A DNA stretch of 64,000 bases from an uncultured Candidatus Micrarchaeota archaeon. GTDB taxonomy: Archaea; Micrarchaeota; Micrarchaeia; Anstonellales; Bilamarchaeaceae. The stretch is from assembly GCA_963804385.1 (NCBI GenBank), contig CAWDQD010000004.1, positions 5,107 through 69,106 on the forward strand, read 5' to 3'. The notes below the pieces were generated by a model. It saw only the letters and a list, made by a program, of their open reading frames with translations, was not told where the DNA came from and made no database searches. Position 1 is the first letter of the stretch, and every line of letters starts with the position of its first letter. Positions 1 to 64,000 of the stretch are shown piece after piece. A program made the position numbers and the translations under genes.

Positions 1-140
1 TTTTTCCCAGGTCCGGATTAGAGGTCATTCTATCGATGAGAGCCTTCTCGCCTTTGAGCGTGATTTTTTTCCTCCGTTGCCGTTTCTCTAAAATCCCGCT
101 TTAGATATTATTAAAAACTGTAATTTTGTGATAACATAGC

Positions 141-1115
141 ATGCCTACTTGCCATTTGATCTTGAGCAGACACCTTGGGGCGGGTCTCCATAAAGCAAAG
201 TCCAAGCCATTCGCGCTCGAAGCGCTCAGACCTATCGTGGAGTCCCATCTGGCTTCGGGAAAGCCGCTACATATAATCCATGATGCCATGTATGTCGACC
301 TGCCACCGCAGGATGAGGGTCATTATTCTAACTTCGTCCTCCTCCCTCAACAGGATAGATTGACGCGTTTCGAGGCAAAACTGTCTGAACAAAGATTCAT
401 GAGCGGCATCGAACGCAAGGTTCGTGAATTCCGCGTCATGATGACGGCCCAGCTTGAAAACCCCCAGGACACTGATTACGATGATGCTCCCGAGATGCAG
501 TTCATCATGGAAACCAAGCGTAGCCATCCCGGAGCGATAATCAACCATCTGGGCTTCTACTCATCGGAAGCGTCCTTGGAGATGTCACGGGCGCTCCTGA
601 GCGGCATCATGGCCATGGATCTGGAAGCCAAGAAAGACCACTCCGGTGCGGTCAAGCACATCCTGCTTTCCAACGATGCGGTGGCCAGCGCAGCGCTCCT
701 GAGGGACACCGATCTTGTCCGTCAGATATCCAAAATCGGTTCGGACGTCGTGGTATTCAGGAATCTTTCGCACGCTTATCTGACCGATATAGAAAACCGC
801 GATTTTCCGATCGTGGCGAATGGAAAGATCACCACCATGGCGAAGCTGTATGAAACGCATTCGATCGATATAGATGCGGAAATGGAAGCGGCTGACCTGA
901 CATTCAGCGAGCTTGCGGTCAACAAGCTCTGCCTCGGGCTGATTGACGCTCCGGAGCAGATGACATTGGCGTTCATGCAGTTGTTTTTCCTGGGTTATAT
1001 GGCAGAACACGATTTGTGGAAAGCGGACAACGGGGTAGAAAGCGGAATCGCCGCAGTCAACAGCGCATATGCGCAGATGGTGAGCGAAACAAAAAGAAAG
1101 GAAGTCCGGCAATAA
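141..1115 (+). CDS. hypothetical protein (324 aa)
   Basis: This is a long ORF with ordinary amino-acid composition and no competing ORF of similar quality. I recognise no motif, and the start codon is uncertain. Confidence 0.5.
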   Translation: MPTCHLILSRHLGAGLHKAKSKPFALEALRPIVESHLASGKPLHIIHDAMYVDLPPQDEGHYSNFVLLPQQDRLTRFEAKLSEQRFMSGIERKVREFRVMMTAQLENPQDTDYDDAPEMQFIMETKRSHPGAIINHLGFYSSEASLEMSRALLSGIMAMDLEAKKDHSGAVKHILLSNDAVASAALLRDTDLVRQISKIGSDVVVFRNLSHAYLTDIENRDFPIVANGKITTMAKLYETHSIDIDAEMEAADLTFSELAVNKLCLGLIDAPEQMTLAFMQLFFLGYMAEHDLWKADNGVESGIAAVNSAYAQMVSETKRKEVRQ

Positions 1116-1147
1116 GCCATCCTAGCCGGAAAATCAACTTATTATAA

Positions 1148-2038
1148 ATGTTGATGGAGAGTTTCCGAAAAGGTGATTCTCTGAAGCCCGCATTGGTCAT
1201 TTTCTCGATATTGCTCATCCTTGCGCTGGGTTGCACCCAGCAGACCCCCCCGGCTAATAGCACCGTCTGCACCCAAGAGGCGAAGATATGCCCTGATGGG
1301 AGTTCTGTCTGGCGCACTGGGCCTGACTGCGCATTCACTCCTTGCCCGCAGACGAACAATTCCGTTCCGGCTCCGGAGAATAATTCAATGGTGGTAGGCA
1401 ACGATTCCGATATCCACGGATGCAAGGGCTCCGCGGGCTACACGTGGTGCGATGCGAAGCAGGCGTGCATACGGCCATGGGAAGAGCCATGCGAGGGGAA
1501 TCTGACTGATTCACAGGTCATGGCGATCGCCCAGGGCAGCAACTGCTCGAAAGACGGCAACCTCTCGGACCAGATAACGTTCAATAACAACTCGAATACA
1601 TATTGGATAGATATCTCGGCCAATGTGTCCGGCTGCAACCCAGCTTGCGTAGTGGACGAGAACGGGAACGCGGATGTCAACTGGAGATGCACGGGACTGA
1701 TACAATACACCGTGAAAACAGCTAACAGCTCCCTCGGCGAGATACTGGTGGATGGCAGCGGCGATACGCTATATACGTTCGCACCTGATGCCGGCGGCCT
1801 GAGCACCTGCTACGGCACTTGCGCGAAGGCCTGGCCACCGTTGCTGGCGCCGGACACAATCGTGGTCCCTGCAGACATGCAAAGCGCGATGGGCGCGACC
1901 TTGAGGTCGGACAATACGACCCAGGTCACCTATGGCGGCTATCCGCTCTATACCTACATAGGGGACACCGCTCCTGGCGATACTAACGGCCAGGGCGTCG
2001 GCGGGGTTTGGCACGTGGTTCAGATTAACAGCTCATGA
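1148..2038 (+). CDS. secreted lipoprotein with tandem COG4315/PF03640-type repeats
   Basis: The N-terminus has a signal peptide with lipobox LALGC. The C-terminal half carries two repeats of the form ILVDGSGDTLYTFAPDAGGLSTCYGTCAKAWPPL ... VTYGGYPLYTYIGD. It is a paralog of 4245-5516. Confidence 0.75.
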   Translation: MLMESFRKGDSLKPALVIFSILLILALGCTQQTPPANSTVCTQEAKICPDGSSVWRTGPDCAFTPCPQTNNSVPAPENNSMVVGNDSDIHGCKGSAGYTWCDAKQACIRPWEEPCEGNLTDSQVMAIAQGSNCSKDGNLSDQITFNNNSNTYWIDISANVSGCNPACVVDENGNADVNWRCTGLIQYTVKTANSSLGEILVDGSGDTLYTFAPDAGGLSTCYGTCAKAWPPLLAPDTIVVPADMQSAMGATLRSDNTTQVTYGGYPLYTYIGDTAPGDTNGQGVGGVWHVVQINSS

Positions 2039-2048
2039 GGTCGATGAT

Positions 2049-2327
2049 ATGGCAAAAAAACCAGAAGAGTTCCAGGATGCGATAGATGCGGTCGACAAGG
2101 CCGAGGATGAGGCTGCGGACAAGAAACCGGAAGATGAGGGCGAAGACGTCATCGTATGTCCGAAGTGCAAGCGCCCGGTCACAGAAGCGGATTACAATGA
2201 CCAGTTCTCCAACCCGATGGACGATTCGATGATCACGAAGATCCTCTGCCCGAATTGCGGCTATGCGGGGATTCCCATAGAGATGAGCATGAAAGCCTAC
2301 CAGGCATGGCTCAAGGATGGGAAGTAA
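2049..2327 (+). CDS. small zinc-ribbon protein with acidic N-terminus
   Basis: Two CxxC pairs are present (CPKCKRP ... CPNCGY). The stop overlaps the next ATG as TAATG. Confidence 0.55.
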   Translation: MAKKPEEFQDAIDAVDKAEDEAADKKPEDEGEDVIVCPKCKRPVTEADYNDQFSNPMDDSMITKILCPNCGYAGIPIEMSMKAYQAWLKDGK

Positions 2328-2938
2328 TGGCATCCGATCTCAGATTTTTAGCGTTATTCCTGGCATTCGCATTGCTCCTAGGATGCACGAGCCCCACCGG
2401 CAGCCCGACAAACAACCAGACCAATCTCTCAGCCCATACCGAAGAAGTGGTGGTGCTCGAGACATCCAAAGGGGATATCGACATAGAGCTCAACCGTTCG
2501 GTTGCGCCGCTCACCGTGGCGAATTTCGTGAACTACGTGGATTCGGGCTTCTATAACGGCACGATATTCCACAGGGTGATACCCGGTTTCATGATACAAG
2601 GCGGCGGATTCACGCCTGACGGGCAGCAGAAGCAGACCAACCCCCCGATCAAGCTGGAGTACAATGGATTGAACAACACCGCCGGTTCGATAGCTATGGC
2701 GAGGACATCTGATCCGGACAGCGCGACATCTCAGTTCTTCATCAACACCGTGGATAACCCTTCGCTTGACTCCGCGCCCGGGAACCCCGGCTACGCGGTC
2801 TTCGGGCAGGTGATATCCGGCATGGACGTCGTGCACGAGATAGAAGCAGTGCAGACAGTGGACAACGGCGCTTATCAGGACTGGCCCCTGCAGCCTGTGA
2901 TCATAGAGAACGCGTACATAGAGAACGTGAGCGGATGA
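2327..2938 (+). CDS. cyclophilin-type peptidyl-prolyl cis-trans isomerase, lipoprotein-anchored
   Basis: The cyclophilin core motif FHRVIPGFMIQGGGFT is present, and the signal peptide has lipobox LLLGC. I moved the start to the internal ATG at 2327, which overlaps the upstream stop. Confidence 0.9.
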   Translation: MASDLRFLALFLAFALLLGCTSPTGSPTNNQTNLSAHTEEVVVLETSKGDIDIELNRSVAPLTVANFVNYVDSGFYNGTIFHRVIPGFMIQGGGFTPDGQQKQTNPPIKLEYNGLNNTAGSIAMARTSDPDSATSQFFINTVDNPSLDSAPGNPGYAVFGQVISGMDVVHEIEAVQTVDNGAYQDWPLQPVIIENAYIENVSG

Positions 2939-3396
2939 AGGCATTGAGGCTGGTAGCTGCGATATTGATCTGCGAGTTCGCAGGGGGCATAGGCTCCATA
3001 TTCACGCTGCAATCCATCCCGACATGGTACGCAGCCCTCGTCAAACCCGGCTTCTCCCCGCCCAATTGGGTGTTCGGCCCGGTCTGGATACTCCTATACG
3101 CTCTGATGGGCGTGGCCGCGTATTGGATCCACGTCTCAGGGGATAAACGGTCGAAGGCCGCGCTTTCCGTATTCGGGATCCAGCTGGCGCTGAACGTGCT
3201 CTGGTCCATAGCATTCTTCGGGCTCCGGTCCCCGTTATACGGATTGGCAGTCATCGTCCTGCTCTGGCTCTCCATAGCCGCGACGATGGCGAGATTCTAC
3301 GAGATAGATAAGAAGGCCGGGCTCATCCTGATACCATACATGCTATGGGTCACTTTCGCCTTGATATTGAACTTTTCCGTCTGGAGATTGAATTGA
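2935..3396 (+). CDS. tspO: TspO/MBR family tryptophan-rich sensory protein
   Basis: The protein predicts five TM helices, is Trp-rich, and contains PPNWVFGPVWILLYALMGVAAYWI. Its size of 153 aa is typical for the family. Confidence 0.85.
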   Translation: MKALRLVAAILICEFAGGIGSIFTLQSIPTWYAALVKPGFSPPNWVFGPVWILLYALMGVAAYWIHVSGDKRSKAALSVFGIQLALNVLWSIAFFGLRSPLYGLAVIVLLWLSIAATMARFYEIDKKAGLILIPYMLWVTFALILNFSVWRLN

Positions 3397-3491
3397 AAAG
3401 GGCGGAAAAACCCCAATACGCTCTATTTAAGAGACCTGGCAAAGCTATCAATACAGAATAAACTAGTCTAAATGAATAAAACGGTGTAAAT

Positions 3492-3635
3492 ATGGGATAC
3501 GGAGATAACAGCGACAGGGAAATGTTTGACGCGACGTGCGCGAAGTGCGGGCAGCCATGCCAGGTTCCTTTCAAACCAACTGAAGGAAGACCGGTATACT
3601 GCAGGAACTGCTACAAACCGAAACCACGATTCTGA
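3492..3635 (+). CDS. small CxxC-x17-CxxC zinc-finger protein (47 aa)
   Basis: This ORF is below the cutoff of the ORF track. It translates as MGYGDNSDREMFDATCAKCGQPCQVPFKPTEGRPVYCRNCYKPKPRF, matching the pattern of the conserved CxxC-x17-CxxC small protein family. Confidence 0.6.
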   Translation: MGYGDNSDREMFDATCAKCGQPCQVPFKPTEGRPVYCRNCYKPKPRF

Positions 3636-3757
3636 AGTCATTGATTCCAGGATTCGTTTTTTAATTTTTGATGACTTTTTTCAATAATCGGCTATTTCTG
3701 AAGAAAAAATGGAAGTTTAATAATCCTATTTCCTGAAACAGAAAAGGGGGGAGATAG

Positions 3758-4228
3758 ATGGCATTGAAAGAGAACGATGTCGCGCCGGATTTCAGCCTTT
3801 TGGATACTTATAGCAAGAAAGTCTTTTTGCACGATTTCCTCGGCGGATGGGTCGTGGTGTATTTCTACCCGAAGGACCTGACCTCCGGCTGCACGATCGA
3901 GGCGATGGATTTCACGAAGCTGGCTCCTGATTTCGAGAAGGCCGGAGCCAAGATCCTCGGGATAAGCAAGGACACCTGCGAATCTCACATGAAGTTCGTC
4001 AAGGAGAAAAAGCTCGGGATAACCTTGCTTGCCGATCCGGATGGAGCGGTGAACAAGCTATATGGCGTATGGAGCGAGAGGAAGTTCATGGGCAAGGTGT
4101 TCATGGGCACCGAGCGCACCACGTTCCTGGTCGATGCTAACGGAAATATCGTCAAGATCTGGCATGATGTCAATCCGCTGGGGCACGCCTCGGCGGTACT
4201 TGAAGACGTCAAAGGAAGGCAGAAATGA
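3758..4228 (+). CDS. bcp: thiol peroxidase / peroxiredoxin Bcp
   Basis: The peroxidatic Cys motif VVVYFYPKDLTSGCTIEA is present, the size is 156 aa, and an SD-like GGGGGAG lies upstream. Confidence 0.9.
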   Translation: MALKENDVAPDFSLLDTYSKKVFLHDFLGGWVVVYFYPKDLTSGCTIEAMDFTKLAPDFEKAGAKILGISKDTCESHMKFVKEKKLGITLLADPDGAVNKLYGVWSERKFMGKVFMGTERTTFLVDANGNIVKIWHDVNPLGHASAVLEDVKGRQK

Positions 4229-4244
4229 AAAAGGGTGTGATGGT

Positions 4245-5516
4245 ATGAAAAACTCTGTATTCGTAATATCGATTTTCTTCCTGGTATTGGCCGGATGCGT
4301 AAGCCAGCCTCCAGGGGCTTCTCTAAGCCCTTCGCAGGCGACGGCCATAGCGCAGTCAAGCGCGGCATGCACGGCCGTAGGGAGCCTGACCGGAGCTTAT
4401 GTCTATAATAACATCACGATGACGTGGTGGTTCGACCTGAACGCGGTCAAGGCAGGGTGCTCTCCGGCATGCGTAGTCTATGACGCCAACCAGAGCACGG
4501 AGGTCAATTGGAGATGCACCGGAGCGATGCCTCCTGCAGCCGTGGCGCCTCTGGTGAGCGTCTCCGCGAACCCGCAGCTGGGGCAGATCCTGGTCGGCAA
4601 GGATGGGATGACGCTCTATGTGTTCCTCAAAGATGACATCAATACGTCAAGCTGCTATGGAACGTGCGCGACGATATGGCCGCCCCTGATATACACCGGC
4701 AGCGAGAACCTTTCCGGTCTCCCCGGAGTTCTAGGGACGATAACGAGGACAGACGGCTCCATGCAGGTGACCTACAACGGGATGCCGCTCTATTATTTCG
4801 CGAAGGACAAGAATGCCGGAGATACGCTCGGCCAATATTTCCTCAACATCTGGTTCGTCGCCAAGCCGGACATGACGACCTTCCCGGCGCTGACTTCGAA
4901 CGAGGCAATCGCGATAGCCCAAAAGAGCGCATGCGTGGGCTTAAACCTCACGAGCAACATGAGCTACGACCTCAACACCAGCACCTGGTGGATAAGCCTC
5001 GACACGGTGAAAGCCGGATGCTCTCCGGCCTGCGTCGTGTACGCGAACAGGACCGCTGACGTGAACTGGAGATGCACCGGCCTGGTCGTCGTCCAACCGA
5101 ATACGACTGTGTCTCCGCCCGCTGCGATGCCGGTCATCAAGATGTCTTCGAACTACAATTTCGGGGAGATCCTGACCACACTTGACGGCAAAGCCCTCTA
5201 TGTGTACAACAAGGACGCGGTGAACACACCGACTTGCACCGGAGCATGCGCCGATGCATGGCCGCCGTTGTTCCTGGGCGCGGGATATACCACGAACGGG
5301 ACCGGATTGCCCGGACTCGTGGGTGTCGTGGCATGGCAGAACGGCTCGCAGCAGGTGACGTATAACGGCATGCCGTTGTACACCTACAGCGGCGATTCGG
5401 TCGCCATGGTGAACGGCAATGGCATAGGCGGCACGTGGTATGTGGCCACCCCGCAGATGAACACGTTCCCCGTGACACCCGCGCCTAGCTCTGGCGGTTA
5501 CGGTGGAGGTTATTGA
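4245..5516 (+). CDS. secreted lipoprotein, internally duplicated (2 x [Cys-containing N-module + PF03640-type repeats])
   Basis: I moved the start to MKNSVFVISIFFLVLAGC, which has a lipobox. There are two copies of the module A(I/T)AIAQ...W(W/I)...GC(S/N)PACVV...VNWRCTG, each followed by GQILVGKDGMTLYVF...CYGTCA..WPPL type repeats. Confidence 0.75.
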   Translation: MKNSVFVISIFFLVLAGCVSQPPGASLSPSQATAIAQSSAACTAVGSLTGAYVYNNITMTWWFDLNAVKAGCSPACVVYDANQSTEVNWRCTGAMPPAAVAPLVSVSANPQLGQILVGKDGMTLYVFLKDDINTSSCYGTCATIWPPLIYTGSENLSGLPGVLGTITRTDGSMQVTYNGMPLYYFAKDKNAGDTLGQYFLNIWFVAKPDMTTFPALTSNEAIAIAQKSACVGLNLTSNMSYDLNTSTWWISLDTVKAGCSPACVVYANRTADVNWRCTGLVVVQPNTTVSPPAAMPVIKMSSNYNFGEILTTLDGKALYVYNKDAVNTPTCTGACADAWPPLFLGAGYTTNGTGLPGLVGVVAWQNGSQQVTYNGMPLYTYSGDSVAMVNGNGIGGTWYVATPQMNTFPVTPAPSSGGYGGGY

Positions 5517-5532
5517 TTTTTTAGTGGTCTTC

Positions 5533-5967
5533 ATGAGAGTCTCGAGCGTTTTCAAGGACGGGGAAACGATCCCCATCAAGTTCACCTGCCAGGGGGAGAA
5601 CGTCAATCCCCGGCTCGAGCTCTCTGAAGTGCCCAAGGACGCGAAGAGCCTGGCACTGGTTATGGACGACCCGGACGCTCCGATGGGGACGTTCGTGCAC
5701 TGGGTGGCATGGAATTTTCCGGTCTCGAAGGAGATAAAGGAAAACGCGAAGGGTCTCGGAGTGGGCGGTGCGGGGTCATACGGGTCCCCTGGCTATCATG
5801 GGCCTTGCCCCCCGCCCGGCCACGGTCCGCACAGGTATCTCTTCAAGGTTTATGCTCTTGATCGCCTGCTCGATCTCAAGCCCGGTTCCGATAAGGACGG
5901 ATTGCTCAGGGCCATGGAAGGGCATGTACTGGCTACAGCTGAATTGATGGGTAGATCCGAGAGATAG
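5533..5967 (+). CDS. PEBP / YbhB-YbcL family (Raf-kinase-inhibitor-like) protein
   Basis: Motifs DDPDAP and GPHRYLFKVYALD are present. The ATG at 5533 is preferred over the upstream GTG. Confidence 0.85.
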   Translation: MRVSSVFKDGETIPIKFTCQGENVNPRLELSEVPKDAKSLALVMDDPDAPMGTFVHWVAWNFPVSKEIKENAKGLGVGGAGSYGSPGYHGPCPPPGHGPHRYLFKVYALDRLLDLKPGSDKDGLLRAMEGHVLATAELMGRSER

Positions 5968-6135
5968 TCACGCGATCGGCTTCCTGACCGCGAGTTTTGT
6001 CAACTCAGTGGAGCAGACGCTCATCCTCTTGCAGAATTCCTCGCATGCGAGCGCCTGGGCTTTCTGGCTGTATCCGAAACCGCAACCTTCGCAAACGTAG
6101 ATCGTTTTCCCTTTGAGCGTATCCTGCATGACCAT
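5968..6135 (-). CDS. small Cys-rich (putative zinc-binding) protein, 55 aa
   Basis: The translation is MVMQDTLKGKTIYVCEGCGFGYSQKAQALACEEFCKRMSVCSTELTKLAVRKPIA. Its CxxC plus CxxxC arrangement is more protein-like than the overlapping 66-aa ORF at 6005-6205. Confidence 0.4.
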   Translation of the reverse strand: MVMQDTLKGKTIYVCEGCGFGYSQKAQALACEEFCKRMSVCSTELTKLAVRKPIA

Positions 6136-6208
6136 GCAGGGCATCCGTCGCGAATATTATTACGCTTTTCGCCATATGCTTTAAATATTTGAATACAGAA
6201 AGCAAATC

Positions 6209-7033
6209 ATGTTCGAATCATTCTCAAGGTCACTGAGCATAGTGAAGAAGTGCTTCGGCGTATTGATGGAGGAGAAGAAGCTCCTGTTGTTTCCTATCAT
6301 AAGCGCCATCGCGATACTGGCGGTCCTCATCTCTTTCGTCATTCCGGTGCTGTTCATCAACAGCGGGATCCTGATGATCGCGCTGCTCTTCTGCTTCTAT
6401 TTCGCTTCCTATCTCGTGGTCATATTCTTCAACAGCGCATTGATCCATGCTGTGAATGAGAAGCTGGAAGGCAGGCCGGTCTCGTTGACCGCAAGCATAT
6501 CCTTCGCCTTATCGAGGATAGTGAACATCGTCTTATGGACGCTCGTCGCAGCCACCGTCGGGGTCATCCTCAGCATGCTGAGAAGCGCCGCACAGCGTGG
6601 AAGGGGGGTCGGCGCCCTCATCGGCGGACTCGTCATCTCAGTCATAGGCATGGCATGGTCGTTCGCGACGTTCTTCGTGGTCCCAGTGATCGTGTTCGAG
6701 AATGTCAGCCCGTTCGCTGCCATCGCCCGCTCGGTGGATATCGTGAAGAAGACCTGGAGCGAGGAGATAATCGGCGGTTTCGCGATCGGGATAATATTCT
6801 TAGTCGCGTACCTCATCGGCATAGCGCTCATAATCGGAGGGGTATTCCTGCCTCCATTGGTGTTAGTCCTCGTGCCTCTCGGCATCTTCCTCTTGGTCCT
6901 GACCTTCATAGCCCAGGGGGCCGTGGAAGGGATATTCGTGACCGAGCTCTACAGGTACTCCCAGAACGGCCAGACGGTCGTGTTCAAGGAAGAGATAGAT
7001 CAGGCCCGCGGTGCGAAACCGCCGCAGCAATAG
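6209..7033 (+). CDS. polytopic membrane protein, function unknown
   Basis: About six hydrophobic helices are predicted, and no catalytic motif is recognised. Confidence 0.6.
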   Translation: MFESFSRSLSIVKKCFGVLMEEKKLLLFPIISAIAILAVLISFVIPVLFINSGILMIALLFCFYFASYLVVIFFNSALIHAVNEKLEGRPVSLTASISFALSRIVNIVLWTLVAATVGVILSMLRSAAQRGRGVGALIGGLVISVIGMAWSFATFFVVPVIVFENVSPFAAIARSVDIVKKTWSEEIIGGFAIGIIFLVAYLIGIALIIGGVFLPPLVLVLVPLGIFLLVLTFIAQGAVEGIFVTELYRYSQNGQTVVFKEEIDQARGAKPPQQ

Positions 7034-7041
7034 GTGTCTGA

Positions 7042-7290
7042 ATGAAGACCATAATCTTGATCCTGCTGGTAGTCGCAAGCTTAGGCTTTTCCACTAATTT
7101 CACAGCTTCGCAAACCCAGTGCATGAAGACATGCTGCGACAATGCGAACGGTACATTCTACCCGGATTACGCCGTATGCCACACTAACACCACCGATGTC
7201 TCGGACTGCTTTTCCAAGTGCACTGATGAGGGCAGTAGCTGTCTCCCTGCTGCGCTATTGCCGCTTATCGTCTTGGCAGCCTTGAAATAG
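7042..7290 (+). CDS. small secreted Cys-rich protein with hydrophobic C-terminal tail
   Basis: It has a signal peptide, 8 Cys residues and the C-terminal tail CLPAALLPLIVLAALK. Confidence 0.5.
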   Translation: MKTIILILLVVASLGFSTNFTASQTQCMKTCCDNANGTFYPDYAVCHTNTTDVSDCFSKCTDEGSSCLPAALLPLIVLAALK

Positions 7291-7320
7291 ATTAATAATC
7301 ATTCTAAGAGATGACAAGCC

Positions 7321-8034
7321 ATGGATCCAAAAGGCAAGATAGCGATAGTCACAGGAGCGTCATCGGGTATAGGCCTTGCGACAGCAAGACTGCTCTCGGA
7401 AAAAGGAGCCAAAGTGGTGCTCGCATCTCGCTCGAAAGACAAGCTGGATAAGATATCCTCCGAACTGCCCGGCTCTATCGCGATAAAATGCGACATGACC
7501 AAAGCATCGGATATCAAGAATCTCTTCAACCAGACGATGAAGCAATTCGGGCGAGTGGATATCCTGGTGAACAATGCCGGCCAGGGGTATGATGCTCCGG
7601 TCGAGAAGATCAATATAGATACGTTCCGCAAGATCTTCGAGCTCGACGTCGTCGGCCCTCTCATTGCTATGGAAGAGGCCATACCTGTAATGAGGAAGCA
7701 GGGCGGCGGTTCGATAGTGAATGTCAGCTCTGGCACAGCGCTCGCTTATTGGCCGACCATGGCTCCGTATTCATCTATGAAACGGGCTTTGGCAGGCATC
7801 AGCATCACAGCCAACGCCGAACTCAAAGCGGACAAGATCGCGGTCAGCGTGATCTATCCGTACGCCACGCTCACGGATTTCGAGAAGAATACCTTGAAGA
7901 ACGACGTTCCGGACGAAGAGGACGACCTGCCTCAAAAAGCCGATACCGCGGAGCACGTCGCGGAGAAGATCCTCGATGCCATCAAATCCGGCGATGCCGA
8001 GGTTTTCGCCCATGATTGGATGAAGAAATTATGA
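7321..8034 (+). CDS. short-chain dehydrogenase/reductase (classical SDR)
   Basis: Motifs TGASSGIGLATA (the SDR cofactor-binding TGxxxGxG motif), NNAG and the YSSMK catalytic Tyr-x3-Lys are all present. Confidence 0.9.
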   Translation: MDPKGKIAIVTGASSGIGLATARLLSEKGAKVVLASRSKDKLDKISSELPGSIAIKCDMTKASDIKNLFNQTMKQFGRVDILVNNAGQGYDAPVEKINIDTFRKIFELDVVGPLIAMEEAIPVMRKQGGGSIVNVSSGTALAYWPTMAPYSSMKRALAGISITANAELKADKIAVSVIYPYATLTDFEKNTLKNDVPDEEDDLPQKADTAEHVAEKILDAIKSGDAEVFAHDWMKKL

Positions 8035-8748
8035 TTTGCTCCGTTTTGCCTTCTTTATCTGCTGCCTTATCTCGTCCAGATAATCATCCATTCTCTTATC
8101 CAGAATGCCGAATGTGCCCTCGTCTATTGTCCCTTTCTTCAACTCCTCGGTTATCAGATGTTTTATCGTTAGGAGCTCGGTTTCGCATTGCTGCGCGTTC
8201 ATCTTGAAGTTAGAGTACGTGCCATCTATCTGGTTTAGGTATTGCCCTAGCTTGGTCTTTTTCTTCCTAGTGTAATGCCACCCGATGATCGCGGCTGCTG
8301 CCGTGGCCAGCACCCCGCCTATCGTCCCGAGGATCGAACCGTACCTGTTCCCGAACGCCATGGCGGTATCTATGATGGATGAATCGGTAGAATTGTTCTG
8401 GTTGGGGGCAGTAGCCGGCGCGACCCTCTTCATGCACCTAACCGAGCTGCAATTCGCATTTCCATAGACGTTAGCGATGGTGCTGTTCGCCAGGCAGCCG
8501 TCCACGGATTTGTTGATTTGCGCCGGTGTCGCACAGACTTTAGGTATCACGGCAGATCCTTGCGCGCAAATCACGATGGTGCAAATGCCGCTCTGGGTGA
8601 AAACGGCATCCTCACCGTTCAGCAAGCAATCGTGCATCGTCGCATTAAGTTTTGCAGGGGAAACACAGAAAATGGATGTTGGCAGAGCGGATGCTAGTTG
8701 CATTAGCACGAGAAAAGCTAGAATGACTGGTAATCGCATCAATGCCAT
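8029..8748 (-). CDS. type I membrane protein, Cys-rich ectodomain and charged cytoplasmic tail
   Basis: It has a signal peptide, a Cys-rich and N-x-S/T-rich region, one TM helix (ILGTIGGVLATAAAAIIGW) and a Lys-rich helical C-terminus. Confidence 0.55.
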   Translation of the reverse strand: MALMRLPVILAFLVLMQLASALPTSIFCVSPAKLNATMHDCLLNGEDAVFTQSGICTIVICAQGSAVIPKVCATPAQINKSVDGCLANSTIANVYGNANCSSVRCMKRVAPATAPNQNNSTDSSIIDTAMAFGNRYGSILGTIGGVLATAAAAIIGWHYTRKKKTKLGQYLNQIDGTYSNFKMNAQQCETELLTIKHLITEELKKGTIDEGTFGILDKRMDDYLDEIRQQIKKAKRSKS

Positions 8749-8850
8749 TGTTTACCCGACATTAATAAATATTGTCGTCTTATTTAACTATGAGATTTTG
8801 GACCAGCAGTACTCTTATCTCTGCTGCGATATCATCTCTAAGGTAGAATC

Positions 8851-9765
8851 ATGGAAGGCATCAGTTGCGAGAACATCTCCAAGAGCTATGACAATGGCAA
8901 GAAAGCCCTGGATAGCGTCAGCTTCAGATTCAGCGGCAGGGGCATAATATCGATAATAGGCAGGAACGGCGCAGGGAAGACGACCCTGACGCGGATACTC
9001 GCCACGGAGCTGATGCCGAGCGCAGGGAACGCCTCCATAGACGGCATAGACATACTCAAGGATCCAGGCAAGGTGCGTGAGCTGATCGCCATAGTGCCTC
9101 AGGAATCGAGGCCCATCGGATGGCTGACCTGCAAGCAAGCTGTGACGACGTACCTTCTCTATCGCGGCTATAGCTATTCCGAAGCGTCATCGCGGGCATC
9201 CGAGGCGCTCAAAAAGATCGGCATCGAGCAGTACGCCAACAGCCTCGCGCGGCGGCTTTCCGGAGGCACCAAGAGGAAGCTCACGATAGCGACCGTCCTG
9301 GCATCGGATGCGAAGATAATATTCCTGGACGAGCCGACCACAGGTTTGGATCCGATATCCAGGAACGAGCTGTGGAACATGCTCGAGCTGCTCAAGAAGG
9401 ACTACCTGATATTTTTGACCACCCATTACCTTGAGGAAGCGGAGCGGCTCGCCGACAAGATAGGCATAATGGAGATGGGCAATCTCCTGGCCTTCGGTGG
9501 CATGGATGATTTGAGGAAGAAGGTGGACTACGAATACTGCGTGAGGATAAACGACAAGAGGAAAAAATTCGAGCTCAAGGACGGCAAGTATATCACCGGA
9601 AGGGACAACACGGAGCAGATATTCACGAGCAAAAGCGAGGCTTTCGAGATATCGAAGCAGCTGATGAAAGAAGGCGTGTCGTTCTCGTCCAATCCGCTGA
9701 GCCTGGAAGACATATTCTATTACATCGTAAAAATGCGATTGAGTGAGGACTATGAAGAGAAGTAG
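8851..9765 (+). CDS. ABC transporter ATP-binding protein (ABC-2 exporter type)
   Basis: It carries Walker A GRNGAGKTT, the signature LSGGTKRKL and Walker B IIFLDEPTTGLD. Confidence 0.9.
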   Translation: MEGISCENISKSYDNGKKALDSVSFRFSGRGIISIIGRNGAGKTTLTRILATELMPSAGNASIDGIDILKDPGKVRELIAIVPQESRPIGWLTCKQAVTTYLLYRGYSYSEASSRASEALKKIGIEQYANSLARRLSGGTKRKLTIATVLASDAKIIFLDEPTTGLDPISRNELWNMLELLKKDYLIFLTTHYLEEAERLADKIGIMEMGNLLAFGGMDDLRKKVDYEYCVRINDKRKKFELKDGKYITGRDNTEQIFTSKSEAFEISKQLMKEGVSFSSNPLSLEDIFYYIVKMRLSEDYEEK

Positions 9766-10495
9766 GTTCAGCCAGATCATCGCGTCGATACTGGTCAATT
9801 CGCTGTACGCGCTGAAGAACTACCCGGTCACATTGGTGAATTCGCTCCTCGCGCCGATATCCATAATCATAGTCATATTCTTCGTGAGCAAGGGAAGCCT
9901 TGTCGGAGTGGCTATCGAAGGCGGCCTCCTGACAGCCATGATAGGGGCCGGGACCTCGCTCCAGATGGACGTCTCGCATTTCAAGAATGATTTCAAGATC
10001 CAGGACATGGTGGTGAGCTCGCCGACGAGCCAGTTCACGTACATGGTGGGCATGGCGCTCTCGGAAATCGTCGATTCCATTCCCGCGCTGGTAGTGCTCG
10101 GCGTGCTCGCCTTGGTGTTCATCAAGCCCACGATCATGCAGGCGACCACGATAGCCTTCGTGATGCTGATGATGTTCATTTTCTCATCTTCATTGGGATT
10201 TTTGTTCTCGACCTTCACTACGGACATAATCGAGAGCAGGGCGTACCTGGGCATATTCAGCCTGATTCTGACTACAATCCCGCCGATATACTACCCCATA
10301 ACCTACATCCCGATGCCGTTCCAGTATCTAGCGTATCTTTCCCCGACTACGTATGCGGCCGAGATCGTTCAGAACTCGATGGGCTACCTGCAGCTGACCC
10401 CGCTGAACCTGGCCGTGGATTTCATCGTGGTGATAATCGCGGCGTTCGGACTGCTGTTCATCTCTTATAAGCATGCGGTCTGGAGAGATAAGTAA
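9752..10495 (+). CDS. ABC-2 type transporter permease
   Basis: About six TM helices are predicted. It overlaps the 3' end of the ATPase gene. The ATG at 9752 is preferred over the GTG at 9743. Confidence 0.75.
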   Translation: MKRSRFSQIIASILVNSLYALKNYPVTLVNSLLAPISIIIVIFFVSKGSLVGVAIEGGLLTAMIGAGTSLQMDVSHFKNDFKIQDMVVSSPTSQFTYMVGMALSEIVDSIPALVVLGVLALVFIKPTIMQATTIAFVMLMMFIFSSSLGFLFSTFTTDIIESRAYLGIFSLILTTIPPIYYPITYIPMPFQYLAYLSPTTYAAEIVQNSMGYLQLTPLNLAVDFIVVIIAAFGLLFISYKHAVWRDK

Positions 10496-10522
10496 TAAAA
10501 GGGATCGCGGAAAGGTGTATCT

Positions 10523-10807
10523 ATGGTCATGGTACTATCGATTTTGGAAGGGGATTTGCCGCCGGATAAAGCGGCCAAGCTCGAAGCGAATTTCGCGGAA
10601 TACGTTAAAACACTCGAACCTGGGATTGTGCAGACGTCCTTCATCAAGAACGGGGCCAAATGCAAGGTCATAACGCTCTGGGAGAGCAAGGAAGCCCTGA
10701 CCGCGATGAAAGTCAAGGGAACCCCGAAGAGCGTGCTGCTGTTCAGGTATGCCGGAGTAGAGCCGGCGCTATTGGTTTACGATGTCGTGAATTCGAAGGC
10801 GAAATGA
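10523..10807 (+). CDS. small alpha/beta-barrel (ABM-like) protein, tentative
   Basis: The 94-aa size and the hydrophobic/charged pattern fit the fold, but there is no decisive motif. Confidence 0.4.
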   Translation: MVMVLSILEGDLPPDKAAKLEANFAEYVKTLEPGIVQTSFIKNGAKCKVITLWESKEALTAMKVKGTPKSVLLFRYAGVEPALLVYDVVNSKAK

Positions 10808-10817
10808 GGTGTTTTGA

Positions 10818-11198
10818 ATGGGGAACGTAGCTTATTTCGAGATACCGTCTGAAGATGTCGAGAGGGCGAAGAAATTCTATGCTGGCGTATTCGGCTGGGA
10901 CATAAGGAAAAGCCCGATGCCTGAGATGCCGGATTATACGATGATCAACACCGGCAAGACGACCGTCGAGGACGGCATGGGCCAGCTGAACATGGGTGGC
11001 ATCACGAAGCGGGCGTTCCCCGGGCAGCCGATAACTAACTACATCGAGGTCGAAAACATGGACAAGACCCTCGAGCTCGTCAAGAAGATGGGCGGCAAGA
11101 CGGTCGGCAAGAAGATGAAGGTCGATACCGTAGGTTTCATGGCCTTCATCAAGGACACCGAAGGCAACGTGATCGGGCTTTGGGAACCGGAGAAATGA
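10818..11198 (+). CDS. VOC family (glyoxalase/bleomycin-resistance fold) protein
   Basis: AYFEIPSEDVERAKKFYAGVFGW and GFMAFIKDTEGNVIGLWEP are typical of the VOC fold. Confidence 0.85.
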   Translation: MGNVAYFEIPSEDVERAKKFYAGVFGWDIRKSPMPEMPDYTMINTGKTTVEDGMGQLNMGGITKRAFPGQPITNYIEVENMDKTLELVKKMGGKTVGKKMKVDTVGFMAFIKDTEGNVIGLWEPEK

Positions 11199-11291
11199 TT
11201 TTTCATTTATTATCGCTGGAAAGTTCGGTTCACGAGATGAGTTAAACGCGTATAACAGCATTTAAATAATGTTTGTTTAACAAGTTATACT

Positions 11292-11549
11292 ATGTCGGAT
11301 TTCTTTGCCGTCCGGAATCTGGACGAGAAAACGAAGCAGGATATACAGCAGTACGCCGAAGAGAAGGACCTGGCGATAGCCGAGGCCATACGGGAGCTCG
11401 TTTTCCTAGCCAAGGCGCACCTTGCCGAGAGACCGAAGAAAAAGTTCCGGAGCATCTTCGAGGTCCTTGACAAGATAAAATTCTCGAGCCCGGATCCGCA
11501 TTTGAGCCAGAATATCGATGCCATACTTTACGGGGCGAAACGCCAATGA
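11292..11549 (+). CDS. vapB: VapB-like antitoxin (ribbon-helix-helix type)
   Basis: This small protein sits directly upstream of the PIN gene and overlaps it by 4 nt. The N-terminal pattern is RHH-like. Confidence 0.65.
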   Translation: MSDFFAVRNLDEKTKQDIQQYAEEKDLAIAEAIRELVFLAKAHLAERPKKKFRSIFEVLDKIKFSSPDPHLSQNIDAILYGAKRQ

Positions 11550-11923
11550 TCGTCCTGGACAGCTCCTTTCTTGTCGCATTATTCCACGAGGGCGACACCT
11601 TGCACGGCCAAGCTTTGGAGGACGCCAGGCAATTCGAATCACGAAGGGAGCGGTTTGTCATCAGCGATAGCGTCCTCGGGGAAACCGCGACTGTCCTTCT
11701 CTATAATGCTGATCTGATTCGCTCGAAAGCGTTCATAGAATACGCGCTCGAGAACTATGATCTCTTCCTTCCGCAAAGGGACGACCTTGCACAGATACTG
11801 GATATCTTCCTTCAGCAGAAAAAAGAGATTAGCGTTGTGGACGCTTCAGTCATCTTTCTTGCCCGGAATCTTCACGGGATCCCGGCCTGTTATGATAAAA
11901 ATCTGTTGAAACATATAATCTAA
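11546..11923 (+). CDS. vapC: PIN-domain toxin VapC
   Basis: The N-terminal MIVLDSSFLVALF provides the first acidic residue, with later conserved acidic positions (VVDAS). The size is 125 aa. Confidence 0.85.
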   Translation: MIVLDSSFLVALFHEGDTLHGQALEDARQFESRRERFVISDSVLGETATVLLYNADLIRSKAFIEYALENYDLFLPQRDDLAQILDIFLQQKKEISVVDASVIFLARNLHGIPACYDKNLLKHII

Positions 11924-12014
11924 AAGAATAATAGAAAATATAAAAGAGATTGAGAATTATGTTCGAGACCATCATATGGGTAAGGATTAAATATTTGTGA
12001 TGGGGAAACATTTT

Positions 12015-12245
12015 ATGGCAAAAGTGAAAGAATACGACGTCATTGTCGAACGGGATGAGGACGGCGTCTATGTCGCGCATGTTCCTGAGCTTCCAGGGTG
12101 CCACACTCAGGGGGAGTCAGTAAAGGATGTCATGAAGAATATCGTCGAAGCGATCGAGCTATATCTCGAATACGTAAAAGACAAGATAGAAAATCCGATG
12201 GAGCTCATCGTTGTCAAGAAGGTCGCTGTCGCGGCGAGATCATGA
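12015..12245 (+). CDS. hicB: HicB-family antitoxin (UPF0150 fold)
   Basis: The motif VAHVPELPGCHTQGES is present. Alternative starts exist at 11997 (GTG) and 12000 (ATG). The stop overlaps the hicA start. Confidence 0.8.
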   Translation: MAKVKEYDVIVERDEDGVYVAHVPELPGCHTQGESVKDVMKNIVEAIELYLEYVKDKIENPMELIVVKKVAVAARS

Positions 12246-12472
12246 AAATCAGACCGATCAAGCATCAACAATTAATCAAACTGCTAGGTTCGATCGGATA
12301 TTTTCCAGTCAGACAAAAAGGCTCGCACCTTATTCTCGAGCACCAAGGAACAAAGAAGATAACGATCATTCCGATTCACTCAAAAGACATCGGAGTCGGG
12401 CTCTTGAGCATGATTTTGAAGGAAGTCGGACTTTCTCGGGATGAATATTTCAAGAAACTGAAAGATATTTAG
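12242..12472 (+). CDS. hicA: HicA-family mRNA interferase toxin
   Basis: MKIRPIKHQQLIKLLGSIGYFPVRQKGSHLILEH is the HicA/YcfA signature, including the catalytic His region. The start is an internal ATG of the listed 124-aa ORF. Confidence 0.85.
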   Translation: MKIRPIKHQQLIKLLGSIGYFPVRQKGSHLILEHQGTKKITIIPIHSKDIGVGLLSMILKEVGLSRDEYFKKLKDI

Positions 12473-12495
12473 AAAAGATAAAAGAGATTGAGAAT

Positions 12496-12810
12496 ATGGT
12501 TGATTCATTATTTAAAAACTTATCTTTGGATCGATGGTACAAACTTTTTGTCTTTCTCGGTATCGTTGGGTTTGTGATAGCTCTAACGATACCGGTTAAA
12601 ACAACCGTTCTTTCAAACAATGGACTAGCCATATTCTCTTTTGGATTATTTTTATTCGGAATCGGAGAATGGAAGACATGGAAACCACGGATTGACACAA
12701 ACTCATCAATTTCATATCTAGAAAAAACGTCCGATGGTGCCGGTGATATAATCCAAATGATTGCAGTATTACTTATGTTGTTATCAATTGTTCTTTCAAT
12801 TGCCATATAA
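12496..12810 (+). CDS. small membrane protein (3 predicted TM helices)
   Basis: The ORF is hydrophobic and sits at the edge of the AT-rich islet. Confidence 0.45.
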   Translation: MVDSLFKNLSLDRWYKLFVFLGIVGFVIALTIPVKTTVLSNNGLAIFSFGLFLFGIGEWKTWKPRIDTNSSISYLEKTSDGAGDIIQMIAVLLMLLSIVLSIAI

Positions 12811-12825
12811 TAAAATATCATCCCA

Positions 12826-12846
12826 GTAAACCCGATTTAGGTTTAC
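12826..12846. repeat. inverted repeat GTAAACC-n7-GGTTTAC
   Basis: I read this directly from the sequence. The same GGTTTACT word recurs as direct repeats at 13001-13008 and 13033-13040. Confidence 0.6.
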
Positions 12847-13000
12847 ATCGTCACAGTATCCCAGAAACAGTTCGAAAGTCCTGTTTTCCATTCTTTTGCC
12901 CAGTTTCGTCCGTGTAAGCCCTATTGCATGGTCAGGATCTACCGGTCAATATCGATATGGTGAACCATGGTGCTGGAATGGCTCAAAACGCTTACTATGC

Positions 13001-13040
13001 GGTTTACTGATACAGTTTAGAATAAGAAAAATGGTTTACT
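13001..13040. repeat. two direct copies of GGTTTACT spaced 32 bp
   Basis: I read this directly from the sequence, in the non-coding stretch downstream (3') of the minus-strand ORF 13050-13376. Confidence 0.6.
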
Positions 13041-13049
13041 AAATAACGG

Positions 13050-13376
13050 TTATTCGAACCATTTATCGCAGGTGGGTCTAACAAACACAACCTGCTCAGT
13101 CACGTTCAGAGTGAATCTTCCAAGACTGATCGCGAACTCAGCCGATTCGCTAGATTGGCCAGCTGGGATGAAGATAGTCCATGATTTGCCGATGTGCTGG
13201 TCTACTAATGTTGAGCCGATCAATCTCTTCATCTGCTCGGAAGTCGGATGAAGCGAATTGAGATCATGTCCAGGTAGGGCGCACACCAGTTTTCCTAATC
13301 CTGTTTCCCGTCGTTGCTGTAATTGCTCCCTCATGTGTACTATTATGTGATGGCAGATATAAAAATATTTCACCAA
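13050..13376 (-). CDS. hypothetical protein (orphan, AT-rich islet)
   Basis: This is only an ORF with no motif recognised. A more likely start is the ATG at 13334 (MREQLQQ...). Confidence 0.35.
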   Translation of the reverse strand: MVKYFYICHHIIVHMREQLQQRRETGLGKLVCALPGHDLNSLHPTSEQMKRLIGSTLVDQHIGKSWTIFIPAGQSSESAEFAISLGRFTLNVTEQVVFVRPTCDKWFE

Positions 13377-13473
13377 AAAGCAGGCGTTTAGGCCTACCTC
13401 CAGATAAGAAACATGTCTGAAAAATGGGTTTAACGTCGATAGAATTACATGGAATAGAATGAAGCTAAAATAG

Positions 13474-13504
13474 TATTAGAAATTCTAATATATACTTATC
13501 TAAC
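13474..13504 (-). promoter_or_regulatory. TATA-like element plus perfect palindrome TTAGAA-a-TTCTAA (copy 1)
   Basis: A roughly 31-bp block is shared with 13998-14030 with 2 mismatches. On the minus strand it reads GTTAGATAAGTATATATTAGAATTTCTAATA. Confidence 0.5.
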
Positions 13505-13523
13505 AGTTTCCAGGGCCTGAAAA

Positions 13524-13880
13524 TCACTGATGCGATTCCGAAAGTATGCCCATGGATCTGAACTCATTTTTCTTTGGTGAACCATCGCTATGTGCGGCTT
13601 GATACTTATTTTCTGCACAGATGAAATCCACACTGGTAAGCCAGGCACCCAGCTTCCTATCTTCCAAAGCTTTCCTCGCCTCTTGGTCACAGGCGGCCTT
13701 GAACTGATTGAATTCTTTTCTTTGCGTTTCACTAATGAGTCGTTGAGGTGGCGGGAAACCGAATTTTACAACCCCCAAGCTCCAAGCGAATGCGAATCCG
13801 ACGATTGCGGTTTTTAAAAGTGGGTGTTTGATCTCTCTGGGTGCTTTGAACCTAGGATTATGAACAGACACATATACCAT
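13524..13880 (-). CDS. hypothetical membrane-anchored protein (orphan)
   Basis: One N-terminal TM helix (TAIVGFAFAWSLGVV) is predicted, and no family is recognised. Confidence 0.4.
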   Translation of the reverse strand: MVYVSVHNPRFKAPREIKHPLLKTAIVGFAFAWSLGVVKFGFPPPQRLISETQRKEFNQFKAACDQEARKALEDRKLGAWLTSVDFICAENKYQAAHSDGSPKKNEFRSMGILSESHQ

Positions 13881-13997
13881 GATTTATTTGCGCTTCGATA
13901 ATATTTAAACCTTCTCTTTATGTCGTTATCAACCACATAATTATCTTACTTACACAATGAAGAGGGTAAACCAGCTCAAAAGAGTTGAATATAAGAT

Positions 13998-14030
13998 ATT
14001 ATTAGAAATTCTAAAATATACTTATATAAC
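13998..14030 (-). promoter_or_regulatory. TATA-like element plus palindrome TTAGAA-a-TTCTAA (copy 2)
   Basis: This is the second copy of the conserved block. On the minus strand it reads GTTATATAAGTATATTTTAGAATTTCTAATAATA. Confidence 0.5.
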
Positions 14031-14047
14031 GTATTTCATGATAGAAA

Positions 14048-15514
14048 CTAGTCATCTATGGAATGCACAACTCTTTCCTCTTTGTTATCCTTTGCGGAGT
14101 ATAAAATGTAATCGAACGGCAGGCTGAGCCCTAGGTCCGGGAGAGTGTCATGATAGCTTGAATTTCCTACGTGCAGATTCTGGTGCGGCAATATCAGAAT
14201 CGATTCACTGGTGCTTTCAGACATCCCCAAGCGCGTGCAGAATTGTCGAAGTGCGTTTCTGACAACGCCGATCGTTGCCTCGGTAGAACCGATTTTCTGA
14301 GAGTCTGTGACTACTTCGTAAACCTTGTCCCGTATCTCGGCTCGCGCTTTCTTCCACCGTTCTACAAGTCCTTGCCGTTGCCTCGGAAGCGCGCGCACGA
14401 CATCTTCCGGAGCCGGCCCTCCCTCGATCGCATTCCGAACAATGGCGCAACCAAGGCTCATCAGGAAAAGCGCCGAATTGGTGAGGGATGGCTTCCCAGT
14501 GCCTTTCAATACATGAGGCGTAAATATCTGCCAGCGCGGGATTTTTGGAAAATATCGTTGTGCGCAATCGCTGACCGAAGATTGGGTGCCGTTGGACAGT
14601 ATCGCAATCAACAGACCACGCTCCAACGTAGCATTGACGATAGATTCCTGCTCTGCGGTGGCATACCAAGCTTCGGGTTTGCTCCCGGAAATTCTTTTTT
14701 GGACTTGGATTCCCATTGCCGAATGGCGCTCATGACACCGTTTTACGTCCCCTTGTCCGAGTTTCTCGATCAAAGGAGCTATGTTGTCCATATCACCGGA
14801 GATAAGTTCGGCTATGGTATAGCAGTTCGCTATGACCCAGCGAGGTACGGAATGCTGGAGCAGATGTGGCATCGTATCTAGAAGCGGATCGGCTTTCCTG
14901 TAATATTCCGTCGATATTTTGGCGACGTAATCTGCTGCTTCATTGCCAAGCCGCTCCTCCAGCCGCTCGATATCATCCCCACATTTGTTTTCTATCATTA
15001 CACTCCTGAATGCTCCGTAGACTACTTCGTTTAGGCCTTTTTTTGGGAGCAGAAGCGTGCCATGGAGGTCGAAACTCGCGCTCCGATAGCTAAGATCCTT
15101 GAGGCGCTCGATGACCTCGGCAGCAGTGCATTCCTCAGCATCATCGTCATTGACCGACGGCAGGATATCGATCGATTCGACATCCCCGTCTTTGGTCCGG
15201 GAATAGAATCGTGAGAAGGACATCGGGTTTGTGGTGACTTGTTCGGCGGTGGATTGATCCGGATTTATGAGGATATGGAAAACCGAGATTGGATTCCTTT
15301 TATCCATGGATTCGGCCGTCTTCACCAATTCTGCCTCGCTGTCTGCGACGACGACCACTCGTGATCTCTGCACGCCTATATATTTGCCCGGGTATCTCTC
15401 AGCCAGGGGTTCCATATTCAGCCGTGCCCACTCATGGTTGCGTTTATTCTCAGCGATTTGTCTCGGGTCAGTTGGCCAGCCTTTTTGCTTATACTTTTCC
15501 TGCAAATGTACCAC
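14048..15514 (-). CDS. two-domain protein: DUF5678-like N-terminus + HAD-superfamily-like domain with substituted catalytic residues
   Basis: The N-terminal segment is ...LAERYPGKYIGVQRSRVVVVADSEAELVKTA... HAD-like motifs are present in the correct order: FDLHGTLL (motif I with the second Asp replaced by His), LIAILSNGTQ (II), KGTGKPS (III) and HVGNSSYHD (IV with Asp replaced by Asn). Confidence 0.55.
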   Translation of the reverse strand: MVHLQEKYKQKGWPTDPRQIAENKRNHEWARLNMEPLAERYPGKYIGVQRSRVVVVADSEAELVKTAESMDKRNPISVFHILINPDQSTAEQVTTNPMSFSRFYSRTKDGDVESIDILPSVNDDDAEECTAAEVIERLKDLSYRSASFDLHGTLLLPKKGLNEVVYGAFRSVMIENKCGDDIERLEERLGNEAADYVAKISTEYYRKADPLLDTMPHLLQHSVPRWVIANCYTIAELISGDMDNIAPLIEKLGQGDVKRCHERHSAMGIQVQKRISGSKPEAWYATAEQESIVNATLERGLLIAILSNGTQSSVSDCAQRYFPKIPRWQIFTPHVLKGTGKPSLTNSALFLMSLGCAIVRNAIEGGPAPEDVVRALPRQRQGLVERWKKARAEIRDKVYEVVTDSQKIGSTEATIGVVRNALRQFCTRLGMSESTSESILILPHQNLHVGNSSYHDTLPDLGLSLPFDYILYSAKDNKEERVVHSIDD

Positions 15515-15582
15515 TAGTTATATTATGTGTAAAAGTGGTATTTAAAAGTAATAGCACTGCGTGTTCGTGTAAGCCGGGGCAA

Positions 15583-15963
15583 TCATTTCTTGCGCGAGAG
15601 GAATCTCTTGATCTCCTCGTCCACGATCGCTTGGGCCTTCTTCCCCTTCTCTATCTCGTCGTATCTTTTCAGGACGGCGCGGAAAACCGCGAGCTTGTCC
15701 GGTAGATCCTCGAGCCGCTCGTCGTTCATTATGAGCTCATTGAGCGGTGGCGGTGGCGAGGAGAGCAGGATCGGTTCGGGGACGTCCACTGGCGGTTCCG
15801 GCTCATCTGGAGGATTTTTTGCTTCCGGCTCGATTTTTTTAATCGGTTCCGCTGCCTTCTTTACTGGAGCCTCGGTTTTCTTGACCGGTTCTTCCTTCTT
15901 GGCCGCTCCGCTCTTCTTCTTCGCAACAGCCTCCTTCAATCTGGACAAACCGCTACCTGCCAT
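15583..15963 (-). CDS. Lys/Glu/Pro-rich low-complexity protein
   Basis: Iterated (E/A)PVKK-type units (EEPVKKTEAPVKKAAEPIKKIEPEAK) are followed by a helical C-terminal part. Confidence 0.45.
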   Translation of the reverse strand: MAGSGLSRLKEAVAKKKSGAAKKEEPVKKTEAPVKKAAEPIKKIEPEAKNPPDEPEPPVDVPEPILLSSPPPPLNELIMNDERLEDLPDKLAVFRAVLKRYDEIEKGKKAQAIVDEEIKRFLSRKK

Positions 15964-15975
15964 TGTTTCACCGGA

Positions 15976-16266
15976 TTATTTCTTGCTTTTTTTGGATTTT
16001 TTCGCGGGTTTCTTCGTCGTAACGCGCTTTTTCGCGCGGGGCTTCACTTTCACGATAGGCTCCGAAGTCACGGAAGCTAGCTTCTGTTTCATCGCTTCGG
16101 CGTGGAACTTGGAATCCAGTTCCGTGGCGACCTTCTCGTAGTCGTCGGCTTTGACCTGTATCGTGTGGTCGTTGCCGCACCTGGTGCAGATGAACCTGCC
16201 CACGACCAAATCTATTGAGCGGGGCATCTTCCCACAACCGGAGCATATCTCGATTGCGTCTTCCAT
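15976..16266 (-). CDS. zinc-ribbon protein with poly-Lys C-terminal tail
   Basis: ICSGCGKM...FICTRCGN forms the zinc ribbon, and the tail is KPRAKKRVTTKKPAKKSKKSKK. The N-terminal domain is paralogous to 18296-18442. Confidence 0.55.
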   Translation of the reverse strand: MEDAIEICSGCGKMPRSIDLVVGRFICTRCGNDHTIQVKADDYEKVATELDSKFHAEAMKQKLASVTSEPIVKVKPRAKKRVTTKKPAKKSKKSKK

Positions 16267-16304
16267 GAACGGCTATTCGACTCTATAAATATAAAAGGAT
16301 TCGC

Positions 16305-18239
16305 TCAGTGGACGCCCAGTAACTCGCTTTCGAGCAGCCACGAACCCGGGATACCCACGGCGCCATGCCAAAGTTCTCCCTCGGGAGTCACATATGTGCC
16401 TATGTAAGTGTTAGGCGTAGAGCTCCATGTGGGTCCGCCGAATATCTGTGATTCGAACGTGACCGCATTATTGGAACTGCTAAAGAGACGGAGCAACTGT
16501 GGGAACGTGTTCGCAGGGCCGCCCCACTGGCTCCCCCAGCTCTGGAGGAGCGTCTTTCCCGGCACATATGCTATATCCACGACATGCATGCCGCCACCCG
16601 TATTCGCAGTAACCACATTTGCATGTATTCCATTCGCACGGTAGAATATCCCGACGAAATCGGCCGCGCCTGCGCACAACGTCACACCGTTCGCCAGGTT
16701 CGCCGGAAGCGGGTCCGAGGAATTGTGGCTGTTGTACCATTGGACGTATTGCTGCAGGAAACCGAATAGCTGGTTGTTATCCACGGATGCGACTTTTTGG
16801 ACCGACGGGTCGAGGAGATTCCCCGACATGAGCGCGCTCTGCGCGCCTTGCGCATATGCGACCTGCTGCATGAACGCGAGCAGGAACCTGCCTGCGCTCA
16901 GGATATCGTCCTGGGAAGCCCCCTTGTACGAGGCTGCGAATGCATCGAAGCTCTTTGCCCCGACCAGATTGCCCTTGGCTGTATTGTCTACATTATCCCA
17001 GTATGCATCGCCGGATCGCCCGAATCCATAGGGACCCGGTGTTTGCGTCGTAGGTATATCGATAGTCGCCTGCGGGACGCCTCCTGCACTGGTATGCTCG
17101 TATGTCGAGGTTATGATGGTGTTCATGTGCTTCCCTGCGATGACCAACCTCAGGCCGGCCATAGCGAAGACGTCGTTGCTGTCGTTTATCTGGGGGTTCC
17201 AATGGGTGATGCCCCCTTTGATGAACACGTCTCCTGCTACCAAACCATCGAAATTTATAGCTCTCGAGGCGCCGAATCCATAAATGGATTTCACCACACC
17301 GTAGTTTGCGAACGGCCCTATGCTATAATCAGAGAACCGGATTTGAATTCCTGACCGTAGGCTCTCGAATTTCGGGCTATAATTGCCGATATATGCGGTC
17401 TGGATCGGAGTGTTTGCAGCGAAATAAAAGTTCGGATCGCCGTAAATGAGGATTCTTTTCCTGTATTCGAGCGATGCGCCCCCTGCTATATTGAGGTATG
17501 TGTCGTCTCCCAGCGGATAAGAGAATGCGCCGACACCGACCACACCTATCCTGAATCTCAAATTATCATTTGAGCCGAAAGGTTGTGAATATCCGATACC
17601 GATAGATTGCGATGTATAAAGATGGGATGGCAGGTATGCCGCTCCGGTGAGGCGGCCGTAGTACAATCCTATGAAGCGTCCGAGCTCCAGTTTCTCCTTC
17701 ACGGACAATGTCGTGAACGGGACCGATAATGATCCGAACCAGACATTGCCTGCGTCGAACTTGAACTGGCTATTCGGTGTTAGATTATAAGCCATCGAAC
17801 CTGAAACGGCTGAGCCTGCTTCGTTGGATACGATGCCGCCTCCACCGCTCCACTTATGATCCAGGTTTATCGGCCTCTCATTTCCGTTCACATCGACTCG
17901 CTCGGAGCTGCCGAGAGCTTCATCATGGTAATTCGGTTTTGGAGCACTTATCGGGGTTGTTTGGGTCTCAGCGGGAAACCTCATCTGCAGCTCTCCCACC
18001 TCTATGGACCCGGCGCTCTCCGCGGGGGTTGCCGTTGCAGAATCCGCTGCAGGGGCAGGCGCTTGGGTATCCTCTTGCGCATGCGCTTTCTTCTCGACCA
18101 GCGGACTTGATATCATGATGGATGCGGCGGCAACTGCGCCGACCAGCCCTATCTTTCCAAGAGGCGCACGGATTCCCGTCTTCTCGGCTGCCCCTTCCCC
18201 ATCCCTTTTGAATCGTGTGATTTGCATACTGCTTACCAT
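16305..18239 (-). CDS. large secreted/anchored beta-rich protein with possible Cys-His peptidase-like C-terminal domain
   Basis: After about 28 aa there is a hydrophobic signal/anchor (IGLVGAVAAASIMISSPLV). A central region of about 250 aa is Gly/aromatic-rich with an alternating pattern. The C-terminal segment is GVTLCAGAADFVGIFYRANGIHANVVTANTGGGMHVVDIAYV. Confidence 0.7.
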   Translation of the reverse strand: MVSSMQITRFKRDGEGAAEKTGIRAPLGKIGLVGAVAAASIMISSPLVEKKAHAQEDTQAPAPAADSATATPAESAGSIEVGELQMRFPAETQTTPISAPKPNYHDEALGSSERVDVNGNERPINLDHKWSGGGGIVSNEAGSAVSGSMAYNLTPNSQFKFDAGNVWFGSLSVPFTTLSVKEKLELGRFIGLYYGRLTGAAYLPSHLYTSQSIGIGYSQPFGSNDNLRFRIGVVGVGAFSYPLGDDTYLNIAGGASLEYRKRILIYGDPNFYFAANTPIQTAYIGNYSPKFESLRSGIQIRFSDYSIGPFANYGVVKSIYGFGASRAINFDGLVAGDVFIKGGITHWNPQINDSNDVFAMAGLRLVIAGKHMNTIITSTYEHTSAGGVPQATIDIPTTQTPGPYGFGRSGDAYWDNVDNTAKGNLVGAKSFDAFAASYKGASQDDILSAGRFLLAFMQQVAYAQGAQSALMSGNLLDPSVQKVASVDNNQLFGFLQQYVQWYNSHNSSDPLPANLANGVTLCAGAADFVGIFYRANGIHANVVTANTGGGMHVVDIAYVPGKTLLQSWGSQWGGPANTFPQLLRLFSSSNNAVTFESQIFGGPTWSSTPNTYIGTYVTPEGELWHGAVGIPGSWLLESELLGVH

Positions 18240-18295
18240 TAGTGTATTGTAATCGAAGGTTATTTAAGGTTACAGTTTAAGTACTAAAATGAGAT

Positions 18296-18442
18296 TTATT
18301 CCTTCGCTGCCCCCGATTCGACCATGTGCTTGAACATCGCTATCGGTATCATGACAGATACGTGGGCGCCGCATTCTGCGCACAGGAAGTCCTCCTTGTG
18401 CTCTTTGGATATCTTCCCGCAATTGGCGCATATCTCGACCAT
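18296..18442 (-). CDS. small zinc-ribbon protein (48 aa)
   Basis: The translation is MVEICANCGKISKEHKEDFLCAECGAHV... I moved the start to the ATG at 18442, which removes the overlap with the aminotransferase gene. Confidence 0.5.
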   Translation of the reverse strand: MVEICANCGKISKEHKEDFLCAECGAHVSVMIPIAMFKHMVESGAAKE

Positions 18443-18461
18443 GTTCTTCAGGAGTATCACC

Positions 18462-19748
18462 TTACGAATGATGTCTTCCGCAATGCACGAAATCGCATAT
18501 CGCTCCATGGTGCCTGAAGCCTTCCGAAGATACGGATTTCAATGACCTTTCCAGGATCCCCAAGGCGATGTCCGCCTCCTCCTTCTCGATCACAAACGGT
18601 GGGATCAGGCGTATTCCTTTCTGACCGCATCCGAGCACAAGCAGACCCCTCCTCGCGCATTCCGCGATGAGATTATCGCGCATTGTCGGATTCTTGACAT
18701 CGAATGCGAGCATGAGGCCCAAGCCTCTTTGATTGAACATGCCTTCTATGCCGAGGAGTTTATTGAGTATATAATGGCCCATGCGTTCATTCTTGCCGAG
18801 GAGTTTCTGCTTTTTTATTATATCTATGGTTTTGACCCCAAGCGCGAGGTCCAGCGTATGCCCGCCGCCCCACGTGCTCGATATCGCTCCATGCTCTCCA
18901 GGGAACATCTTCTTGTTCGCCACGACAGCCCCGACCTGGAGCGCCTTGGCCGCCGAGAAGGCGTCTGGCTTGATGCCATAGTGCTCGAATGCCCACCATC
19001 GCCCGGTGCGTCCCATGCCGCATTGGACCTCATCGGCGATATATGGAATGCCGTATGCGTGAGCTGTTTTGCGCAGCTCCTGCACCATATCCTTCGGCGC
19101 GATGTTATATCCGCCTTCTCCTTGGACATGTTCGATGATCACGAATCCGATCTCTTCCGGAGATGCCTCCGTGCGGATGATTTTTTCAAGGCGTTCTGCG
19201 GCGCTTACATCGAACGGAAGCCGGACCATCGGGACGCGCATGTAGTTCTTTTTATGCACGTAATTCGAGTTCGTGAGGGAAAGAGCGCCGAGCGTCCTTC
19301 CGTGCCATCCCCGTTCCATGGATATCCCGAACTTGGTGCCTGGGCGTTTGCGCATGCAGATCTTCATCGCGTTCTCCACGGCCTCTGCGCCGGAATTTAT
19401 CAGGAACGCCGAATCGAATCCTGCGGGAGAAATTCCGGTGAGGCTCTCGATCATGCGAAGGTGCTCTTCGATGGCGAAATCCTGCCCGGCGAATTTGATA
19501 GGGAACCTGTTCGAGTGCTCTTTTACCACTTCCAGCATCTCGGGATGGTTGTATCCGAGGGGATTCGAAGCTATCTGGCTCGCCATATCCAGGAACACAT
19601 TGCCGTCTATATCTTCGCAATAAGGCCCGTAGCCTTTACCTGAGAATACAAGCGGATAGGAGACGGACCATCCGCCGTTCTTGGCCCTGAGGCCTTTGAG
19701 GATAGTCAATGATTTCGGGCCGGGTATAACGGTCTTGATCCTTATCAT
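18462..19748 (-). CDS. class III PLP-dependent aminotransferase (acetylornithine/GABA/lysine aminotransferase family)
   Basis: Motifs FLINSGAEAVENAMKI, GWHGRTLGALSLT and DEVQCGMGRTGRWWAFEH are present. Confidence 0.9.
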   Translation of the reverse strand: MIRIKTVIPGPKSLTILKGLRAKNGGWSVSYPLVFSGKGYGPYCEDIDGNVFLDMASQIASNPLGYNHPEMLEVVKEHSNRFPIKFAGQDFAIEEHLRMIESLTGISPAGFDSAFLINSGAEAVENAMKICMRKRPGTKFGISMERGWHGRTLGALSLTNSNYVHKKNYMRVPMVRLPFDVSAAERLEKIIRTEASPEEIGFVIIEHVQGEGGYNIAPKDMVQELRKTAHAYGIPYIADEVQCGMGRTGRWWAFEHYGIKPDAFSAAKALQVGAVVANKKMFPGEHGAISSTWGGGHTLDLALGVKTIDIIKKQKLLGKNERMGHYILNKLLGIEGMFNQRGLGLMLAFDVKNPTMRDNLIAECARRGLLVLGCGQKGIRLIPPFVIEKEEADIALGILERSLKSVSSEGFRHHGAICDFVHCGRHHS

Positions 19749-19806
19749 ATGCTTGGAAGACTTCGGGAAAATTTATATACATTGAGAAAAAGGACGAAGA
19801 AAAAAA

Positions 19807-20832
19807 TCAAGGGAACATTTTCGCGAATTCGTGCTTCTTCCTGGTCTTCCAGGCGCCCTTATGGTAAGCGTAGCTCGCGATGAGGGGCAGCACAGACGTC
19901 GCTTCGGCGTACACCATCTGCTCGTATGTGGTGTCCACCTTGCCCCAGGAAGATGCTTCTTTCAATGTGGAGCTCGAGCAGGCGCCGTCTCGGACGTCCG
20001 CCACGGTTATCTGGATCGCGTATTTGTGCATCGGCACCTCTTTTCCGAGGACCTCTGCGCAGACCACGGTGTCCTGGGCGAAATTCTTCGGGACGCCTCC
20101 GCCTATCATCAGCAACCCGCTGGTCGGGGATTCCATCTTTATCTTCGTCACTTCGTAGAAGTCCCTGACGGAATCTATAGAGACGTGCTTGTCCGGGTGC
20201 TTGTGCTGGTGGAGCACGAGGCCGAAGCCCGCACTCGAGTCCGAGAACGCGGGGCAGAATATCGGTACGTTGTTCTCATACGCGGCCTGCACGAGCGAGT
20301 CCTTCTTCTTGGAGTTCTTGGTGAGCCAGCGGCCCATCTCCTTGATGAATTCGCGGGACGAATACGGCCTTGGTTCCAACGTATCGGCTATCTTGGTGAT
20401 CGTCTTGTCGCATTCCTGGAGCTGCTCCTCGTCGATGAATGTGTCATATATCCTGTCGATGTACCTGTCTCGCAGCTCGTGGTCGTTGACGTACGGCGTG
20501 CCCTTGTAGTGCTTGAACCCAAGTGCCTCGAAGAAATCCATATCCACGATGCTCGCCCCGGTGGCGACGATGGCATCGACCATGTTGTTTTTCACCAGGT
20601 CGGTGTACAGGTTCATGCACCCGCCTGCGCTCGTGCTCCCTGCGAGGGTGAGGATGATCGCGCATTCTTTCTCGCGCAGCATCATGTCGTATATGTCCGC
20701 GGCCCGCCCGAGGTCACGGGAGGTGAAGGACATCTTCTTCATCGCTTCCACGATCTCTATCGCGTTTATCTTCTTGATATCTATGTGCTCTACCGTAGTT
20801 TTCAGATAGTCTTTCTTATCCAAAATAATCAC
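19807..20832 (-). CDS. dys: deoxyhypusine synthase
   Basis: The family pattern is present, including STSAGGCMNLYTDLVKNNMVDAIVATGA and IGGGVPKNF. The size is 341 aa. Confidence 0.92.
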   Translation of the reverse strand: MIILDKKDYLKTTVEHIDIKKINAIEIVEAMKKMSFTSRDLGRAADIYDMMLREKECAIILTLAGSTSAGGCMNLYTDLVKNNMVDAIVATGASIVDMDFFEALGFKHYKGTPYVNDHELRDRYIDRIYDTFIDEEQLQECDKTITKIADTLEPRPYSSREFIKEMGRWLTKNSKKKDSLVQAAYENNVPIFCPAFSDSSAGFGLVLHQHKHPDKHVSIDSVRDFYEVTKIKMESPTSGLLMIGGGVPKNFAQDTVVCAEVLGKEVPMHKYAIQITVADVRDGACSSSTLKEASSWGKVDTTYEQMVYAEATSVLPLIASYAYHKGAWKTRKKHEFAKMFP

Positions 20833-20873
20833 CTTTTTGCAATCACAATTTCTTAAGAAAGATAAATTTTAAT

Positions 20874-21323
20874 TCAGATGGGGCCAAGCGTCAGGCGCTT
20901 AGCTTTGGGCACCATGTTCTTGAGGGTCGTGCCCTTGAGTAGCGCGCAGCCGAGATTATAGCCGAGGTATCTCGCGAGCACATATCCGTCCGATATGCCC
21001 TCAATCTCGGTTTTCGATAGGATCATGTCCGTCCCCTGGACAAATTTCTTCGTCTGCTCTTTTGAAAGCGAGATGATGTTTTTCTCCACCTGTTTCCCGA
21101 ATAGCTGGAACAGGTTGGTGGAAGGTTTTATCGCGCTATCCGCTCGCGCGATCAATAGCCCTGGAGACACGATCCTGAGGTTAGGGGGCACCTTCGCTGG
21201 GCCTAGATAGAGGCGGCCCTTGGGGCCCATATAGATCGAATAACCATCGAAAATCGTTCTTGGAAGCCCGAAACGCTCCTCGAAATATTTGAGGGTGTTC
21301 TCTTTCACTTCCGATGCGTTCAT
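20874..21323 (-). CDS. stand-alone PUA-like domain of RsmF-type RNA methyltransferases
   Basis: DGYVLARYLGYNLGCALLKGTTLKNMVPKAKRL matches the C-terminal RsmF PUA-like signature (...KN.yPk..R). The start is the ATG at 21323, and the upstream part of the 200-aa ORF is Arg-rich nonsense. Confidence 0.65.
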   Translation of the reverse strand: MNASEVKENTLKYFEERFGLPRTIFDGYSIYMGPKGRLYLGPAKVPPNLRIVSPGLLIARADSAIKPSTNLFQLFGKQVEKNIISLSKEQTKKFVQGTDMILSKTEIEGISDGYVLARYLGYNLGCALLKGTTLKNMVPKAKRLTLGPI

Positions 21324-21409
21324 ATGGCCGTCCTTATCCGGTCTATGGCCTCTGTCTTTAGACCTGGTTTCAAGCCCTTCTCTCCGCAAGTGCATCCTTC
21401 CTTGTCTGT

Positions 21410-22318
21410 TCATTTCCTCACCTTGGCCAGAAAAAACCCGCCGGTATCGTTGTGGTGCGGCCAGACGCGCACGCATGATGATACCTGGGGATCGAATTCT
21501 TTTCCTTCATACTCGGTTATCCCGTCGCAGGTCTTGAAGCCTTCGACGCTCACCCTTTCCAGAGAAGAGCCTTCCCTGCTCTTGAGGAGGTGGTCCACCA
21601 CCAGCTCGTTCTCCTCTGGAGCGAACGTGCATGTGGAATACACCATCACTCCGCCGGGTTTCAGGAGATCGAATGCCTTGAGGATGAGGACGCGCTGGTT
21701 GCCGGAATATGATGAAACGGCCCTGGGCGACCAGTTGTCGAAGATATGGTCATGCTTGCGTATGGTCCCTTCCGCGCTGCAGGGCGCATCCAGGATGACG
21801 ACGTCATATGATTGGTCCGGCAGATGCTGGAGATCGTAGTTCGTGATTATCGTATTGATGACGCCGGATTTCTCCAGGTTGAATTTCAGCGCGCGTATGC
21901 GATCATAATCCAGATCATTCGCGATTATGGTGCCTTTGTTCCCCATGATGGCTGCCATCTGCGTAGTCTTGGACCCGGGCGCCGCGCAACCGTCGAGCAC
22001 GATCCTGGCGTCCTCCAGCTCCCCTTTAACGATCACCGGGGGGAGCATGGATGCTATCTCCTGGATGTATATCATCCCGGTGAAATGCTCCAGCGTCGCG
22101 CCTATCCCCAACGAATCGCTGACGAATGCTTCGGAGCACCATCCCATCTGTCTGAGCCCGAACCCGTAGCCCTCCATCCCGGATTTCACATCCTGGACCG
22201 AAGCCTTCAAGGTATTCACCCGGAACGATTTGGGGAGCGGCCGCTCTAGCGCTGCAAGGAATGCGTCCGGATCGTCCACCAATTTGAGGTAACGATCCTT
22301 GAAAGGTTCTGGTATCAT
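21410..22318 (-). CDS. NOL1/NOP2/Sun family RNA (cytosine-C5)-methyltransferase
   Basis: The SAM site is DGCAAPGSKTTQMA, and the catalytic Cys motifs are LDAPCSAEGT and YSTCTFAPEENE. Confidence 0.9.
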   Translation of the reverse strand: MIPEPFKDRYLKLVDDPDAFLAALERPLPKSFRVNTLKASVQDVKSGMEGYGFGLRQMGWCSEAFVSDSLGIGATLEHFTGMIYIQEIASMLPPVIVKGELEDARIVLDGCAAPGSKTTQMAAIMGNKGTIIANDLDYDRIRALKFNLEKSGVINTIITNYDLQHLPDQSYDVVILDAPCSAEGTIRKHDHIFDNWSPRAVSSYSGNQRVLILKAFDLLKPGGVMVYSTCTFAPEENELVVDHLLKSREGSSLERVSVEGFKTCDGITEYEGKEFDPQVSSCVRVWPHHNDTGGFFLAKVRK

Positions 22319-22344
22319 TGCATGCTTGATGGAGGGGAAACGAT

Positions 22345-22875
22345 TTAACGGGTGGCCTTGGTCATGACGAAACCCTGCCGCACGATGAAACTCTCTTTCA
22401 TATGGCCAAAAACCGCGTCCATATCCTTCCTGCGGGATTCCGGCGCATTGTAGGATATGGAAAAGACGACATTCCCGGTGCAGAACATCACCCCGCCGCC
22501 GAAATACTCCCTGCCGCCTGACTTGTACGCGAACTTCCGGGCATACGCTGGCATGCCCTTGAATTCGCTCGTTTCCACTTCAGCATGGATTCCTGAGCTC
22601 GGGCCCTCGAGCTCGCGCTTCGCATACTTCTTGAACCTGAAATCCCAGGGGAGATTGGCGTCGACCGCGACCGTGAATGTGCACTGCGAATCCCGGGAGC
22701 AGAAGGATATGGTATACCTGCCGTCCTCTACCGCGATGTCGTGGTCGAAATCCCAGCCTTTGGGGTAAAGCAGCTCGAAATTGCCTGAGGAGTCCAAGAA
22801 CCTGACGAAAAAAACCTGCTTCTTCTTGATGCCGAGCAGGTCTTTCAGGGATCCCACGAGATCATCGCTCGGCAA
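22345..22875 (-). CDS. hypothetical protein (176 aa)
   Basis: The ORF has ordinary composition and no motif is recognised. Confidence 0.5.
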   Translation of the reverse strand: MPSDDLVGSLKDLLGIKKKQVFFVRFLDSSGNFELLYPKGWDFDHDIAVEDGRYTISFCSRDSQCTFTVAVDANLPWDFRFKKYAKRELEGPSSGIHAEVETSEFKGMPAYARKFAYKSGGREYFGGGVMFCTGNVVFSISYNAPESRRKDMDAVFGHMKESFIVRQGFVMTKATR

Positions 22876-23605
22876 TCCACAGCACCTCAGGGCATCCTTC
22901 CTTGAATTTTGAATAGTCGAAACCGCAGTATCTTTTCATCTTCTTGAGACCGGCATCCGCCAGCATCCTTTCCAGATCGTCATCCGCGATGAAGAACAGC
23001 TCCATGGAGTATTCGTGCGATCTTCCAGGCTCATCCGGGAATTGCAGATCTATCTTATAGCGGCCGGAGTCGGTTTTGGGGAGATATTGCATGTACCATC
23101 CGACATTGTACTTCCTGCCGTCCTGCGCCGTGCATTCCTCATAATCCACCATGTGCAGGGATCCGGTCATCTGGAGATGGTCTTTCCCTGGGGTGTAAGT
23201 GTGGAGTATGAGTTTCCCTCCGGGTGCCAGATGAGAGACTATGTTCCGTATCGCTTTTTCCTTATCATCGTTCGTGAGATGCAGTATGCTTCTGTACGGT
23301 AAGATGATGAGCTTGAACATCTTGTCCATATGGAAATCACGCATGTCCGCTACGGTGACCTCGGGATCTATGCCGCGCTCTTTCGCCTTGCGCTTCAGCA
23401 TCTCCAGCATGCGCGGGGACGAGTCGATTCCGGTCGCTTCGATGCCTTCCGAGAGGAGCCGGAGAAGTATCCTTCCGGTCCCGCAGGCGACCTCCAGCAC
23501 AGGCCCATGCGCGTTTTTCGCTTCCCGCAGGTAGAATTCGGCGTCGTAGCTGTCCGAGTAGATATAATCGTACTGCTCGGCCATGTCATCGTAGATGCGC
23601 ATCAA
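22862..23605 (-). CDS. class I SAM-dependent methyltransferase
   Basis: Motif I is VLEVACGTGRILLRL, followed by an acidic motif II. Confidence 0.85.
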   Translation of the reverse strand: MMRIYDDMAEQYDYIYSDSYDAEFYLREAKNAHGPVLEVACGTGRILLRLLSEGIEATGIDSSPRMLEMLKRKAKERGIDPEVTVADMRDFHMDKMFKLIILPYRSILHLTNDDKEKAIRNIVSHLAPGGKLILHTYTPGKDHLQMTGSLHMVDYEECTAQDGRKYNVGWYMQYLPKTDSGRYKIDLQFPDEPGRSHEYSMELFFIADDDLERMLADAGLKKMKRYCGFDYSKFKEGCPEVLWIAER

Positions 23606-23654
23606 TCCAATGGCGTAACAAAACTAAATAAATGCTTATGCGGCAATCCTGATT

Positions 23655-24701
23655 GTGTACATCCACATAGACATGGACTATTTCTTCGCGCAGATAGAGG
23701 AGAAGCGCCATCCGATGGCGAAAGGCAAGATCATCGTCGTCTGCGTCTATAGCGGCAGGACGCCGGATTCCGGCGTGGTCAGCACAGTGAATTATGAGGG
23801 CAGGCGCTACGGCGTCCACTCGGGAATGCCCATAATGCAGGCCAAGAAGCTCGCTCCGGCTGCGGATACCGTTTTCCTCCCCGTGGACAAGGAATACTAC
23901 TCCCAGATATCCGGCTACATCGATAGCGTCATCCGCTCCCGCTGCAGGAAGGTCGTCCAAGCCAGCATCGACGAATGGAATGCGGAGGACGAGGACGCCC
24001 AAAGGATCGCGAAGGAGATCAAGGATGCGATAAAGAAGGAGACCGGCCTCGTGTGCAGCGTCGGCGTATCGCCATCGCTCCTGGGAGCCAAGATGGCGGC
24101 ATCCAAATCGAAGCCGGACGGGATGCTGATCCTCGATCGGGCCAAAGAGCTCGATATGATAAGCGGATCCGACATCGAGAAGGTGCCCGGCATCGGAGGG
24201 AAAACAGCCGAAGCGCTCCGCGCTCTCGGAGCCAACCTGGTCAAGGACATCGCGAAGCTGTCGCCCCTCGCGCTGGTCGAGGCGTTCGGAAGGAAAACCG
24301 GGGCGTGGCTCAATGATCTCGGTAAAGGGGAATACGACGGCGGGCTCGGAGAGGAGAAGGAGCAGGTGGAGGTCAGCAGGATAGGCACCCTAAAGGAGAA
24401 GACCAGGGACCCGTACATGATACTCGGGAAACTCGACGAGCTGGAGAGCGAGGCCAAGGAATGGCTGATGGGAATGAAGAAATCGTACAAGACTGTCGGC
24501 ATCATATTCGTGACCGAGAACCTGAAGACCCACACGAAATCATTGTCCTTCAAGAACCCGAAAGGGTGGAACGAGGATATCTCGAAAGAGAAGAAAGCGC
24601 TCGTGGACGAATTCCTGGCCGAGAACCCTCTGGAGGTCAGGAGGGTCGGGATCAGGTTCGGGAACTTCATGGACTTGGGCGGGCAGACGACGCTGTTCTA
24701 A
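23655..24701 (+). CDS. dinB: Y-family DNA polymerase IV (Dpo4/DinB-like)
   Basis: The N-terminal IHIDMDYFFAQIEE is present, with SVGVSPSLLGAKMAS in the middle. The start is a GTG. Confidence 0.9.
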   Translation: MYIHIDMDYFFAQIEEKRHPMAKGKIIVVCVYSGRTPDSGVVSTVNYEGRRYGVHSGMPIMQAKKLAPAADTVFLPVDKEYYSQISGYIDSVIRSRCRKVVQASIDEWNAEDEDAQRIAKEIKDAIKKETGLVCSVGVSPSLLGAKMAASKSKPDGMLILDRAKELDMISGSDIEKVPGIGGKTAEALRALGANLVKDIAKLSPLALVEAFGRKTGAWLNDLGKGEYDGGLGEEKEQVEVSRIGTLKEKTRDPYMILGKLDELESEAKEWLMGMKKSYKTVGIIFVTENLKTHTKSLSFKNPKGWNEDISKEKKALVDEFLAENPLEVRRVGIRFGNFMDLGGQTTLF

Positions 24702-24748
24702 ATTTGTGTATTTAAGTGGTCTAAAGAGAAGCATTAAAATGGGTCCGA

Positions 24749-25870
24749 TTGATAGATAATCCAGTGATCATGGTGGCTAAACAGTTTCTTGTGCGTGTCG
24801 TCGGTTTTGACAGGGTAACCGGTAGCAAAAAAGACTTCAAGGTTCCGACAGATATCTCCATGAAGGGTCTGGAGGATATACGAAAGGAAGTTGACGTCAG
24901 AGCTATGTATTGGCCTAATGGCGCTCGTTGCGAATTAAGCAGCGTCACGGATCTCATCGTACTGGAGCCGCCCGGATCCCGGATCTCGCCGGATTTTAGT
25001 CGGGAGCCTATGCAAGGATATGCTTCCAGATGGGATAGCGAGGAACCATTGCATGAGATGCCGCACGGCAGTCCTAGATCCAGAGATCCGTTTGGGGCCG
25101 GGCAGGACGCCATGCTTCTGGAATTGATCATGATCCTAAGTCAAGCGTGCGATTCTCCTTTTCCTGCACAATACGAGCAGAGGGGACCACGGCGGCACGA
25201 TTCCCCATTCACAGCACAAGATGAGCCGGTAGCCGATAAACGCTCCAGGTTCAAGGCTTTTGCCGCTAAGAAATGGGCCGGATTCAAGAATGCTCTCAGG
25301 ACCCACCCCGAAACTAACGCCTATATCGGAGCGATGATCGCGTCGTTCCCTATCGGCGTTATTCCGCATGCCCCTAAAACGGTGCCGTTGGCCGGTCTGT
25401 TGGCCGGCGTGATGGCAGCCGGAGCCGCTACCCGCGAGAATATCCTGAAAAAATCATATACGAAAGCGGAGCGGATAACGAGCAGTATTATATCGGGAGT
25501 GGGTTATGCCGCTTCTGCTGCGTTGGTGCTCGCGAGCCATCACCTCCTCGGCATCGGCATGGCTATCTCGACCCTCACCGCTTCGATCCTGTATAAACCA
25601 TTGAAAGAGTTCAAAGAGAATGCCAGTGCCACCCTGGGGCAAAAAATCGGATTGCTGATTCTCGGAGCCACGACTGTGGCCGGCCTCGTCTTGGCGATTT
25701 ACAACATTCTCGAGCTAACCATGAATCTCAATCTCAATATGAATGCTGCACTGAATTTCTTCGGAGGTTTGCTTGGGTTCTCAGTAGCCGATTCCGCTGC
25801 AAAACAATCAGTGGAGATATCTAAAGAGATCAAACCTCAAGAATCTCGACAAGAACCAGAAGCCGCATAG
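24749..25870 (+). CDS. hypothetical protein, soluble N-half and polytopic membrane C-half
   Basis: Several C-terminal hydrophobic helices are predicted, and there is a short internal tandem DSPF(P/T)AQ. Confidence 0.5.
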   Translation: MIDNPVIMVAKQFLVRVVGFDRVTGSKKDFKVPTDISMKGLEDIRKEVDVRAMYWPNGARCELSSVTDLIVLEPPGSRISPDFSREPMQGYASRWDSEEPLHEMPHGSPRSRDPFGAGQDAMLLELIMILSQACDSPFPAQYEQRGPRRHDSPFTAQDEPVADKRSRFKAFAAKKWAGFKNALRTHPETNAYIGAMIASFPIGVIPHAPKTVPLAGLLAGVMAAGAATRENILKKSYTKAERITSSIISGVGYAASAALVLASHHLLGIGMAISTLTASILYKPLKEFKENASATLGQKIGLLILGATTVAGLVLAIYNILELTMNLNLNMNAALNFFGGLLGFSVADSAAKQSVEISKEIKPQESRQEPEAA

Positions 25871-25982
25871 TCTGCTTTCGTTACTTTTTTTGTCAGAAAA
25901 TGCTCAAAAACATACCTTTAAATACTGGTTCTGCCACTAATAATAACACATACTACCTCCAGCGGGAGGTAGGAGGGATAAA

Positions 25983-26096
25983 ATGATTGGAACTATAAAC
26001 AGCTTTGTTACGAAAGTCGTCGGTAAAGTGAGCGGCCCGATATGGGGAAAGAAATCCGCGAAGAAGGCCGTCAAGAAGGTCTCAAAGCGCAAGTAG
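25983..26096 (+). CDS. possible small basic protein (37 aa)
   Basis: The translation is MIGTINSFVTKVVGKVSGPIWGKKSAKKAVKKVSKRK, preceded by GGAGG. The ORF is short and overlaps the 3' end of the convergent dph5 gene. Confidence 0.25.
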   Translation: MIGTINSFVTKVVGKVSGPIWGKKSAKKAVKKVSKRK

Positions 26097-26786
26097 ATAT
26101 TCTGATTCGACTGGGTGGAGCTTCGCCGGCACGATTATCGTGAACGGCGGCTTCCCTAATTGCGCTTTTTTCATATCCTTGATTTTTCCATAGGTTATTT
26201 TCTCGTCCTCGTGCCCTACTCTCGACAGTATAACCGCCGAATCGAATTCCGAGAGCATCTCCAATGCAGCCTTAGCCTCCATCGGATCCGGTTCGGTATC
26301 CAGAAGGACCAGCGTGTGCAGGTTCCGGGCGAGGTTCTCCCGGATGACGTCCAAAGACGAGGTGGGCTTGTAGTTCGGCCTCGGGTTGACAAGGCTCGCC
26401 GTCTTGCCGAAGCGGTACATCTGCAGCCCTGCCCTGGCCGGGGCGACCGAGTGTATCGAGGAGTTGTGTATCACCTGGACGGGTATGCCCCGCTTTTTAG
26501 CCTCTATAACGAGCGTAATGTGCGTTGTGGCTGTGAGCGGATCGCCGGATGCTAGCAGGCATACCTCAGCGGATTCTGCCTTATCGACCAGATAAGGGCT
26601 TTCCAGGCGGCTCCTGTCAAGAAGCACTATTTCCTTTCCGATGATAGCGCCGAGCTCCTTGATTTTTTCCTCTGCGATGGGGTTCGTGTACGTCTCGATA
26701 TACGCTTCCTGGCATCTTTTGAGCGCATCCACCCCCCTCAGGGTGACATCGAAGGCGACGCCGGTGCCGATAAGGGAAAGAACCAT
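26082..26786 (-). CDS. dph5: diphthine synthase
   Basis: The pattern fits a tetrapyrrole-methylase-fold diphthine synthase: MVLSLIGTGVAFDVTLRG...ETYTN...LASGDPLTATTH. Confidence 0.9.
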   Translation of the reverse strand: MVLSLIGTGVAFDVTLRGVDALKRCQEAYIETYTNPIAEEKIKELGAIIGKEIVLLDRSRLESPYLVDKAESAEVCLLASGDPLTATTHITLVIEAKKRGIPVQVIHNSSIHSVAPARAGLQMYRFGKTASLVNPRPNYKPTSSLDVIRENLARNLHTLVLLDTEPDPMEAKAALEMLSEFDSAVILSRVGHEDEKITYGKIKDMKKAQLGKPPFTIIVPAKLHPVESEYLLAL

Positions 26787-26944
26787 GCCTTACATGATTG
26801 GGCTAACATTTAAAAATTGGATTCGACAGAGAAGTTACAAGAACCTCAGCTTTAGTCATAGCTGGAATCGCAATCCTTTCTTCAACGAAAGGATACGCTA
26901 TGGGTCTAATATAACCATCCCCCTACCCATAGCGTTCTCCTATT

Positions 26945-27409
26945 TCATGAAAAATCAGAGACATCCGCCTTGCTTATCCCTATCTGGATGCCGTGCTTGA
27001 AAGAGAAACCTTGGTTGACCTCGAGGACATACTGCGCATCTGCGGTCGGGGTGTATACCCTGCATTTGGTGATATTGATGCCGCAGGGCTGCATCTGGAG
27101 GATGTCCACCACGGTGCCGTTCGAATCCATGTATATCGCATCGAGCGGGATCGTGGTGTTCAGCATCCAGAACGGGTATATGTCCTGCTTATCGAAAACG
27201 AAGAGCATGCCGTCGCCATCGCCGAGCTCGTTCCGTCCCATCAGGCCCTTGGCTCTCGTGACTGGATTATCCGCCACTTCGACCGAGACCGATATGTCCG
27301 GGGAACTGAACGTGAGCCGTTGCTCCTTCCCTCTCGCCTGGACGAAGTAGATCGCGAACAGGAATATGACTATGAATAAAGCGATGATTATGATTTCGGC
27401 CTCTTTCAT
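26945..27409 (-). CDS. DUF192 domain protein, membrane-anchored
   Basis: The motif GLMGRNELGDGDGMLFVF...FWMLNTTIPLD is present, with an N-terminal TM helix. Confidence 0.8.
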   Translation of the reverse strand: MKEAEIIIIALFIVIFLFAIYFVQARGKEQRLTFSSPDISVSVEVADNPVTRAKGLMGRNELGDGDGMLFVFDKQDIYPFWMLNTTIPLDAIYMDSNGTVVDILQMQPCGINITKCRVYTPTADAQYVLEVNQGFSFKHGIQIGISKADVSDFS

Positions 27410-27418
27410 GCAGGCACC

Positions 27419-28528
27419 TTAGATCTTCGAGAACCTGGTCTTGAACTTCTCCTGCAGCTTCGGGAGGTTCGTGTACTCGAGATCCTCTTCAGGCAGCCGG
27501 TGGGGCTCGAAAGGCCCGTGCCTCCTCATGTATTCGGCTATCTCGTTCGCCTGCTTCCTGGTGTAATCGTATGAGACGTCCCTGAAGATGTCCTCGGGGC
27601 CCACGAGTATGCCGTTGGCGAGCTGGAAACCGAGCGCGACTACTCTGGGCGGGCCGTCCAAGCGGGTCGGTATCGCCTGCGGCATGGCGCAAGGCATCAT
27701 CGGGCCCTGATGGGAGCCTCTCATCCATCCTGAGACGAGATGCGGGAAGCTGAACGGCTCTAGAGCTTCGCCCACCGAAGGCAGCCCTGCCTGGCAGCGC
27801 ACTATCGCCACCGGATCGTCCTTACCCACATATGTCCCGGCGACCTGGGATAGCTTGTCCGTGGATACGCAGCAGACAGCCTCTTTCTGGTCCACCTTGT
27901 TGCCCGGCCCGGGGTAGATGCGCTTGATAACATATCTGGAGCGGGATCCGATGAAAGCGAGCATGGAGTACATCTCCTCAGGGGTCTTGAAGGTTATCTT
28001 CCTCCCTTCGATCGTGTCGTATACCTCGAAATGGAATCCGCCGACCATGTTCGGGTCGATGACCAGGCCGGGGGTATTGAACGGGTCCGCGAACATGCGG
28101 TAAACCGGCAGGTTGAACGCGCCCGGGTCCGTCTTGTCCATCATGAACACGAGGACCGGCTCGCTCGTCCTTTCCTCGAACTCGAGCTCGGCGACGCCTG
28201 GGCCCATGCCTCGGATGTTCCCTGAGAAAGCGTCCTTGAGGAGGTCCTGGCCGGCTCCGTAGAGCTTGAGCTTCTTGGCCACGACCGTGCCTGCGGTGAA
28301 CGCATCCCATGCGAGCTGGTGGATATCCTTGCTGTCCACGCCCTTCTGGTGCGTCATTATGATGCTGATGTCGTCTCCGCACCAACCGATGTAGTAATCT
28401 ATGAGCAGCCCTTTCTTCTTGGCTTCCGCGACCTTCGACCTGACTTCCGCGACGACGTCCTGATGGACCGTCTGATGGCCCGGGATGCCGCCTATATCCG
28501 CCTTGATTACACTGAGAGTCATTTTCAT
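27419..28528 (-). CDS. fbp: bifunctional fructose-1,6-bisphosphate aldolase/phosphatase (class V FBPase)
   Basis: The N-terminal LSVIKADIGGIPGH is present, and the size is 369 aa. Confidence 0.93.
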   Translation of the reverse strand: MKMTLSVIKADIGGIPGHQTVHQDVVAEVRSKVAEAKKKGLLIDYYIGWCGDDISIIMTHQKGVDSKDIHQLAWDAFTAGTVVAKKLKLYGAGQDLLKDAFSGNIRGMGPGVAELEFEERTSEPVLVFMMDKTDPGAFNLPVYRMFADPFNTPGLVIDPNMVGGFHFEVYDTIEGRKITFKTPEEMYSMLAFIGSRSRYVIKRIYPGPGNKVDQKEAVCCVSTDKLSQVAGTYVGKDDPVAIVRCQAGLPSVGEALEPFSFPHLVSGWMRGSHQGPMMPCAMPQAIPTRLDGPPRVVALGFQLANGILVGPEDIFRDVSYDYTRKQANEIAEYMRRHGPFEPHRLPEEDLEYTNLPKLQEKFKTRFSKI

Positions 28529-28586
28529 GAATACACCGTTTTACAATTATTAGAATCTTAGTCAGAAAATAAAAATATAGCGGAAA

Positions 28587-30695
28587 TCAGGCTTTCGCTT
28601 CCGCGACCTGCAGTCGGGTCACCTTGTCCTCTTCGATGCCCTTGGTCTTCGCGATCTTACCTATATGGAGGACCTGTTCGCTCCTCGAGCTGTCCCGGTA
28701 GATCGTGATACCCTTGCAGCCGAGCTTCCATGCCATGAGGTATACCTTCTCCACGTCTTCCACAGTGGCTTCCGCGGGCATGTTGATGGTCTTGCTCACG
28801 GCCAGCTCGACGTTCTTCTGGAACGCCGCCTGCATCTTGACATGGGATTCGGCCTGCATATCATGGGATACCCTGAAGACGTTCTTCACATCCTCCGGGA
28901 CCCCTTCCATATGCTGGATTGTCCCCTGCTCCATCACGTTGTTTATCAGGTCTTCGCTGTACAATCCGCGCACCTTGAGCACCTGCTCGAAGATCGGGTC
29001 GAGATAGTAATACTGCCCTGCACGGACGGTCTTCAGGAAGGAGAGCGCGAAGACAGGCTCCAGGCTGCTGCTGGTGTCTCCTATCATGGATATGGTCCCC
29101 GTAGGCGCGATGCACGTGCATGTGGCGTTCCGCATGGAATCATATTTCGCCGAGAGCGGGCTGTTCTTGAAGTTCGGGAACGATCCGCGGGCGCGTCCGA
29201 GCTCGTGGCTCATCTTGCGCGCTTCATCGTTTATGAATTTCATGATCTGCTCCCCTACTTCGTAGCCCTGCTCGGAGTCGTAGCGGATGCCCATCTTGAA
29301 GAGCATCTTGGCGAATCCCATTATCCCCAGGCCGATGCGTCTGTTCTTCAGGGTCTGGTCCCGTATCTGCGGTATCGGGTACTTGTTCATGTCGATTACG
29401 TTGTCGAGGAACTGGAATGATAGCCGCACCACGTATCTCAGGCGGTTCCAGTTGACCTTCTTCTTCCAGTCCGTCTTGCTCCAGTCCAGGTCCACGAATT
29501 TGGACATGTTTATGCTGCCTAGGTTGCAGGATTCGAAATCCGGCATGGGGACCTCGCCGCATGGATTGGTGGCGTGGATCGGGTCGTCCGGGGTGGGGTT
29601 CGTCCGATTAATGGTGTCTATGAACAGCATGCCCGGCTCCGCGGATTTCCATGCGCTGTATGCGACCAGCTTGAAGATGCTGCGGGCGTTCACCTTGCGC
29701 ACGACCACGTTGTTCCTCGGGTTGATGAGCTCGTACTCGCCGTTCTCCTCGACCGCCTGCATGAATTTGTCGTCCGCCATGACGCTGACGTTGAAATTCT
29801 CCATCACGCCCGGGGTCTGCTTCATGGTTATGAATTCCTCGACGTCCGGATGCCAGGTGTGCATCGTGGCCATGTTCGCGCCGCGACGCTTGCCCCCCTG
29901 CTTTATGACGCTGGTGGCGTTATCGAAAGCGCTCATGAAAGAGAGCGGACCCGATGCGACACCAGCCGTGCTCTTGACATAATCCCCTTTGGGCCGCAGA
30001 TAGGAGAAGCAGAAACCCGTCCCTCCGCCTGTCTTGTGGATTATCGCCTGGTACTTGACCGATTCGAATATCTGCTCGATGTTGTCCTTCACCGGCAGGA
30101 TGAAGCATGCGGCCAATTGGCCCAGCTCGGTGCCGGCGTTCATCAATGTGGGCGAGTTCGGGAGGAACTCGAAGTTGGTCATGATCTGGAAGAACGCGTC
30201 TTCGTATCGTTTCACGGTCGCCTCATCAGCGCCATAAGCCGCTTCGTTCGAGGCGAGGTGGTGCGCGACCCTCCTGAAGAGCTGGCTCGGGGTCTCGATG
30301 ACCTTGCCGTTCTCATCTCTCATGAGATACCTGCGCTCGAGCACCTGGACGGAATTTATCGGCAGCTTGAGGTCGTCTTCGACCCCCATGGCGCGCTTTA
30401 TCTCGCGCTCCACGCTCTTCTTGTGCCTGTAGACGATGTACGCCTTGGCCGTGGTCGCATGGCCTGTCTCTATGAGCGCCTTCTCCACGACATCCTGGAC
30501 CTCTTCGACCCCGGGCACGTATTCCGGCTTGAACTTGTCGTTGAGTATCTTGATCGCCAGGTCCGCTATGCGTCCCGCTTCCTCATGATCGCTTCCGCCG
30601 ACAGATTGCGCTGCCTTGAATACGGCTTCGACCACCTTGTCTCTATTGAAATCGACTACAGCCCCGTCCCGCTTCCTCACTTTTGTGATTGTCAT
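28587..30695 (-). CDS. nrdJ: adenosylcobalamin-dependent (class II) ribonucleotide reductase with N-terminal ATP-cone
   Basis: The ATP-cone motif VRKRDGAVVDFNRDKV and the active-site motif ATNPCGEVPM...CNLGSIN are present. The ATG at 30695 is preferred over the TTG at 30716. Confidence 0.92.
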   Translation of the reverse strand: MTITKVRKRDGAVVDFNRDKVVEAVFKAAQSVGGSDHEEAGRIADLAIKILNDKFKPEYVPGVEEVQDVVEKALIETGHATTAKAYIVYRHKKSVEREIKRAMGVEDDLKLPINSVQVLERRYLMRDENGKVIETPSQLFRRVAHHLASNEAAYGADEATVKRYEDAFFQIMTNFEFLPNSPTLMNAGTELGQLAACFILPVKDNIEQIFESVKYQAIIHKTGGGTGFCFSYLRPKGDYVKSTAGVASGPLSFMSAFDNATSVIKQGGKRRGANMATMHTWHPDVEEFITMKQTPGVMENFNVSVMADDKFMQAVEENGEYELINPRNNVVVRKVNARSIFKLVAYSAWKSAEPGMLFIDTINRTNPTPDDPIHATNPCGEVPMPDFESCNLGSINMSKFVDLDWSKTDWKKKVNWNRLRYVVRLSFQFLDNVIDMNKYPIPQIRDQTLKNRRIGLGIMGFAKMLFKMGIRYDSEQGYEVGEQIMKFINDEARKMSHELGRARGSFPNFKNSPLSAKYDSMRNATCTCIAPTGTISMIGDTSSSLEPVFALSFLKTVRAGQYYYLDPIFEQVLKVRGLYSEDLINNVMEQGTIQHMEGVPEDVKNVFRVSHDMQAESHVKMQAAFQKNVELAVSKTINMPAEATVEDVEKVYLMAWKLGCKGITIYRDSSRSEQVLHIGKIAKTKGIEEDKVTRLQVAEAKA

Positions 30696-30837
30696 CCTAC
30701 CACCAATGGGCGGCAAATTCCCTCATGAAGAGGAATACCCGATCCCGCCAACCGAGCATCAGACTTTCTTGCATAATGAATTTAAAGGAGAGCAAAAACG
30801 TCGAAAAATGGTTGACACTTCGTTATATTTATGGAAA

Positions 30838-31359
30838 CTAATTATTGCCCTTACTGAGCGCGAACAGGCCTCCTAGGCCGCCCACCACGAAATTTATCAC
30901 TACGCCGAACAACAGGATGCCGACGCCGCAGACGGCCGATAGTCCGACCCCGGCCACACCGTTCGCGTTCGCGAAGAGCGCCCCTGCCAGCACGGATTCC
31001 GGAGTGGCTATCCCATTGCCTCCCGCGAACCTGCCTATTATGACCATGCTGAGGATTATGGTGATGCAGAGCTGGAATACCCCTACGACTAGGTAGGAGA
31101 ACGCCGCGACATACCCTGCCCCGACCGCGTCGAACTTGTATTTCTTCACCGCGCGATAGCCTGCCCAAATGAAGACGCAGAACATCAGCGGGTATAATAT
31201 GAATGAATAGAACGTATCGACCTGGTTTATGAGGGTCGACATATCGGACGTGATGAGCAAGGATGCGAGCTGGATTATCAGGGATACGACCACGAGCAGG
31301 ATACCTATGGCGCTTATGAGCGCTGATGCGAAAACGATTTTTTTCAGATCTAGAGGCAT
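30838..31359 (-). CDS. polytopic membrane protein, function unknown
   Basis: Four to five hydrophobic helices are predicted. I moved the start to MPLDLKK to avoid overlap with gltX. Confidence 0.5.
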   Translation of the reverse strand: MPLDLKKIVFASALISAIGILLVVVSLIIQLASLLITSDMSTLINQVDTFYSFILYPLMFCVFIWAGYRAVKKYKFDAVGAGYVAAFSYLVVGVFQLCITIILSMVIIGRFAGGNGIATPESVLAGALFANANGVAGVGLSAVCGVGILLFGVVINFVVGGLGGLFALSKGNN

Positions 31360-31405
31360 CTGTTCACCATGGAAGCTGAAATGGAATGGAAAATTTATAA
31401 AGCGC

Positions 31406-33082
31406 TCAGCATGCAAAGATGAACGTGAGCTTCTTCCCTTTTTTCTCGTCCAGCCTGCAGAATCCGAAACGCTCGAACTGGATTATATCCCCGACATCGA
31501 GCTTCGCGCACGCAGGTTCGCAGTAGCCCTTGACGCTCTCCAGGCTCTTGGAATCGAATTCGCCGTCAGCTCCGAGAAGGTCTTTCGGGACCAGGACGGT
31601 GCAGTCGAGCTTCCCGTCGCTGACCCATTGTATCTTCTTTTCCGGCATCTCGCTCTGGACGAGCTCGGCCTTGCTCCCCTTGATCATCTTGATATTGCAC
31701 AGGTCCTTGAGCCTGAACGGTTCGCCTTCTTTCAATTGCGAGGCGTCGCTCTTCGAGATGAAGACTTTGCCGGATACCGCGAGCTCCCTGCTGCCAACAT
31801 CCTTCTTCGGATGGAGCTTCAGCTGGATCTTGCGGTTCTCGAAGCCGTGGATGTCCACTTCGATCGGATCCGGAACGAAGAAGAAATGGCTCGCTTCGGG
31901 GTCCAGGAGCTTCCTGTTGAACGATAGGAGGGATTCCAGATCTGGTTCGCTCTCCACCTTGGATATGCCGAACGAGAGCACGAACTCCTGGATGGCCTTC
32001 GGCAGGATGCCCCTGCGCCGCATCCCGGCGAGCGTAGGCATCCTCGGGTCATCCCAACCCATCAGCTTCCCGCTCTCCACCAATGGACGGAGAAGGCGCT
32101 TGGAGATGGGGGCGTTCTTTATCGCAAGCCTGGAGATGGAGATCATCTGCGGGACCGGCAGATCGAGCTTTTTCAATAGATAGACGTATGCCTCGTCCCG
32201 GAGCTCGTATTCCTTCGAGCGGATCGGATGGGTTATCCCCAAAATCGAGTCCATGACGGCGCCCTGGAAATCATATGTCGGCCAGACGCGGTATTTCGTG
32301 CCCTGGCGATAATGGGGTGTCGTGATTATCCTGAACAAAGTCGGGTCCCGCATGACCGTGTTCTGGGACTCCATGTCGCCCCTCAGCCTGATGATGACGC
32401 TCCCTTCCTCAGCGTTGTCGAGCATCCCTTTCCAAAGAGCGATGTTCTCCGGGGCTTTCCGTTCGCCGCAGGCGCAGCGTTTCATGCTTTCCCTGCCCTT
32501 GCTGATATCTTCCTGCTTGCAGGTGCACGCGTACGCATCCCCGTTCTCGAGGAGCTTGCCGCAGAGCTCGTACATCTTCGGCATGAAATCGCTGCAGTAG
32601 AGCTCCTCATCCCATTTGATTCCGAGCCAGGTTATACCATCGCGGATCGCATCCAGGAATTCGGGTTTCTCCGCTTCCGGATTGGTGTCGTCCCATCTCA
32701 GGAGTATCTTTCCATGGTATTTCTTCGCTATGGTGTATGAGAGGCAGAACGCCTTCGCATGGCCGATATGCGGCCAGCCATTCGGTTCCGGAGGGTAGCG
32801 GACGACCACTTTCCCATCCACCGCGTTCGGCACGTCTATTCCCTTTTCTTCCTCTTTCTTCTGGACGTATTCGAATTTCGACATCTCGGATTCTATCTGC
32901 TCTTTGGTGAGTTTCGAGATCCGTGCGACCTCAGCGTTGATTTTGGCCATCGTTGCCTTCATGTCTTTCTTGCAATCCGGGTCCTCCCCTATGACTTTCC
33001 CTACGATGGAACTCGCGTTGGGCTTGCCGTAATCGAACGCGTTCTTCAATACGTGCTTGGTGATTATTGAATCAAGAGACAT
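31406..33082 (-). CDS. gltX: glutamyl-tRNA synthetase, archaeal/eukaryotic type
   Basis: The class I HIGH motif PEPNGWPHIGHAKA is present, with a KMSKS-equivalent PISKRLL. The size is 558 aa. Confidence 0.9.
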   Translation of the reverse strand: MSLDSIITKHVLKNAFDYGKPNASSIVGKVIGEDPDCKKDMKATMAKINAEVARISKLTKEQIESEMSKFEYVQKKEEEKGIDVPNAVDGKVVVRYPPEPNGWPHIGHAKAFCLSYTIAKKYHGKILLRWDDTNPEAEKPEFLDAIRDGITWLGIKWDEELYCSDFMPKMYELCGKLLENGDAYACTCKQEDISKGRESMKRCACGERKAPENIALWKGMLDNAEEGSVIIRLRGDMESQNTVMRDPTLFRIITTPHYRQGTKYRVWPTYDFQGAVMDSILGITHPIRSKEYELRDEAYVYLLKKLDLPVPQMISISRLAIKNAPISKRLLRPLVESGKLMGWDDPRMPTLAGMRRRGILPKAIQEFVLSFGISKVESEPDLESLLSFNRKLLDPEASHFFFVPDPIEVDIHGFENRKIQLKLHPKKDVGSRELAVSGKVFISKSDASQLKEGEPFRLKDLCNIKMIKGSKAELVQSEMPEKKIQWVSDGKLDCTVLVPKDLLGADGEFDSKSLESVKGYCEPACAKLDVGDIIQFERFGFCRLDEKKGKKLTFIFAC

Positions 33083-33148
33083 GAGAAGTAGATATTGGAT
33101 GAGGTTTAAGAGAATAGCGGGATTGGCTTCATTTCGCCAGGAGACACG

Positions 33149-33958
33149 TCATCTTCCGTAAATCGGTTTCCCTTTGTGGTATATCTTCCCATTTTTTATA
33201 TCAGACGAGACACTCCCGATATCGCCGCATACATAGATATCCCCGCCGCCCATCTGGACGCCGCAGTTCTCCAGGACATTCCCCTTCACGTGGATCTTGC
33301 CGCTGAACATCTGCATCCCGCAATTCGTGCCGGCGTTTCCGAGCACATCTATGGTGCTCGCAATCATGTACCATCCAAGGTTGTTTCCCGCATTACCAGT
33401 CACGTGGAGTGAACCGCCCCGCATGCAGCCACCGGCATCATTGCCTACGCTGCCATCGACCGTGATGCTGCCGCCCTCCATATGGAGGCCGCAGTTGCCG
33501 CCGAGATTGCCATATACGAATATCGTTTTTCTATTTTGATAACCAAGATAATCGATTTCTCTGAAGAGATGCGATGTCTCCACATCATATCTCTTCCATC
33601 TCCCTTTGCTGATCAGGGCGGTGAGGAATAATCCGGCTTTGTTATTGAATCCTTCTTCTTCCTGATAGGTAGCCAGACGTAAGCAGAATTCCCTGACGTC
33701 CTTCCTAGAGAATCCAGTGCCGGTTATGACGGAGAGGCAATCCTTGAGGAATTTCTCGGCTTCCGTCATCCTTACAAAATAGTCTCTGCAACTACCTGCC
33801 TTTTTCCACGCGGCTTCCATAGCGTCAACCTTTCTGTTGGCCTTGATCACCATTATCCTGACGTCCTGGCCAGATTCCTTAGAGAATCTGCTGAACATGC
33901 TGGAAGCGGCAAGCGTTGGAGGGATTACTTTCCTTCGAATCTGTGATGTAGCACGCAT
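33149..33958 (-). CDS. GXGXG-type beta-helix protein with unrecognised N-terminal domain, paralog 1
   Basis: Six consecutive 19-residue turns are present (GNLGGNCGLHMEGGSITVD / GSVGNDAGGCMRGGSLHVT / GNAGNNLGWYMIASTIDVL ...), as in the GltB C-terminal and FwdC domains. The shared N-domain motif is KAGLFLTALI...HL...IDYLGY. Confidence 0.75.
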   Translation of the reverse strand: MRATSQIRRKVIPPTLAASSMFSRFSKESGQDVRIMVIKANRKVDAMEAAWKKAGSCRDYFVRMTEAEKFLKDCLSVITGTGFSRKDVREFCLRLATYQEEEGFNNKAGLFLTALISKGRWKRYDVETSHLFREIDYLGYQNRKTIFVYGNLGGNCGLHMEGGSITVDGSVGNDAGGCMRGGSLHVTGNAGNNLGWYMIASTIDVLGNAGTNCGMQMFSGKIHVKGNVLENCGVQMGGGDIYVCGDIGSVSSDIKNGKIYHKGKPIYGR

Positions 33959-33962
33959 AGCA

Positions 33963-34841
33963 TCACTTGTCCACGACGAATCTCCCGTTATGGAAGGTTT
34001 TCCCGCCCTTGATGTTCGTTGAAAGCTCGAAAAAATCGCCCAGCAGGTATAACCTCCCGCCAGTCATCCCCTCTCCAACAACTTTGCCCGCATCCCCCAA
34101 AACTATAACCACTCCATTTTTCATGTCAAGGCCGAGTTCAAAACGGGTATTGCCACGCACGGTTATCGTGCCGCCATCCATCATCTGTCCGGTGCCATCG
34201 CTGCCGTTACCAAAAACTTCGATAGCACCACCCCTCATCTTACGACCGATACGTTCGCCGCCATCGCCAAAGACCGATATCCTTCCCCCAGACATCTCGC
34301 ACCCGAGGTCGTATCCGGCGCGCCCATTTATAGATATCAACCCTCCGCGCATATTGGAGCCGGCCTTTCCCCACGCGTCCCCATCCACTTGTATGGAGCC
34401 GCGTTTCATTTCACAGCCCAAGTATTGATCCACATCCCCCTTGACCATGATGTGTTTTGTGTTTCTATACCCTAACGAGTTGATTCGCTGGTCTAGATGA
34501 CTGGTATGTATGACAAATTCCTCATCCTTGCATTTGTTGATCAATGCGCTTAGGAATAATCCTGCCTTGGTCGGGAAACTCTCCTCCCCCTGGAAGGAAA
34601 TGAGGGCAAGCGAAAAGCTCTCGATCGCTGTCGAATCGACTTCGATGGATTTCAAAGACTTGCAGATCGTTTTGTAGTACCACAATTCTAATTCCAGTAA
34701 GGAATGCCATGCAGAAACCAACCGCGCGAGCTTCGGATCTTTCTTGGTATCCAATGCGCGGGCTGCCCTCTCCGGCTCGGATTTGTAATTGCCGAACCGT
34801 CCTGCCGCGAAGCATCTTCGCTCAGCCTGTTGCAGAATCAT
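33963..34841 (-). CDS. GXGXG-type beta-helix protein, paralog 2
   Basis: The architecture is the same as paralog 1. I moved the start to the ATG at 34841 (MILQQAERRCFAAGRFGNY), which aligns with the N-termini of the other two paralogs and gives an ATGA overlap with the upstream gene. Confidence 0.75.
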   Translation of the reverse strand: MILQQAERRCFAAGRFGNYKSEPERAARALDTKKDPKLARLVSAWHSLLELELWYYKTICKSLKSIEVDSTAIESFSLALISFQGEESFPTKAGLFLSALINKCKDEEFVIHTSHLDQRINSLGYRNTKHIMVKGDVDQYLGCEMKRGSIQVDGDAWGKAGSNMRGGLISINGRAGYDLGCEMSGGRISVFGDGGERIGRKMRGGAIEVFGNGSDGTGQMMDGGTITVRGNTRFELGLDMKNGVVIVLGDAGKVVGEGMTGGRLYLLGDFFELSTNIKGGKTFHNGRFVVDK

Positions 34842-35920
34842 TCCGGCCAGACCTCTTTCCTCGCAGCTTCGAGCATAGAACGGACCTGCTCCATAGGATC
34901 GAAAATGTCCTTTCTGGCGAGGCTTCCGATGAAGTGGGATAACCTGCGCCAACGATTAGCCATTACAATTTCTCCATTGTGGAATATCATGCCTTTAGTG
35001 TTATGTGAAGCGTACCATGAGGAGCCGCCAGTTGTCCAATGCAATCGCCTCTCGCTATGGCTCCACAAACTATCATAGGTTCCAAGGAGGTAAATCTTTC
35101 CACCCTCCATGCTGCTGCCGACACCCCGGCCGGCATTGCCCTTGGAAATTATCATCCCGCCGCGCATATAGCAGCCAAGGCCGGACCCCACATCGCCTTC
35201 GATTACGAGCGTGCCTTTGGCCATGTTGTTTCCAGCGTCTTTTTTGCAGGAGCCTTTGAGGATGACCAATCCACCTCGGAGGTCATCGGCGAAGCAGTGC
35301 TCTGAACTAGCACTCGCATCTCCGTGTATGATGATAGCCCCTCCGGCCGCTCTTGAAGCTGAACTTATCCCGACATTGCCCTGTATTTCGGCATAGCCGG
35401 ATTCCATGTCATGGCAGGTGAACCAGCCCGAGTTCCCGTTCACTATGAATGCGCCTTTGCTCATATGTCCGCCAGCCCAGCCTCCGGCATGGCCTTCAAT
35501 GGTGAGGCGCTTCTTGTTGTGATAACCAAGATAATCAATGGGGTTCTTGAGGTGAGTGGTATGTATCACGAATTCCATATCATGGCTGGTATTCACCAAT
35601 GCACTCAGGAAAAGACCTGCTTTCTGGTAAAAGCCTTGTTCGTCCTCGATCTGTGCGAGTGCCAGAGAGAACATCTCGACATCTTTCGGCGTTGCGCCGA
35701 TTCCGTTCAAAAGCACGACTAACTTGGGATAATCCTCCCAATCATATCTTGCAGAGCCCTTGAATTCCTTCCATTTCGAGAAGATGAGTTCCTGGACAGA
35801 ATCGGATTGGACATGGGAGTTCCTGATTTGCTTCTCAGTTTCGGCTTTGAATCCACCGAATCTGCTGGAAGTTGCTGCTCGTGAGATTCTTCGTTCCGAA
35901 TCCGTGGCCATTGTCTGCAT
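34838..35920 (-). CDS. GXGXG-type beta-helix protein, paralog 3 (with about 45-aa C-terminal extension)
   Basis: The architecture is the same as the other two paralogs. The turns are more degenerate, and there is an extra tail after the conserved ...IFHNGEIV end. Confidence 0.75.
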   Translation of the reverse strand: MQTMATDSERRISRAATSSRFGGFKAETEKQIRNSHVQSDSVQELIFSKWKEFKGSARYDWEDYPKLVVLLNGIGATPKDVEMFSLALAQIEDEQGFYQKAGLFLSALVNTSHDMEFVIHTTHLKNPIDYLGYHNKKRLTIEGHAGGWAGGHMSKGAFIVNGNSGWFTCHDMESGYAEIQGNVGISSASRAAGGAIIIHGDASASSEHCFADDLRGGLVILKGSCKKDAGNNMAKGTLVIEGDVGSGLGCYMRGGMIISKGNAGRGVGSSMEGGKIYLLGTYDSLWSHSERRLHWTTGGSSWYASHNTKGMIFHNGEIVMANRWRRLSHFIGSLARKDIFDPMEQVRSMLEAARKEVWPE

Positions 35921-35922
35921 GG

Positions 35923-37725
35923 CTATCCACCTGTGAGCAGCGTCTCTGAAAGCGAGTTGAACCCCTTGCGGGTCTCTCCTATCACGATGCGGGGCGTGTC
36001 TTTTTCGTCATCCAGTTTGAAGACCCTGATCTTCCCGCTATACTCGTTTAGTTCCTGCGCGAAGCCCTGCGTGAGCACGATCGTGGCCCGGTTTAGTTCG
36101 GCCCGTTCCTCGAAAAGCTGGAGCACCTCGTTCAGGTTGGCGATGCCCCCATCTGTGAAAAGAACGACATCGAGCGATTTGGCCGAGAACGCGTTCTCGA
36201 TATGCCCCATGGAGATGGCGACCTCTTTCTTCATGAATTCGCGCCCGAGATACCTGAGGTCCCTCTCCGGATTTTCACCATACAACCTAGCTGCTTCAGG
36301 CCCGAGCATCTTCCTTATCATTTCCACATCGGTAACTGTTCCGCCGCCCTGGAATGCGCTTATCGCCCCGAGAGCCGAGTCCAGATCCCTGGTGTAGGGG
36401 AGGTAGAACGAGCTTCCGCTGAAGTTTATCACACCTACCTTGGTTTCCTGCAGATGATAGGAACGCGCAACGCAAAAACCGCCCAAGACCGCGTAGGATT
36501 TCAGTTGCTTCGGGTCAGGCATGCTCCCGCTGCTGTCTATGACGACCAGCAGGTGCGGGACCTTGTAATCCGTTGTCTGGATAGGCCGCTCGGTTATCCT
36601 AACCTTCCTGGTGATGCCCGGGAGAAGCAGGCCTCCGGAGCTTCCTGGCAATGCGAGATCCGAATCCGTCCCTGGCCTCCATCTCTCGGTATCGCTCCAA
36701 GCTCGAGCCTTGCCCTCTGTATCGAGAAGCTTCTTCGTCGTGATGATCGGGTATTTCCTAGACAGTTCTTTGTAGTATTCGATGACTTCGGGGTCTATCT
36801 TGAGCTCTCCTTCCGAAGTTCCGATCGATCGGATTCCTGATCCGGAGGCTGGGACTTCCGCGCCTTTGGTTTTGAGCCATTTCACGAAGCGTTCGCGTTC
36901 GCCTTTGGTCAGTTTGTATGAAACCTCCCTCAATGCGTCTTTGATCTCTGAGGGTGTGGTATTCCTCAATGTTTCGTCCACATCCCCGTCTTTGGGGACT
37001 CCGATTCCCAAACCGAGTTTTCCGCAGCCACCTTTAGGGGCGTATTTTTCCATCATATCCAGGATTATGTGCCCGAAAGTGAACACCCCTTGGCGCATCT
37101 TCTCATGATCCACATTGAGGAAATCCACCTCCTTCATCTTTTCGAAGTACGGCGCCAGCTCCTCAAGCAACTCATAATCTCGTCCGGCCTGAAAATGGAG
37201 GAATTTGAGCATCACAGACCGGACATTGCGGTTAAGCTCATCGTCGTATGTTGTCTGGATCGAATTCCTCATATCCATGATCGCGGATGTCCGCTGCTCC
37301 TGCAGGACAGCAGCCGTATCGTTGGCCATATCCATATACGTCTGCAATATGAACCCACGGGTACCATCTCCGCTATTTCCTTGAAGGATTCTCTCCTTGG
37401 GGGTAAGGTTCTCCTTGGTGAGTCTGCTTTTGTGGAACAGGTTATCGATCATGTACGCTGCAAGGAGAAGAGTCGCCAGATCCCTGGGGAACACCATGTA
37501 ATGACCGATCTCATGGGCATATATCCCTTCGAGCATGTTATCGACCGGAAGTCCGCTCACCTTGACGGCGTTCTCTACGAAACTCGTGTCGACAAGCACG
37601 GCGTTCTTCTTGAAATCGTAGCATGCGCCGCCATTGAATCCGCCTTTCACGAATTCCGGCTCCCGGACCCCAGGGTAATGGAACCAGCCCCTAACCTTAT
37701 CCCAGGTCTTTCTGCCGTCATCCAT
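35923..37725 (-). CDS. HExxH metallopeptidase-like + VWA domain protein (DUF2201/COG3864-type)
   Basis: The N-terminal part has YAHEIGHYM (HExxH). The C-terminal VWA domain has an intact MIDAS: VVIDSSGSMPDP, GGGT and VLFTDGG. Confidence 0.85.
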   Translation of the reverse strand: MDDGRKTWDKVRGWFHYPGVREPEFVKGGFNGGACYDFKKNAVLVDTSFVENAVKVSGLPVDNMLEGIYAHEIGHYMVFPRDLATLLLAAYMIDNLFHKSRLTKENLTPKERILQGNSGDGTRGFILQTYMDMANDTAAVLQEQRTSAIMDMRNSIQTTYDDELNRNVRSVMLKFLHFQAGRDYELLEELAPYFEKMKEVDFLNVDHEKMRQGVFTFGHIILDMMEKYAPKGGCGKLGLGIGVPKDGDVDETLRNTTPSEIKDALREVSYKLTKGERERFVKWLKTKGAEVPASGSGIRSIGTSEGELKIDPEVIEYYKELSRKYPIITTKKLLDTEGKARAWSDTERWRPGTDSDLALPGSSGGLLLPGITRKVRITERPIQTTDYKVPHLLVVIDSSGSMPDPKQLKSYAVLGGFCVARSYHLQETKVGVINFSGSSFYLPYTRDLDSALGAISAFQGGGTVTDVEMIRKMLGPEAARLYGENPERDLRYLGREFMKKEVAISMGHIENAFSAKSLDVVLFTDGGIANLNEVLQLFEERAELNRATIVLTQGFAQELNEYSGKIRVFKLDDEKDTPRIVIGETRKGFNSLSETLLTGG

Positions 37726-37749
37726 AACCCATCACGTTCATTGCTGTGA

Positions 37750-39105
37750 TCAGATTTTTTCGTAGAATGCCCCCTCGGGCGCCTTGTATTGGCGAATCAT
37801 GTCTTGCATCAATGGGTGGTCAAATTGGTTGCCAGCTTGGATGGAAGCGAGATCTGCTTGAGTGAGAGTCCTGGACTGTATCCTTGCTATGAAATTCTTC
37901 ATAGGCTGGATGCACTGCCCATATCGGAGGTGCACCTCTTGGACGAGTACTTTCGCCAGGTCTATCGATTGGCTATCCCCTTCGACGCGCTTGTCCCCAT
38001 GGGCATCCTTATAATCGTCAGTGAAGCCCGCTTTATGGGCGATTATATATGGAAGCACGTAACGGACATGATCGATTGAAACATCCTGCTGCAGGAACCA
38101 TGCCAGCGCCTTCGAATACGCCATAGCTGCCATCATGCTCCTCGGGCTGAAGCTGTGCTTCACGCAGATGCCCGCATACGTCTTATCGTGCGTGTCATCG
38201 CTTATGGGATCCGAGACGCGTTTGTAGCCGTATTTTTCCGAGAAATTTATCTCTGCTGCGAAAGCCTGCAGGAAAAGCATCGCGTCGTTGCCGTTCTTGG
38301 TCATATCCATCCCGTATATCTCTTTCTGCACATCTGCTTTTTCTTCAGCAGTCAAATAGCCGGCTATCGGCCTGTTCTTCAGGTACGCTGAGAATTGGGC
38401 ATACTCCTTTGAAAGCTCCTTGAGCGCATCTCCGACATAATCCGGCTTGCACAGTTCGCTATTGACAGCCTGCCTCGCCCCATCAAGATCGAACATCAAT
38501 AATGTGCTGAGCGGAACCTGCTCCGTGACGATGTCGAGCCGGTCTTTTAGCGCCGGCAGGAATCCGTTTTCATGGTTCCCGGTCCTTTCGTTCATGGTCG
38601 CGAATGTGGGTTTTTTCCCTTCATAGAGAGAATGGTTCATATAGTTCCATCTGCCCGTGTCTATGCCTTGGAGTATGACGTCCTGGGAATCGAGCGGAAG
38701 ACGGTTCGCCTCGTCGATCATCATGACTGAAAGGGCGAATGAACCTTGCCATATGATCGATTCCTCGCCGGTCGCCAATCTTCCATAATGCGGCCTTGCG
38801 ACGATCTTCTCCTCGTATTTCTGCGGGTGGCCTCGGACCTCAAGCGCATCGTAAAGGTCGTATGGGAGCCCGGAGAGCTTGGATGCTAGTATCTTCGCTC
38901 CGGTGGTCTTTCCCCATCCTGGCTCGCCTACGAGGAGATGGTTCTTGTCGAGAAGATAGGTGAGCGCCATGAAGACGAGATTCTTGGGCATTACACGGTC
39001 TGCTGTCGGACCTTCGCTAAGAGGAGCGAAGTGGAATTTAGTCGTTATCTCGCTTAACGCTTGATAAACTTTAGTTCGGGGATCCATCTCTTTTGCTTTA
39101 GCCAT
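37750..39105 (-). CDS. MoxR-like AAA+ ATPase
   Basis: It carries Walker A LLVGEPGWGKTT, Walker B VMMIDEANRL, sensor-1 FATMNE, LKDRLDI, and sensor-2 region SFSPRSMMAAMAYSKALA. Confidence 0.85.
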   Translation of the reverse strand: MAKAKEMDPRTKVYQALSEITTKFHFAPLSEGPTADRVMPKNLVFMALTYLLDKNHLLVGEPGWGKTTGAKILASKLSGLPYDLYDALEVRGHPQKYEEKIVARPHYGRLATGEESIIWQGSFALSVMMIDEANRLPLDSQDVILQGIDTGRWNYMNHSLYEGKKPTFATMNERTGNHENGFLPALKDRLDIVTEQVPLSTLLMFDLDGARQAVNSELCKPDYVGDALKELSKEYAQFSAYLKNRPIAGYLTAEEKADVQKEIYGMDMTKNGNDAMLFLQAFAAEINFSEKYGYKRVSDPISDDTHDKTYAGICVKHSFSPRSMMAAMAYSKALAWFLQQDVSIDHVRYVLPYIIAHKAGFTDDYKDAHGDKRVEGDSQSIDLAKVLVQEVHLRYGQCIQPMKNFIARIQSRTLTQADLASIQAGNQFDHPLMQDMIRQYKAPEGAFYEKI

Positions 39106-39185
39106 ATGTCCACCTAGTAATATGTGGTTCTTGATGTGCTTGAAAGTATTTATAAACAGTGTGTTTTATGATGGAAAAAAATAGA

Positions 39186-39629
39186 TTATGAATAGATGTC
39201 GGTGATATCCCTTCCGGAGCCGCCTTTCAGCTTCATCTTCATCGCTACGTAAGACGGGAATGGTTCGCGGCGGTCCAATCTGTTGGAAAGGGCCTCGTAG
39301 ACATCGCACATGCACAATCGATCGTCATCCGTCTGCACGAGCGGCCTCATCTCGGGGTGCTCACGGACTATCTGGGCATACGAATCCTTGAAGAGGGCGA
39401 ATTTGACTACATCGTAAAGCGCATTGGCCTGCTTATTGTCCATCAATGACAATGTGCCTGTGAACGCTTCCTCCCCTAGATTCCACGCGGATCTGATCCT
39501 GAGCCAGTTTTTCCGGACGTCAGGTGTTATCACTGCCTTTGCCGGAGCTGGTTTAGCCGTCGTAGCGGATTTATCAGGGACTTTCTTCCCGTCCTTATTC
39601 GCTTTTTCCTGCGCCAAGATCGTCACCAT
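39186..39629 (-). CDS. hypothetical protein, first gene of the MoxR/VWA operon
   Basis: The N-terminus is Lys/Ala/Pro-rich, the remainder is predicted helical, and no family is recognised. Confidence 0.5.
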   Translation of the reverse strand: MVTILAQEKANKDGKKVPDKSATTAKPAPAKAVITPDVRKNWLRIRSAWNLGEEAFTGTLSLMDNKQANALYDVVKFALFKDSYAQIVREHPEMRPLVQTDDDRLCMCDVYEALSNRLDRREPFPSYVAMKMKLKGGSGRDITDIYS

Positions 39630-39737
39630 GCCTATGTTCCACGACTATCTTTAAACATCATTCGCTGGACAGGAAAGTTTCTGATACAAAGATATATAAA
39701 TGACTTCATCGCGTAGAATATCAAACAATAGGAAAAA

Positions 39738-40032
39738 GGAGGTGTAGCAAATGGAAAACAGCAACATATCGAATCTGCCGTGTTCTACTCATTTTATGCG
39801 CCTTTGCTACACCGTCATCGCAAAGTGGCGTGCGAATTTGTAGGAGCTAAGGGACCCTAAAAAAAGGGTGTGACGCCCGAAACTCCTGCGCCCGGAAAAA
39901 ACGCGGACAGAAATTCCGTGTTAGGGGATTTAGCGATAACATCATGGGTGCTTGCCGTCGGGCTTTGCCCCATGATACCTACAGCGGTTGACTGACAGGG
40001 AAACCTGCGGTCATATCCCTTGCATCAAGGGA
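39738..40032 (+). ncRNA. structured intergenic segment (candidate leader or small RNA)
   Basis: Several inverted repeats are present: GGTGTAGCAAA (39741-39751) with TTTGCTACACC (39803-39813); ATCATGGG (39941-39948) with CCCATGAT (39969-39976); CAGG-GAAA-CCTG (39996-40007); and TCCCTTG-cat-CAAGGGA (40016-40032). The strand and the boundaries are not established. Confidence 0.3.
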
Positions 40033-40047
40033 AAACCGGTGATTTAA

Positions 40048-40311
40048 GTGGTTGAATTCGAGGTTCCCGATGGGCCTGAGGCCCCGGAGCCAGGAGAGGA
40101 GAGGATAGTAGTAGACGACGAGGATATGGAGTTCGTAGCCCACAAGAGGGGGCGGCCGAAGAAGCTCCAGGGCCCCGAGGTCCTGGAGAAGCTCGTCCAG
40201 ATGTATTTCGTGGAGCGGATGTCCATGAGAGAGGTCGCGGACAATCTCGGCGTCTCGCACATGAGCGTCTATCGTATGCTCAACGATCCGGCCATCGAGC
40301 TGCTCATCTGA
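40048..40311 (+). CDS. small helix-turn-helix DNA-binding protein
   Basis: The C-terminal MSMREVADNLGVSHMSVYRML is HTH-like, the N-terminus is acidic, and the start is a GTG. Confidence 0.6.
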   Translation: MVEFEVPDGPEAPEPGEERIVVDDEDMEFVAHKRGRPKKLQGPEVLEKLVQMYFVERMSMREVADNLGVSHMSVYRMLNDPAIELLI

Positions 40312-40312
40312 G

Positions 40313-40347
40313 TACGGCAAGGCGACCGTATTTCTTTTTATTTTTTT
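40313..40347 (+). terminator. hairpin TACGG-n8-CCGTA followed by a long T-tract
   Basis: It lies directly after the stop of the HTH gene, and the T-rich run is tttctttttattttttt. Confidence 0.55.
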
Positions 40348-40364
40348 CCATCTTCTTCCAAGCT

Positions 40365-40724
40365 ATGATGCAAGATACACCTACGCCACTTCCAAGATCA
40401 ACGCCTCTTGGACGGGTGGGACCCGGCCCGTTTCAACGGAGAGCACCGATGGGCCATACCAAGGACCCGATCCAAGAAATCGTAGGGAGATGCCTGAAAG
40501 ACGGCGTTACCGACACCATAGGCATGCGTTACAAGGTATTTTTGGCCCAGGGGGTTACGGTAGCAGCGCTAATGGATTTCGCCCGAAGAATCTGCATCGG
40601 AAATGAATCCGATTATGATTTGATGAGGGATGCCCTGAGCAAAAAGATGGTCACCATGGTGTGCGTTCCGAAACCCAGGGATCCTGAACCTCAAGTGACT
40701 CATTTCAGGAGCGGCAGGAAATGA
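40365..40724 (+). CDS. hypothetical protein
   Basis: This is only an ORF. A possible later start is MGHTKDP. Confidence 0.4.
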   Translation: MMQDTPTPLPRSTPLGRVGPGPFQRRAPMGHTKDPIQEIVGRCLKDGVTDTIGMRYKVFLAQGVTVAALMDFARRICIGNESDYDLMRDALSKKMVTMVCVPKPRDPEPQVTHFRSGRK

Positions 40725-40727
40725 GAT

Positions 40728-41303
40728 TCATCGGTCCTGGTGCCTGTAACTTCCTCCCTGGATGGAAGCGACCGTGAGAGCGTCCCTTATCTTTCCGTTG
40801 AGGTTGCCGGCGCACTCGCTGTCGGAACCAACTATCCGGAGCATGGGAATCGATTTCGTGATCACTAGAGCCGAGGAGCCATTCACCTTGAAATCCACTG
40901 GCACGAGCTGTTTACCATCCACATCGAATCTGACTATGCCGTGATTGTAGCCTTCGGCTGTTTTGGAATCGTACATGAACCCGATTGAGACACCAAGCTG
41001 GGCTTCCAGCTCGGCATGTTTCGGAGTGTAGCGGAGCAGTGTCGTCGCGAATGTCATCGTATCCGGAGTCTTGTCGACAAGCTCGAGACCGCCATCCTCG
41101 GAGCAGAGACGATCTATGTTGCGCTCGGTCTGACTGGAACCGATCTTGGCCGATACGATGCCGAGGCCAACGAGCGCCGCGACTCCGACGCCTACATAAA
41201 CAGGAAACCGGTTGGGTCTATCGACCATTGGCGAAAGCGCCTTCAGCTCGTTTTTCCTCCTCCGCTCTTCTCTCGCCGTCTGGCTGAAATAGCTAAGTTT
41301 CAT
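40728..41303 (-). CDS. hypothetical membrane-anchored protein
   Basis: One N-terminal TM helix (VYVGVGVAALVGLGIVSA) is predicted, with a beta-rich ectodomain. Confidence 0.5.
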   Translation of the reverse strand: MKLSYFSQTAREERRRKNELKALSPMVDRPNRFPVYVGVGVAALVGLGIVSAKIGSSQTERNIDRLCSEDGGLELVDKTPDTMTFATTLLRYTPKHAELEAQLGVSIGFMYDSKTAEGYNHGIVRFDVDGKQLVPVDFKVNGSSALVITKSIPMLRIVGSDSECAGNLNGKIRDALTVASIQGGSYRHQDR

Positions 41304-41414
41304 GATTATATACTATATCAAACTATTTATAAATATACTTGCTTTCCTATATTTTACCACATAAATGCCAAACAAAACGCACCAGAAATGCGACGCTTGT
41401 GCTGGGGAAAAGAA

Positions 41415-42173
41415 TCAGCTTTCCGTGCCGCCCAAAGCGCGTATCTGTTCTGCCTCGGCGCTTCTCAATGACTCGAAATGCTGCCTGACCAATTCGGGAA
41501 GGCTCTGGAAGAGTTCAAGCGCGCTCTTATCCCTGGAGATGACACCCTTGATCTGATTTCTTAAGGATTCGTCATGTCTTCTTTCAACAGAACCGTCGTG
41601 CATCGCATCCTTATCTCGTTTATCTTCTTTACATACATTGCGTAGGACAATCACGGTCAATCCAGTGAATATGGCGGCAACTGAAGCGATTACAATCGAA
41701 ACGGGGCGCTGCCAATCGAGTATCGATGTTGTGGTGGCTCCGACTGTCGCCGATGCTCCAAGCGCTGTCCAAAAACCGGCGATAAGCTTGGTGTTGGATG
41801 GCGGGCATCGAGGGACCGGATAAGAGATACTAAGGCCATCGAGCGACCACTCGTTTTTCAGCCGCTTTTCCAAAGGCCGGGGATCAAGAGTGCAGCTGTC
41901 CTTCTCTATGTCCAGCACTCCACCGTTGGCGAGGTCAAGCCTTACATCACGCACACCATATCCCGGCAACGCAGCGCTGACCGCTTTCATGATCTCGAGG
42001 ACTTCCGCGGACCTCTGGTCCAGCAGCTGATCATGCCTCTCTCGCGCAACCGAAAGTTGCATAGCGACAGGCACTGCTGCTGAGATGGATTGCTCAACCA
42101 GGGGGGAAATAACGGGTTTTCTCTGAGAGGATTGAATTCCAGAAGACGGTACTTGCCGCGACTTAAATGTCAT
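41415..42173 (-). CDS. hypothetical membrane protein
   Basis: I moved the start to the ATG at 42173 so that the ORF does not run into the 16S processing stem. Two TM helices are predicted near the C-terminus. Confidence 0.45.
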   Translation of the reverse strand: MTFKSRQVPSSGIQSSQRKPVISPLVEQSISAAVPVAMQLSVARERHDQLLDQRSAEVLEIMKAVSAALPGYGVRDVRLDLANGGVLDIEKDSCTLDPRPLEKRLKNEWSLDGLSISYPVPRCPPSNTKLIAGFWTALGASATVGATTTSILDWQRPVSIVIASVAAIFTGLTVIVLRNVCKEDKRDKDAMHDGSVERRHDESLRNQIKGVISRDKSALELFQSLPELVRQHFESLRSAEAEQIRALGGTES

Positions 42174-42232
42174 AGTAGGACATTTGAAGGAACAAAATAA
42201 AAATATATGGCTCGCGCTAGGGAAAATGAGAA

Positions 42233-42262
42233 GACTCACGCTTCAATTAGAGTTGATTCGAT
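42233..42262 (-). other. 3' strand of the pre-16S rRNA processing helix
   Basis: GACTCACGCTTCAA (42233-42246) and TTGATTCGAT (42253-42262) are exact complements of 43921-43934 and 43907-43916. They are separated by a 6-nt non-pairing insert on one side and a 4-nt insert on the other. Confidence 0.75.
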
Positions 42263-42344
42263 TGTTTAAAGGACATGTTATTATTGCATGTCGCGTACCT
42301 CGCACACTGCTTCCTCGATCTCCGACGTGTGAGTCAGAAATTTT

Positions 42345-43836
<1,492 letters not shown>

Positions 43837-43906
43837 TGTGGTTTCATTTATTTATCCACGACTAATTGGTACGATCAATTCCTTTCAGGAACTGACTTCT
43901 ACTTGC

Positions 43907-43934
43907 ATCGAATCAATAGCTCTTGAAGCGTGAG
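43907..43934 (-). other. 5' strand of the pre-16S rRNA processing helix
   Basis: It is complementary to 42233-42262 (see that entry). Confidence 0.75.
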
Positions 43935-44157
43935 TCAAACCTATGAGCGATAGGTTTCCATTTGAGATGACGCATCGTGGCATGTATGCCACACGCGCAG
44001 GGATATATAACGATACACGTATTTATAAAGCTTCCGTGCCTTCGACGATGAAAACGTCGATAATATTGAAGCACGGATGTTTGGTCTGCGGACGGATTTT
44101 TCGTCCGTGACCGAAAGATATGGCAGAGTATATATTAATAGCCGCACGAATCCTTCC

Positions 44158-44745
44158 ATGGAAGAAGAGAAGGTCGTGCTCGACCGCAAGAGCTTCGAAG
44201 CCCTCGCGGTGGACACACGGGTCCGCATCCTCAAATCCCTCAAGCAGAGGAGGAAAACCCTCTCGGAGATAGCGCAGGAGATGAAGATGTCCGTCTCGGG
44301 CGTGAAAGAGCATCTCGAGACCCTGGAAGGCGCGGACCTGGTTAAGAAAATGGATGACGGCCACAAATGGAAATACTACGAATTGACGAAGAAAGGCGCG
44401 GACCTGGTGGCTCCGAAAGAGCTCCGAGTATGGGTCGTGCTCTCGATCGCGATGATAGCGTTGATTATCTCCATGCTTTCGGTCATTCCTTCTCCTTCTA
44501 TAGAAAACCAAGCGTCCGGGGTAGTGGCGCCTATGGCGTATACGCCTTCGATACAGGCTCGAAATGGAGTGATGGCAGGAGCTTCGGACAATTCTTCAGC
44601 GGCGACCACGGACGTGGGAAGCGCCCCGATAGAAACTGCAGGCCTGCAGCAGGACGATTCGATCCCCTTGCTGGTCGGAGGCATAAGCGTCCTCACGGTA
44701 CTCGCATGCCTCGGGATCCTCGCCATGAACCGGTTCAAGAGATGA
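44158..44745 (+). CDS. ArsR-family winged-HTH regulator fused to two C-terminal TM helices
   Basis: The wHTH is RVRILKSLKQRRKTLSEIAQEMKMSVSGVKEHLETLEGADLV. It is followed by VWVVLSIAMIALIISMLSVI and LLVGGISVLTVLACLGILAM. A TATA-like tatatattaata lies about 20 nt upstream of the ATG. Confidence 0.8.
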   Translation: MEEEKVVLDRKSFEALAVDTRVRILKSLKQRRKTLSEIAQEMKMSVSGVKEHLETLEGADLVKKMDDGHKWKYYELTKKGADLVAPKELRVWVVLSIAMIALIISMLSVIPSPSIENQASGVVAPMAYTPSIQARNGVMAGASDNSSAATTDVGSAPIETAGLQQDDSIPLLVGGISVLTVLACLGILAMNRFKR

Positions 44746-44775
44746 TTTATAATATTTCACCGCCACGCTTAGCAT

Positions 44776-45666
44776 ATGACCGAGCTCAAGGTGAATGCTC
44801 CCGATTTCGTTGGGATCAAGGAGTGGATAAATTCCAAGCCCCTGACGATAGATGAGCTGAAGGGGAAAGTGGTGCTCATAGATTTCTGGACCTACACATG
44901 CATAAATTGCATCAGGACATTGCCGTATCTGAAAAGATGGCACGAGAAATACGCGAAATCCGGCCTGGTGATAATCGGCGTCCATTCCCCGGAATTCGGA
45001 TTCGAGAAAGATGTCGAGAATGTCCGCAAAGCCGTCAAGGACCTCGGGATCCAATATGCTGTCGCGGTCGACAGCGACCAGGAGACCTGGGACGCTTACG
45101 CCAACAAATACTGGCCTTCGAAATATCTCATCGATAAGGACGGGTATGTGGCGTTGGTCCATAACGGCGAAGGCGACTATTCCGAAATAGAGAAGCGGAT
45201 CCAGGACGCCCTCGGCGTCAAAGGCAAGTCTGAAAACGAGGTATACCAGGTATACATGAACGACCAGAGCCCGGAGACATACACCGGGGTGCTGAAGAAC
45301 CTCGGCCTCGGTTCAGGGCTCGCCTGCGACAAAGACGGATGCAATGTCTATGTGGATCCGGATTACCATGAACGCGATGTGATATATCCGAACGGGCAAT
45401 GGGAGCAGGAAACGGATTGCCTCGAGCTCAAGAAAGCGCCCGGGCAGTTGACCTACCGTTTCAGCGCACGGCAGGTGAATGTGGTGATGGGTCCGATCGG
45501 AGATGCCGTTTCAGCCCAGATAATGGTGGACGGGAAGAAGACGAGCTCGATAAAAGTGGATCGCTACCGCATGTACACCTTGTATGAAGAGAAGAAGTAT
45601 TCCGAGCACGAGATCACGATATTCTTCGACGGGCTCGTGAAAGTGTATGCTTACACATTCGGATGA
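44776..45666 (+). CDS. thioredoxin-fold redoxin with C-terminal beta-sandwich (DipZ C-terminal-like)
   Basis: The CxxC active site is FWTYTCINCIRTLP, and a second domain of about 150 aa follows. Confidence 0.8.
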   Translation: MTELKVNAPDFVGIKEWINSKPLTIDELKGKVVLIDFWTYTCINCIRTLPYLKRWHEKYAKSGLVIIGVHSPEFGFEKDVENVRKAVKDLGIQYAVAVDSDQETWDAYANKYWPSKYLIDKDGYVALVHNGEGDYSEIEKRIQDALGVKGKSENEVYQVYMNDQSPETYTGVLKNLGLGSGLACDKDGCNVYVDPDYHERDVIYPNGQWEQETDCLELKKAPGQLTYRFSARQVNVVMGPIGDAVSAQIMVDGKKTSSIKVDRYRMYTLYEEKKYSEHEITIFFDGLVKVYAYTFG

Positions 45667-46271
45667 TTCGCGTTGATTGCGGCCAAGCGCTGGATTATAG
45701 TGACCAAAGATAGCGCGGAAGCCAGGATGATGGCATATACGAAGTACTGCATCGAGAACAATATGCCGACAGCGAGCCCGATTATGACCAGCCCCAACCG
45801 TTCGCTCCGCTCGAACAATCCGCCAAGCGCGTTAGCTTCTTCGCGCTTCATCACTCCTTTGTGGTCAGCGTAAGCGCGGATGAACGACGGCATGCACGTC
45901 CCCAGGAAAACGAGTGATGCGAGCCAGATTCTCGGATCTATCCCGAGGACTGTTGGAAGCGGGACGAACATGAACGAGAAGAGGAAAACCGCTTCCACGA
46001 ACCTGTCGATGACTCCATCCAAAAACCCTCCGAATGCGCTCGTTTCTTTCCGCGCGCGGGCCACAGCGCCATCCACCACATCCATCATCCCGGCCAGGGC
46101 GAAAAGGGCCAGGCCAAGGGGAAGGTCACCAAAAAGAACGATTCGGATGCTGGCCACAAGAGCGGTAAAGAATGATAGGATCGTCCATTGGTTCGGGGTG
46201 AGCGGTATGATCGCAAGCGCACCGCCTATGGATGACTGCAACCCTCGGGCGGTATTATCCTGTTTGAGCAT
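45651..46271 (-). CDS. CDP-alcohol phosphatidyltransferase family protein
   Basis: The signature D-G-x2-A-R-x8-G-x3-D-x3-D is seen as DVVDGAVARARKETSAFGGFLDGVIDRF, in a polytopic membrane protein. Confidence 0.85.
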   Translation of the reverse strand: MLKQDNTARGLQSSIGGALAIIPLTPNQWTILSFFTALVASIRIVLFGDLPLGLALFALAGMMDVVDGAVARARKETSAFGGFLDGVIDRFVEAVFLFSFMFVPLPTVLGIDPRIWLASLVFLGTCMPSFIRAYADHKGVMKREEANALGGLFERSERLGLVIIGLAVGILFSMQYFVYAIILASALSLVTIIQRLAAINANHPNV

Positions 46272-46309
46272 TGCTGGATATTCTTTGGATAATATTAAAA
46301 ACAGCGGAA

Positions 46310-46654
46310 TCAGCCGAGCTCGTTGATTATGGACGATATCCCCCTCGCGATCCGCTGCGCGTCATAACCTTCGGGCACGGCGATGACCTTCACGGAATCT
46401 ATATAGGAGAGGTTCTTGAGGATCCGCAGCATCGACACCGCATGCGAAGCGTCATGGAGATATCCGCTGTCCAGGCTTTCCAGCAGCATTATCTTTTTCA
46501 CCGATGGGATGGTGTCGATAACTATGAGATGGCGGCCCTCGTCTTCGATATCCGAATCCATCCTGCACTTGCGGAATCCTATCGATGGGAAAGATTTCCT
46601 GAGGCTGGACAATACAGCGTCCTCCTCGTCAAGGCGGAAAACCAGCACCCTCAT
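46310..46654 (-). CDS. hypothetical protein (114 aa)
   Basis: The start is the internal ATG at 46654 (MRVLVFRLDEED...). The upstream part of the 190-aa ORF is Arg-rich and overlaps the glutaredoxin gene in another frame. Confidence 0.45.
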   Translation of the reverse strand: MRVLVFRLDEEDAVLSSLRKSFPSIGFRKCRMDSDIEDEGRHLIVIDTIPSVKKIMLLESLDSGYLHDASHAVSMLRILKNLSYIDSVKVIAVPEGYDAQRIARGISSIINELG

Positions 46655-46680
46655 GGAAGATATAATGGAAGAAAAAGTTA

Positions 46681-46923
46681 TTATTTGATGTTGAGGAGCG
46701 CTTTCAGTTTCACATCGTCGAATCCGATCACGATGTCCTTGCCAACCACGATGACCGGAATCCCGCTCTGCCCGCTTTTCTCGATCGCCTCTTGGGCATA
46801 GACCGGGTCGTCCACATCGCGCTTCTCGAACTTCACTTTCTTCTCGGTGAGGAACTCCATCGCCTTGTGGCACCATGGACACCAGTCAGCCGTATAGACG
46901 ATAACTTTCTTTCTTGTTGCCAT
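46681..46923 (-). CDS. glutaredoxin-like protein
   Basis: The CPWC active site is seen in VYTADWCPWCHKA, the size is 80 aa, and the GIPVIVVG motif is present. Confidence 0.85.
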   Translation of the reverse strand: MATRKKVIVYTADWCPWCHKAMEFLTEKKVKFEKRDVDDPVYAQEAIEKSGQSGIPVIVVGKDIVIGFDDVKLKALLNIK

Positions 46924-46986
46924 GGTGAATAAAAACAGCTAAACATTATATATTATTCCATCCCCATAAATTCCAGTCTGATTCAA

Positions 46987-48738
46987 ATGGTCGTACGTGT
47001 AGCGGTTATAGACAGGGATATCTGCACCAATATAAAATGCGGATACGTCTGCGAGAAGGTCTGCCCACCGAACAGGATGGGCGAAGAATGCATCGTTACT
47101 GAGAAGGAGACCGTTTTCCCGGTCATATCCGAGCCTCTCTGCATAGGCTGCGGGCTCTGCGTGAAGAAATGCCCCGTGTCATGCATATCGATCGTGAACC
47201 TGGCGCAGGAGCTGACGGAACCGATCTACCAGTACGGCACCAACACCTTCAGGCTCTACGGCCTTCCGCTTCCTATGGACGGCGCGGTCTCGCTCGTGGG
47301 GAAGAACGGCATCGGCAAGACCACGGCCATAAAGCTGCTCACCAGGCAGGTCCGGCCCAATTTCGGGACCAGCAGGATGAAATTCACCGACGACGACATA
47401 GACAAGCGGCTGACAATGGATATCAAACGATATTTCGCCAAGACGCGGGAAGGGCTGAAGGTCAGCGTGAAGCCGCAGCATATAGACAAGGTGCGCGACG
47501 CTTTCGATGGGACCGTGGCCGACCTGCTCTCTAAGGTCGCGGGCAAGAGCAAGGTCGCGCAGACCGCCAAGCTCTTCAAGCTCGAGGATACGCTGGAAAG
47601 GAAGGTGTCCCAGCTCTCCGGAGGCGAGCTCCAGAAGGTCTCTATCGCCGCTTCGTACATGAAGAGCGCCGACATATACTATTTCGATGAGGTCACGAAT
47701 TACCTGGATATAGAGGAGCGCCTGCGCGTGGCGGTCATACTCAAAGACCTGGCAGAAGAGAAGAACGTGATGATGGCCGAGCATGACCTCACGATACTCG
47801 ATTACGTCAGCAGCTACGTGCACGTGCTCTACGGCGATGAGAACGTCTACGGCGTGGTATCCGGAGTGAAGAACGTGCGCGGCGGCATCAACGAGTACAT
47901 CTCCGGCTATCTGAAGGACGAGAACGTGCGCTTCAGATCCTACGAGATCGCTTTCAGCAAGCACAGCGAAGGCGAGATAAAGACGCCGACATTGGTGAAA
48001 TACGACGCAATGAAAAGGGCTTACACCGGATTCACGTTCACGAGCGATCCTGGCGAGATAAAGAAGGGCGAGATACTCGGGCTGGTCGGCAAGAACGCGC
48101 TCGGCAAATCGACGTTCGTGAAGATGCTGGTCGGCGTCGAGAAGACCGACGAAGGGGAGCAGCTTCCGCTCAAAGTGTCCTACAAGCCCCAGTACATCTC
48201 GGCGGATGACACCGAGGTCTCCGAGCTTTTCGCAGGCAAAAGCATGAACGGCCTGATATTCGAGGACTGCAAGAGACGGCTGGGGGTCGGCAAGTTCATG
48301 GACAAGAAGCTCAATGAGTTATCCGGCGGCGAGCTGCAACGGGTAGCGCTCACGCTCGCGATATCGCAGGACGCGGATATCTACTTATTCGACGAACCGA
48401 GCGCCTTCCTGGATATCGAGCAGAGGTTCGAGTTCGCGGGATTGCTGAGAAAGGTCATCAGCGAGAGCGACAAGGCCGCTTTCGTGGTGGACCACGACAT
48501 AGTGTTCATAGACGCGATAGCGAACAGGCTGATAGTATTCGACGGGAAAAGCTCGATCAAAGGCCACGCGTCCGCTCCGCTGAACAAGAGGAACGGCATG
48601 AACGGATTCCTGAAAGTCGCGGGGATAACGATGAGGCGCGACAAGGACACGAACAGGCCTAGGATAAACAAGCCTGGCAGCCAGCTGGATACAGAGCAGA
48701 AGGCGAGCGGGGAATACTTCTACCACGATACGAGATGA
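46987..48738 (+). CDS. abce1: ABCE1 / RNase L inhibitor-type ribosome recycling ATPase
   Basis: The N-terminal 2x[4Fe-4S] Cys clusters (CGYVCEKVCP, CIGCGLCVKKCP) are followed by two ABC cassettes (GKNGIGKTT, GKNALGKST, LSGGELQ twice). Confidence 0.93.
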   Translation: MVVRVAVIDRDICTNIKCGYVCEKVCPPNRMGEECIVTEKETVFPVISEPLCIGCGLCVKKCPVSCISIVNLAQELTEPIYQYGTNTFRLYGLPLPMDGAVSLVGKNGIGKTTAIKLLTRQVRPNFGTSRMKFTDDDIDKRLTMDIKRYFAKTREGLKVSVKPQHIDKVRDAFDGTVADLLSKVAGKSKVAQTAKLFKLEDTLERKVSQLSGGELQKVSIAASYMKSADIYYFDEVTNYLDIEERLRVAVILKDLAEEKNVMMAEHDLTILDYVSSYVHVLYGDENVYGVVSGVKNVRGGINEYISGYLKDENVRFRSYEIAFSKHSEGEIKTPTLVKYDAMKRAYTGFTFTSDPGEIKKGEILGLVGKNALGKSTFVKMLVGVEKTDEGEQLPLKVSYKPQYISADDTEVSELFAGKSMNGLIFEDCKRRLGVGKFMDKKLNELSGGELQRVALTLAISQDADIYLFDEPSAFLDIEQRFEFAGLLRKVISESDKAAFVVDHDIVFIDAIANRLIVFDGKSSIKGHASAPLNKRNGMNGFLKVAGITMRRDKDTNRPRINKPGSQLDTEQKASGEYFYHDTR

Positions 48739-48753
48739 GACCGGTTGACCGCA

Positions 48754-49272
48754 TCAGGACCCATTGGAGATTCCTAGTTGGGCTTCAACTGCGGTGATAA
48801 GTCCCCTCGCGCCCAGGGCTGCCAGATTGCCGAGGGTCTTGACGTATGAAAAAACAGCGCCCATGGGCCCTTCGGCGGAAAGGTAGAACTCGTTTCTTTT
48901 CACGATGACACCTTCGGGCGCTTCGCTGTCAACCACTGGCTCGTGCGGGGCCTTCTCTATCGTCTTTCCTTCCGCGTCACGCACTTCGACGTATTTATCC
49001 ATGACGTGGAGATGGGTCGCAGGGCAGTCCAGCCGCACGAATTGCCGGATGTTCTGTGTTGTATCCCCTCCGAACCTTGAAAGGATGCGAACCGTATCGG
49101 AACCAAAACGGTGGGTATCCACCGCGATTGAGATGGTTATCCGCCCGCTCTCCTTAGTACCGGACACTCCGGTCTTGATCATCTCCTCCATGAGAAGGTG
49201 CCTGCTGAATATGGATTTACGGTCTTCTTTCACCATTGGAACGCCGTACCTGATTCCTACTGTGGTCGCCAT
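48754..49272 (-). CDS. hypothetical protein (172 aa)
   Basis: The ORF has ordinary composition and no motif is recognised. Confidence 0.5.
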   Translation of the reverse strand: MATTVGIRYGVPMVKEDRKSIFSRHLLMEEMIKTGVSGTKESGRITISIAVDTHRFGSDTVRILSRFGGDTTQNIRQFVRLDCPATHLHVMDKYVEVRDAEGKTIEKAPHEPVVDSEAPEGVIVKRNEFYLSAEGPMGAVFSYVKTLGNLAALGARGLITAVEAQLGISNGS

Positions 49273-49346
49273 ACGGTTAATCCATGTTATAAAGTGTTTA
49301 AATATATATTGTTATGAGGATAATATCCTGAAGGCATTAGACCAGC

Positions 49347-49583
49347 TTATACGATTTTCAAGGCCTCTTTCATCCTCTTGACATTGAATCCTATCATTAT
49401 CGTCCCATCTATATCCACGACCGGCACGGCATATCCGCCGCTCTTCTTGAACACCTCGTCCGCGTATGCTCGGTTCTGCTCAGCGTTCCGCTCCTCGAAC
49501 GGGATATCATTCTGCTTCAGGAAATCCTTGACCTTGACGCACCATGGGCAGTCGTTCTTGGAATAGACGATGACGTTTGGCAT
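49347..49583 (-). CDS. glutaredoxin-like protein
   Basis: The CPWC active site is seen in VYSKNDCPWCVKV. It is paralogous to 46681-46923. I moved the start to the ATG at 49583. Confidence 0.85.
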   Translation of the reverse strand: MPNVIVYSKNDCPWCVKVKDFLKQNDIPFEERNAEQNRAYADEVFKKSGGYAVPVVDIDGTIMIGFNVKRMKEALKIV

Positions 49584-49636
49584 GGAATAATTGAGCGCGA
49601 CAAAAGTTAAAAAGCCCATACGGAGAAGCCTTCTCC

Positions 49637-50551
49637 ATGAAAGAGCTCAGCAAGATCTGGATGCACGGGAAATTCGTCGACTGGAAAGATGCCAAGATAC
49701 ATGTGCTCACGCACGGCCTCCATTACGGCACCGCGATATTCGAGGGCATGCGCTGCTATGACACACCGAACGGGCCGGCCATATTCAGGATGGACGATCA
49801 TTTCTCGAGATTCTTCCAGGGGGTTAAATCGTACCAGTTCGAAGTGAAATACACCAAGGAGCAGCTTAAGGGGGTCACCCGGGAGCTCATAAGGAAGAAC
49901 AAGGTGAGGAGCTGCTACATCCGTCCGATAGGATATGTCGGGTATTCCTCGATAGGGATCACGACCGTCGACAAGCCGTTCGATGTATCCATAATCCCTG
50001 TCGACATGGGGAAGTATTTCGGCCCGAAGGCCGAGCGAGGCATCTCGTGCTGCGTATCCAGCTGGAGGAGGATAAGCGCGAACATACTCTCGCCGCATGT
50101 CAAGGCGAGCGCGAATTACATGAACTCGGTCCTGGCAAAGCACGAGGCGACGAATTCCGGATATGACGAAGCCGTGATGCTGACGCAGGAGGGCCACGTC
50201 TCCGAAGGGACAGGAGAGAACGTATTCATAGTCCAGAACGGGGTCCTGGTGACGCCGCCGCTTTATGATGGCGTGCTCGCCGGCATAACCAGGCAGACGA
50301 TCATGGAGCTCGCCTACGAGATGGGCATCCCGGTCCGCGAGCGGCCGATACTGCGGGATGAGCTTTACTCGGCGGATGAGATGTTCCTCTGCGGCACCGC
50401 AGCCGAGATAACACCGGTCCTGGACGTGGACCGGAGGAAGATAAGCGAGGATCCGGGCCCGATCACGAAGATGATGCGGGAGACGTTCTTCGATGTCGCG
50501 AGAGGCAAGGACGAGAGGTTCATCCGCTGGCTGGACTTCGTGAAGCCTTAA
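49637..50551 (+). CDS. ilvE: branched-chain amino acid aminotransferase (class IV PLP fold)
   Basis: Motifs HYGTAIFEGMRCY, the catalytic Lys in KASANYMNS, EGTGENVF and GTAAEITPV are present. Confidence 0.92.
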   Translation: MKELSKIWMHGKFVDWKDAKIHVLTHGLHYGTAIFEGMRCYDTPNGPAIFRMDDHFSRFFQGVKSYQFEVKYTKEQLKGVTRELIRKNKVRSCYIRPIGYVGYSSIGITTVDKPFDVSIIPVDMGKYFGPKAERGISCCVSSWRRISANILSPHVKASANYMNSVLAKHEATNSGYDEAVMLTQEGHVSEGTGENVFIVQNGVLVTPPLYDGVLAGITRQTIMELAYEMGIPVRERPILRDELYSADEMFLCGTAAEITPVLDVDRRKISEDPGPITKMMRETFFDVARGKDERFIRWLDFVKP

Positions 50552-50595
50552 TCCTTTTTATATGTATCCTTGCAAATTTGCGAAAGAGGCAAAGC

Positions 50596-50707
50596 GGGGT
50601 CGTGGGCTAACCTGGTAGACTGGAGCCTTCGGGTGAAGCTTCTGGAATCTAAAAAGTCCGAGCTTCAGTAAAAGGCTTTGATCTGTGTTCAAATCACGGC
50701 GACCCCA
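50596..50707 (+). tRNA. tRNA, most parsimoniously tRNA-Pro(CGG), with a 39-nt intron at the canonical 37/38 position
   Basis: The acceptor stem is GGGGTCG/CGACCCC with discriminator A. U8, A14, G18G19 and A21 are present. The T-arm is CTGTG-TTCAAAT-CACGG. The anticodon stem is GAGCC/GGCTT with loop TTCGGG|A. Removing 50634-50672 leaves a 73-nt tRNA. The D-stem is weak (one Watson-Crick pair, two G-U pairs, one mismatch), and no CCA is encoded. Confidence 0.6.
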
Positions 50708-50754
50708 TTCTCTTCATAGTAATCTTTCTAATCCTTCCCGAATTATTCAGAAGC

Positions 50755-50952
50755 ATGGATATCATAACCGATCTGGGTCCCGAAGGCAAACGGTTCCGGA
50801 TGGTGGCGAGGACGCAGGATATCGCGGAAGCCAATCGCATCGCCGACCAGTATGCCATGCAGGGATTCGAAGCCCGGATGGTCAAGAAGGCGCAGGGCAA
50901 CCTAGCTATTTACGAGGTGTGGGTCGCCAAAGCTCCCGAGATATTGTCATAG
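50755..50952 (+). CDS. hypothetical small protein (65 aa)
   Basis: This is only an ORF, with ordinary composition. Confidence 0.4.
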   Translation: MDIITDLGPEGKRFRMVARTQDIAEANRIADQYAMQGFEARMVKKAQGNLAIYEVWVAKAPEILS

Positions 50953-51115
50953 ATACAGATATACCCTCTTTCTAGTATCTGATATGTGGATTTACACAAT
51001 AATATTGCCATACTGCTATGATAAATGATACGTAAAAACACAAACTATATAAATAGTTCCAATTCTAATCTAATTGACTGAGGATTGACTGGGAAAGATA
51101 GATGGGAGGGGTAGA

Positions 51116-51775
51116 ATGTCACATTCATGCGGATCGACAGGTGTCATCTCCGAATCCTTCATGCACGAGTTCGACTCGGCTCTCCATGATGGCGTAACCA
51201 GATTGACCGAACTCGCCGGGGACATGCTGGGGTTCATTGAAGAGCAGACCGCATTGGACGGAAGGCTCGCAGGCATCATAAAAAGATGGGACCCGCCCAG
51301 GTGCGAAGTGGAAGAAGCCAGGAAGAAGGCTATAACGCTCATAGGAAATATCATTGTCGATAACGACGTGGACGTTGTCCGGGAATCCGAACCGCGGAAG
51401 CTGTGCATAAACCTCATGAGGGCGAGCGGCGGCTATGCTGATGATGGCGCACGGATCATCAGATTGAACAGGATAGTCGAGGATACGCTGATGCACCTGG
51501 AGAATCGCGGGTTCTCGCCAAAAGAAGCCGAGGATCTCATCCGCTGCCTGCTGGGTTTTGGGACGACCGACATCGGAAAGATACTCGATACCATGGCAGA
51601 GGAGAAAAGCCTCAAGTACGTGGGGTTCCTAAAATTCATGCAACAGAACAGCCATGGAACGCTATCCAGAAGGGCATCCAACATCCTGGAGAACACCCTT
51701 TCCGTGCAATCGGTGGCAAGACCGGACACGCCTAGAAAGCCGTCGGCTCCATTGCGAATCATCCGGCACTGCTAA
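51116..51775 (+). CDS. hypothetical protein (219 aa)
   Basis: The predicted protein is helical, and no motif is recognised. Confidence 0.5.
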   Translation: MSHSCGSTGVISESFMHEFDSALHDGVTRLTELAGDMLGFIEEQTALDGRLAGIIKRWDPPRCEVEEARKKAITLIGNIIVDNDVDVVRESEPRKLCINLMRASGGYADDGARIIRLNRIVEDTLMHLENRGFSPKEAEDLIRCLLGFGTTDIGKILDTMAEEKSLKYVGFLKFMQQNSHGTLSRRASNILENTLSVQSVARPDTPRKPSAPLRIIRHC

Positions 51776-51800
51776 AAACATTCCAATCCCTATTATCCTC

Positions 51801-52658
51801 ATGGGCAAAGTCCGGATCAAGTATGCGCGCAACGAGAACACAGAACGCATCGAAGGCATGGGATTGCATTCTGTCTGCCAGAGCGCCCATTGCCCCAATC
51901 GGAGCGAATGCTGGTCTTCCGGGACCGCGACATTCATGGTTCTCGGCGACCAATGCACGCGGGCATGCAGATTCTGCGCGATCAAGACCGCTGCGAAGCC
52001 CCCGCCTCCGGATCCGGATGAGCCGCGCAGGCTCGCCGATGCGGTTCATTCGCTCGGCCTCAGATACTGCGTCATCACATCCGTCACCAGGGATGACCTT
52101 GCAGATGGCGGATCGGGACATATAGCCGACTGCATCAGGGCGCTCCGCGCGAAGATGCCTGATCTCATCATAGAGGTCCTCGTGCCTGATTTCAAGGCGG
52201 ATAAGAGGGTCATCATGACCATCATAGATGCGAGGCCGGATGTAGTATCGCACAATATCGAGACCGTCGAAAGGTTGACGCCACAGATCAGGGATCGCAG
52301 AGCGGGCTACAAGCAATCCCTCGAAGCATTGAGGCTTTATCGCGAGCTATCGGATGGCATCATCACGAAATCCGGATTGATGGTGGGGTTCGGAGAGAGC
52401 GATGACGAGGTGGAAAAGACGATGGAGGATCTGCGTTCGGTGGGAGCGGATATCCTGACCATAGGCCAGTATCTCCAGCCATCCGCAAGGAATGTCCAGG
52501 TTAAAGAGTATGTAGAGGAGAGCAGATTCAAACTCTACGAGGAGAAAGCGTATCGATCCGGATTCAGATACGTCGCCTCCGGACCTCTGGTGAGGAGTTC
52601 TTATCGTGCGGCCGAGCCGTTCATCAAAGGAACGCTCTCCAGAGCGAATCTTATTTAA
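51801..52658 (+). CDS. lipA: lipoyl synthase
   Basis: The auxiliary cluster motif is CQSAHCPNRSEC and the radical-SAM motif is CTRACRFCAIK. The start is the ATG at 51801 (MGKVRIKY). Confidence 0.92.
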   Translation: MGKVRIKYARNENTERIEGMGLHSVCQSAHCPNRSECWSSGTATFMVLGDQCTRACRFCAIKTAAKPPPPDPDEPRRLADAVHSLGLRYCVITSVTRDDLADGGSGHIADCIRALRAKMPDLIIEVLVPDFKADKRVIMTIIDARPDVVSHNIETVERLTPQIRDRRAGYKQSLEALRLYRELSDGIITKSGLMVGFGESDDEVEKTMEDLRSVGADILTIGQYLQPSARNVQVKEYVEESRFKLYEEKAYRSGFRYVASGPLVRSSYRAAEPFIKGTLSRANLI

Positions 52659-52680
52659 ATTTCTCTGGCTTACTGCAAGC

Positions 52681-53748
52681 ATGCCAATCGCACGCGTATT
52701 CGAAGGCAGCGTAGATAATCTGCAAATCCTCGACAAGGACGGCAACGTGGACAAGGCCCTCGAGCCTAAGCTCGACGATGCCACCCTGAAATCCATGTAC
52801 AAGGGGATGGTGCTCGCGCGCATCTGGGACCACAAATACATGGCGCTCCAGCGCACCGGGAGGATGTACACCTACCCGCCGATAGAAGGCCAGGAAGCCA
52901 TAGCCGTCGGAGTGACGCTCGCCTGCAGGAGCGAAGACTGGCTGTTCCCCACATACCGGGAAGCCTCGATAGTCTACTACCTCCGCGGCCACCCCGCATT
53001 CCAGAACGTACTCATATGGATGGGTCTCGAAGAGGGGCTCCGGCTGGATAAAGGCATCCGATGTTTCCCTTACGCCACACCCATAGGCACGCAGTTCCCG
53101 CACGCGGTGGGGGCCGCATACGCGCTCAGGAGCAAGGGCGAGAAGAGCGCGACGATCGTCTTCGGCGGCGATGGCGCGACCAGCGAGGGCGATTTCCACG
53201 ATGCGATGAACTTCGCGGGCGTGTGGAACGCAGGCACGGTATTCGTCATCTCCAACAATCAGTACGCCATATCCGTCCCGAGGAAATCCCAGACCAAATC
53301 CGAGACGCTGGCCCAGAAAGCGCTCGCCTACGGCTTCAAGGGCATCCAGGTGGATGGCAACGACATACTTTCGGTGTACCGGGCTGTGAAGGAAGCGGCC
53401 GATAACGCCAGATCAGGCAAAGGGCCGATCGCGCTCGAGTTCATAACATACCGGATGGGACCGCACACCACTTCGGACGATCCGAAAAAATACCGTGATG
53501 AAAAGGAGGTCGCATACTGGCGCGACCGCGATCCGATCAAGCGTTTCCAGATATACCTCAAGGCGAAAGGCATATGGGATGAACAATTCGAGAAGGATGT
53601 GAATGACGAGGCCACGCGCATAGTGGAGGAAGCGGTGGTGAAGGCCGAGGCATACAAGCCGGATCCCAAGGACCTTTTCACGTACAACCTGGCTTCCATG
53701 TCCAAAGACGTCAAGAGACAGATGGATGAGTGCCTCGGCAAAGGGTGA
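52681..53748 (+). CDS. pdhA: 2-oxoacid dehydrogenase E1 component, alpha subunit (TPP-binding)
   Basis: The TPP motif region GGDGATSEGDFHDAMNFA is present. The start is the ATG at 52681. Confidence 0.9.
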   Translation: MPIARVFEGSVDNLQILDKDGNVDKALEPKLDDATLKSMYKGMVLARIWDHKYMALQRTGRMYTYPPIEGQEAIAVGVTLACRSEDWLFPTYREASIVYYLRGHPAFQNVLIWMGLEEGLRLDKGIRCFPYATPIGTQFPHAVGAAYALRSKGEKSATIVFGGDGATSEGDFHDAMNFAGVWNAGTVFVISNNQYAISVPRKSQTKSETLAQKALAYGFKGIQVDGNDILSVYRAVKEAADNARSGKGPIALEFITYRMGPHTTSDDPKKYRDEKEVAYWRDRDPIKRFQIYLKAKGIWDEQFEKDVNDEATRIVEEAVVKAEAYKPDPKDLFTYNLASMSKDVKRQMDECLGKG

Positions 53749-53753
53749 TTCTC

Positions 53754-54728
53754 ATGAAGATGACAATGGTCGACGCTATCAACGCATGCCTGAAGCAGGA
53801 GATGGAACGGGACAGCAGCATAGTCGTGCTGGGCGAGGATGTCGGGGTGGACGGCGGGGTCTTCCGCGTCACCGAAGGCCTGCTGCAGAGATTCGGACGC
53901 GAACGAGTCATGGACACGCCATTATCGGAATCCGGGATAATCGGGGTCTCGATAGGAATGGCCACGTTCGGGATGAGACCGGTCCCCGAAATGCAGTTCC
54001 AGGGATTCGAATACAACGCATACCATCAGATAATCCAGCACATGAGCAGGCTCAGGAACAGGACCAGAGGCAAATTCACGGTGCCGATGGTGATCCGCCT
54101 TCCATACAGCGGAGGGATACGGGCCCTCGAACACCATGGCGAAAGCATGGAGAGCGTGTACATCCACATACCCGGGCTCACCGTGGTCTGCCCATCATCG
54201 CCTTACGACGCGAAGGGGCTCCTGGCATCAGCGCTTTCCTATCCGGATCCGGTCCTTTACTTCGAACCCAAGAAGCTTTATCGCGCGTTCAAGGAGGAAG
54301 TTCCTGAGGAACGGTATACCATAGAAATCGGAAAGGCGAACATCGTCAAGGAGGGCTCCGACCTGACGGTCGTCTCATGGGGCGCCATGACGTACGTCAG
54401 CAAGGACGCGATCGAGGATGCGGAGAAGCAGGGGGTATCTGTCGAGCACATAGACCTGCGCACGCTGTCCCCATGCGATTATGATTCCATATTGGATTCC
54501 GTTAGGAAGACCGGCCGCCTCGTGATAGTCCATGAAGCGGTGAAGACCCTCGGTTTCGCGGCAGAGATCTCGGCACGCGTATGCGAAGAGGCGTTGCTCA
54601 GCCTGGAGGCGCCCGTGAAACGGGTGACCGGCTGGGACATCAACATCCCTTACCCGAAGATGGAGGATTACTATTTCCCGGATGAGAAGAGGATCCTGAA
54701 GGGGATACTGGAGACGGCTAAATTCTGA
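53754..54728 (+). CDS. pdhB: 2-oxoacid dehydrogenase E1 component, beta subunit
   Basis: The transketolase-like pattern VVLGEDVGVDGGVFRVTEGL...DTPLSESGIIG is present. Confidence 0.92.
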   Translation: MKMTMVDAINACLKQEMERDSSIVVLGEDVGVDGGVFRVTEGLLQRFGRERVMDTPLSESGIIGVSIGMATFGMRPVPEMQFQGFEYNAYHQIIQHMSRLRNRTRGKFTVPMVIRLPYSGGIRALEHHGESMESVYIHIPGLTVVCPSSPYDAKGLLASALSYPDPVLYFEPKKLYRAFKEEVPEERYTIEIGKANIVKEGSDLTVVSWGAMTYVSKDAIEDAEKQGVSVEHIDLRTLSPCDYDSILDSVRKTGRLVIVHEAVKTLGFAAEISARVCEEALLSLEAPVKRVTGWDINIPYPKMEDYYFPDEKRILKGILETAKF

Positions 54729-54732
54729 GGTC

Positions 54733-55950
54733 ATGCACATGAAGGAATTCAAGTTCCCTGATGTCGGCGAAGGCATCCATGAAGGAAAGATAGTGAAATG
54801 GCGCGTAACGGAAGGCGAAACGGTCAAAGCGGACCAGACCATAGTCGAGGTCGAGACGGACAAGGCGATAGTCGAACTGCCATCGCCCGTGGCGGGGAAG
54901 ATAGGTACCATCAATTTCCATGAAGGGACGACCGTCAAAGTGGGGGAGACGCTCGTCACCATAGCGGATGACGGCGAACCGGTCCCTGCGCCCAAAACCG
55001 CACCGGATGCGCCCAAAGCGCCCTCTGCCCCGGCGATAATCCCTTCGCAGCCGCAGACATCGGTCTCTCCGGCATTGCCTGTCCTGGCGACCCCGTCTAC
55101 GAGGAAGCTGGCCCGTGAGCTCGGAGTGGATATCAATACCGTGCACGGTTCAGGCCCTGGAGGAAGGATCACCGAGGATGACGTAAAGGGAGCTAAAGCG
55201 CCCCGGAGCGTCGGCCCGAAATCCGAGATGCCTCCGCCTGCGCTCGAGAGCGACACGCGGATACCGCTCAGCGGCCTGCGAAAGACGATAGCCGAGCGCA
55301 TGTCATATTCGAAGATGCACATCCCGCATGCATGCGGCATGGATTTCGTCGACGTGACGGACCTTGTGGGGATACGGGAGAAGGAGAAAGCTGCCCTTGC
55401 CCAGAGGGGGATAAAGCTCACTTACCTGCCTTTCATAATCAAGTCGTGCACGATCGCGCTCCGGAAATACCCGAGCTTCAATGCTCATTTCGATGAGGCA
55501 CGCAACGAGCTGATCGCGAAGAAGGACATCAACATCGGGATCGCGGTGGATACTCCAGACGGACTGATGGTGGTCGTCATCAAGAGCGCGGACAAGAAAA
55601 CCATCAGCGACATAGCGAAGGAGATCGAGACGCTCGCTGACCTCGCGAGATCCAGGAAGGTATCGCTCGAGGACATCAGAGGGAGCACCTTCACGATAAC
55701 GAATGTCGGCAGCGTGGGCGGGACATTCTCGACGCCAATCATCAACCCGCCCGAGGTCGCTATAATGGGCATCCACAGGATACAGGATATGCCCTGGGTC
55801 GTTGGCGGCCAGATAAAACCCAGGAAGATCATGGGCGTATCATTGTGCTTCGATCACAGGGTGAGCGATGGGGCCATAGCCACGGAATTCACTAACCTGG
55901 TGAAGCAGCACCTCGAGGATCCGTACCTGCTGCTCATGGATATGATATAA
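54733..55950 (+). CDS. pdhC: dihydrolipoamide acyltransferase (E2) with one lipoyl domain
   Basis: The lipoyl-Lys motif is VEVETDKAIVELPSP, the E3-binding segment is ATPSTRKLARELGVD, and the catalytic motif is CFDHRVSDGA. Confidence 0.9.
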   Translation: MHMKEFKFPDVGEGIHEGKIVKWRVTEGETVKADQTIVEVETDKAIVELPSPVAGKIGTINFHEGTTVKVGETLVTIADDGEPVPAPKTAPDAPKAPSAPAIIPSQPQTSVSPALPVLATPSTRKLARELGVDINTVHGSGPGGRITEDDVKGAKAPRSVGPKSEMPPPALESDTRIPLSGLRKTIAERMSYSKMHIPHACGMDFVDVTDLVGIREKEKAALAQRGIKLTYLPFIIKSCTIALRKYPSFNAHFDEARNELIAKKDINIGIAVDTPDGLMVVVIKSADKKTISDIAKEIETLADLARSRKVSLEDIRGSTFTITNVGSVGGTFSTPIINPPEVAIMGIHRIQDMPWVVGGQIKPRKIMGVSLCFDHRVSDGAIATEFTNLVKQHLEDPYLLLMDMI

Positions 55951-55970
55951 GACTGGTGATTTCTATCGTC

Positions 55971-57377
55971 ATGGGACAACTAACGACCAAGGTAGACGTG
56001 GCTGTTATAGGTGCAGGGCCTGGCGGCTATACGGCTGCCATAAGGGCCGCGCAGCTAGGTATGGAGACCGCTCTGATAGAGAAGGAGAAGCTGGGCGGCG
56101 TATGCACCAATGTCGGCTGCATACCTTCCAAGGCGCTCATCCACGTGGCGAACATCAAGCACGATGCCGAATGCGATGACGCTAAGGGCATGGGAATAGA
56201 CGCTGACGTGAGACTCGATTTCAAGAAGATGCAGGGTTGGAAGGACGGCGTGGTCCTAAGCCTGCGCCAAGGGATATCCACGCTCTGCAGCCTGAACGGC
56301 GTCGAAGTCATCGATGGGAGGGCGTTCTTCACTTCATCGAAGACGCTTTCGATCGAGACCGAAGCCGGATTGCGGAACATAGAATTCAAGAAAGCGATAA
56401 TAGCCACAGGCACCAAGGTGAAGGAACTGCCGGAAATCAAAGCCGACCATAAGACGATCCTCACGTCCGATGACGTCTTCTCCCTTGCCGAGATGCCGAA
56501 AAGCATCCTGATCATAGGCGGGGGATATATCGCGGTGGAGATGGCATGCCTTTTCTCCAAACTGGGGTCCGCCGTAACTGTCTCCTACCGAGGCGAACGC
56601 CTCCTCAAGACAATGGAGCCGGAGCTCACGGATGTGCTCACTAAGAAGATGGTAAAGGACGGCATAACCCTCCTTTTCAAGAGCGATGTCATCTCTGTAA
56701 TCGGCGATGTCGCTACGCTCAAGACGCCCGAAGGAGAGAAAAAGATCGGATTCGACAAGATGCTCGTGGCCGCAGGAAGGATGACGGATCTGGAAGGGCT
56801 CGGCCTGGAGAAGACCCGGGTCCGGCTCAATGAGGAGGGCCTGATCATCATAGACGAGACCTGCAAGACCCTGGATGAGAACATCTATGCCATAGGAGAT
56901 GTGACTCCGGGCCCGCAGCTCGCGCACAAAGCGTACAGGCAGGGGAAAGTGGCTGCCGAATGCATAGCCGGCCTGAAAAGCGCTTTCGACAACCGCGTGA
57001 TACCCATGGCGGTGTTCTCGGATCCCGAGATCGCGTCCGTAGGACTCACGGAAGAGCAGGCCATATCCCATGGCCACAAGGTGATAATCGGCAAGATGCC
57101 CCTCACCGCGACCGGAAGGGCGAAATCCCTGGGAAAGACCGAAGGGTTCGTGAAGATAGTGGCGGACCAGAACGGCTTCGTTCTCGGCGCGCACATGGTC
57201 GGGGTCGAAGCCGACGACATAATAGCCGAAGCCGCGCTCGCGATGGAGATGGCCGGGACCCTCGAGGATATCGCATCCACCATACATACGCATCCTACGA
57301 TGCCCGAAGCGCTCATGGAAGCTGCAGAGGATGCGCTGGGAAAAGCTATCCACTTGTACAGAGGAAAGAAGAAATAA
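55971..57377 (+). CDS. lpdA: dihydrolipoyl dehydrogenase (E3)
   Basis: The FAD-binding site is GAGPGGY, the redox disulfide is GGVCTNVGCIPSKAL, and the C-terminal motif is HTHPTMPE. The ATG at 55971 is preferred over the GTG at 55956. Confidence 0.92.
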   Translation: MGQLTTKVDVAVIGAGPGGYTAAIRAAQLGMETALIEKEKLGGVCTNVGCIPSKALIHVANIKHDAECDDAKGMGIDADVRLDFKKMQGWKDGVVLSLRQGISTLCSLNGVEVIDGRAFFTSSKTLSIETEAGLRNIEFKKAIIATGTKVKELPEIKADHKTILTSDDVFSLAEMPKSILIIGGGYIAVEMACLFSKLGSAVTVSYRGERLLKTMEPELTDVLTKKMVKDGITLLFKSDVISVIGDVATLKTPEGEKKIGFDKMLVAAGRMTDLEGLGLEKTRVRLNEEGLIIIDETCKTLDENIYAIGDVTPGPQLAHKAYRQGKVAAECIAGLKSAFDNRVIPMAVFSDPEIASVGLTEEQAISHGHKVIIGKMPLTATGRAKSLGKTEGFVKIVADQNGFVLGAHMVGVEADDIIAEAALAMEMAGTLEDIASTIHTHPTMPEALMEAAEDALGKAIHLYRGKKK

Positions 57378-57378
57378 A

Positions 57379-57437
57379 GGAGTCGGCAGCCGCATCCTGA
57401 CGGAGGATCATCCATAATTGTGCGGCTGCCTAACTCC
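57379..57437 (+). terminator. long hairpin just after lpdA stop
   Basis: GGAGT-c-GGCAGCCGCA (57379-57394) pairs with TGCGGCTGCC-ta-ACTCC (57421-57437), leaving a 26-nt loop. No T-tract follows, so the terminator role is uncertain. Confidence 0.35.
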
Positions 57438-57571
57438 AGTTCCATACACTACCCGTATCGGCTGATAGTGTTTGGAGCGTGAATAACCCATTCCCCCTAC
57501 CCGATAGGTTTTCCATAGCCAATAATTGCACCAATAGATATAAAAAATATATTATTCTAAGTTATTTATCA

Positions 57572-57632
57572 AGACGGGAAGCCGATCATGGGTTGCACCC
57601 TATGGCTTGAATGCGCTTCCCGTCTCTTTTTC
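57572..57632 (+). terminator. 11-bp stem AGACGGGAAGC / GCTTCCCGTCT with structured 32-nt loop, followed by T-rich run
   Basis: I read this directly: 57572-57582 pairs with 57615-57625 and is followed by ctttttctctc. It could be an archaeal terminator or a small RNA. Confidence 0.4.
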
Positions 57633-57806
57633 TCTCTGATTTTAAGATTCAACGACGTCAGGGCCCCAGTCTCCCGGTTTGCAGAAATTTCAAGAGAATA
57701 TTCTATTTGCCTTCCTTTTAGTGTCAAAATATATCATAATAAGATATAAAATATAGATAAATTATACAAGTATATATAAATCTTACATTATTTATAAAAA
57801 AGTTAT

Positions 57807-58985
57807 ATGACAAAACATATCTTCGCATCGCTTGATCTGGAAAAGTTCATGCCTCTCGATGAGATGGGGATCTCGCCGCTATCCGCATCGATCCATTACG
57901 GCCATGCGGTTTTCGAAGGCATGAGCATAATCAAGAATGGTGATCGGGTCTCGGTCTTCCATCCGTGGCTCAACCTAGAACGCCTGCGCGAAAGCGCTTC
58001 GGTGGTCGGGATGGAAGTAGAATTCGCTGATGACGCCGTAGTGGAGAACATCTTTCGCTTGGCATCCATGTCAGGCCTCCATAGGAAGAACGCTCATATC
58101 CCGAGGATAAAGCGGGCTGGCAAGTCGGTCGGCCGTTTCTATGTCCGGCCATTGCTTTTCTCGGAATCCAATGGTCTCGGCCTCAGCGCACCATCGAAGA
58201 CGCGGCTTGCCACAATGATCCAGCCTATGGGCGAGTACGTGGGCGATGGGAAAGGCATCGACACGATGATCTACCCTAATCCGCGGGTGCTACCTTTCCC
58301 CGGAGCCAAGGTATCCTCGAATTACCAGTTCTCGATCCAGGCGAAGAAGAAGCTGCTGTTCTTCAATATCATAAACGGCTCCGAATGCTCAGAGGTGCTA
58401 TTCACGAACGAGCACGGATTCCTAGTCGAAGGAAGCGGGGAGAACGTCATACTCGTGAAGGATAACGAATTCATAACCCCGCCGCCATCGGAAGGGGTCG
58501 TCCCGGGCATATCATTGCGCTTCATATCTTTGGCCGCGCGCAAACACGGTTTCGGATTCCGCTTCGGGACATTCACCACCGATGATTTGGCTGACGCTGA
58601 CGAGGTGCTCCTCAGCGGGAACGCCGCAGGGTTGATCCCTATACGGAGGATCTATGAACCGGACAAAGATTTCCGGGAGAAAGGGGTCTACGAGATATCG
58701 GCTCATCCTGGCAAGACCATCCGCGCGGTCAAGGACGAATACGAAAGGATGGAAATCGGGGAAGGCCCGCATGCAGCGTTCCATGCCATCATGGATGACT
58801 GGGTGGACGAGAACGAACGCGAGACCCTCTATCTCCGCGCATCTGACCTGTTGCGGAAAAAGATGCGTTCCTCGCTCACCATCGCACCTAAAGCCAATGA
58901 GACCGCCATGAGCGGCCTTTGCGGGAAACTGAGCACATCGAGGCTGCGCGCGGAATGCTTCTTCGGAGATATGGCAGGTGATTGA
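57807..58985 (+). CDS. class IV PLP-dependent aminotransferase-like protein with about 80-aa C-terminal extension
   Basis: Motifs HYGHAVFEGMSI, FYVRPLLF, the candidate catalytic Lys in GAKVSSNYQFS, and EGSGENVILV are present. It is divergent from the ilvE at 49637. Confidence 0.8.
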   Translation: MTKHIFASLDLEKFMPLDEMGISPLSASIHYGHAVFEGMSIIKNGDRVSVFHPWLNLERLRESASVVGMEVEFADDAVVENIFRLASMSGLHRKNAHIPRIKRAGKSVGRFYVRPLLFSESNGLGLSAPSKTRLATMIQPMGEYVGDGKGIDTMIYPNPRVLPFPGAKVSSNYQFSIQAKKKLLFFNIINGSECSEVLFTNEHGFLVEGSGENVILVKDNEFITPPPSEGVVPGISLRFISLAARKHGFGFRFGTFTTDDLADADEVLLSGNAAGLIPIRRIYEPDKDFREKGVYEISAHPGKTIRAVKDEYERMEIGEGPHAAFHAIMDDWVDENERETLYLRASDLLRKKMRSSLTIAPKANETAMSGLCGKLSTSRLRAECFFGDMAGD

Positions 58986-58986
58986 G

Positions 58987-59748
58987 ATGACGAAGACGAA
59001 AAGCTCGGTGGACTGGGCTGATCTGGAAAGCGGCGTATTGTACGTGAGGGACCGGAAACTGCTGAGCATGATAAGGGAGTGCGATTTCATCGATGCTATA
59101 TTCCATACGTGGCTGCACAAGAGAGCCGCCCCTAACGAGAAACGTATGCTGAATGCGGTGATGGTCAGCTTCTGCGGAGGGTGGAGCATAATCCCGCCGG
59201 TGGTGTTCTCTGCGCGTCTGGCCGCTACGACGAGGGCTCCGATGGCGCAATGCCTCGCGGCAGGGTTCTGCGCCGGGGGACCCGCCCATACATCCGCCAT
59301 CCAGAGGATCATGGAGGTCTACGTGTCCACTCCGCTCGACCGCATAGACGAATACGTGGAAAGCGCGCTCGCCAAAGGGGAGAAGATCCCTGGGTTCGGG
59401 CATCCAGTGGTGGACCGTGACCCGAGGCCGGCAGCATTGCGCAAACTATTCGAAGAATCGGGCGTCGGAGGAGACGCGGTCAGGAAGTTCGACAGGATAG
59501 AGGCCATGTTGTCCGAACGCAAGGGCATCCATGGCAACATAGACGGCATCAGCGGGGCGATACTCATAGACCTCGGCTTCAAAGACCCTTCATTCGGACC
59601 GGCGTTTTTCCTTATCGGGAGATCCTTGTCCATGACCGCGCATATCATCGAGGAGTATAAAAACGAGCCATTCAGTGCTCTCGAGATGGTCTACCCAGGA
59701 TTCAAGGAAATCGACTACGAATATATCGGCCGCCTCGAGGGGGATTGA
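58987..59748 (+). CDS. short citrate-synthase-fold protein (citryl-CoA lyase-like)
   Basis: The citrate synthase catalytic positions are recognisable: GGPAHTSA, IPGFGHPVVDRDPRPA and HGNIDGISG. At about 255 aa it lacks the N-terminal part of full-length citrate synthases. Confidence 0.7.
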   Translation: MTKTKSSVDWADLESGVLYVRDRKLLSMIRECDFIDAIFHTWLHKRAAPNEKRMLNAVMVSFCGGWSIIPPVVFSARLAATTRAPMAQCLAAGFCAGGPAHTSAIQRIMEVYVSTPLDRIDEYVESALAKGEKIPGFGHPVVDRDPRPAALRKLFEESGVGGDAVRKFDRIEAMLSERKGIHGNIDGISGAILIDLGFKDPSFGPAFFLIGRSLSMTAHIIEEYKNEPFSALEMVYPGFKEIDYEYIGRLEGD

Positions 59749-59749
59749 C

Positions 59750-60589
59750 ATGGCGAAGGGCGGGTTCATCACGGACGTTCTCTCCATCACGATGCCCAAC
59801 CGCTCTTTCACTGCTTGCCTGGCCCTGATCGCCGGCATGCTGATGAGCGGGCATTTCGACATAGTGTTCCTTGTTTTCGGGATACTGACGTGCATCTGCG
59901 TCTATTGCACGTATGCTGTATTCAACAACATCTGCGATGTCGAGGGGGACAAGATCAATGATCCGCAGAGGCCTCTTGCACGCGGTTCCCTAAGCCTGGA
60001 GTTCGCATGGGCGCTGATGATCACGCTTGCGATAACCGGTGTCGCATTCTCCCTGATGGTCTCGTGGATTTTCGCGTTGAGCAATGTGCTGTATGTTTTC
60101 CTCGGAGTCATATACTCCAAGGTCACAAAATCCATGGGCATGCTATCGTATATGACACTCGTCACGACGCATATAGTTACGCCCATGATGATAGGATACC
60201 TGATGTTCCATACGCTGGACGAGAAGATCGTGTTTGCCGCGATGTTCATGTTCGTGACCGAGATATTCGCGTTCTCCATCAAGGACTACAAGGATGTCGA
60301 AGGGGACAAGAGAACGGGCATGAATACCCTGCCGGTCCAGATGGGGGCCAAGGAAGCGTCCAGGATAACGTTCATGGGCCTCTGCCTCCCCATAGCTGTC
60401 GTCTGGCTTCCATGGAAGATGCTCGGGCTCTCCAATGCATTCCTCGTGATCTATTTGGCCGCGATAATCATCAGGATATCGTTCGGGGCCAAACTCCTCG
60501 CGAACCCGAGCCCTGAGACCGCAAAGACCATCCTTAAAAACTTTCGATTGGTTCTTCTCATGCAAATGGTTGCATGGTGTTTCTGTTGA
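59750..60589 (+). CDS. UbiA-family prenyltransferase
   Basis: Two Asp-rich motifs are present, NNICDVEGDKINDPQRPLARG and DYKDVEGDKRTGMNTLPV, with about eight TM helices predicted. Confidence 0.88.
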   Translation: MAKGGFITDVLSITMPNRSFTACLALIAGMLMSGHFDIVFLVFGILTCICVYCTYAVFNNICDVEGDKINDPQRPLARGSLSLEFAWALMITLAITGVAFSLMVSWIFALSNVLYVFLGVIYSKVTKSMGMLSYMTLVTTHIVTPMMIGYLMFHTLDEKIVFAAMFMFVTEIFAFSIKDYKDVEGDKRTGMNTLPVQMGAKEASRITFMGLCLPIAVVWLPWKMLGLSNAFLVIYLAAIIIRISFGAKLLANPSPETAKTILKNFRLVLLMQMVAWCFC

Positions 60590-61164
60590 ACGCTGATCTG
60601 ATTTCGAAGATGGTGGCCCTGAGCATCGTCAAGTTCGATAATGGAACCATCAAAGTCCGGGGAAGGTTAGTAGTAATGATACCCACGGACATCCTGCTTG
60701 AGATGGAACACCGGCTTTCAGATAAAATCGGGAAGGATGAAGCCGGACAGTTCATCTATGACTGCGGTCTCCACCAGACAAAGACCGGAGCCAAAAGATA
60801 CCTTGATAATAAAGGCGAAATCGCCAGGCTGTACCAAAGATTGCCAGTAACCGGGGATGCCGCTATGGAGATGGGCTGGGAAGTTCTGAAGATGGCCGGC
60901 TGGGGGGACACGCGCCTGACTGAATTCATCGGAAGCGGGGAGAAAGCGATTGCCAGGACGAAGAATTCGCCCACTGCCGAAGCGTATCTAGCCAAATACG
61001 GGAAGAGCGATCGGCCTGTCTGCCATTACCTGCGCGGGCTTTTGGCAGGAGTGGCAGAAAGCGTGTCCGGATATGACTATTCCGTAGTGGAAAAAACCTG
61101 CCGGGCCACAGGTATGACGCCGGAATGCGTTTTCGAGCTGAAACGGATGAAGAAAGGTCAATGA
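60574..61164 (+). CDS. V4R (4-vinyl reductase-type small-molecule-binding) domain protein
   Basis: The C-terminal pattern is CHYLRGLLAGVAE...EKTCRATGMTPECVFELK. It overlaps the ubiA-like stop by 16 nt. Confidence 0.65.
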   Translation: MVFLLNADLISKMVALSIVKFDNGTIKVRGRLVVMIPTDILLEMEHRLSDKIGKDEAGQFIYDCGLHQTKTGAKRYLDNKGEIARLYQRLPVTGDAAMEMGWEVLKMAGWGDTRLTEFIGSGEKAIARTKNSPTAEAYLAKYGKSDRPVCHYLRGLLAGVAESVSGYDYSVVEKTCRATGMTPECVFELKRMKKGQ

Positions 61165-61886
61165 AGCTTGATGCCCTTCATGCCTATGGATATCTCGTGC
61201 ATGCCCTCTTTGTAAGAGCATCTGCGCATCTTGACGATGGATAGGGTCCTTGTGACTCCCGCAGCGCCGATCAGATTATAATCCAAGAGAATCAGCCCGT
61301 CGCAGGCGAATTCGCTGACAGTATCCCTGGAGTAGAATTTCGATGATTTCGCGAGCTCTGATATCATTATCGTGGTGCACTTGAGACGCCTGACCTCGGA
61401 AAGTACATGGTAGAGCATCTGTTTTTTCACCTGGCCTCCGAGGGTTATGGGCGGCCGGTGAGGCGTCTTCTCCATGAACGCTATCAGGTCTTCCGGAAGG
61501 TTCCTGTATGAGCCGCAGTACACGGCGAGGACGGATAGCGAATCGAGCGCAATCCTCTTCGCGTCGAGTTTTTTCACCCGCTCTCCCATCTCATCTAGAA
61601 GCACATATATGTCGTTCGGCTGGAGTTCGACTATCTCCAGGTCCCCGGCCGCGACCGCTTTCTTCACTTCCAGGCCTATGCCTTCCATCTGGTCTATCAG
61701 GAATTCTGGGCGGTTCTCGAGCGTGAAGAAGATCCCCCGCTCCCCTGCTTTGATGCCCTCCATCAGGAATTGCATCGCCATTATGCTTTTCCCGGATCCC
61801 GGCGGACCCGAGATAAGGATCTGGTCCCCTTCAGGTATGCCATCCTGCAAAATACCTCGAAACGAATGAAAAGATGCGAATTTCAT
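61158..61886 (-). CDS. KaiC/RadA-like single-domain ATPase
   Basis: The Walker A is ISGPPGSGKSIMAMQF and the Walker B region is AKRIALDSLS. The size is 242 aa. Confidence 0.85.
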   Translation of the reverse strand: MKFASFHSFRGILQDGIPEGDQILISGPPGSGKSIMAMQFLMEGIKAGERGIFFTLENRPEFLIDQMEGIGLEVKKAVAAGDLEIVELQPNDIYVLLDEMGERVKKLDAKRIALDSLSVLAVYCGSYRNLPEDLIAFMEKTPHRPPITLGGQVKKQMLYHVLSEVRRLKCTTIMISELAKSSKFYSRDTVSEFACDGLILLDYNLIGAAGVTRTLSIVKMRRCSYKEGMHEISIGMKGIKLH

Positions 61887-62022
61887 AAAACCACGAATAA
61901 CAATCTATAAAAAGTTTATAAAAGGCTTGTCAAGCCTCACGACAGTGAGGATTATAATGACTGCATATGGATACATATAAAAAGAACAGCAAAATAAAAA
62001 ATGTTCAACTAAAAGGTGTCAT

Positions 62023-62436
62023 ATGGACGATCTTGACAAGCGGATCATAGATATCCTTCAGAAAGACGCGAGCACGCCGCTATCGAAGATAGCGGATATA
62101 ATCGGAGTCCCGAGGCCGACGGTGTACCTGAGATTCAACAGGATGAAGCAGGATGGCGTGATAAAAGGGTTCAACGTGATATTGGGCAGTTCGAAAAGGG
62201 GCCCCATGAAAGCCGCGAACCTGAAGGTCAAGGATTATTTACTCTCGGAACTCGGCCCACGGCTGGTCTCCAATCTGGGCAAGAAGATCGCCGAGCGCAG
62301 CGAAGTCCTGGTAGCCGTGAGGGTCTCAAGGAACACTATCCTGGTCGTATGGGAAGGGGCATCATTCGACCCCAGGGAATACAGCGAGGTCGTGGGGATC
62401 GAAAACGTGGATGCCGAGATGTTCAAACCTGCATAG
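62023..62436 (+). CDS. Lrp/AsnC family transcriptional regulator
   Basis: The HTH region is DDLDKRIIDILQKDASTPLSKIADIIGVPRPTVYLRFNRMKQDGVI, followed by a C-terminal RAM-like domain. Confidence 0.9.
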   Translation: MDDLDKRIIDILQKDASTPLSKIADIIGVPRPTVYLRFNRMKQDGVIKGFNVILGSSKRGPMKAANLKVKDYLLSELGPRLVSNLGKKIAERSEVLVAVRVSRNTILVVWEGASFDPREYSEVVGIENVDAEMFKPA

Positions 62437-62488
62437 TTCTTCGACGAAAAGACGGCCAAGCAAGGCATAATAACCTTCTCAACGTGAT

Positions 62489-62857
62489 ATGCCCATGAAA
62501 AAGCTCATGGTATTATTGGCTTTGGCTATCGTGCTTTTCGGCTGCACGCAACCTAGCGGTGGGGCGGCAAATACCACGGCCCAAAACGGCGTATCAGGGA
62601 CTACTTCCCAGACCGTCTCTGTCGATATAAAGGGGTTCGCTTTCAACCCGGCCACTATCACAGTGAAACAGGGCCAGACAGTGCGATGGACTAATGATGA
62701 CAGCGTGCCCCACACGGTGAAATTCGATTCATTCCAATCCCAGACGCTCTCGAACGGAGATAGCTATGAGCACACGTTCACCGAAGCGCCAGGCGAGTAC
62801 GATTATTCCTGCGCCATACACCCGTACATGACCGGCAAGGTCATAGTGACCAAGTGA
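62489..62857 (+). CDS. type 1 blue copper protein (cupredoxin), lipoprotein
   Basis: The lipobox is VLFGC, and the copper ligands are ...VPHTV... and YSCAIHPYMTGKVIV. Confidence 0.85.
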   Translation: MPMKKLMVLLALAIVLFGCTQPSGGAANTTAQNGVSGTTSQTVSVDIKGFAFNPATITVKQGQTVRWTNDDSVPHTVKFDSFQSQTLSNGDSYEHTFTEAPGEYDYSCAIHPYMTGKVIVTK

Positions 62858-62861
62858 TCGC

Positions 62862-63086
62862 ATGCTGCGCGACTTCGCATACTCTCTTTTGCTCGGGTTG
62901 CCGATAGTCGTATGGCTGGGGTTGGCCGCGTTCGTGCTGTTCCTGGCTGCGGGTTCGATCATCGCGCTCAACAGCTATACCAAGATCAGGATTCCTGTTA
63001 CGTGGCACATGCGGCTGGCCCTGGCAGGCATGGCGGTGGCGGTTGTGCACGCGATCCTTGCGATATCCGCATACATCAATATCTGA
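62862..63086 (+). CDS. small two-TM membrane protein
   Basis: This is a hydrophobic 74-aa ORF lying 4 nt after the cupredoxin stop. Confidence 0.45.
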   Translation: MLRDFAYSLLLGLPIVVWLGLAAFVLFLAAGSIIALNSYTKIRIPVTWHMRLALAGMAVAVVHAILAISAYINI

Positions 63087-63095
63087 GGGAATCAT

Positions 63096-63302
63096 ATGGA
63101 AACTACGGATCTCAAGGCCAAATGCATCTGCGCCAGATGCCCGACCTATGCCGAATGCGTGCGTAAAAGCGGCGAGCTGCTGTTCTGCCTGCAGGAGAAG
63201 GCTTCGTGCAAGCTGGAGAGATACGGGTGCATATGCGAGGGATGCCCTGTCGAGAAGCTGAAGGGGTTCAACGGCAGATATTTCTGCGTCGAAGCGCCCT
63301 AG
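63096..63302 (+). CDS. Cys-rich DUF2769-like protein
   Basis: The spacing CICARCPTYAEC...FCLQEKASC...GCICEGCPV...YFC is as I recall for DUF2769. Confidence 0.6.
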   Translation: METTDLKAKCICARCPTYAECVRKSGELLFCLQEKASCKLERYGCICEGCPVEKLKGFNGRYFCVEAP

Positions 63303-63658
63303 GTCAAAGAGCAGTTGGTCTTCTGGCCCAGCTGATCGAAGCTCATGGCGCCGATATTCTCGCTGCCGTCTTTGAAGACCCATGTCGGGTACGAGGTTAT
63401 CCCGGCCTGGGTGCAGATCGCGGTCTCCCCCTGGCCGCCCGGAAGCGAGCATTCGACATAATCCATCAGCCTCCAGCTGTTGCCGAACATCTCTTTCTGG
63501 GCATTGCAGTGCGGGCACCAGTAAGCCCCGTACATCTTGGCGCCGCTGGCTGCGACGCATCTTGCGAATGAATCGTATTGCCCGGGGGCATTGGCGTAGA
63601 GCAGGTATGCCGCGATGACGACCGCTATGACCCCGGCTATCGCGTATATCTTGTTCAA
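63299..63658 (-). CDS. membrane-anchored thioredoxin-like protein (VKOR-associated Trx-like type)
   Basis: It has an N-terminal TM helix, and the motif YGAYWCPHCNAQKEMFG carries the CxxC. Confidence 0.75.
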   Translation of the reverse strand: MNKIYAIAGVIAVVIAAYLLYANAPGQYDSFARCVAASGAKMYGAYWCPHCNAQKEMFGNSWRLMDYVECSLPGGQGETAICTQAGITSYPTWVFKDGSENIGAMSFDQLGQKTNCSLT

Positions 63659-64000
63659 GTCATTCTCCTCTTCGTGATGACTCCGATCACCAGGAGCACC
63701 AGGAACCCCGGCCCTATCGCGCAGGCAGAATTATTGCCCACTCCAGGCAATGCCTGCTGCTGATAGCTCAGCGAAGGGTCATCGGGAGATTTGAGGTCTA
63801 TGGTGGCCCCGGTATCGGCGCTCCCGTTCCCGAGATCCGCCACGTAGCGGTTTCCTGAGGCATCGTACTTGACGGCTTCCGCGCTGTAGTCCAGCGGTTT
63901 CACCGAAGAAGAGTAGGCTGGGTTGTTGGCGAGGAATTCCTGCGTGGAATTCGTGGAGACCACATAGGTCACCTGGGTCCCTGCCGGAACGAATATCCAT
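63655..64000 (-). CDS. secreted protein with PGF-CTERM-like anchor (5'-truncated by window end)
   Basis: The frame stays open to position 64000 (..WIFVPAGTQVTYVV..). The C-terminus GPGFLVLLVIGVITKRR has PGF, a TM helix and a basic tail. Confidence 0.55.
   Translation of the reverse strand, partial: WIFVPAGTQVTYVVSTNSTQEFLANNPAYSSSVKPLDYSAEAVKYDASGNRYVADLGNGSADTGATIDLKSPDDPSLSYQQQALPGVGNNSACAIGPGFLVLLVIGVITKRRMT

Follow-up and report, generated by a model that had tools for sequence, protein, structure and literature searches.

What do an ATP-driven motor, an adaptor with a metal site and three tagged copies of a beta-helix protein do together? These are encoded by a gene cluster of a micrarchaeal (DPANN) archaeon, lying within a 64,000-nucleotide stretch of one contig (the window). 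A first-pass annotation of this DNA had proposed a six-gene operon and had not recognized the combination as a described system. We likewise find that none of the Pfam, NCBIfam and PADLOC models, and no searchable paper, describes a set of ATPase, VWA and beta-helix proteins.

Organization of the gene cluster

Genes g1 to g6 (Table 1) all lie on the minus strand, and their recomputed spacings of 80, 24, 2, -4 (an ATGA overlap) and 4 nt, like their coordinates, are identical to those first reported. The g5 start is the ATG within the overlap with g4. This start and that of the 269-aa g6 are backed by alignment of the conserved N-terminal motif with those of the paralogs and by independent gene calls on other contigs. 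Homologs of all six proteins occur in matching order in other genomes, which places the arrangement beyond chance. The core module comprises three gene types, which encode a divergent MoxR-class AAA+ ATPase, an HExxH/VWA protein, and GXGXG beta-helix proteins that resemble FwdC.

Table 1. Features of the cluster and of the divergent region beside it, in window coordinates
Feature	Positions	Strand	Length	Description
g6	33149..33958	-	269 aa	Tagged GXGXG paralog 3; tag LAASSMFSRFSKESGQDVR at ~33857-33913
g5	33963..34841	-	292 aa	Tagged GXGXG paralog 2; tag FAAGRFGNYKSEPERAAR at ~34758-34811
g4	34838..35920	-	360 aa	Tagged GXGXG paralog 1; tag AATSSRFGGFKAETEKQIR at ~35822-35878; extra C-terminal extension
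g3	35923..37725	-	600 aa	HExxH/VWA protein; HEIGH at 37501-37515; DSSGS at 36523-36537
g2	37750..39105	-	451 aa	Divergent MoxR/chelatase-class AAA+ ATPase; Walker A at ~38905-38928
g1-g2 intergenic	39106..39185	-	80 nt	Oligo-T run after g1 stop; TATA-like box TTTATAAATAC ~40 nt upstream of g2 ATG
g1	39186..39629	-	147 aa	Putative accessory protein, Micrarchaeota-specific; homologs upstream of ATPase
Micro-ORF	39751..39843	+	30 aa	Divergent orientation; strong Shine-Dalgarno GGAGGTG
Helix-turn-helix-like protein	40048..40311	+	87 aa	Divergent from g1; helix-turn-helix call by eye only

The genes, strand and spacing of the proposed operon are thus borne out, but a single transcript is less likely. 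Because the g1-g2 gap contains an oligo-T run and a conserved TATA-like box, transcription as one plus five genes appears more likely than one six-gene transcript. The TATA-like element is also found in the matching gaps of three other Micrarchaeota genomes (loci L008, L009 and L015), and the gap carries a probable internal promoter for g2 to g6. The g1 gene probably has a promoter of its own.

The g1 protein, at first considered an orphan, has homologs (45-50% identical) directly upstream of the ATPase gene in the same three genomes. Because such homologs are present in these Micrarchaeota relatives and absent from other loci, g1 is, judging by its distribution, a lineage-specific accessory. 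Its N-terminus is rich in Lys, Ala and Pro, and its C-terminal part is helical and conserved, with a DDDRxCMxDxY motif. Searches of Pfam, NCBIfam and PADLOC gave no meaningful family for g1, the sole NCBIfam row being a phosphoglyceromutase model at 16.6 bits (cut-off 366). Two small divergent genes also recur in L008, L009 and L015. At the place of the micro-ORF, these loci have ORFs of 30-32 aa that share its Shine-Dalgarno sequence and pattern of residues; from its position, the micro-ORF may have an accessory or regulatory role in the Micrarchaeota form of the system. Homologs (58-60% identical) of the 87-aa protein lie in the same relative position; this protein matches nothing in Pfam at 1e-5 and is a candidate regulator.

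Distribution and copy number

It had been suggested that the neighborhood of the trio be compared across archaeal genomes, and synteny is indeed found in both archaea and bacteria. In a sample of 87 loci (84 once three near-identical copies of the window are removed), the VWA gene is adjoined by the ATPase gene in 72 and by beta-helix genes in 73. Where present, these genes are always on the same strand and abutting, and many loci that lack one of them either are short or carry the match at the edge of their contig. The archaeal hosts are DPANN archaea, Archaeoglobi, Methanocellales and Marsarchaeota, and the bacterial hosts, which are anaerobes, belong to Desulfobacterota, Nitrospirota, Binatia and Latescibacterota. 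Every other neighboring family is limited to 10 loci or fewer, and the recurrent ones are housekeeping genes, uvrA and lon for example.

The bacterial module is a stable 1:1:1 unit. DPANN genomes have one ATPase gene, one VWA gene and 3-13 tandem tagged beta-helix paralogs, which are lineage-specific duplicates (25-82% identity) and evolve faster than the ATPase or the VWA protein. In some Archaeoglobaceae loci, a lipoprotein-like gene replaces or joins the beta-helix gene, and three loci from this family have no detectable beta-helix gene; therefore, the beta-helix protein is not strictly obligatory.

Rapidly diverging tandem copies are also what might be expected of an NTP-dependent MoxR-vWA conflict system, directed against viruses or hosts, in which the beta-helix paralogs would be sensors or effectors. 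MoxR-vWA cores do occur in conflict systems (PMC7159879). However, we consider this explanation very improbable. PADLOC gave no significant match for any of the six proteins (best rows E of at least 0.025, about 12 bits). For g3, the sole protein queried, searches of plasmids, phages and IMG/VR viral contigs returned nothing related. The cluster also lacks any effector, VMAP (vWA-MoxR-associated protein) or STAND (signal-transducing NTPase) component, and the neighbors are housekeeping genes, among them those for GluRS, ribonucleotide reductase and 16S rRNA in addition to the two named above. The constant bacterial stoichiometry also argues against such a role.

The beta-helix proteins and their N-terminal tag

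The glycine autocorrelation of the beta-helix proteins has a sharp peak at 19 residues, so the turn period noted earlier in the three paralogs is real. There are seven clean turns in g5, five strict and two to three degenerate turns in g4, and five plus a terminal one in g6. The Pfam GXGXG model scores 41.0 bits with g4 and 40.0 with g5 (cut-off 32.5); g6, at 22.5, falls under the cut-off but aligns over its full length with both. In an AlphaFold2 model of g5 (pLDDT 91), a low-confidence segment (residues 1-30) precedes a four-helix bundle (36-103) and the beta-helix (108-292).

Homology of the beta-helix part to FwdC is clear: comparison with FwdC chains by phmmer gives 1e-15, and Foldseek aligns 155 columns of the g5 model to FwdC (5t5i_C) with an rmsd of 1.2 A, at 35% identity. 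Public annotation accordingly names several homologs formylmethanofuran dehydrogenase subunit C. The proteins might then be true FwdC or glutamate synthase domain-3 subunits, with the ATPase/VWA pair as their maturation chaperone, but this reading is largely refuted and retains hardly any probability. Scores with the FwdC equivalog TIGR03122 are 79-103 bits (79 for g4; E 8e-23 for g6), below the cut-off of 130.65, and those with NF042910 are also under the curated cut-off. As in the earlier reading of the window, no glutamate synthase or Fwd partner is apparent: Pfam detected no FwdA/B/D or GltB/GltD among 20 window ORFs, which include every candidate of at least 330 aa, nor do these occur among the recurrent neighbor families of other loci. 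The tag and four-helix domain of g5 have no significant Foldseek match in FwdC or elsewhere in the PDB, and the hosts include DPANN archaea with up to 13 copies. Synteny, FwdC scores and the missing partners thus agree with the original proposal that the GXGXG proteins belong functionally with the ATPase/VWA pair, and the proposal withstands the refutation test set out with it.

Within a genome, the beta-helix paralogs all carry one conserved peptide at their very N-terminus. This tag is the best-conserved segment among paralogs, with a mean pairwise identity of 0.43-0.75, versus 0.10-0.30 in the adjoining segment and about 0.3 overall. In 34 single-copy bacterial orthologs, the protein starts with MKNPFExFK, in which N, P and F are each at least 80% conserved. 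Read by eye, an approximate core, [N/G][P/R]F-x2-[F/Y/L]K followed by Glu, links bacteria, Micrarchaeota and locus L004. The tag sits in a tail of low predicted confidence (pLDDT 42-52 for residues 1-30, versus 90-99 for most of the rest), a pattern typical of a linear motif that would be bound by a partner. In some DPANN lineages (L007, L016 and L017) the tag is strongly different, so the recognition chemistry need not be the same in all lineages. Between the ATPase and VWA genes of a Nanoarchaeota locus lies a gene whose product has no beta-helix but retains an N-terminus of similar NPF type and a helical segment in which a glycine/leucine-rich stretch is likewise similar. This locus suggests that the part bearing the tag is what stays constant in coupling.

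The ATPase and the HExxH/VWA protein

The g2 protein contains the expected GEPGWGKT, IDEANR and SPR motifs. Residues K66, D131/E132, N172, R189 and S320xR322 are invariant, and Walker A and B, sensor 1, the arginine finger and sensor 2 show no variation across 22 homologs. The AAA_5 profile, whose use had been suggested, scores above its cut-off (32.1 bits versus 22), as does AAA_lid_2 (24.5 versus 22.7). Among solved structures, the profile search ranks the MoxR-family protein 2r44 first (2e-11) and ChlI/BchI next.

An HExxH domain forms the N-terminal part of the g3 protein and a VWA domain its C-terminal part; between them lie a helical region and a long beta-hairpin whose tip carries an invariant S-x-G-x3-P. 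The HExxH site and complete MIDAS described previously are present (HEIGH 71-75, DSSGS 397-401, GGGT 460-463 and TDGG 524-527), and residues H71, H75, P80, D132, S363, P369, D397, S399, S401, T463 and D525 are invariant across 20 homologs. The MIDAS sequence DSSGSM is exact in 69 of 78 family members, with near variants in seven more. Membership in the DUF2201 family, which had been suggested, is not upheld: neither PF13203 nor PF09967 matches g3, and among 20 family members one has a weak PF09967 match (E 0.005) and none matches PF13203. Pfam VWA_2 reaches just 20.1 bits (cut-off 27), and searches by sequence found no solved relative. In an AlphaFold2 model (pLDDT 78), the N-domain is a three-stranded sheet followed by a helix bearing HExxH. 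Foldseek matches this model to VWA domains, including MDN1-MIDAS (8ql1, among the best fold matches) and NorD (9qhe), and these similarities to ring-docking adaptors favor an adaptor role for g3.

Because g3 carries an HExxH motif, perhaps g2 and g3 form a two-component ATP-dependent processing or degrading protease, similar to FtsH but split into subunits. The HExxH site would then be an active zinc peptidase, the VWA/MIDAS domain or the ATPase would recognize the tag, and cleavage of the tag, alone or with the helical prodomain, would serve either to mature the beta-helix proteins or to destroy them. The motif is intact in g3, in all 14 full-length DPANN members and, as HELNHW, in most of the Archaeoglobi/Nitrospirota-type clade. 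The predicted sheet and HExxH helix, with invariant D132 as a possible third ligand, and the resemblance of the N-terminal peptide common to many paralogs to a leader or propeptide, are also consistent with proteolysis. However, the catalytic Glu is missing in about half of the family. In the Desulfobacterota-type clade (gene order ATPase-GX-VWA), all 38 members have Gly, Ala or Ser in its place, yet they retain tag, MIDAS and ATPase, so proteolysis cannot be the mechanism of the family as a whole. Pfam and NCBIfam gave no peptidase family, and Foldseek returned no peptidase in a whole-chain search dominated by the VWA domain. A protease is therefore rather unlikely.

Even in members without the Glu, both histidines and D132 remain invariant, and the bacterial clade gains cysteines, both in the VWA protein (H[G/A]xxHYxxCP) and in the ATPase (C..GCHY..Y.C). 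These features could instead point to a chelatase-like machine for metal or cofactor insertion, as with BchI/BchD, CobS/CobT or NorQ/NorD. An HxxxH site with Asp or Cys would hand over a metal ion, and the beta-helix protein would be the recipient or a third, substrate-holding subunit. To our knowledge, solved complexes of FwdC-type beta-helices show no metal or cofactor bound to them, which speaks against this reading, and no conserved Cys/His ladder is evident on visual inspection of the beta-helix alignments. The profile similarity of the ATPase to ChlI/BchI fits an insertion machine, but the NCBIfam matches to BchD, BchI and cobaltochelatase reach 15-20 bits against curated cut-offs of 467-779. 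No BchH- or CobN-like gene is conserved among the recurrent neighbor families of the loci. NorQD, which inserts iron, provides a precedent (PMC13036017), yet overall we judge metal insertion improbable.

A proposed remodeling module with tagged clients

We favor, with moderate confidence, a self-contained module for ATP-driven protein remodeling in which the beta-helix proteins are clients that the ATPase/VWA pair recognizes by their tag. This role, the most likely one, draws on analogy with NorQ/NorD, CbbQ/CbbO and Rea1. In characterized MoxR/VWA systems (NorQD, CbbQO and CoxDE), the adjoining conserved gene is the client (PMC13036017). Because no external client is conserved near the trio, this precedent supports the beta-helix proteins as clients.

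By this analogy, g2 would assemble as a ring that couples to g3. The MIDAS metal site of g3 would capture the glutamate-containing N-terminal tag of g4 to g6, possibly with help from the zincin-like N-domain. Alternatively, the tag might dock in the ATPase pore or on the zincin-like domain, or might direct the protein to another structure. In the remodeling model, ATP hydrolysis would lead to remodeling, assembly or release of the beta-helix proteins, which would be dedicated clients or exchangeable working parts rather than a scaffold. Tandem duplication in DPANN archaea would have multiplied the clients while one ATPase and one adaptor were kept.

Comparison with known systems

[quoted passage not shown] In the present proteins, however, the N-terminal tag and four-helix bundle are additional, FwdC scores are sub-threshold, and the genes are linked to the ATPase/VWA pair instead of to an FwdA- or GltB-type partner.

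DUF2201 proteins, which combine a putative metallopeptidase domain (PF13203) with a VWA-like domain (PF09967), are often encoded beside MoxR ATPases. The order of an HExxH domain and then a VWA-like domain, adjoining an AAA_5 ATPase, is shared by g3, but neither profile matches it and the relationship is distant at best. FtsH also combines an AAA+ motor with an HExxH domain, and recognition of substrates by a terminal tag is possible in the DPANN clade. FtsH, however, is a fused zinc protease of another AAA+ clade, whereas here the domains are on separate polypeptides without a membrane anchor and the catalytic Glu is often gone.

The MIDAS of Rea1/Midasin binds the UBL domains of Rsa4 and Ytm1 through a conserved acidic residue, and the motor pulls on these clients. 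An AAA_5-type motor with a MIDAS domain, several alternative clients (putative ones here) and the MDN1-MIDAS fold match are points in common. In contrast, Midasin is a single giant polypeptide of eukaryotes that contains six AAA modules and lacks an HExxH domain, and its clients present UBL domains instead of linear N-terminal tags on beta-helices.

NorQ/NorD and CbbQ/CbbO share with the present module a single-ring AAA_5/AAA_lid_2 ATPase gene beside that of a large VWA adaptor, a C-terminal VWA domain with a complete DxSxS-T-D MIDAS in that adaptor, and, beside the pair, a gene for a client or, here, a putative client. NorD is also the source of one fold match to g3, and the conserved hairpin before the g3 VWA domain could play the part of the pore-inserting finger of NorD. 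The differences are that g2 and g3 reach none of the curated models of these systems, nor any other; that the adaptor has an HExxH N-domain; and that, in place of an enzyme, the putative client is a tagged and soluble beta-helix protein whose gene reaches up to 13 copies in DPANN archaea.

Gene organization

The six genes g1-g6 encode a 147-aa accessory protein (g1), an AAA+ ATPase (g2), a 600-aa HExxH/VWA protein (g3), and three GXGXG beta-helix (GX) paralogs (g4-g6). The first-pass annotation placed them as six minus-strand ORFs; their positions match, the spacings, recalculated from the sequence, come to 80, 24, 2, -4 (ATGA), and 4 nt as claimed, and every motif it quoted is present. Alignment of the conserved N-terminal motif with the paralogs supports translation of g5 from an internal ATG (34841) and of g6 from the long start. 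Both starts are also backed by independent gene calls on three other metagenomic contigs, which encode an identical ATPase. The window is of archaeal origin, and the g3 relatives that carry names belong to Candidatus Micrarchaeota, a DPANN lineage.

The tight packing of these genes stands, but a single six-gene operon is improbable. The gap between g1 and g2 has an oligo-T run together with a TATA-like box, and the box is kept in the three other Micrarchaeota genomes in which g1 homologs occur. These signals suggest that g1 is probably transcribed by itself, with g2-g6 forming a second unit. Nor is g1 an orphan, as had been thought, because homologs with 45-50% identity lie directly upstream of the ATPase gene in those three genomes, and at no related locus beyond them.

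An HTH-like protein of 87 aa is encoded on the other side of g1. It gave no match in a Pfam scan, and 58-60% identical homologs have an equal relative position in three other Micrarchaeota loci. This protein is a candidate regulator of the module. A micro-ORF next to g1 has counterparts of 30-32 aa in the related loci L008, L009, and L015, in the same place, with the same Shine-Dalgarno sequence and the pattern ME..S.C...Y....W..L.

Genes for glutamyl-tRNA synthetase and class II ribonucleotide reductase lie directly downstream of the module. The other scanned genes of the window are also housekeeping genes (deoxyhypusine synthase, Dpo4-type polymerase, archaeal fructose-bisphosphatase, ABCE1, and a 2-oxoacid dehydrogenase complex), and g4-g6 are the only GXGXG genes in the 64 kb. 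Because the 16S rRNA gene is found without 23S or 5S rRNA genes in the 64-kb window, the rRNA genes are unlinked; tRNA genes are likewise absent from the window.

Coordinates of features in the window and, where a locus handle (L0xx) precedes the position, at related loci carrying g3 homologs
Feature	Position	Strand	Remarks
484-aa protein with four Lipoprotein_15 (PF03640) secreted repeats	4062-5516	+	unrelated to the module
Low-GC stretch	~11300-14000		GC 0.41 in the 12001-14000 bin versus ~0.53 elsewhere; no ORF >=150 aa; AT-rich direct repeats of 41-45 nt, spacing ~530 nt
g1-g6	33149-39629	-	
TATA-like box before ATPase gene, consensus CTTTATAAACACTTTC	39145-39165	-	conserved across Micrarchaeota loci
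TATA-like box before g1, consensus TTATTTATAAA.GTTTGTATCA	39690-39705	-	conserved across Micrarchaeota loci
Micro-ORF, 30 aa, MENSNISNLPCSTHFMRLCYTVIAKWRANL	39751-39843	+	divergent from g1; strong GGAGGTG Shine-Dalgarno
HTH-like protein, 87 aa	40048-40311	+	upstream of and divergent from g1
Archaeal 16S rRNA	42344-43836	-	complete, stand-alone
ATPase, Desulfobacterota type	L028:7881-9275		Cys/His motif C..GCHY..Y.C
VWA partner, Desulfobacterota type	L028:9980-11539		motif H[G/A]xxHYxxCP
ATPase-VWA intervening gene, DPANN	L021:9310-9951		NPF-type N-terminus, then helical segment
ATPase-VWA intervening gene, DPANN	L034:1586-2389		NPF-type N-terminus
Lipoprotein-like gene	L045:9351-9842		
Lipoprotein-like gene	L047:1518-2021		
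Lipoprotein-like gene	L054:2206-2709		
Lipoprotein-like gene	L077:5473-5976		

Distribution and gene neighborhoods

Scanning a single genome of each species with an alignment of g3 homologs gave 185 relatives, from which 80 loci were kept. Seven further loci, three of them near-identical copies of the window, were obtained by exact look-up (total n=87), and gene families in the 87 loci were assigned by iterative searches of all ORFs. A g2-type ATPase gene occurs in 72 of these loci and GXGXG genes in 73 (160 genes altogether), so the ATPase/VWA/GXGXG trio proposed from the window is conserved. Both kinds of gene always directly adjoin the VWA gene and share its strand. Where an ATPase or GX gene is missing, the locus is in many cases short, or its match lies at the end of a contig.

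Three layouts are found. The order ATPase-GX-VWA, with one GX gene of ~230 aa, is present in Desulfobacterota, Binatia, Latescibacterota, and Methanocellales, and the order ATPase-VWA-GX, with one or two GX genes, in Archaeoglobi and Nitrospirota/Thermodesulfovibrionales. In DPANN archaea and Marsarchaeota, arrays of 3 to 13 GX genes flank the VWA gene on both sides. Copy numbers include 13 at L016, 12 at both L007 and L010, 10 at L009, and three in the window. Of the hosts identified, only Archaeoglobus veneficus is in culture; its module has the three genes in 1:1:1 proportion.

All-against-all clustering of the 784 other ORFs did not reveal a fourth conserved component. Because no further neighbor family occurs in more than 10 loci, the module is a self-contained three-gene unit. 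Recurrent neighbor families have housekeeping functions (UvrA, Lon, and similar), and the genes directly upstream of the ATPase gene are unrelated from lineage to lineage.

The turnover of the beta-helix paralogs would fit a MoxR-vWA NTP-dependent conflict system. However, that interpretation is contradicted by the housekeeping context, by a PADLOC scan, which gave no significant match, and by plasmid, phage, and IMG/VR viral-contig collections, in which no relative of g3 was found. For this last reason, a mobile element or defense island was also rejected. None of the VMAP, effector, or STAND components described for MoxR-vWA conflict systems (Kaur et al. 2020) is among the neighbors in related loci.

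Of 1.84 billion cluster representatives searched with a profile, 263 clusters matched at E <= 1e-30. With a bacterial member as the seed, matches came to at least 951 clusters (90% identity). Among 120 listed matches of this seeded search, the names are "hypothetical protein," "VWA domain-containing protein," or similarly generic, apart from one evident mislabel.

Archaeoglobaceae-type loci contain a gene for a lipoprotein-like protein of 163-167 aa (signal peptide plus Cys lipobox-like motif), with the ATPase and VWA genes on either side. No beta-helix gene is detectable in three of the four loci that have this gene, which may represent an alternative third component.

The ATPase

The g2 protein exceeds the curated Pfam thresholds for AAA_5 (32.1 bits, cut-off 22) and AAA_lid_2 (24.5 bits, cut-off 22.7), as do its bacterial and Archaeoglobus homologs. 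Residues of Walker A (K66), Walker B (D131/E132), sensor 1 (N172), the Arg finger (R189), and sensor 2 (S320xR322) are invariant among 22 diverse homologs. With these scores and intact catalytic motifs, the original assignment of g2 as a MoxR-like AAA+ ATPase holds, which places it in clade 7 of the AAA+ proteins. The 22-sequence alignment also includes a conserved GHPEQTEEK segment at the expected place of the helix-2 insert. A single-sequence search of the PDB found no relative of g2, and a family profile recovered the MoxR-family protein 2r44 (2e-11), followed by the Mg-chelatase subunit ChlI/BchI (1e-5). None of the NCBIfam subfamily models matches g2. Judged from its sequence, g2 is a MoxR/chelatase-class ATPase that appears to belong to none of the named subfamilies (RavA, NorQ/CbbQ/GvpN, MRP, and others).

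Chelatase-like metal insertion is suggested by the weak similarity to BchI/BchD, by the invariant HxxxH/D site of g3, and by additional cysteines in the bacterial clade, but the module has no third chelatase-type subunit and its presumed client has no evident metal site. Chelatase models from NCBIfam give module homologs 15-20 bits, compared with cut-offs of 467-779, and no large gene for a BchH/CobN-type third subunit is conserved near the module in related loci. With neither an equivalog-level match nor the third subunit, the module does not qualify as an Mg- or Co-chelatase (BchI/D/H, CobS/T/N).

The HExxH/VWA protein

In an alignment of g3 homologs, H71, H75, P80, D132, an S363-x-G-x3-P369 loop, and the whole MIDAS (D397, S399, S401, T463, and D525) are invariant, and DSSGSM is exact in 69 of the 78 family members. 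The VWA domain thus has the complete MIDAS that the first-pass annotation reported. The AlphaFold2 model (pLDDT 78) consists of a small sheet, a helix carrying HEIGH, a helical middle part, a long hairpin tipped by the conserved loop, and the C-terminal VWA domain. Residues 391-590 mostly have a pLDDT of 65-91, except for one DPANN-specific insertion. Almost all matches of the whole chain in Foldseek are VWA domains at probability 1.00, including CMG2, MDN1-MIDAS, and NorD; this search gave no fold match for the N-domain. By sequence, no solved-structure relative was found, and the score for Pfam VWA_2 (20.1 bits) is below its cut-off of 27. The DUF2201 models that had been suggested for g3 (PF13203 and PF09967) do not match it at E <= 0.1. 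Among 20 family members, there is one weak match to PF09967 and none to PF13203, which leaves g3 outside DUF2201.

The HExxH site noted in g3 is present as HEIGH, with an invariant D132 as a possible third zinc ligand, but its catalytic Glu is not conserved across the family. All 14 DPANN members of full length retain the Glu, as does most of the HELNHW-type clade; each of the 38 Desulfobacterota-type members has Gly, Ala, or Ser in its place. A tag-cleaving, FtsH-like split protease is an attractive explanation for the DPANN clade, in which HExxH is intact. However, because the Glu is gone in an entire clade that retains everything else, proteolysis is not the mechanism of the family as a whole. 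Pfam scans and Foldseek also gave no peptidase family or fold match for g3.

The Desulfobacterota-type motif H[G/A]xxHYxxCP corresponds to HEIGHYMVFP in DPANN, and the ATPases of the same clade have a Cys/His motif where the DPANN equivalent is SDDTHD. Based on these residues, the Cys/His motifs of the ATPase and its VWA partner may constitute a lineage-specific additional metal site.

The beta-helix proteins and their shared tag

The GXGXG model (PF01493) scores g4 and g5 above and g6 below its gathering score. A sharp peak in the glycine autocorrelation agrees with the 19-residue turns first recognized by inspection. The beta-helix is homologous to FwdC (phmmer 1e-15; Foldseek rmsd 1.2 A), and the fold also matches FhcC. 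However, the possibility that g4-g6 are genuine Fwd or GltS subunits is effectively excluded by scores below curated cut-offs and by the lack of partner genes among the ORFs scanned. With TIGR03122 (equivalog cut-off 130.65), g4, g5, and g6 score 79.1, 103.2, and 81.0 bits, and with NF042910 (cut-off 340), they score 64.8, 97.5, and 50.5 bits. As the first-pass annotation had proposed for the window, no Fwd or glutamate synthase partner is among its 20 ORFs scanned against Pfam; FwdA/B/D and FhcA/B/D are absent from these ORFs and from the top ten recurrent neighbor families of related loci.

Metagenome pipelines have nevertheless labeled several public homologs "formylmethanofuran dehydrogenase subunit C" (P0078, P0081, P0082, P0084, P0089, and others), although their scores are below the curated FwdC cut-offs. 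This label is likely a systematic mis-annotation, and its correction matters in that it could mislead metabolic reconstructions. Some of the labeled proteins come from lineages, DPANN archaea among them, that are not known to have the remaining subunits of formylmethanofuran dehydrogenase.

In the model of g5 (pLDDT 91), residues 1-30 have low confidence, residues 36-103 form a four-helix bundle, and the beta-helix extends from 108 onward. The whole-chain Foldseek search returned only FwdC matches, with no significant structural match to the bundle. A cysteine ladder in the beta-helix turns of the window was considered as a metal site and set aside, as it is not evident by eye in bacterial orthologs. 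Most of the paralogs are tandem duplicates specific to one lineage, and they diverge faster than the ATPase or VWA protein. Between L009 and the window, for example, the ATPases are 58% identical and the VWA proteins 51-56%, and the best beta-helix matches reach 29-36%.

At their very N terminus, all beta-helix paralogs of one genome have a short peptide in common (the tag), whereas the remainder is only 25-40% identical. The tag is MAGRFGxYxPExExxVR in Micrarchaeota, NPFxGxKPExExPER or DSRIFKGFKPETE in L004, ALKKKSLEESLSGHT in L016, and LxDLExPxPE in L020 and L014. Mean pairwise identity is 0.43-0.75 within the tag block, compared with 0.10-0.30 in the next segment and ~0.3 over whole proteins. 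The 34 single-copy bacterial orthologs start with MKNPFExFK, in which N, P, and F are at least 80% conserved. An approximate core of [N/G][P/R]F-x2-[F/Y/L]K followed by Glu, read by eye rather than as a fitted motif, recurs in bacteria, Micrarchaeota, and L004.

Similar N-termini are also found apart from a beta-helix. In a Nanoarchaeota locus, a protein encoded between the ATPase and VWA genes has an NPF-like N-terminus, a helical segment, and a similar glycine/leucine-rich stretch, but no beta-helix. No beta-helix was detected in the proteins with NPF-type N-termini that are encoded between these genes in two DPANN loci (L021 and L034).

Possible functions of the module

MoxR/VWA remodeling pairs are already known as a kind. 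CbbQO and Rea1/Midasin share with NorQD the principle that a client is engaged through a MIDAS and strained by ATP hydrolysis. In NorQD, the ATPase ring is the docking site of the adaptor, whose MIDAS ion is completed by the client through an acidic residue, and ATP hydrolysis puts strain on the client (PMC13036017). By analogy, we lean somewhat toward the view that the beta-helix proteins are clients or exchangeable working parts of an ATPase/VWA machine. The ATPase ring with docked g3 would act on them, the tag glutamate would meet the g3 MIDAS, and the conserved g3 hairpin might serve as a pore finger. ATP hydrolysis would then drive remodeling of the beta-helix proteins. This scheme fits because the only conserved third gene bears a Glu-containing tag in a low-confidence tail, because a single ATPase and a single adaptor are accompanied by many tagged paralogs, because neither the MIDAS nor the ATPase residues vary, and because there is no other client gene nearby.

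A bolder and rather improbable reading is that the trio is a previously unrecognized tag-directed assembly machine, in which the MoxR-type motor, with a MIDAS/zincin adaptor, would load, mature, or polymerize the tagged proteins to build a structure of higher order inside the cell, for example, a scaffold, filament, or attachment apparatus. If so, genome-reduced DPANN archaea with a dozen or more tagged paralogs would be investing more than 1% of their genomes (estimated at ~1 Mb) in this machine, possibly for their episymbiotic lifestyle. DPANN genomes are otherwise stripped down, and the presence of 3-13 paralogs suggests that the module matters to the biology of these organisms.

Comparison with known systems

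Scanned against Pfam, NCBIfam, and PADLOC, neither the six proteins nor their bacterial and Archaeoglobus homologs matched a system-level family; the matches were to generic domains only. We also found no paper in the searchable literature that describes the ATPase/VWA/GXGXG association. The combination is therefore undescribed in curated models and searchable papers, as originally supposed, and the finding is real, generalizable, and open to experimental test.

Few poorly understood AAA+ machines are as widespread as MoxR/VWA pairs, and we know of no client for most of these pairs. Here, the genome itself points to a probable client, the product of the sole other conserved gene, with a recognizable terminal tag and a simple, well-predicted fold. 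The module could therefore provide a tractable model for substrate selection by a MIDAS adaptor. It differs from known MoxR/VWA pairs in that the client would be a tagged FwdC-like beta-helix protein, the adaptor carries an HExxH domain, and the genes are spread broadly in anaerobes and expanded in DPANN archaea.
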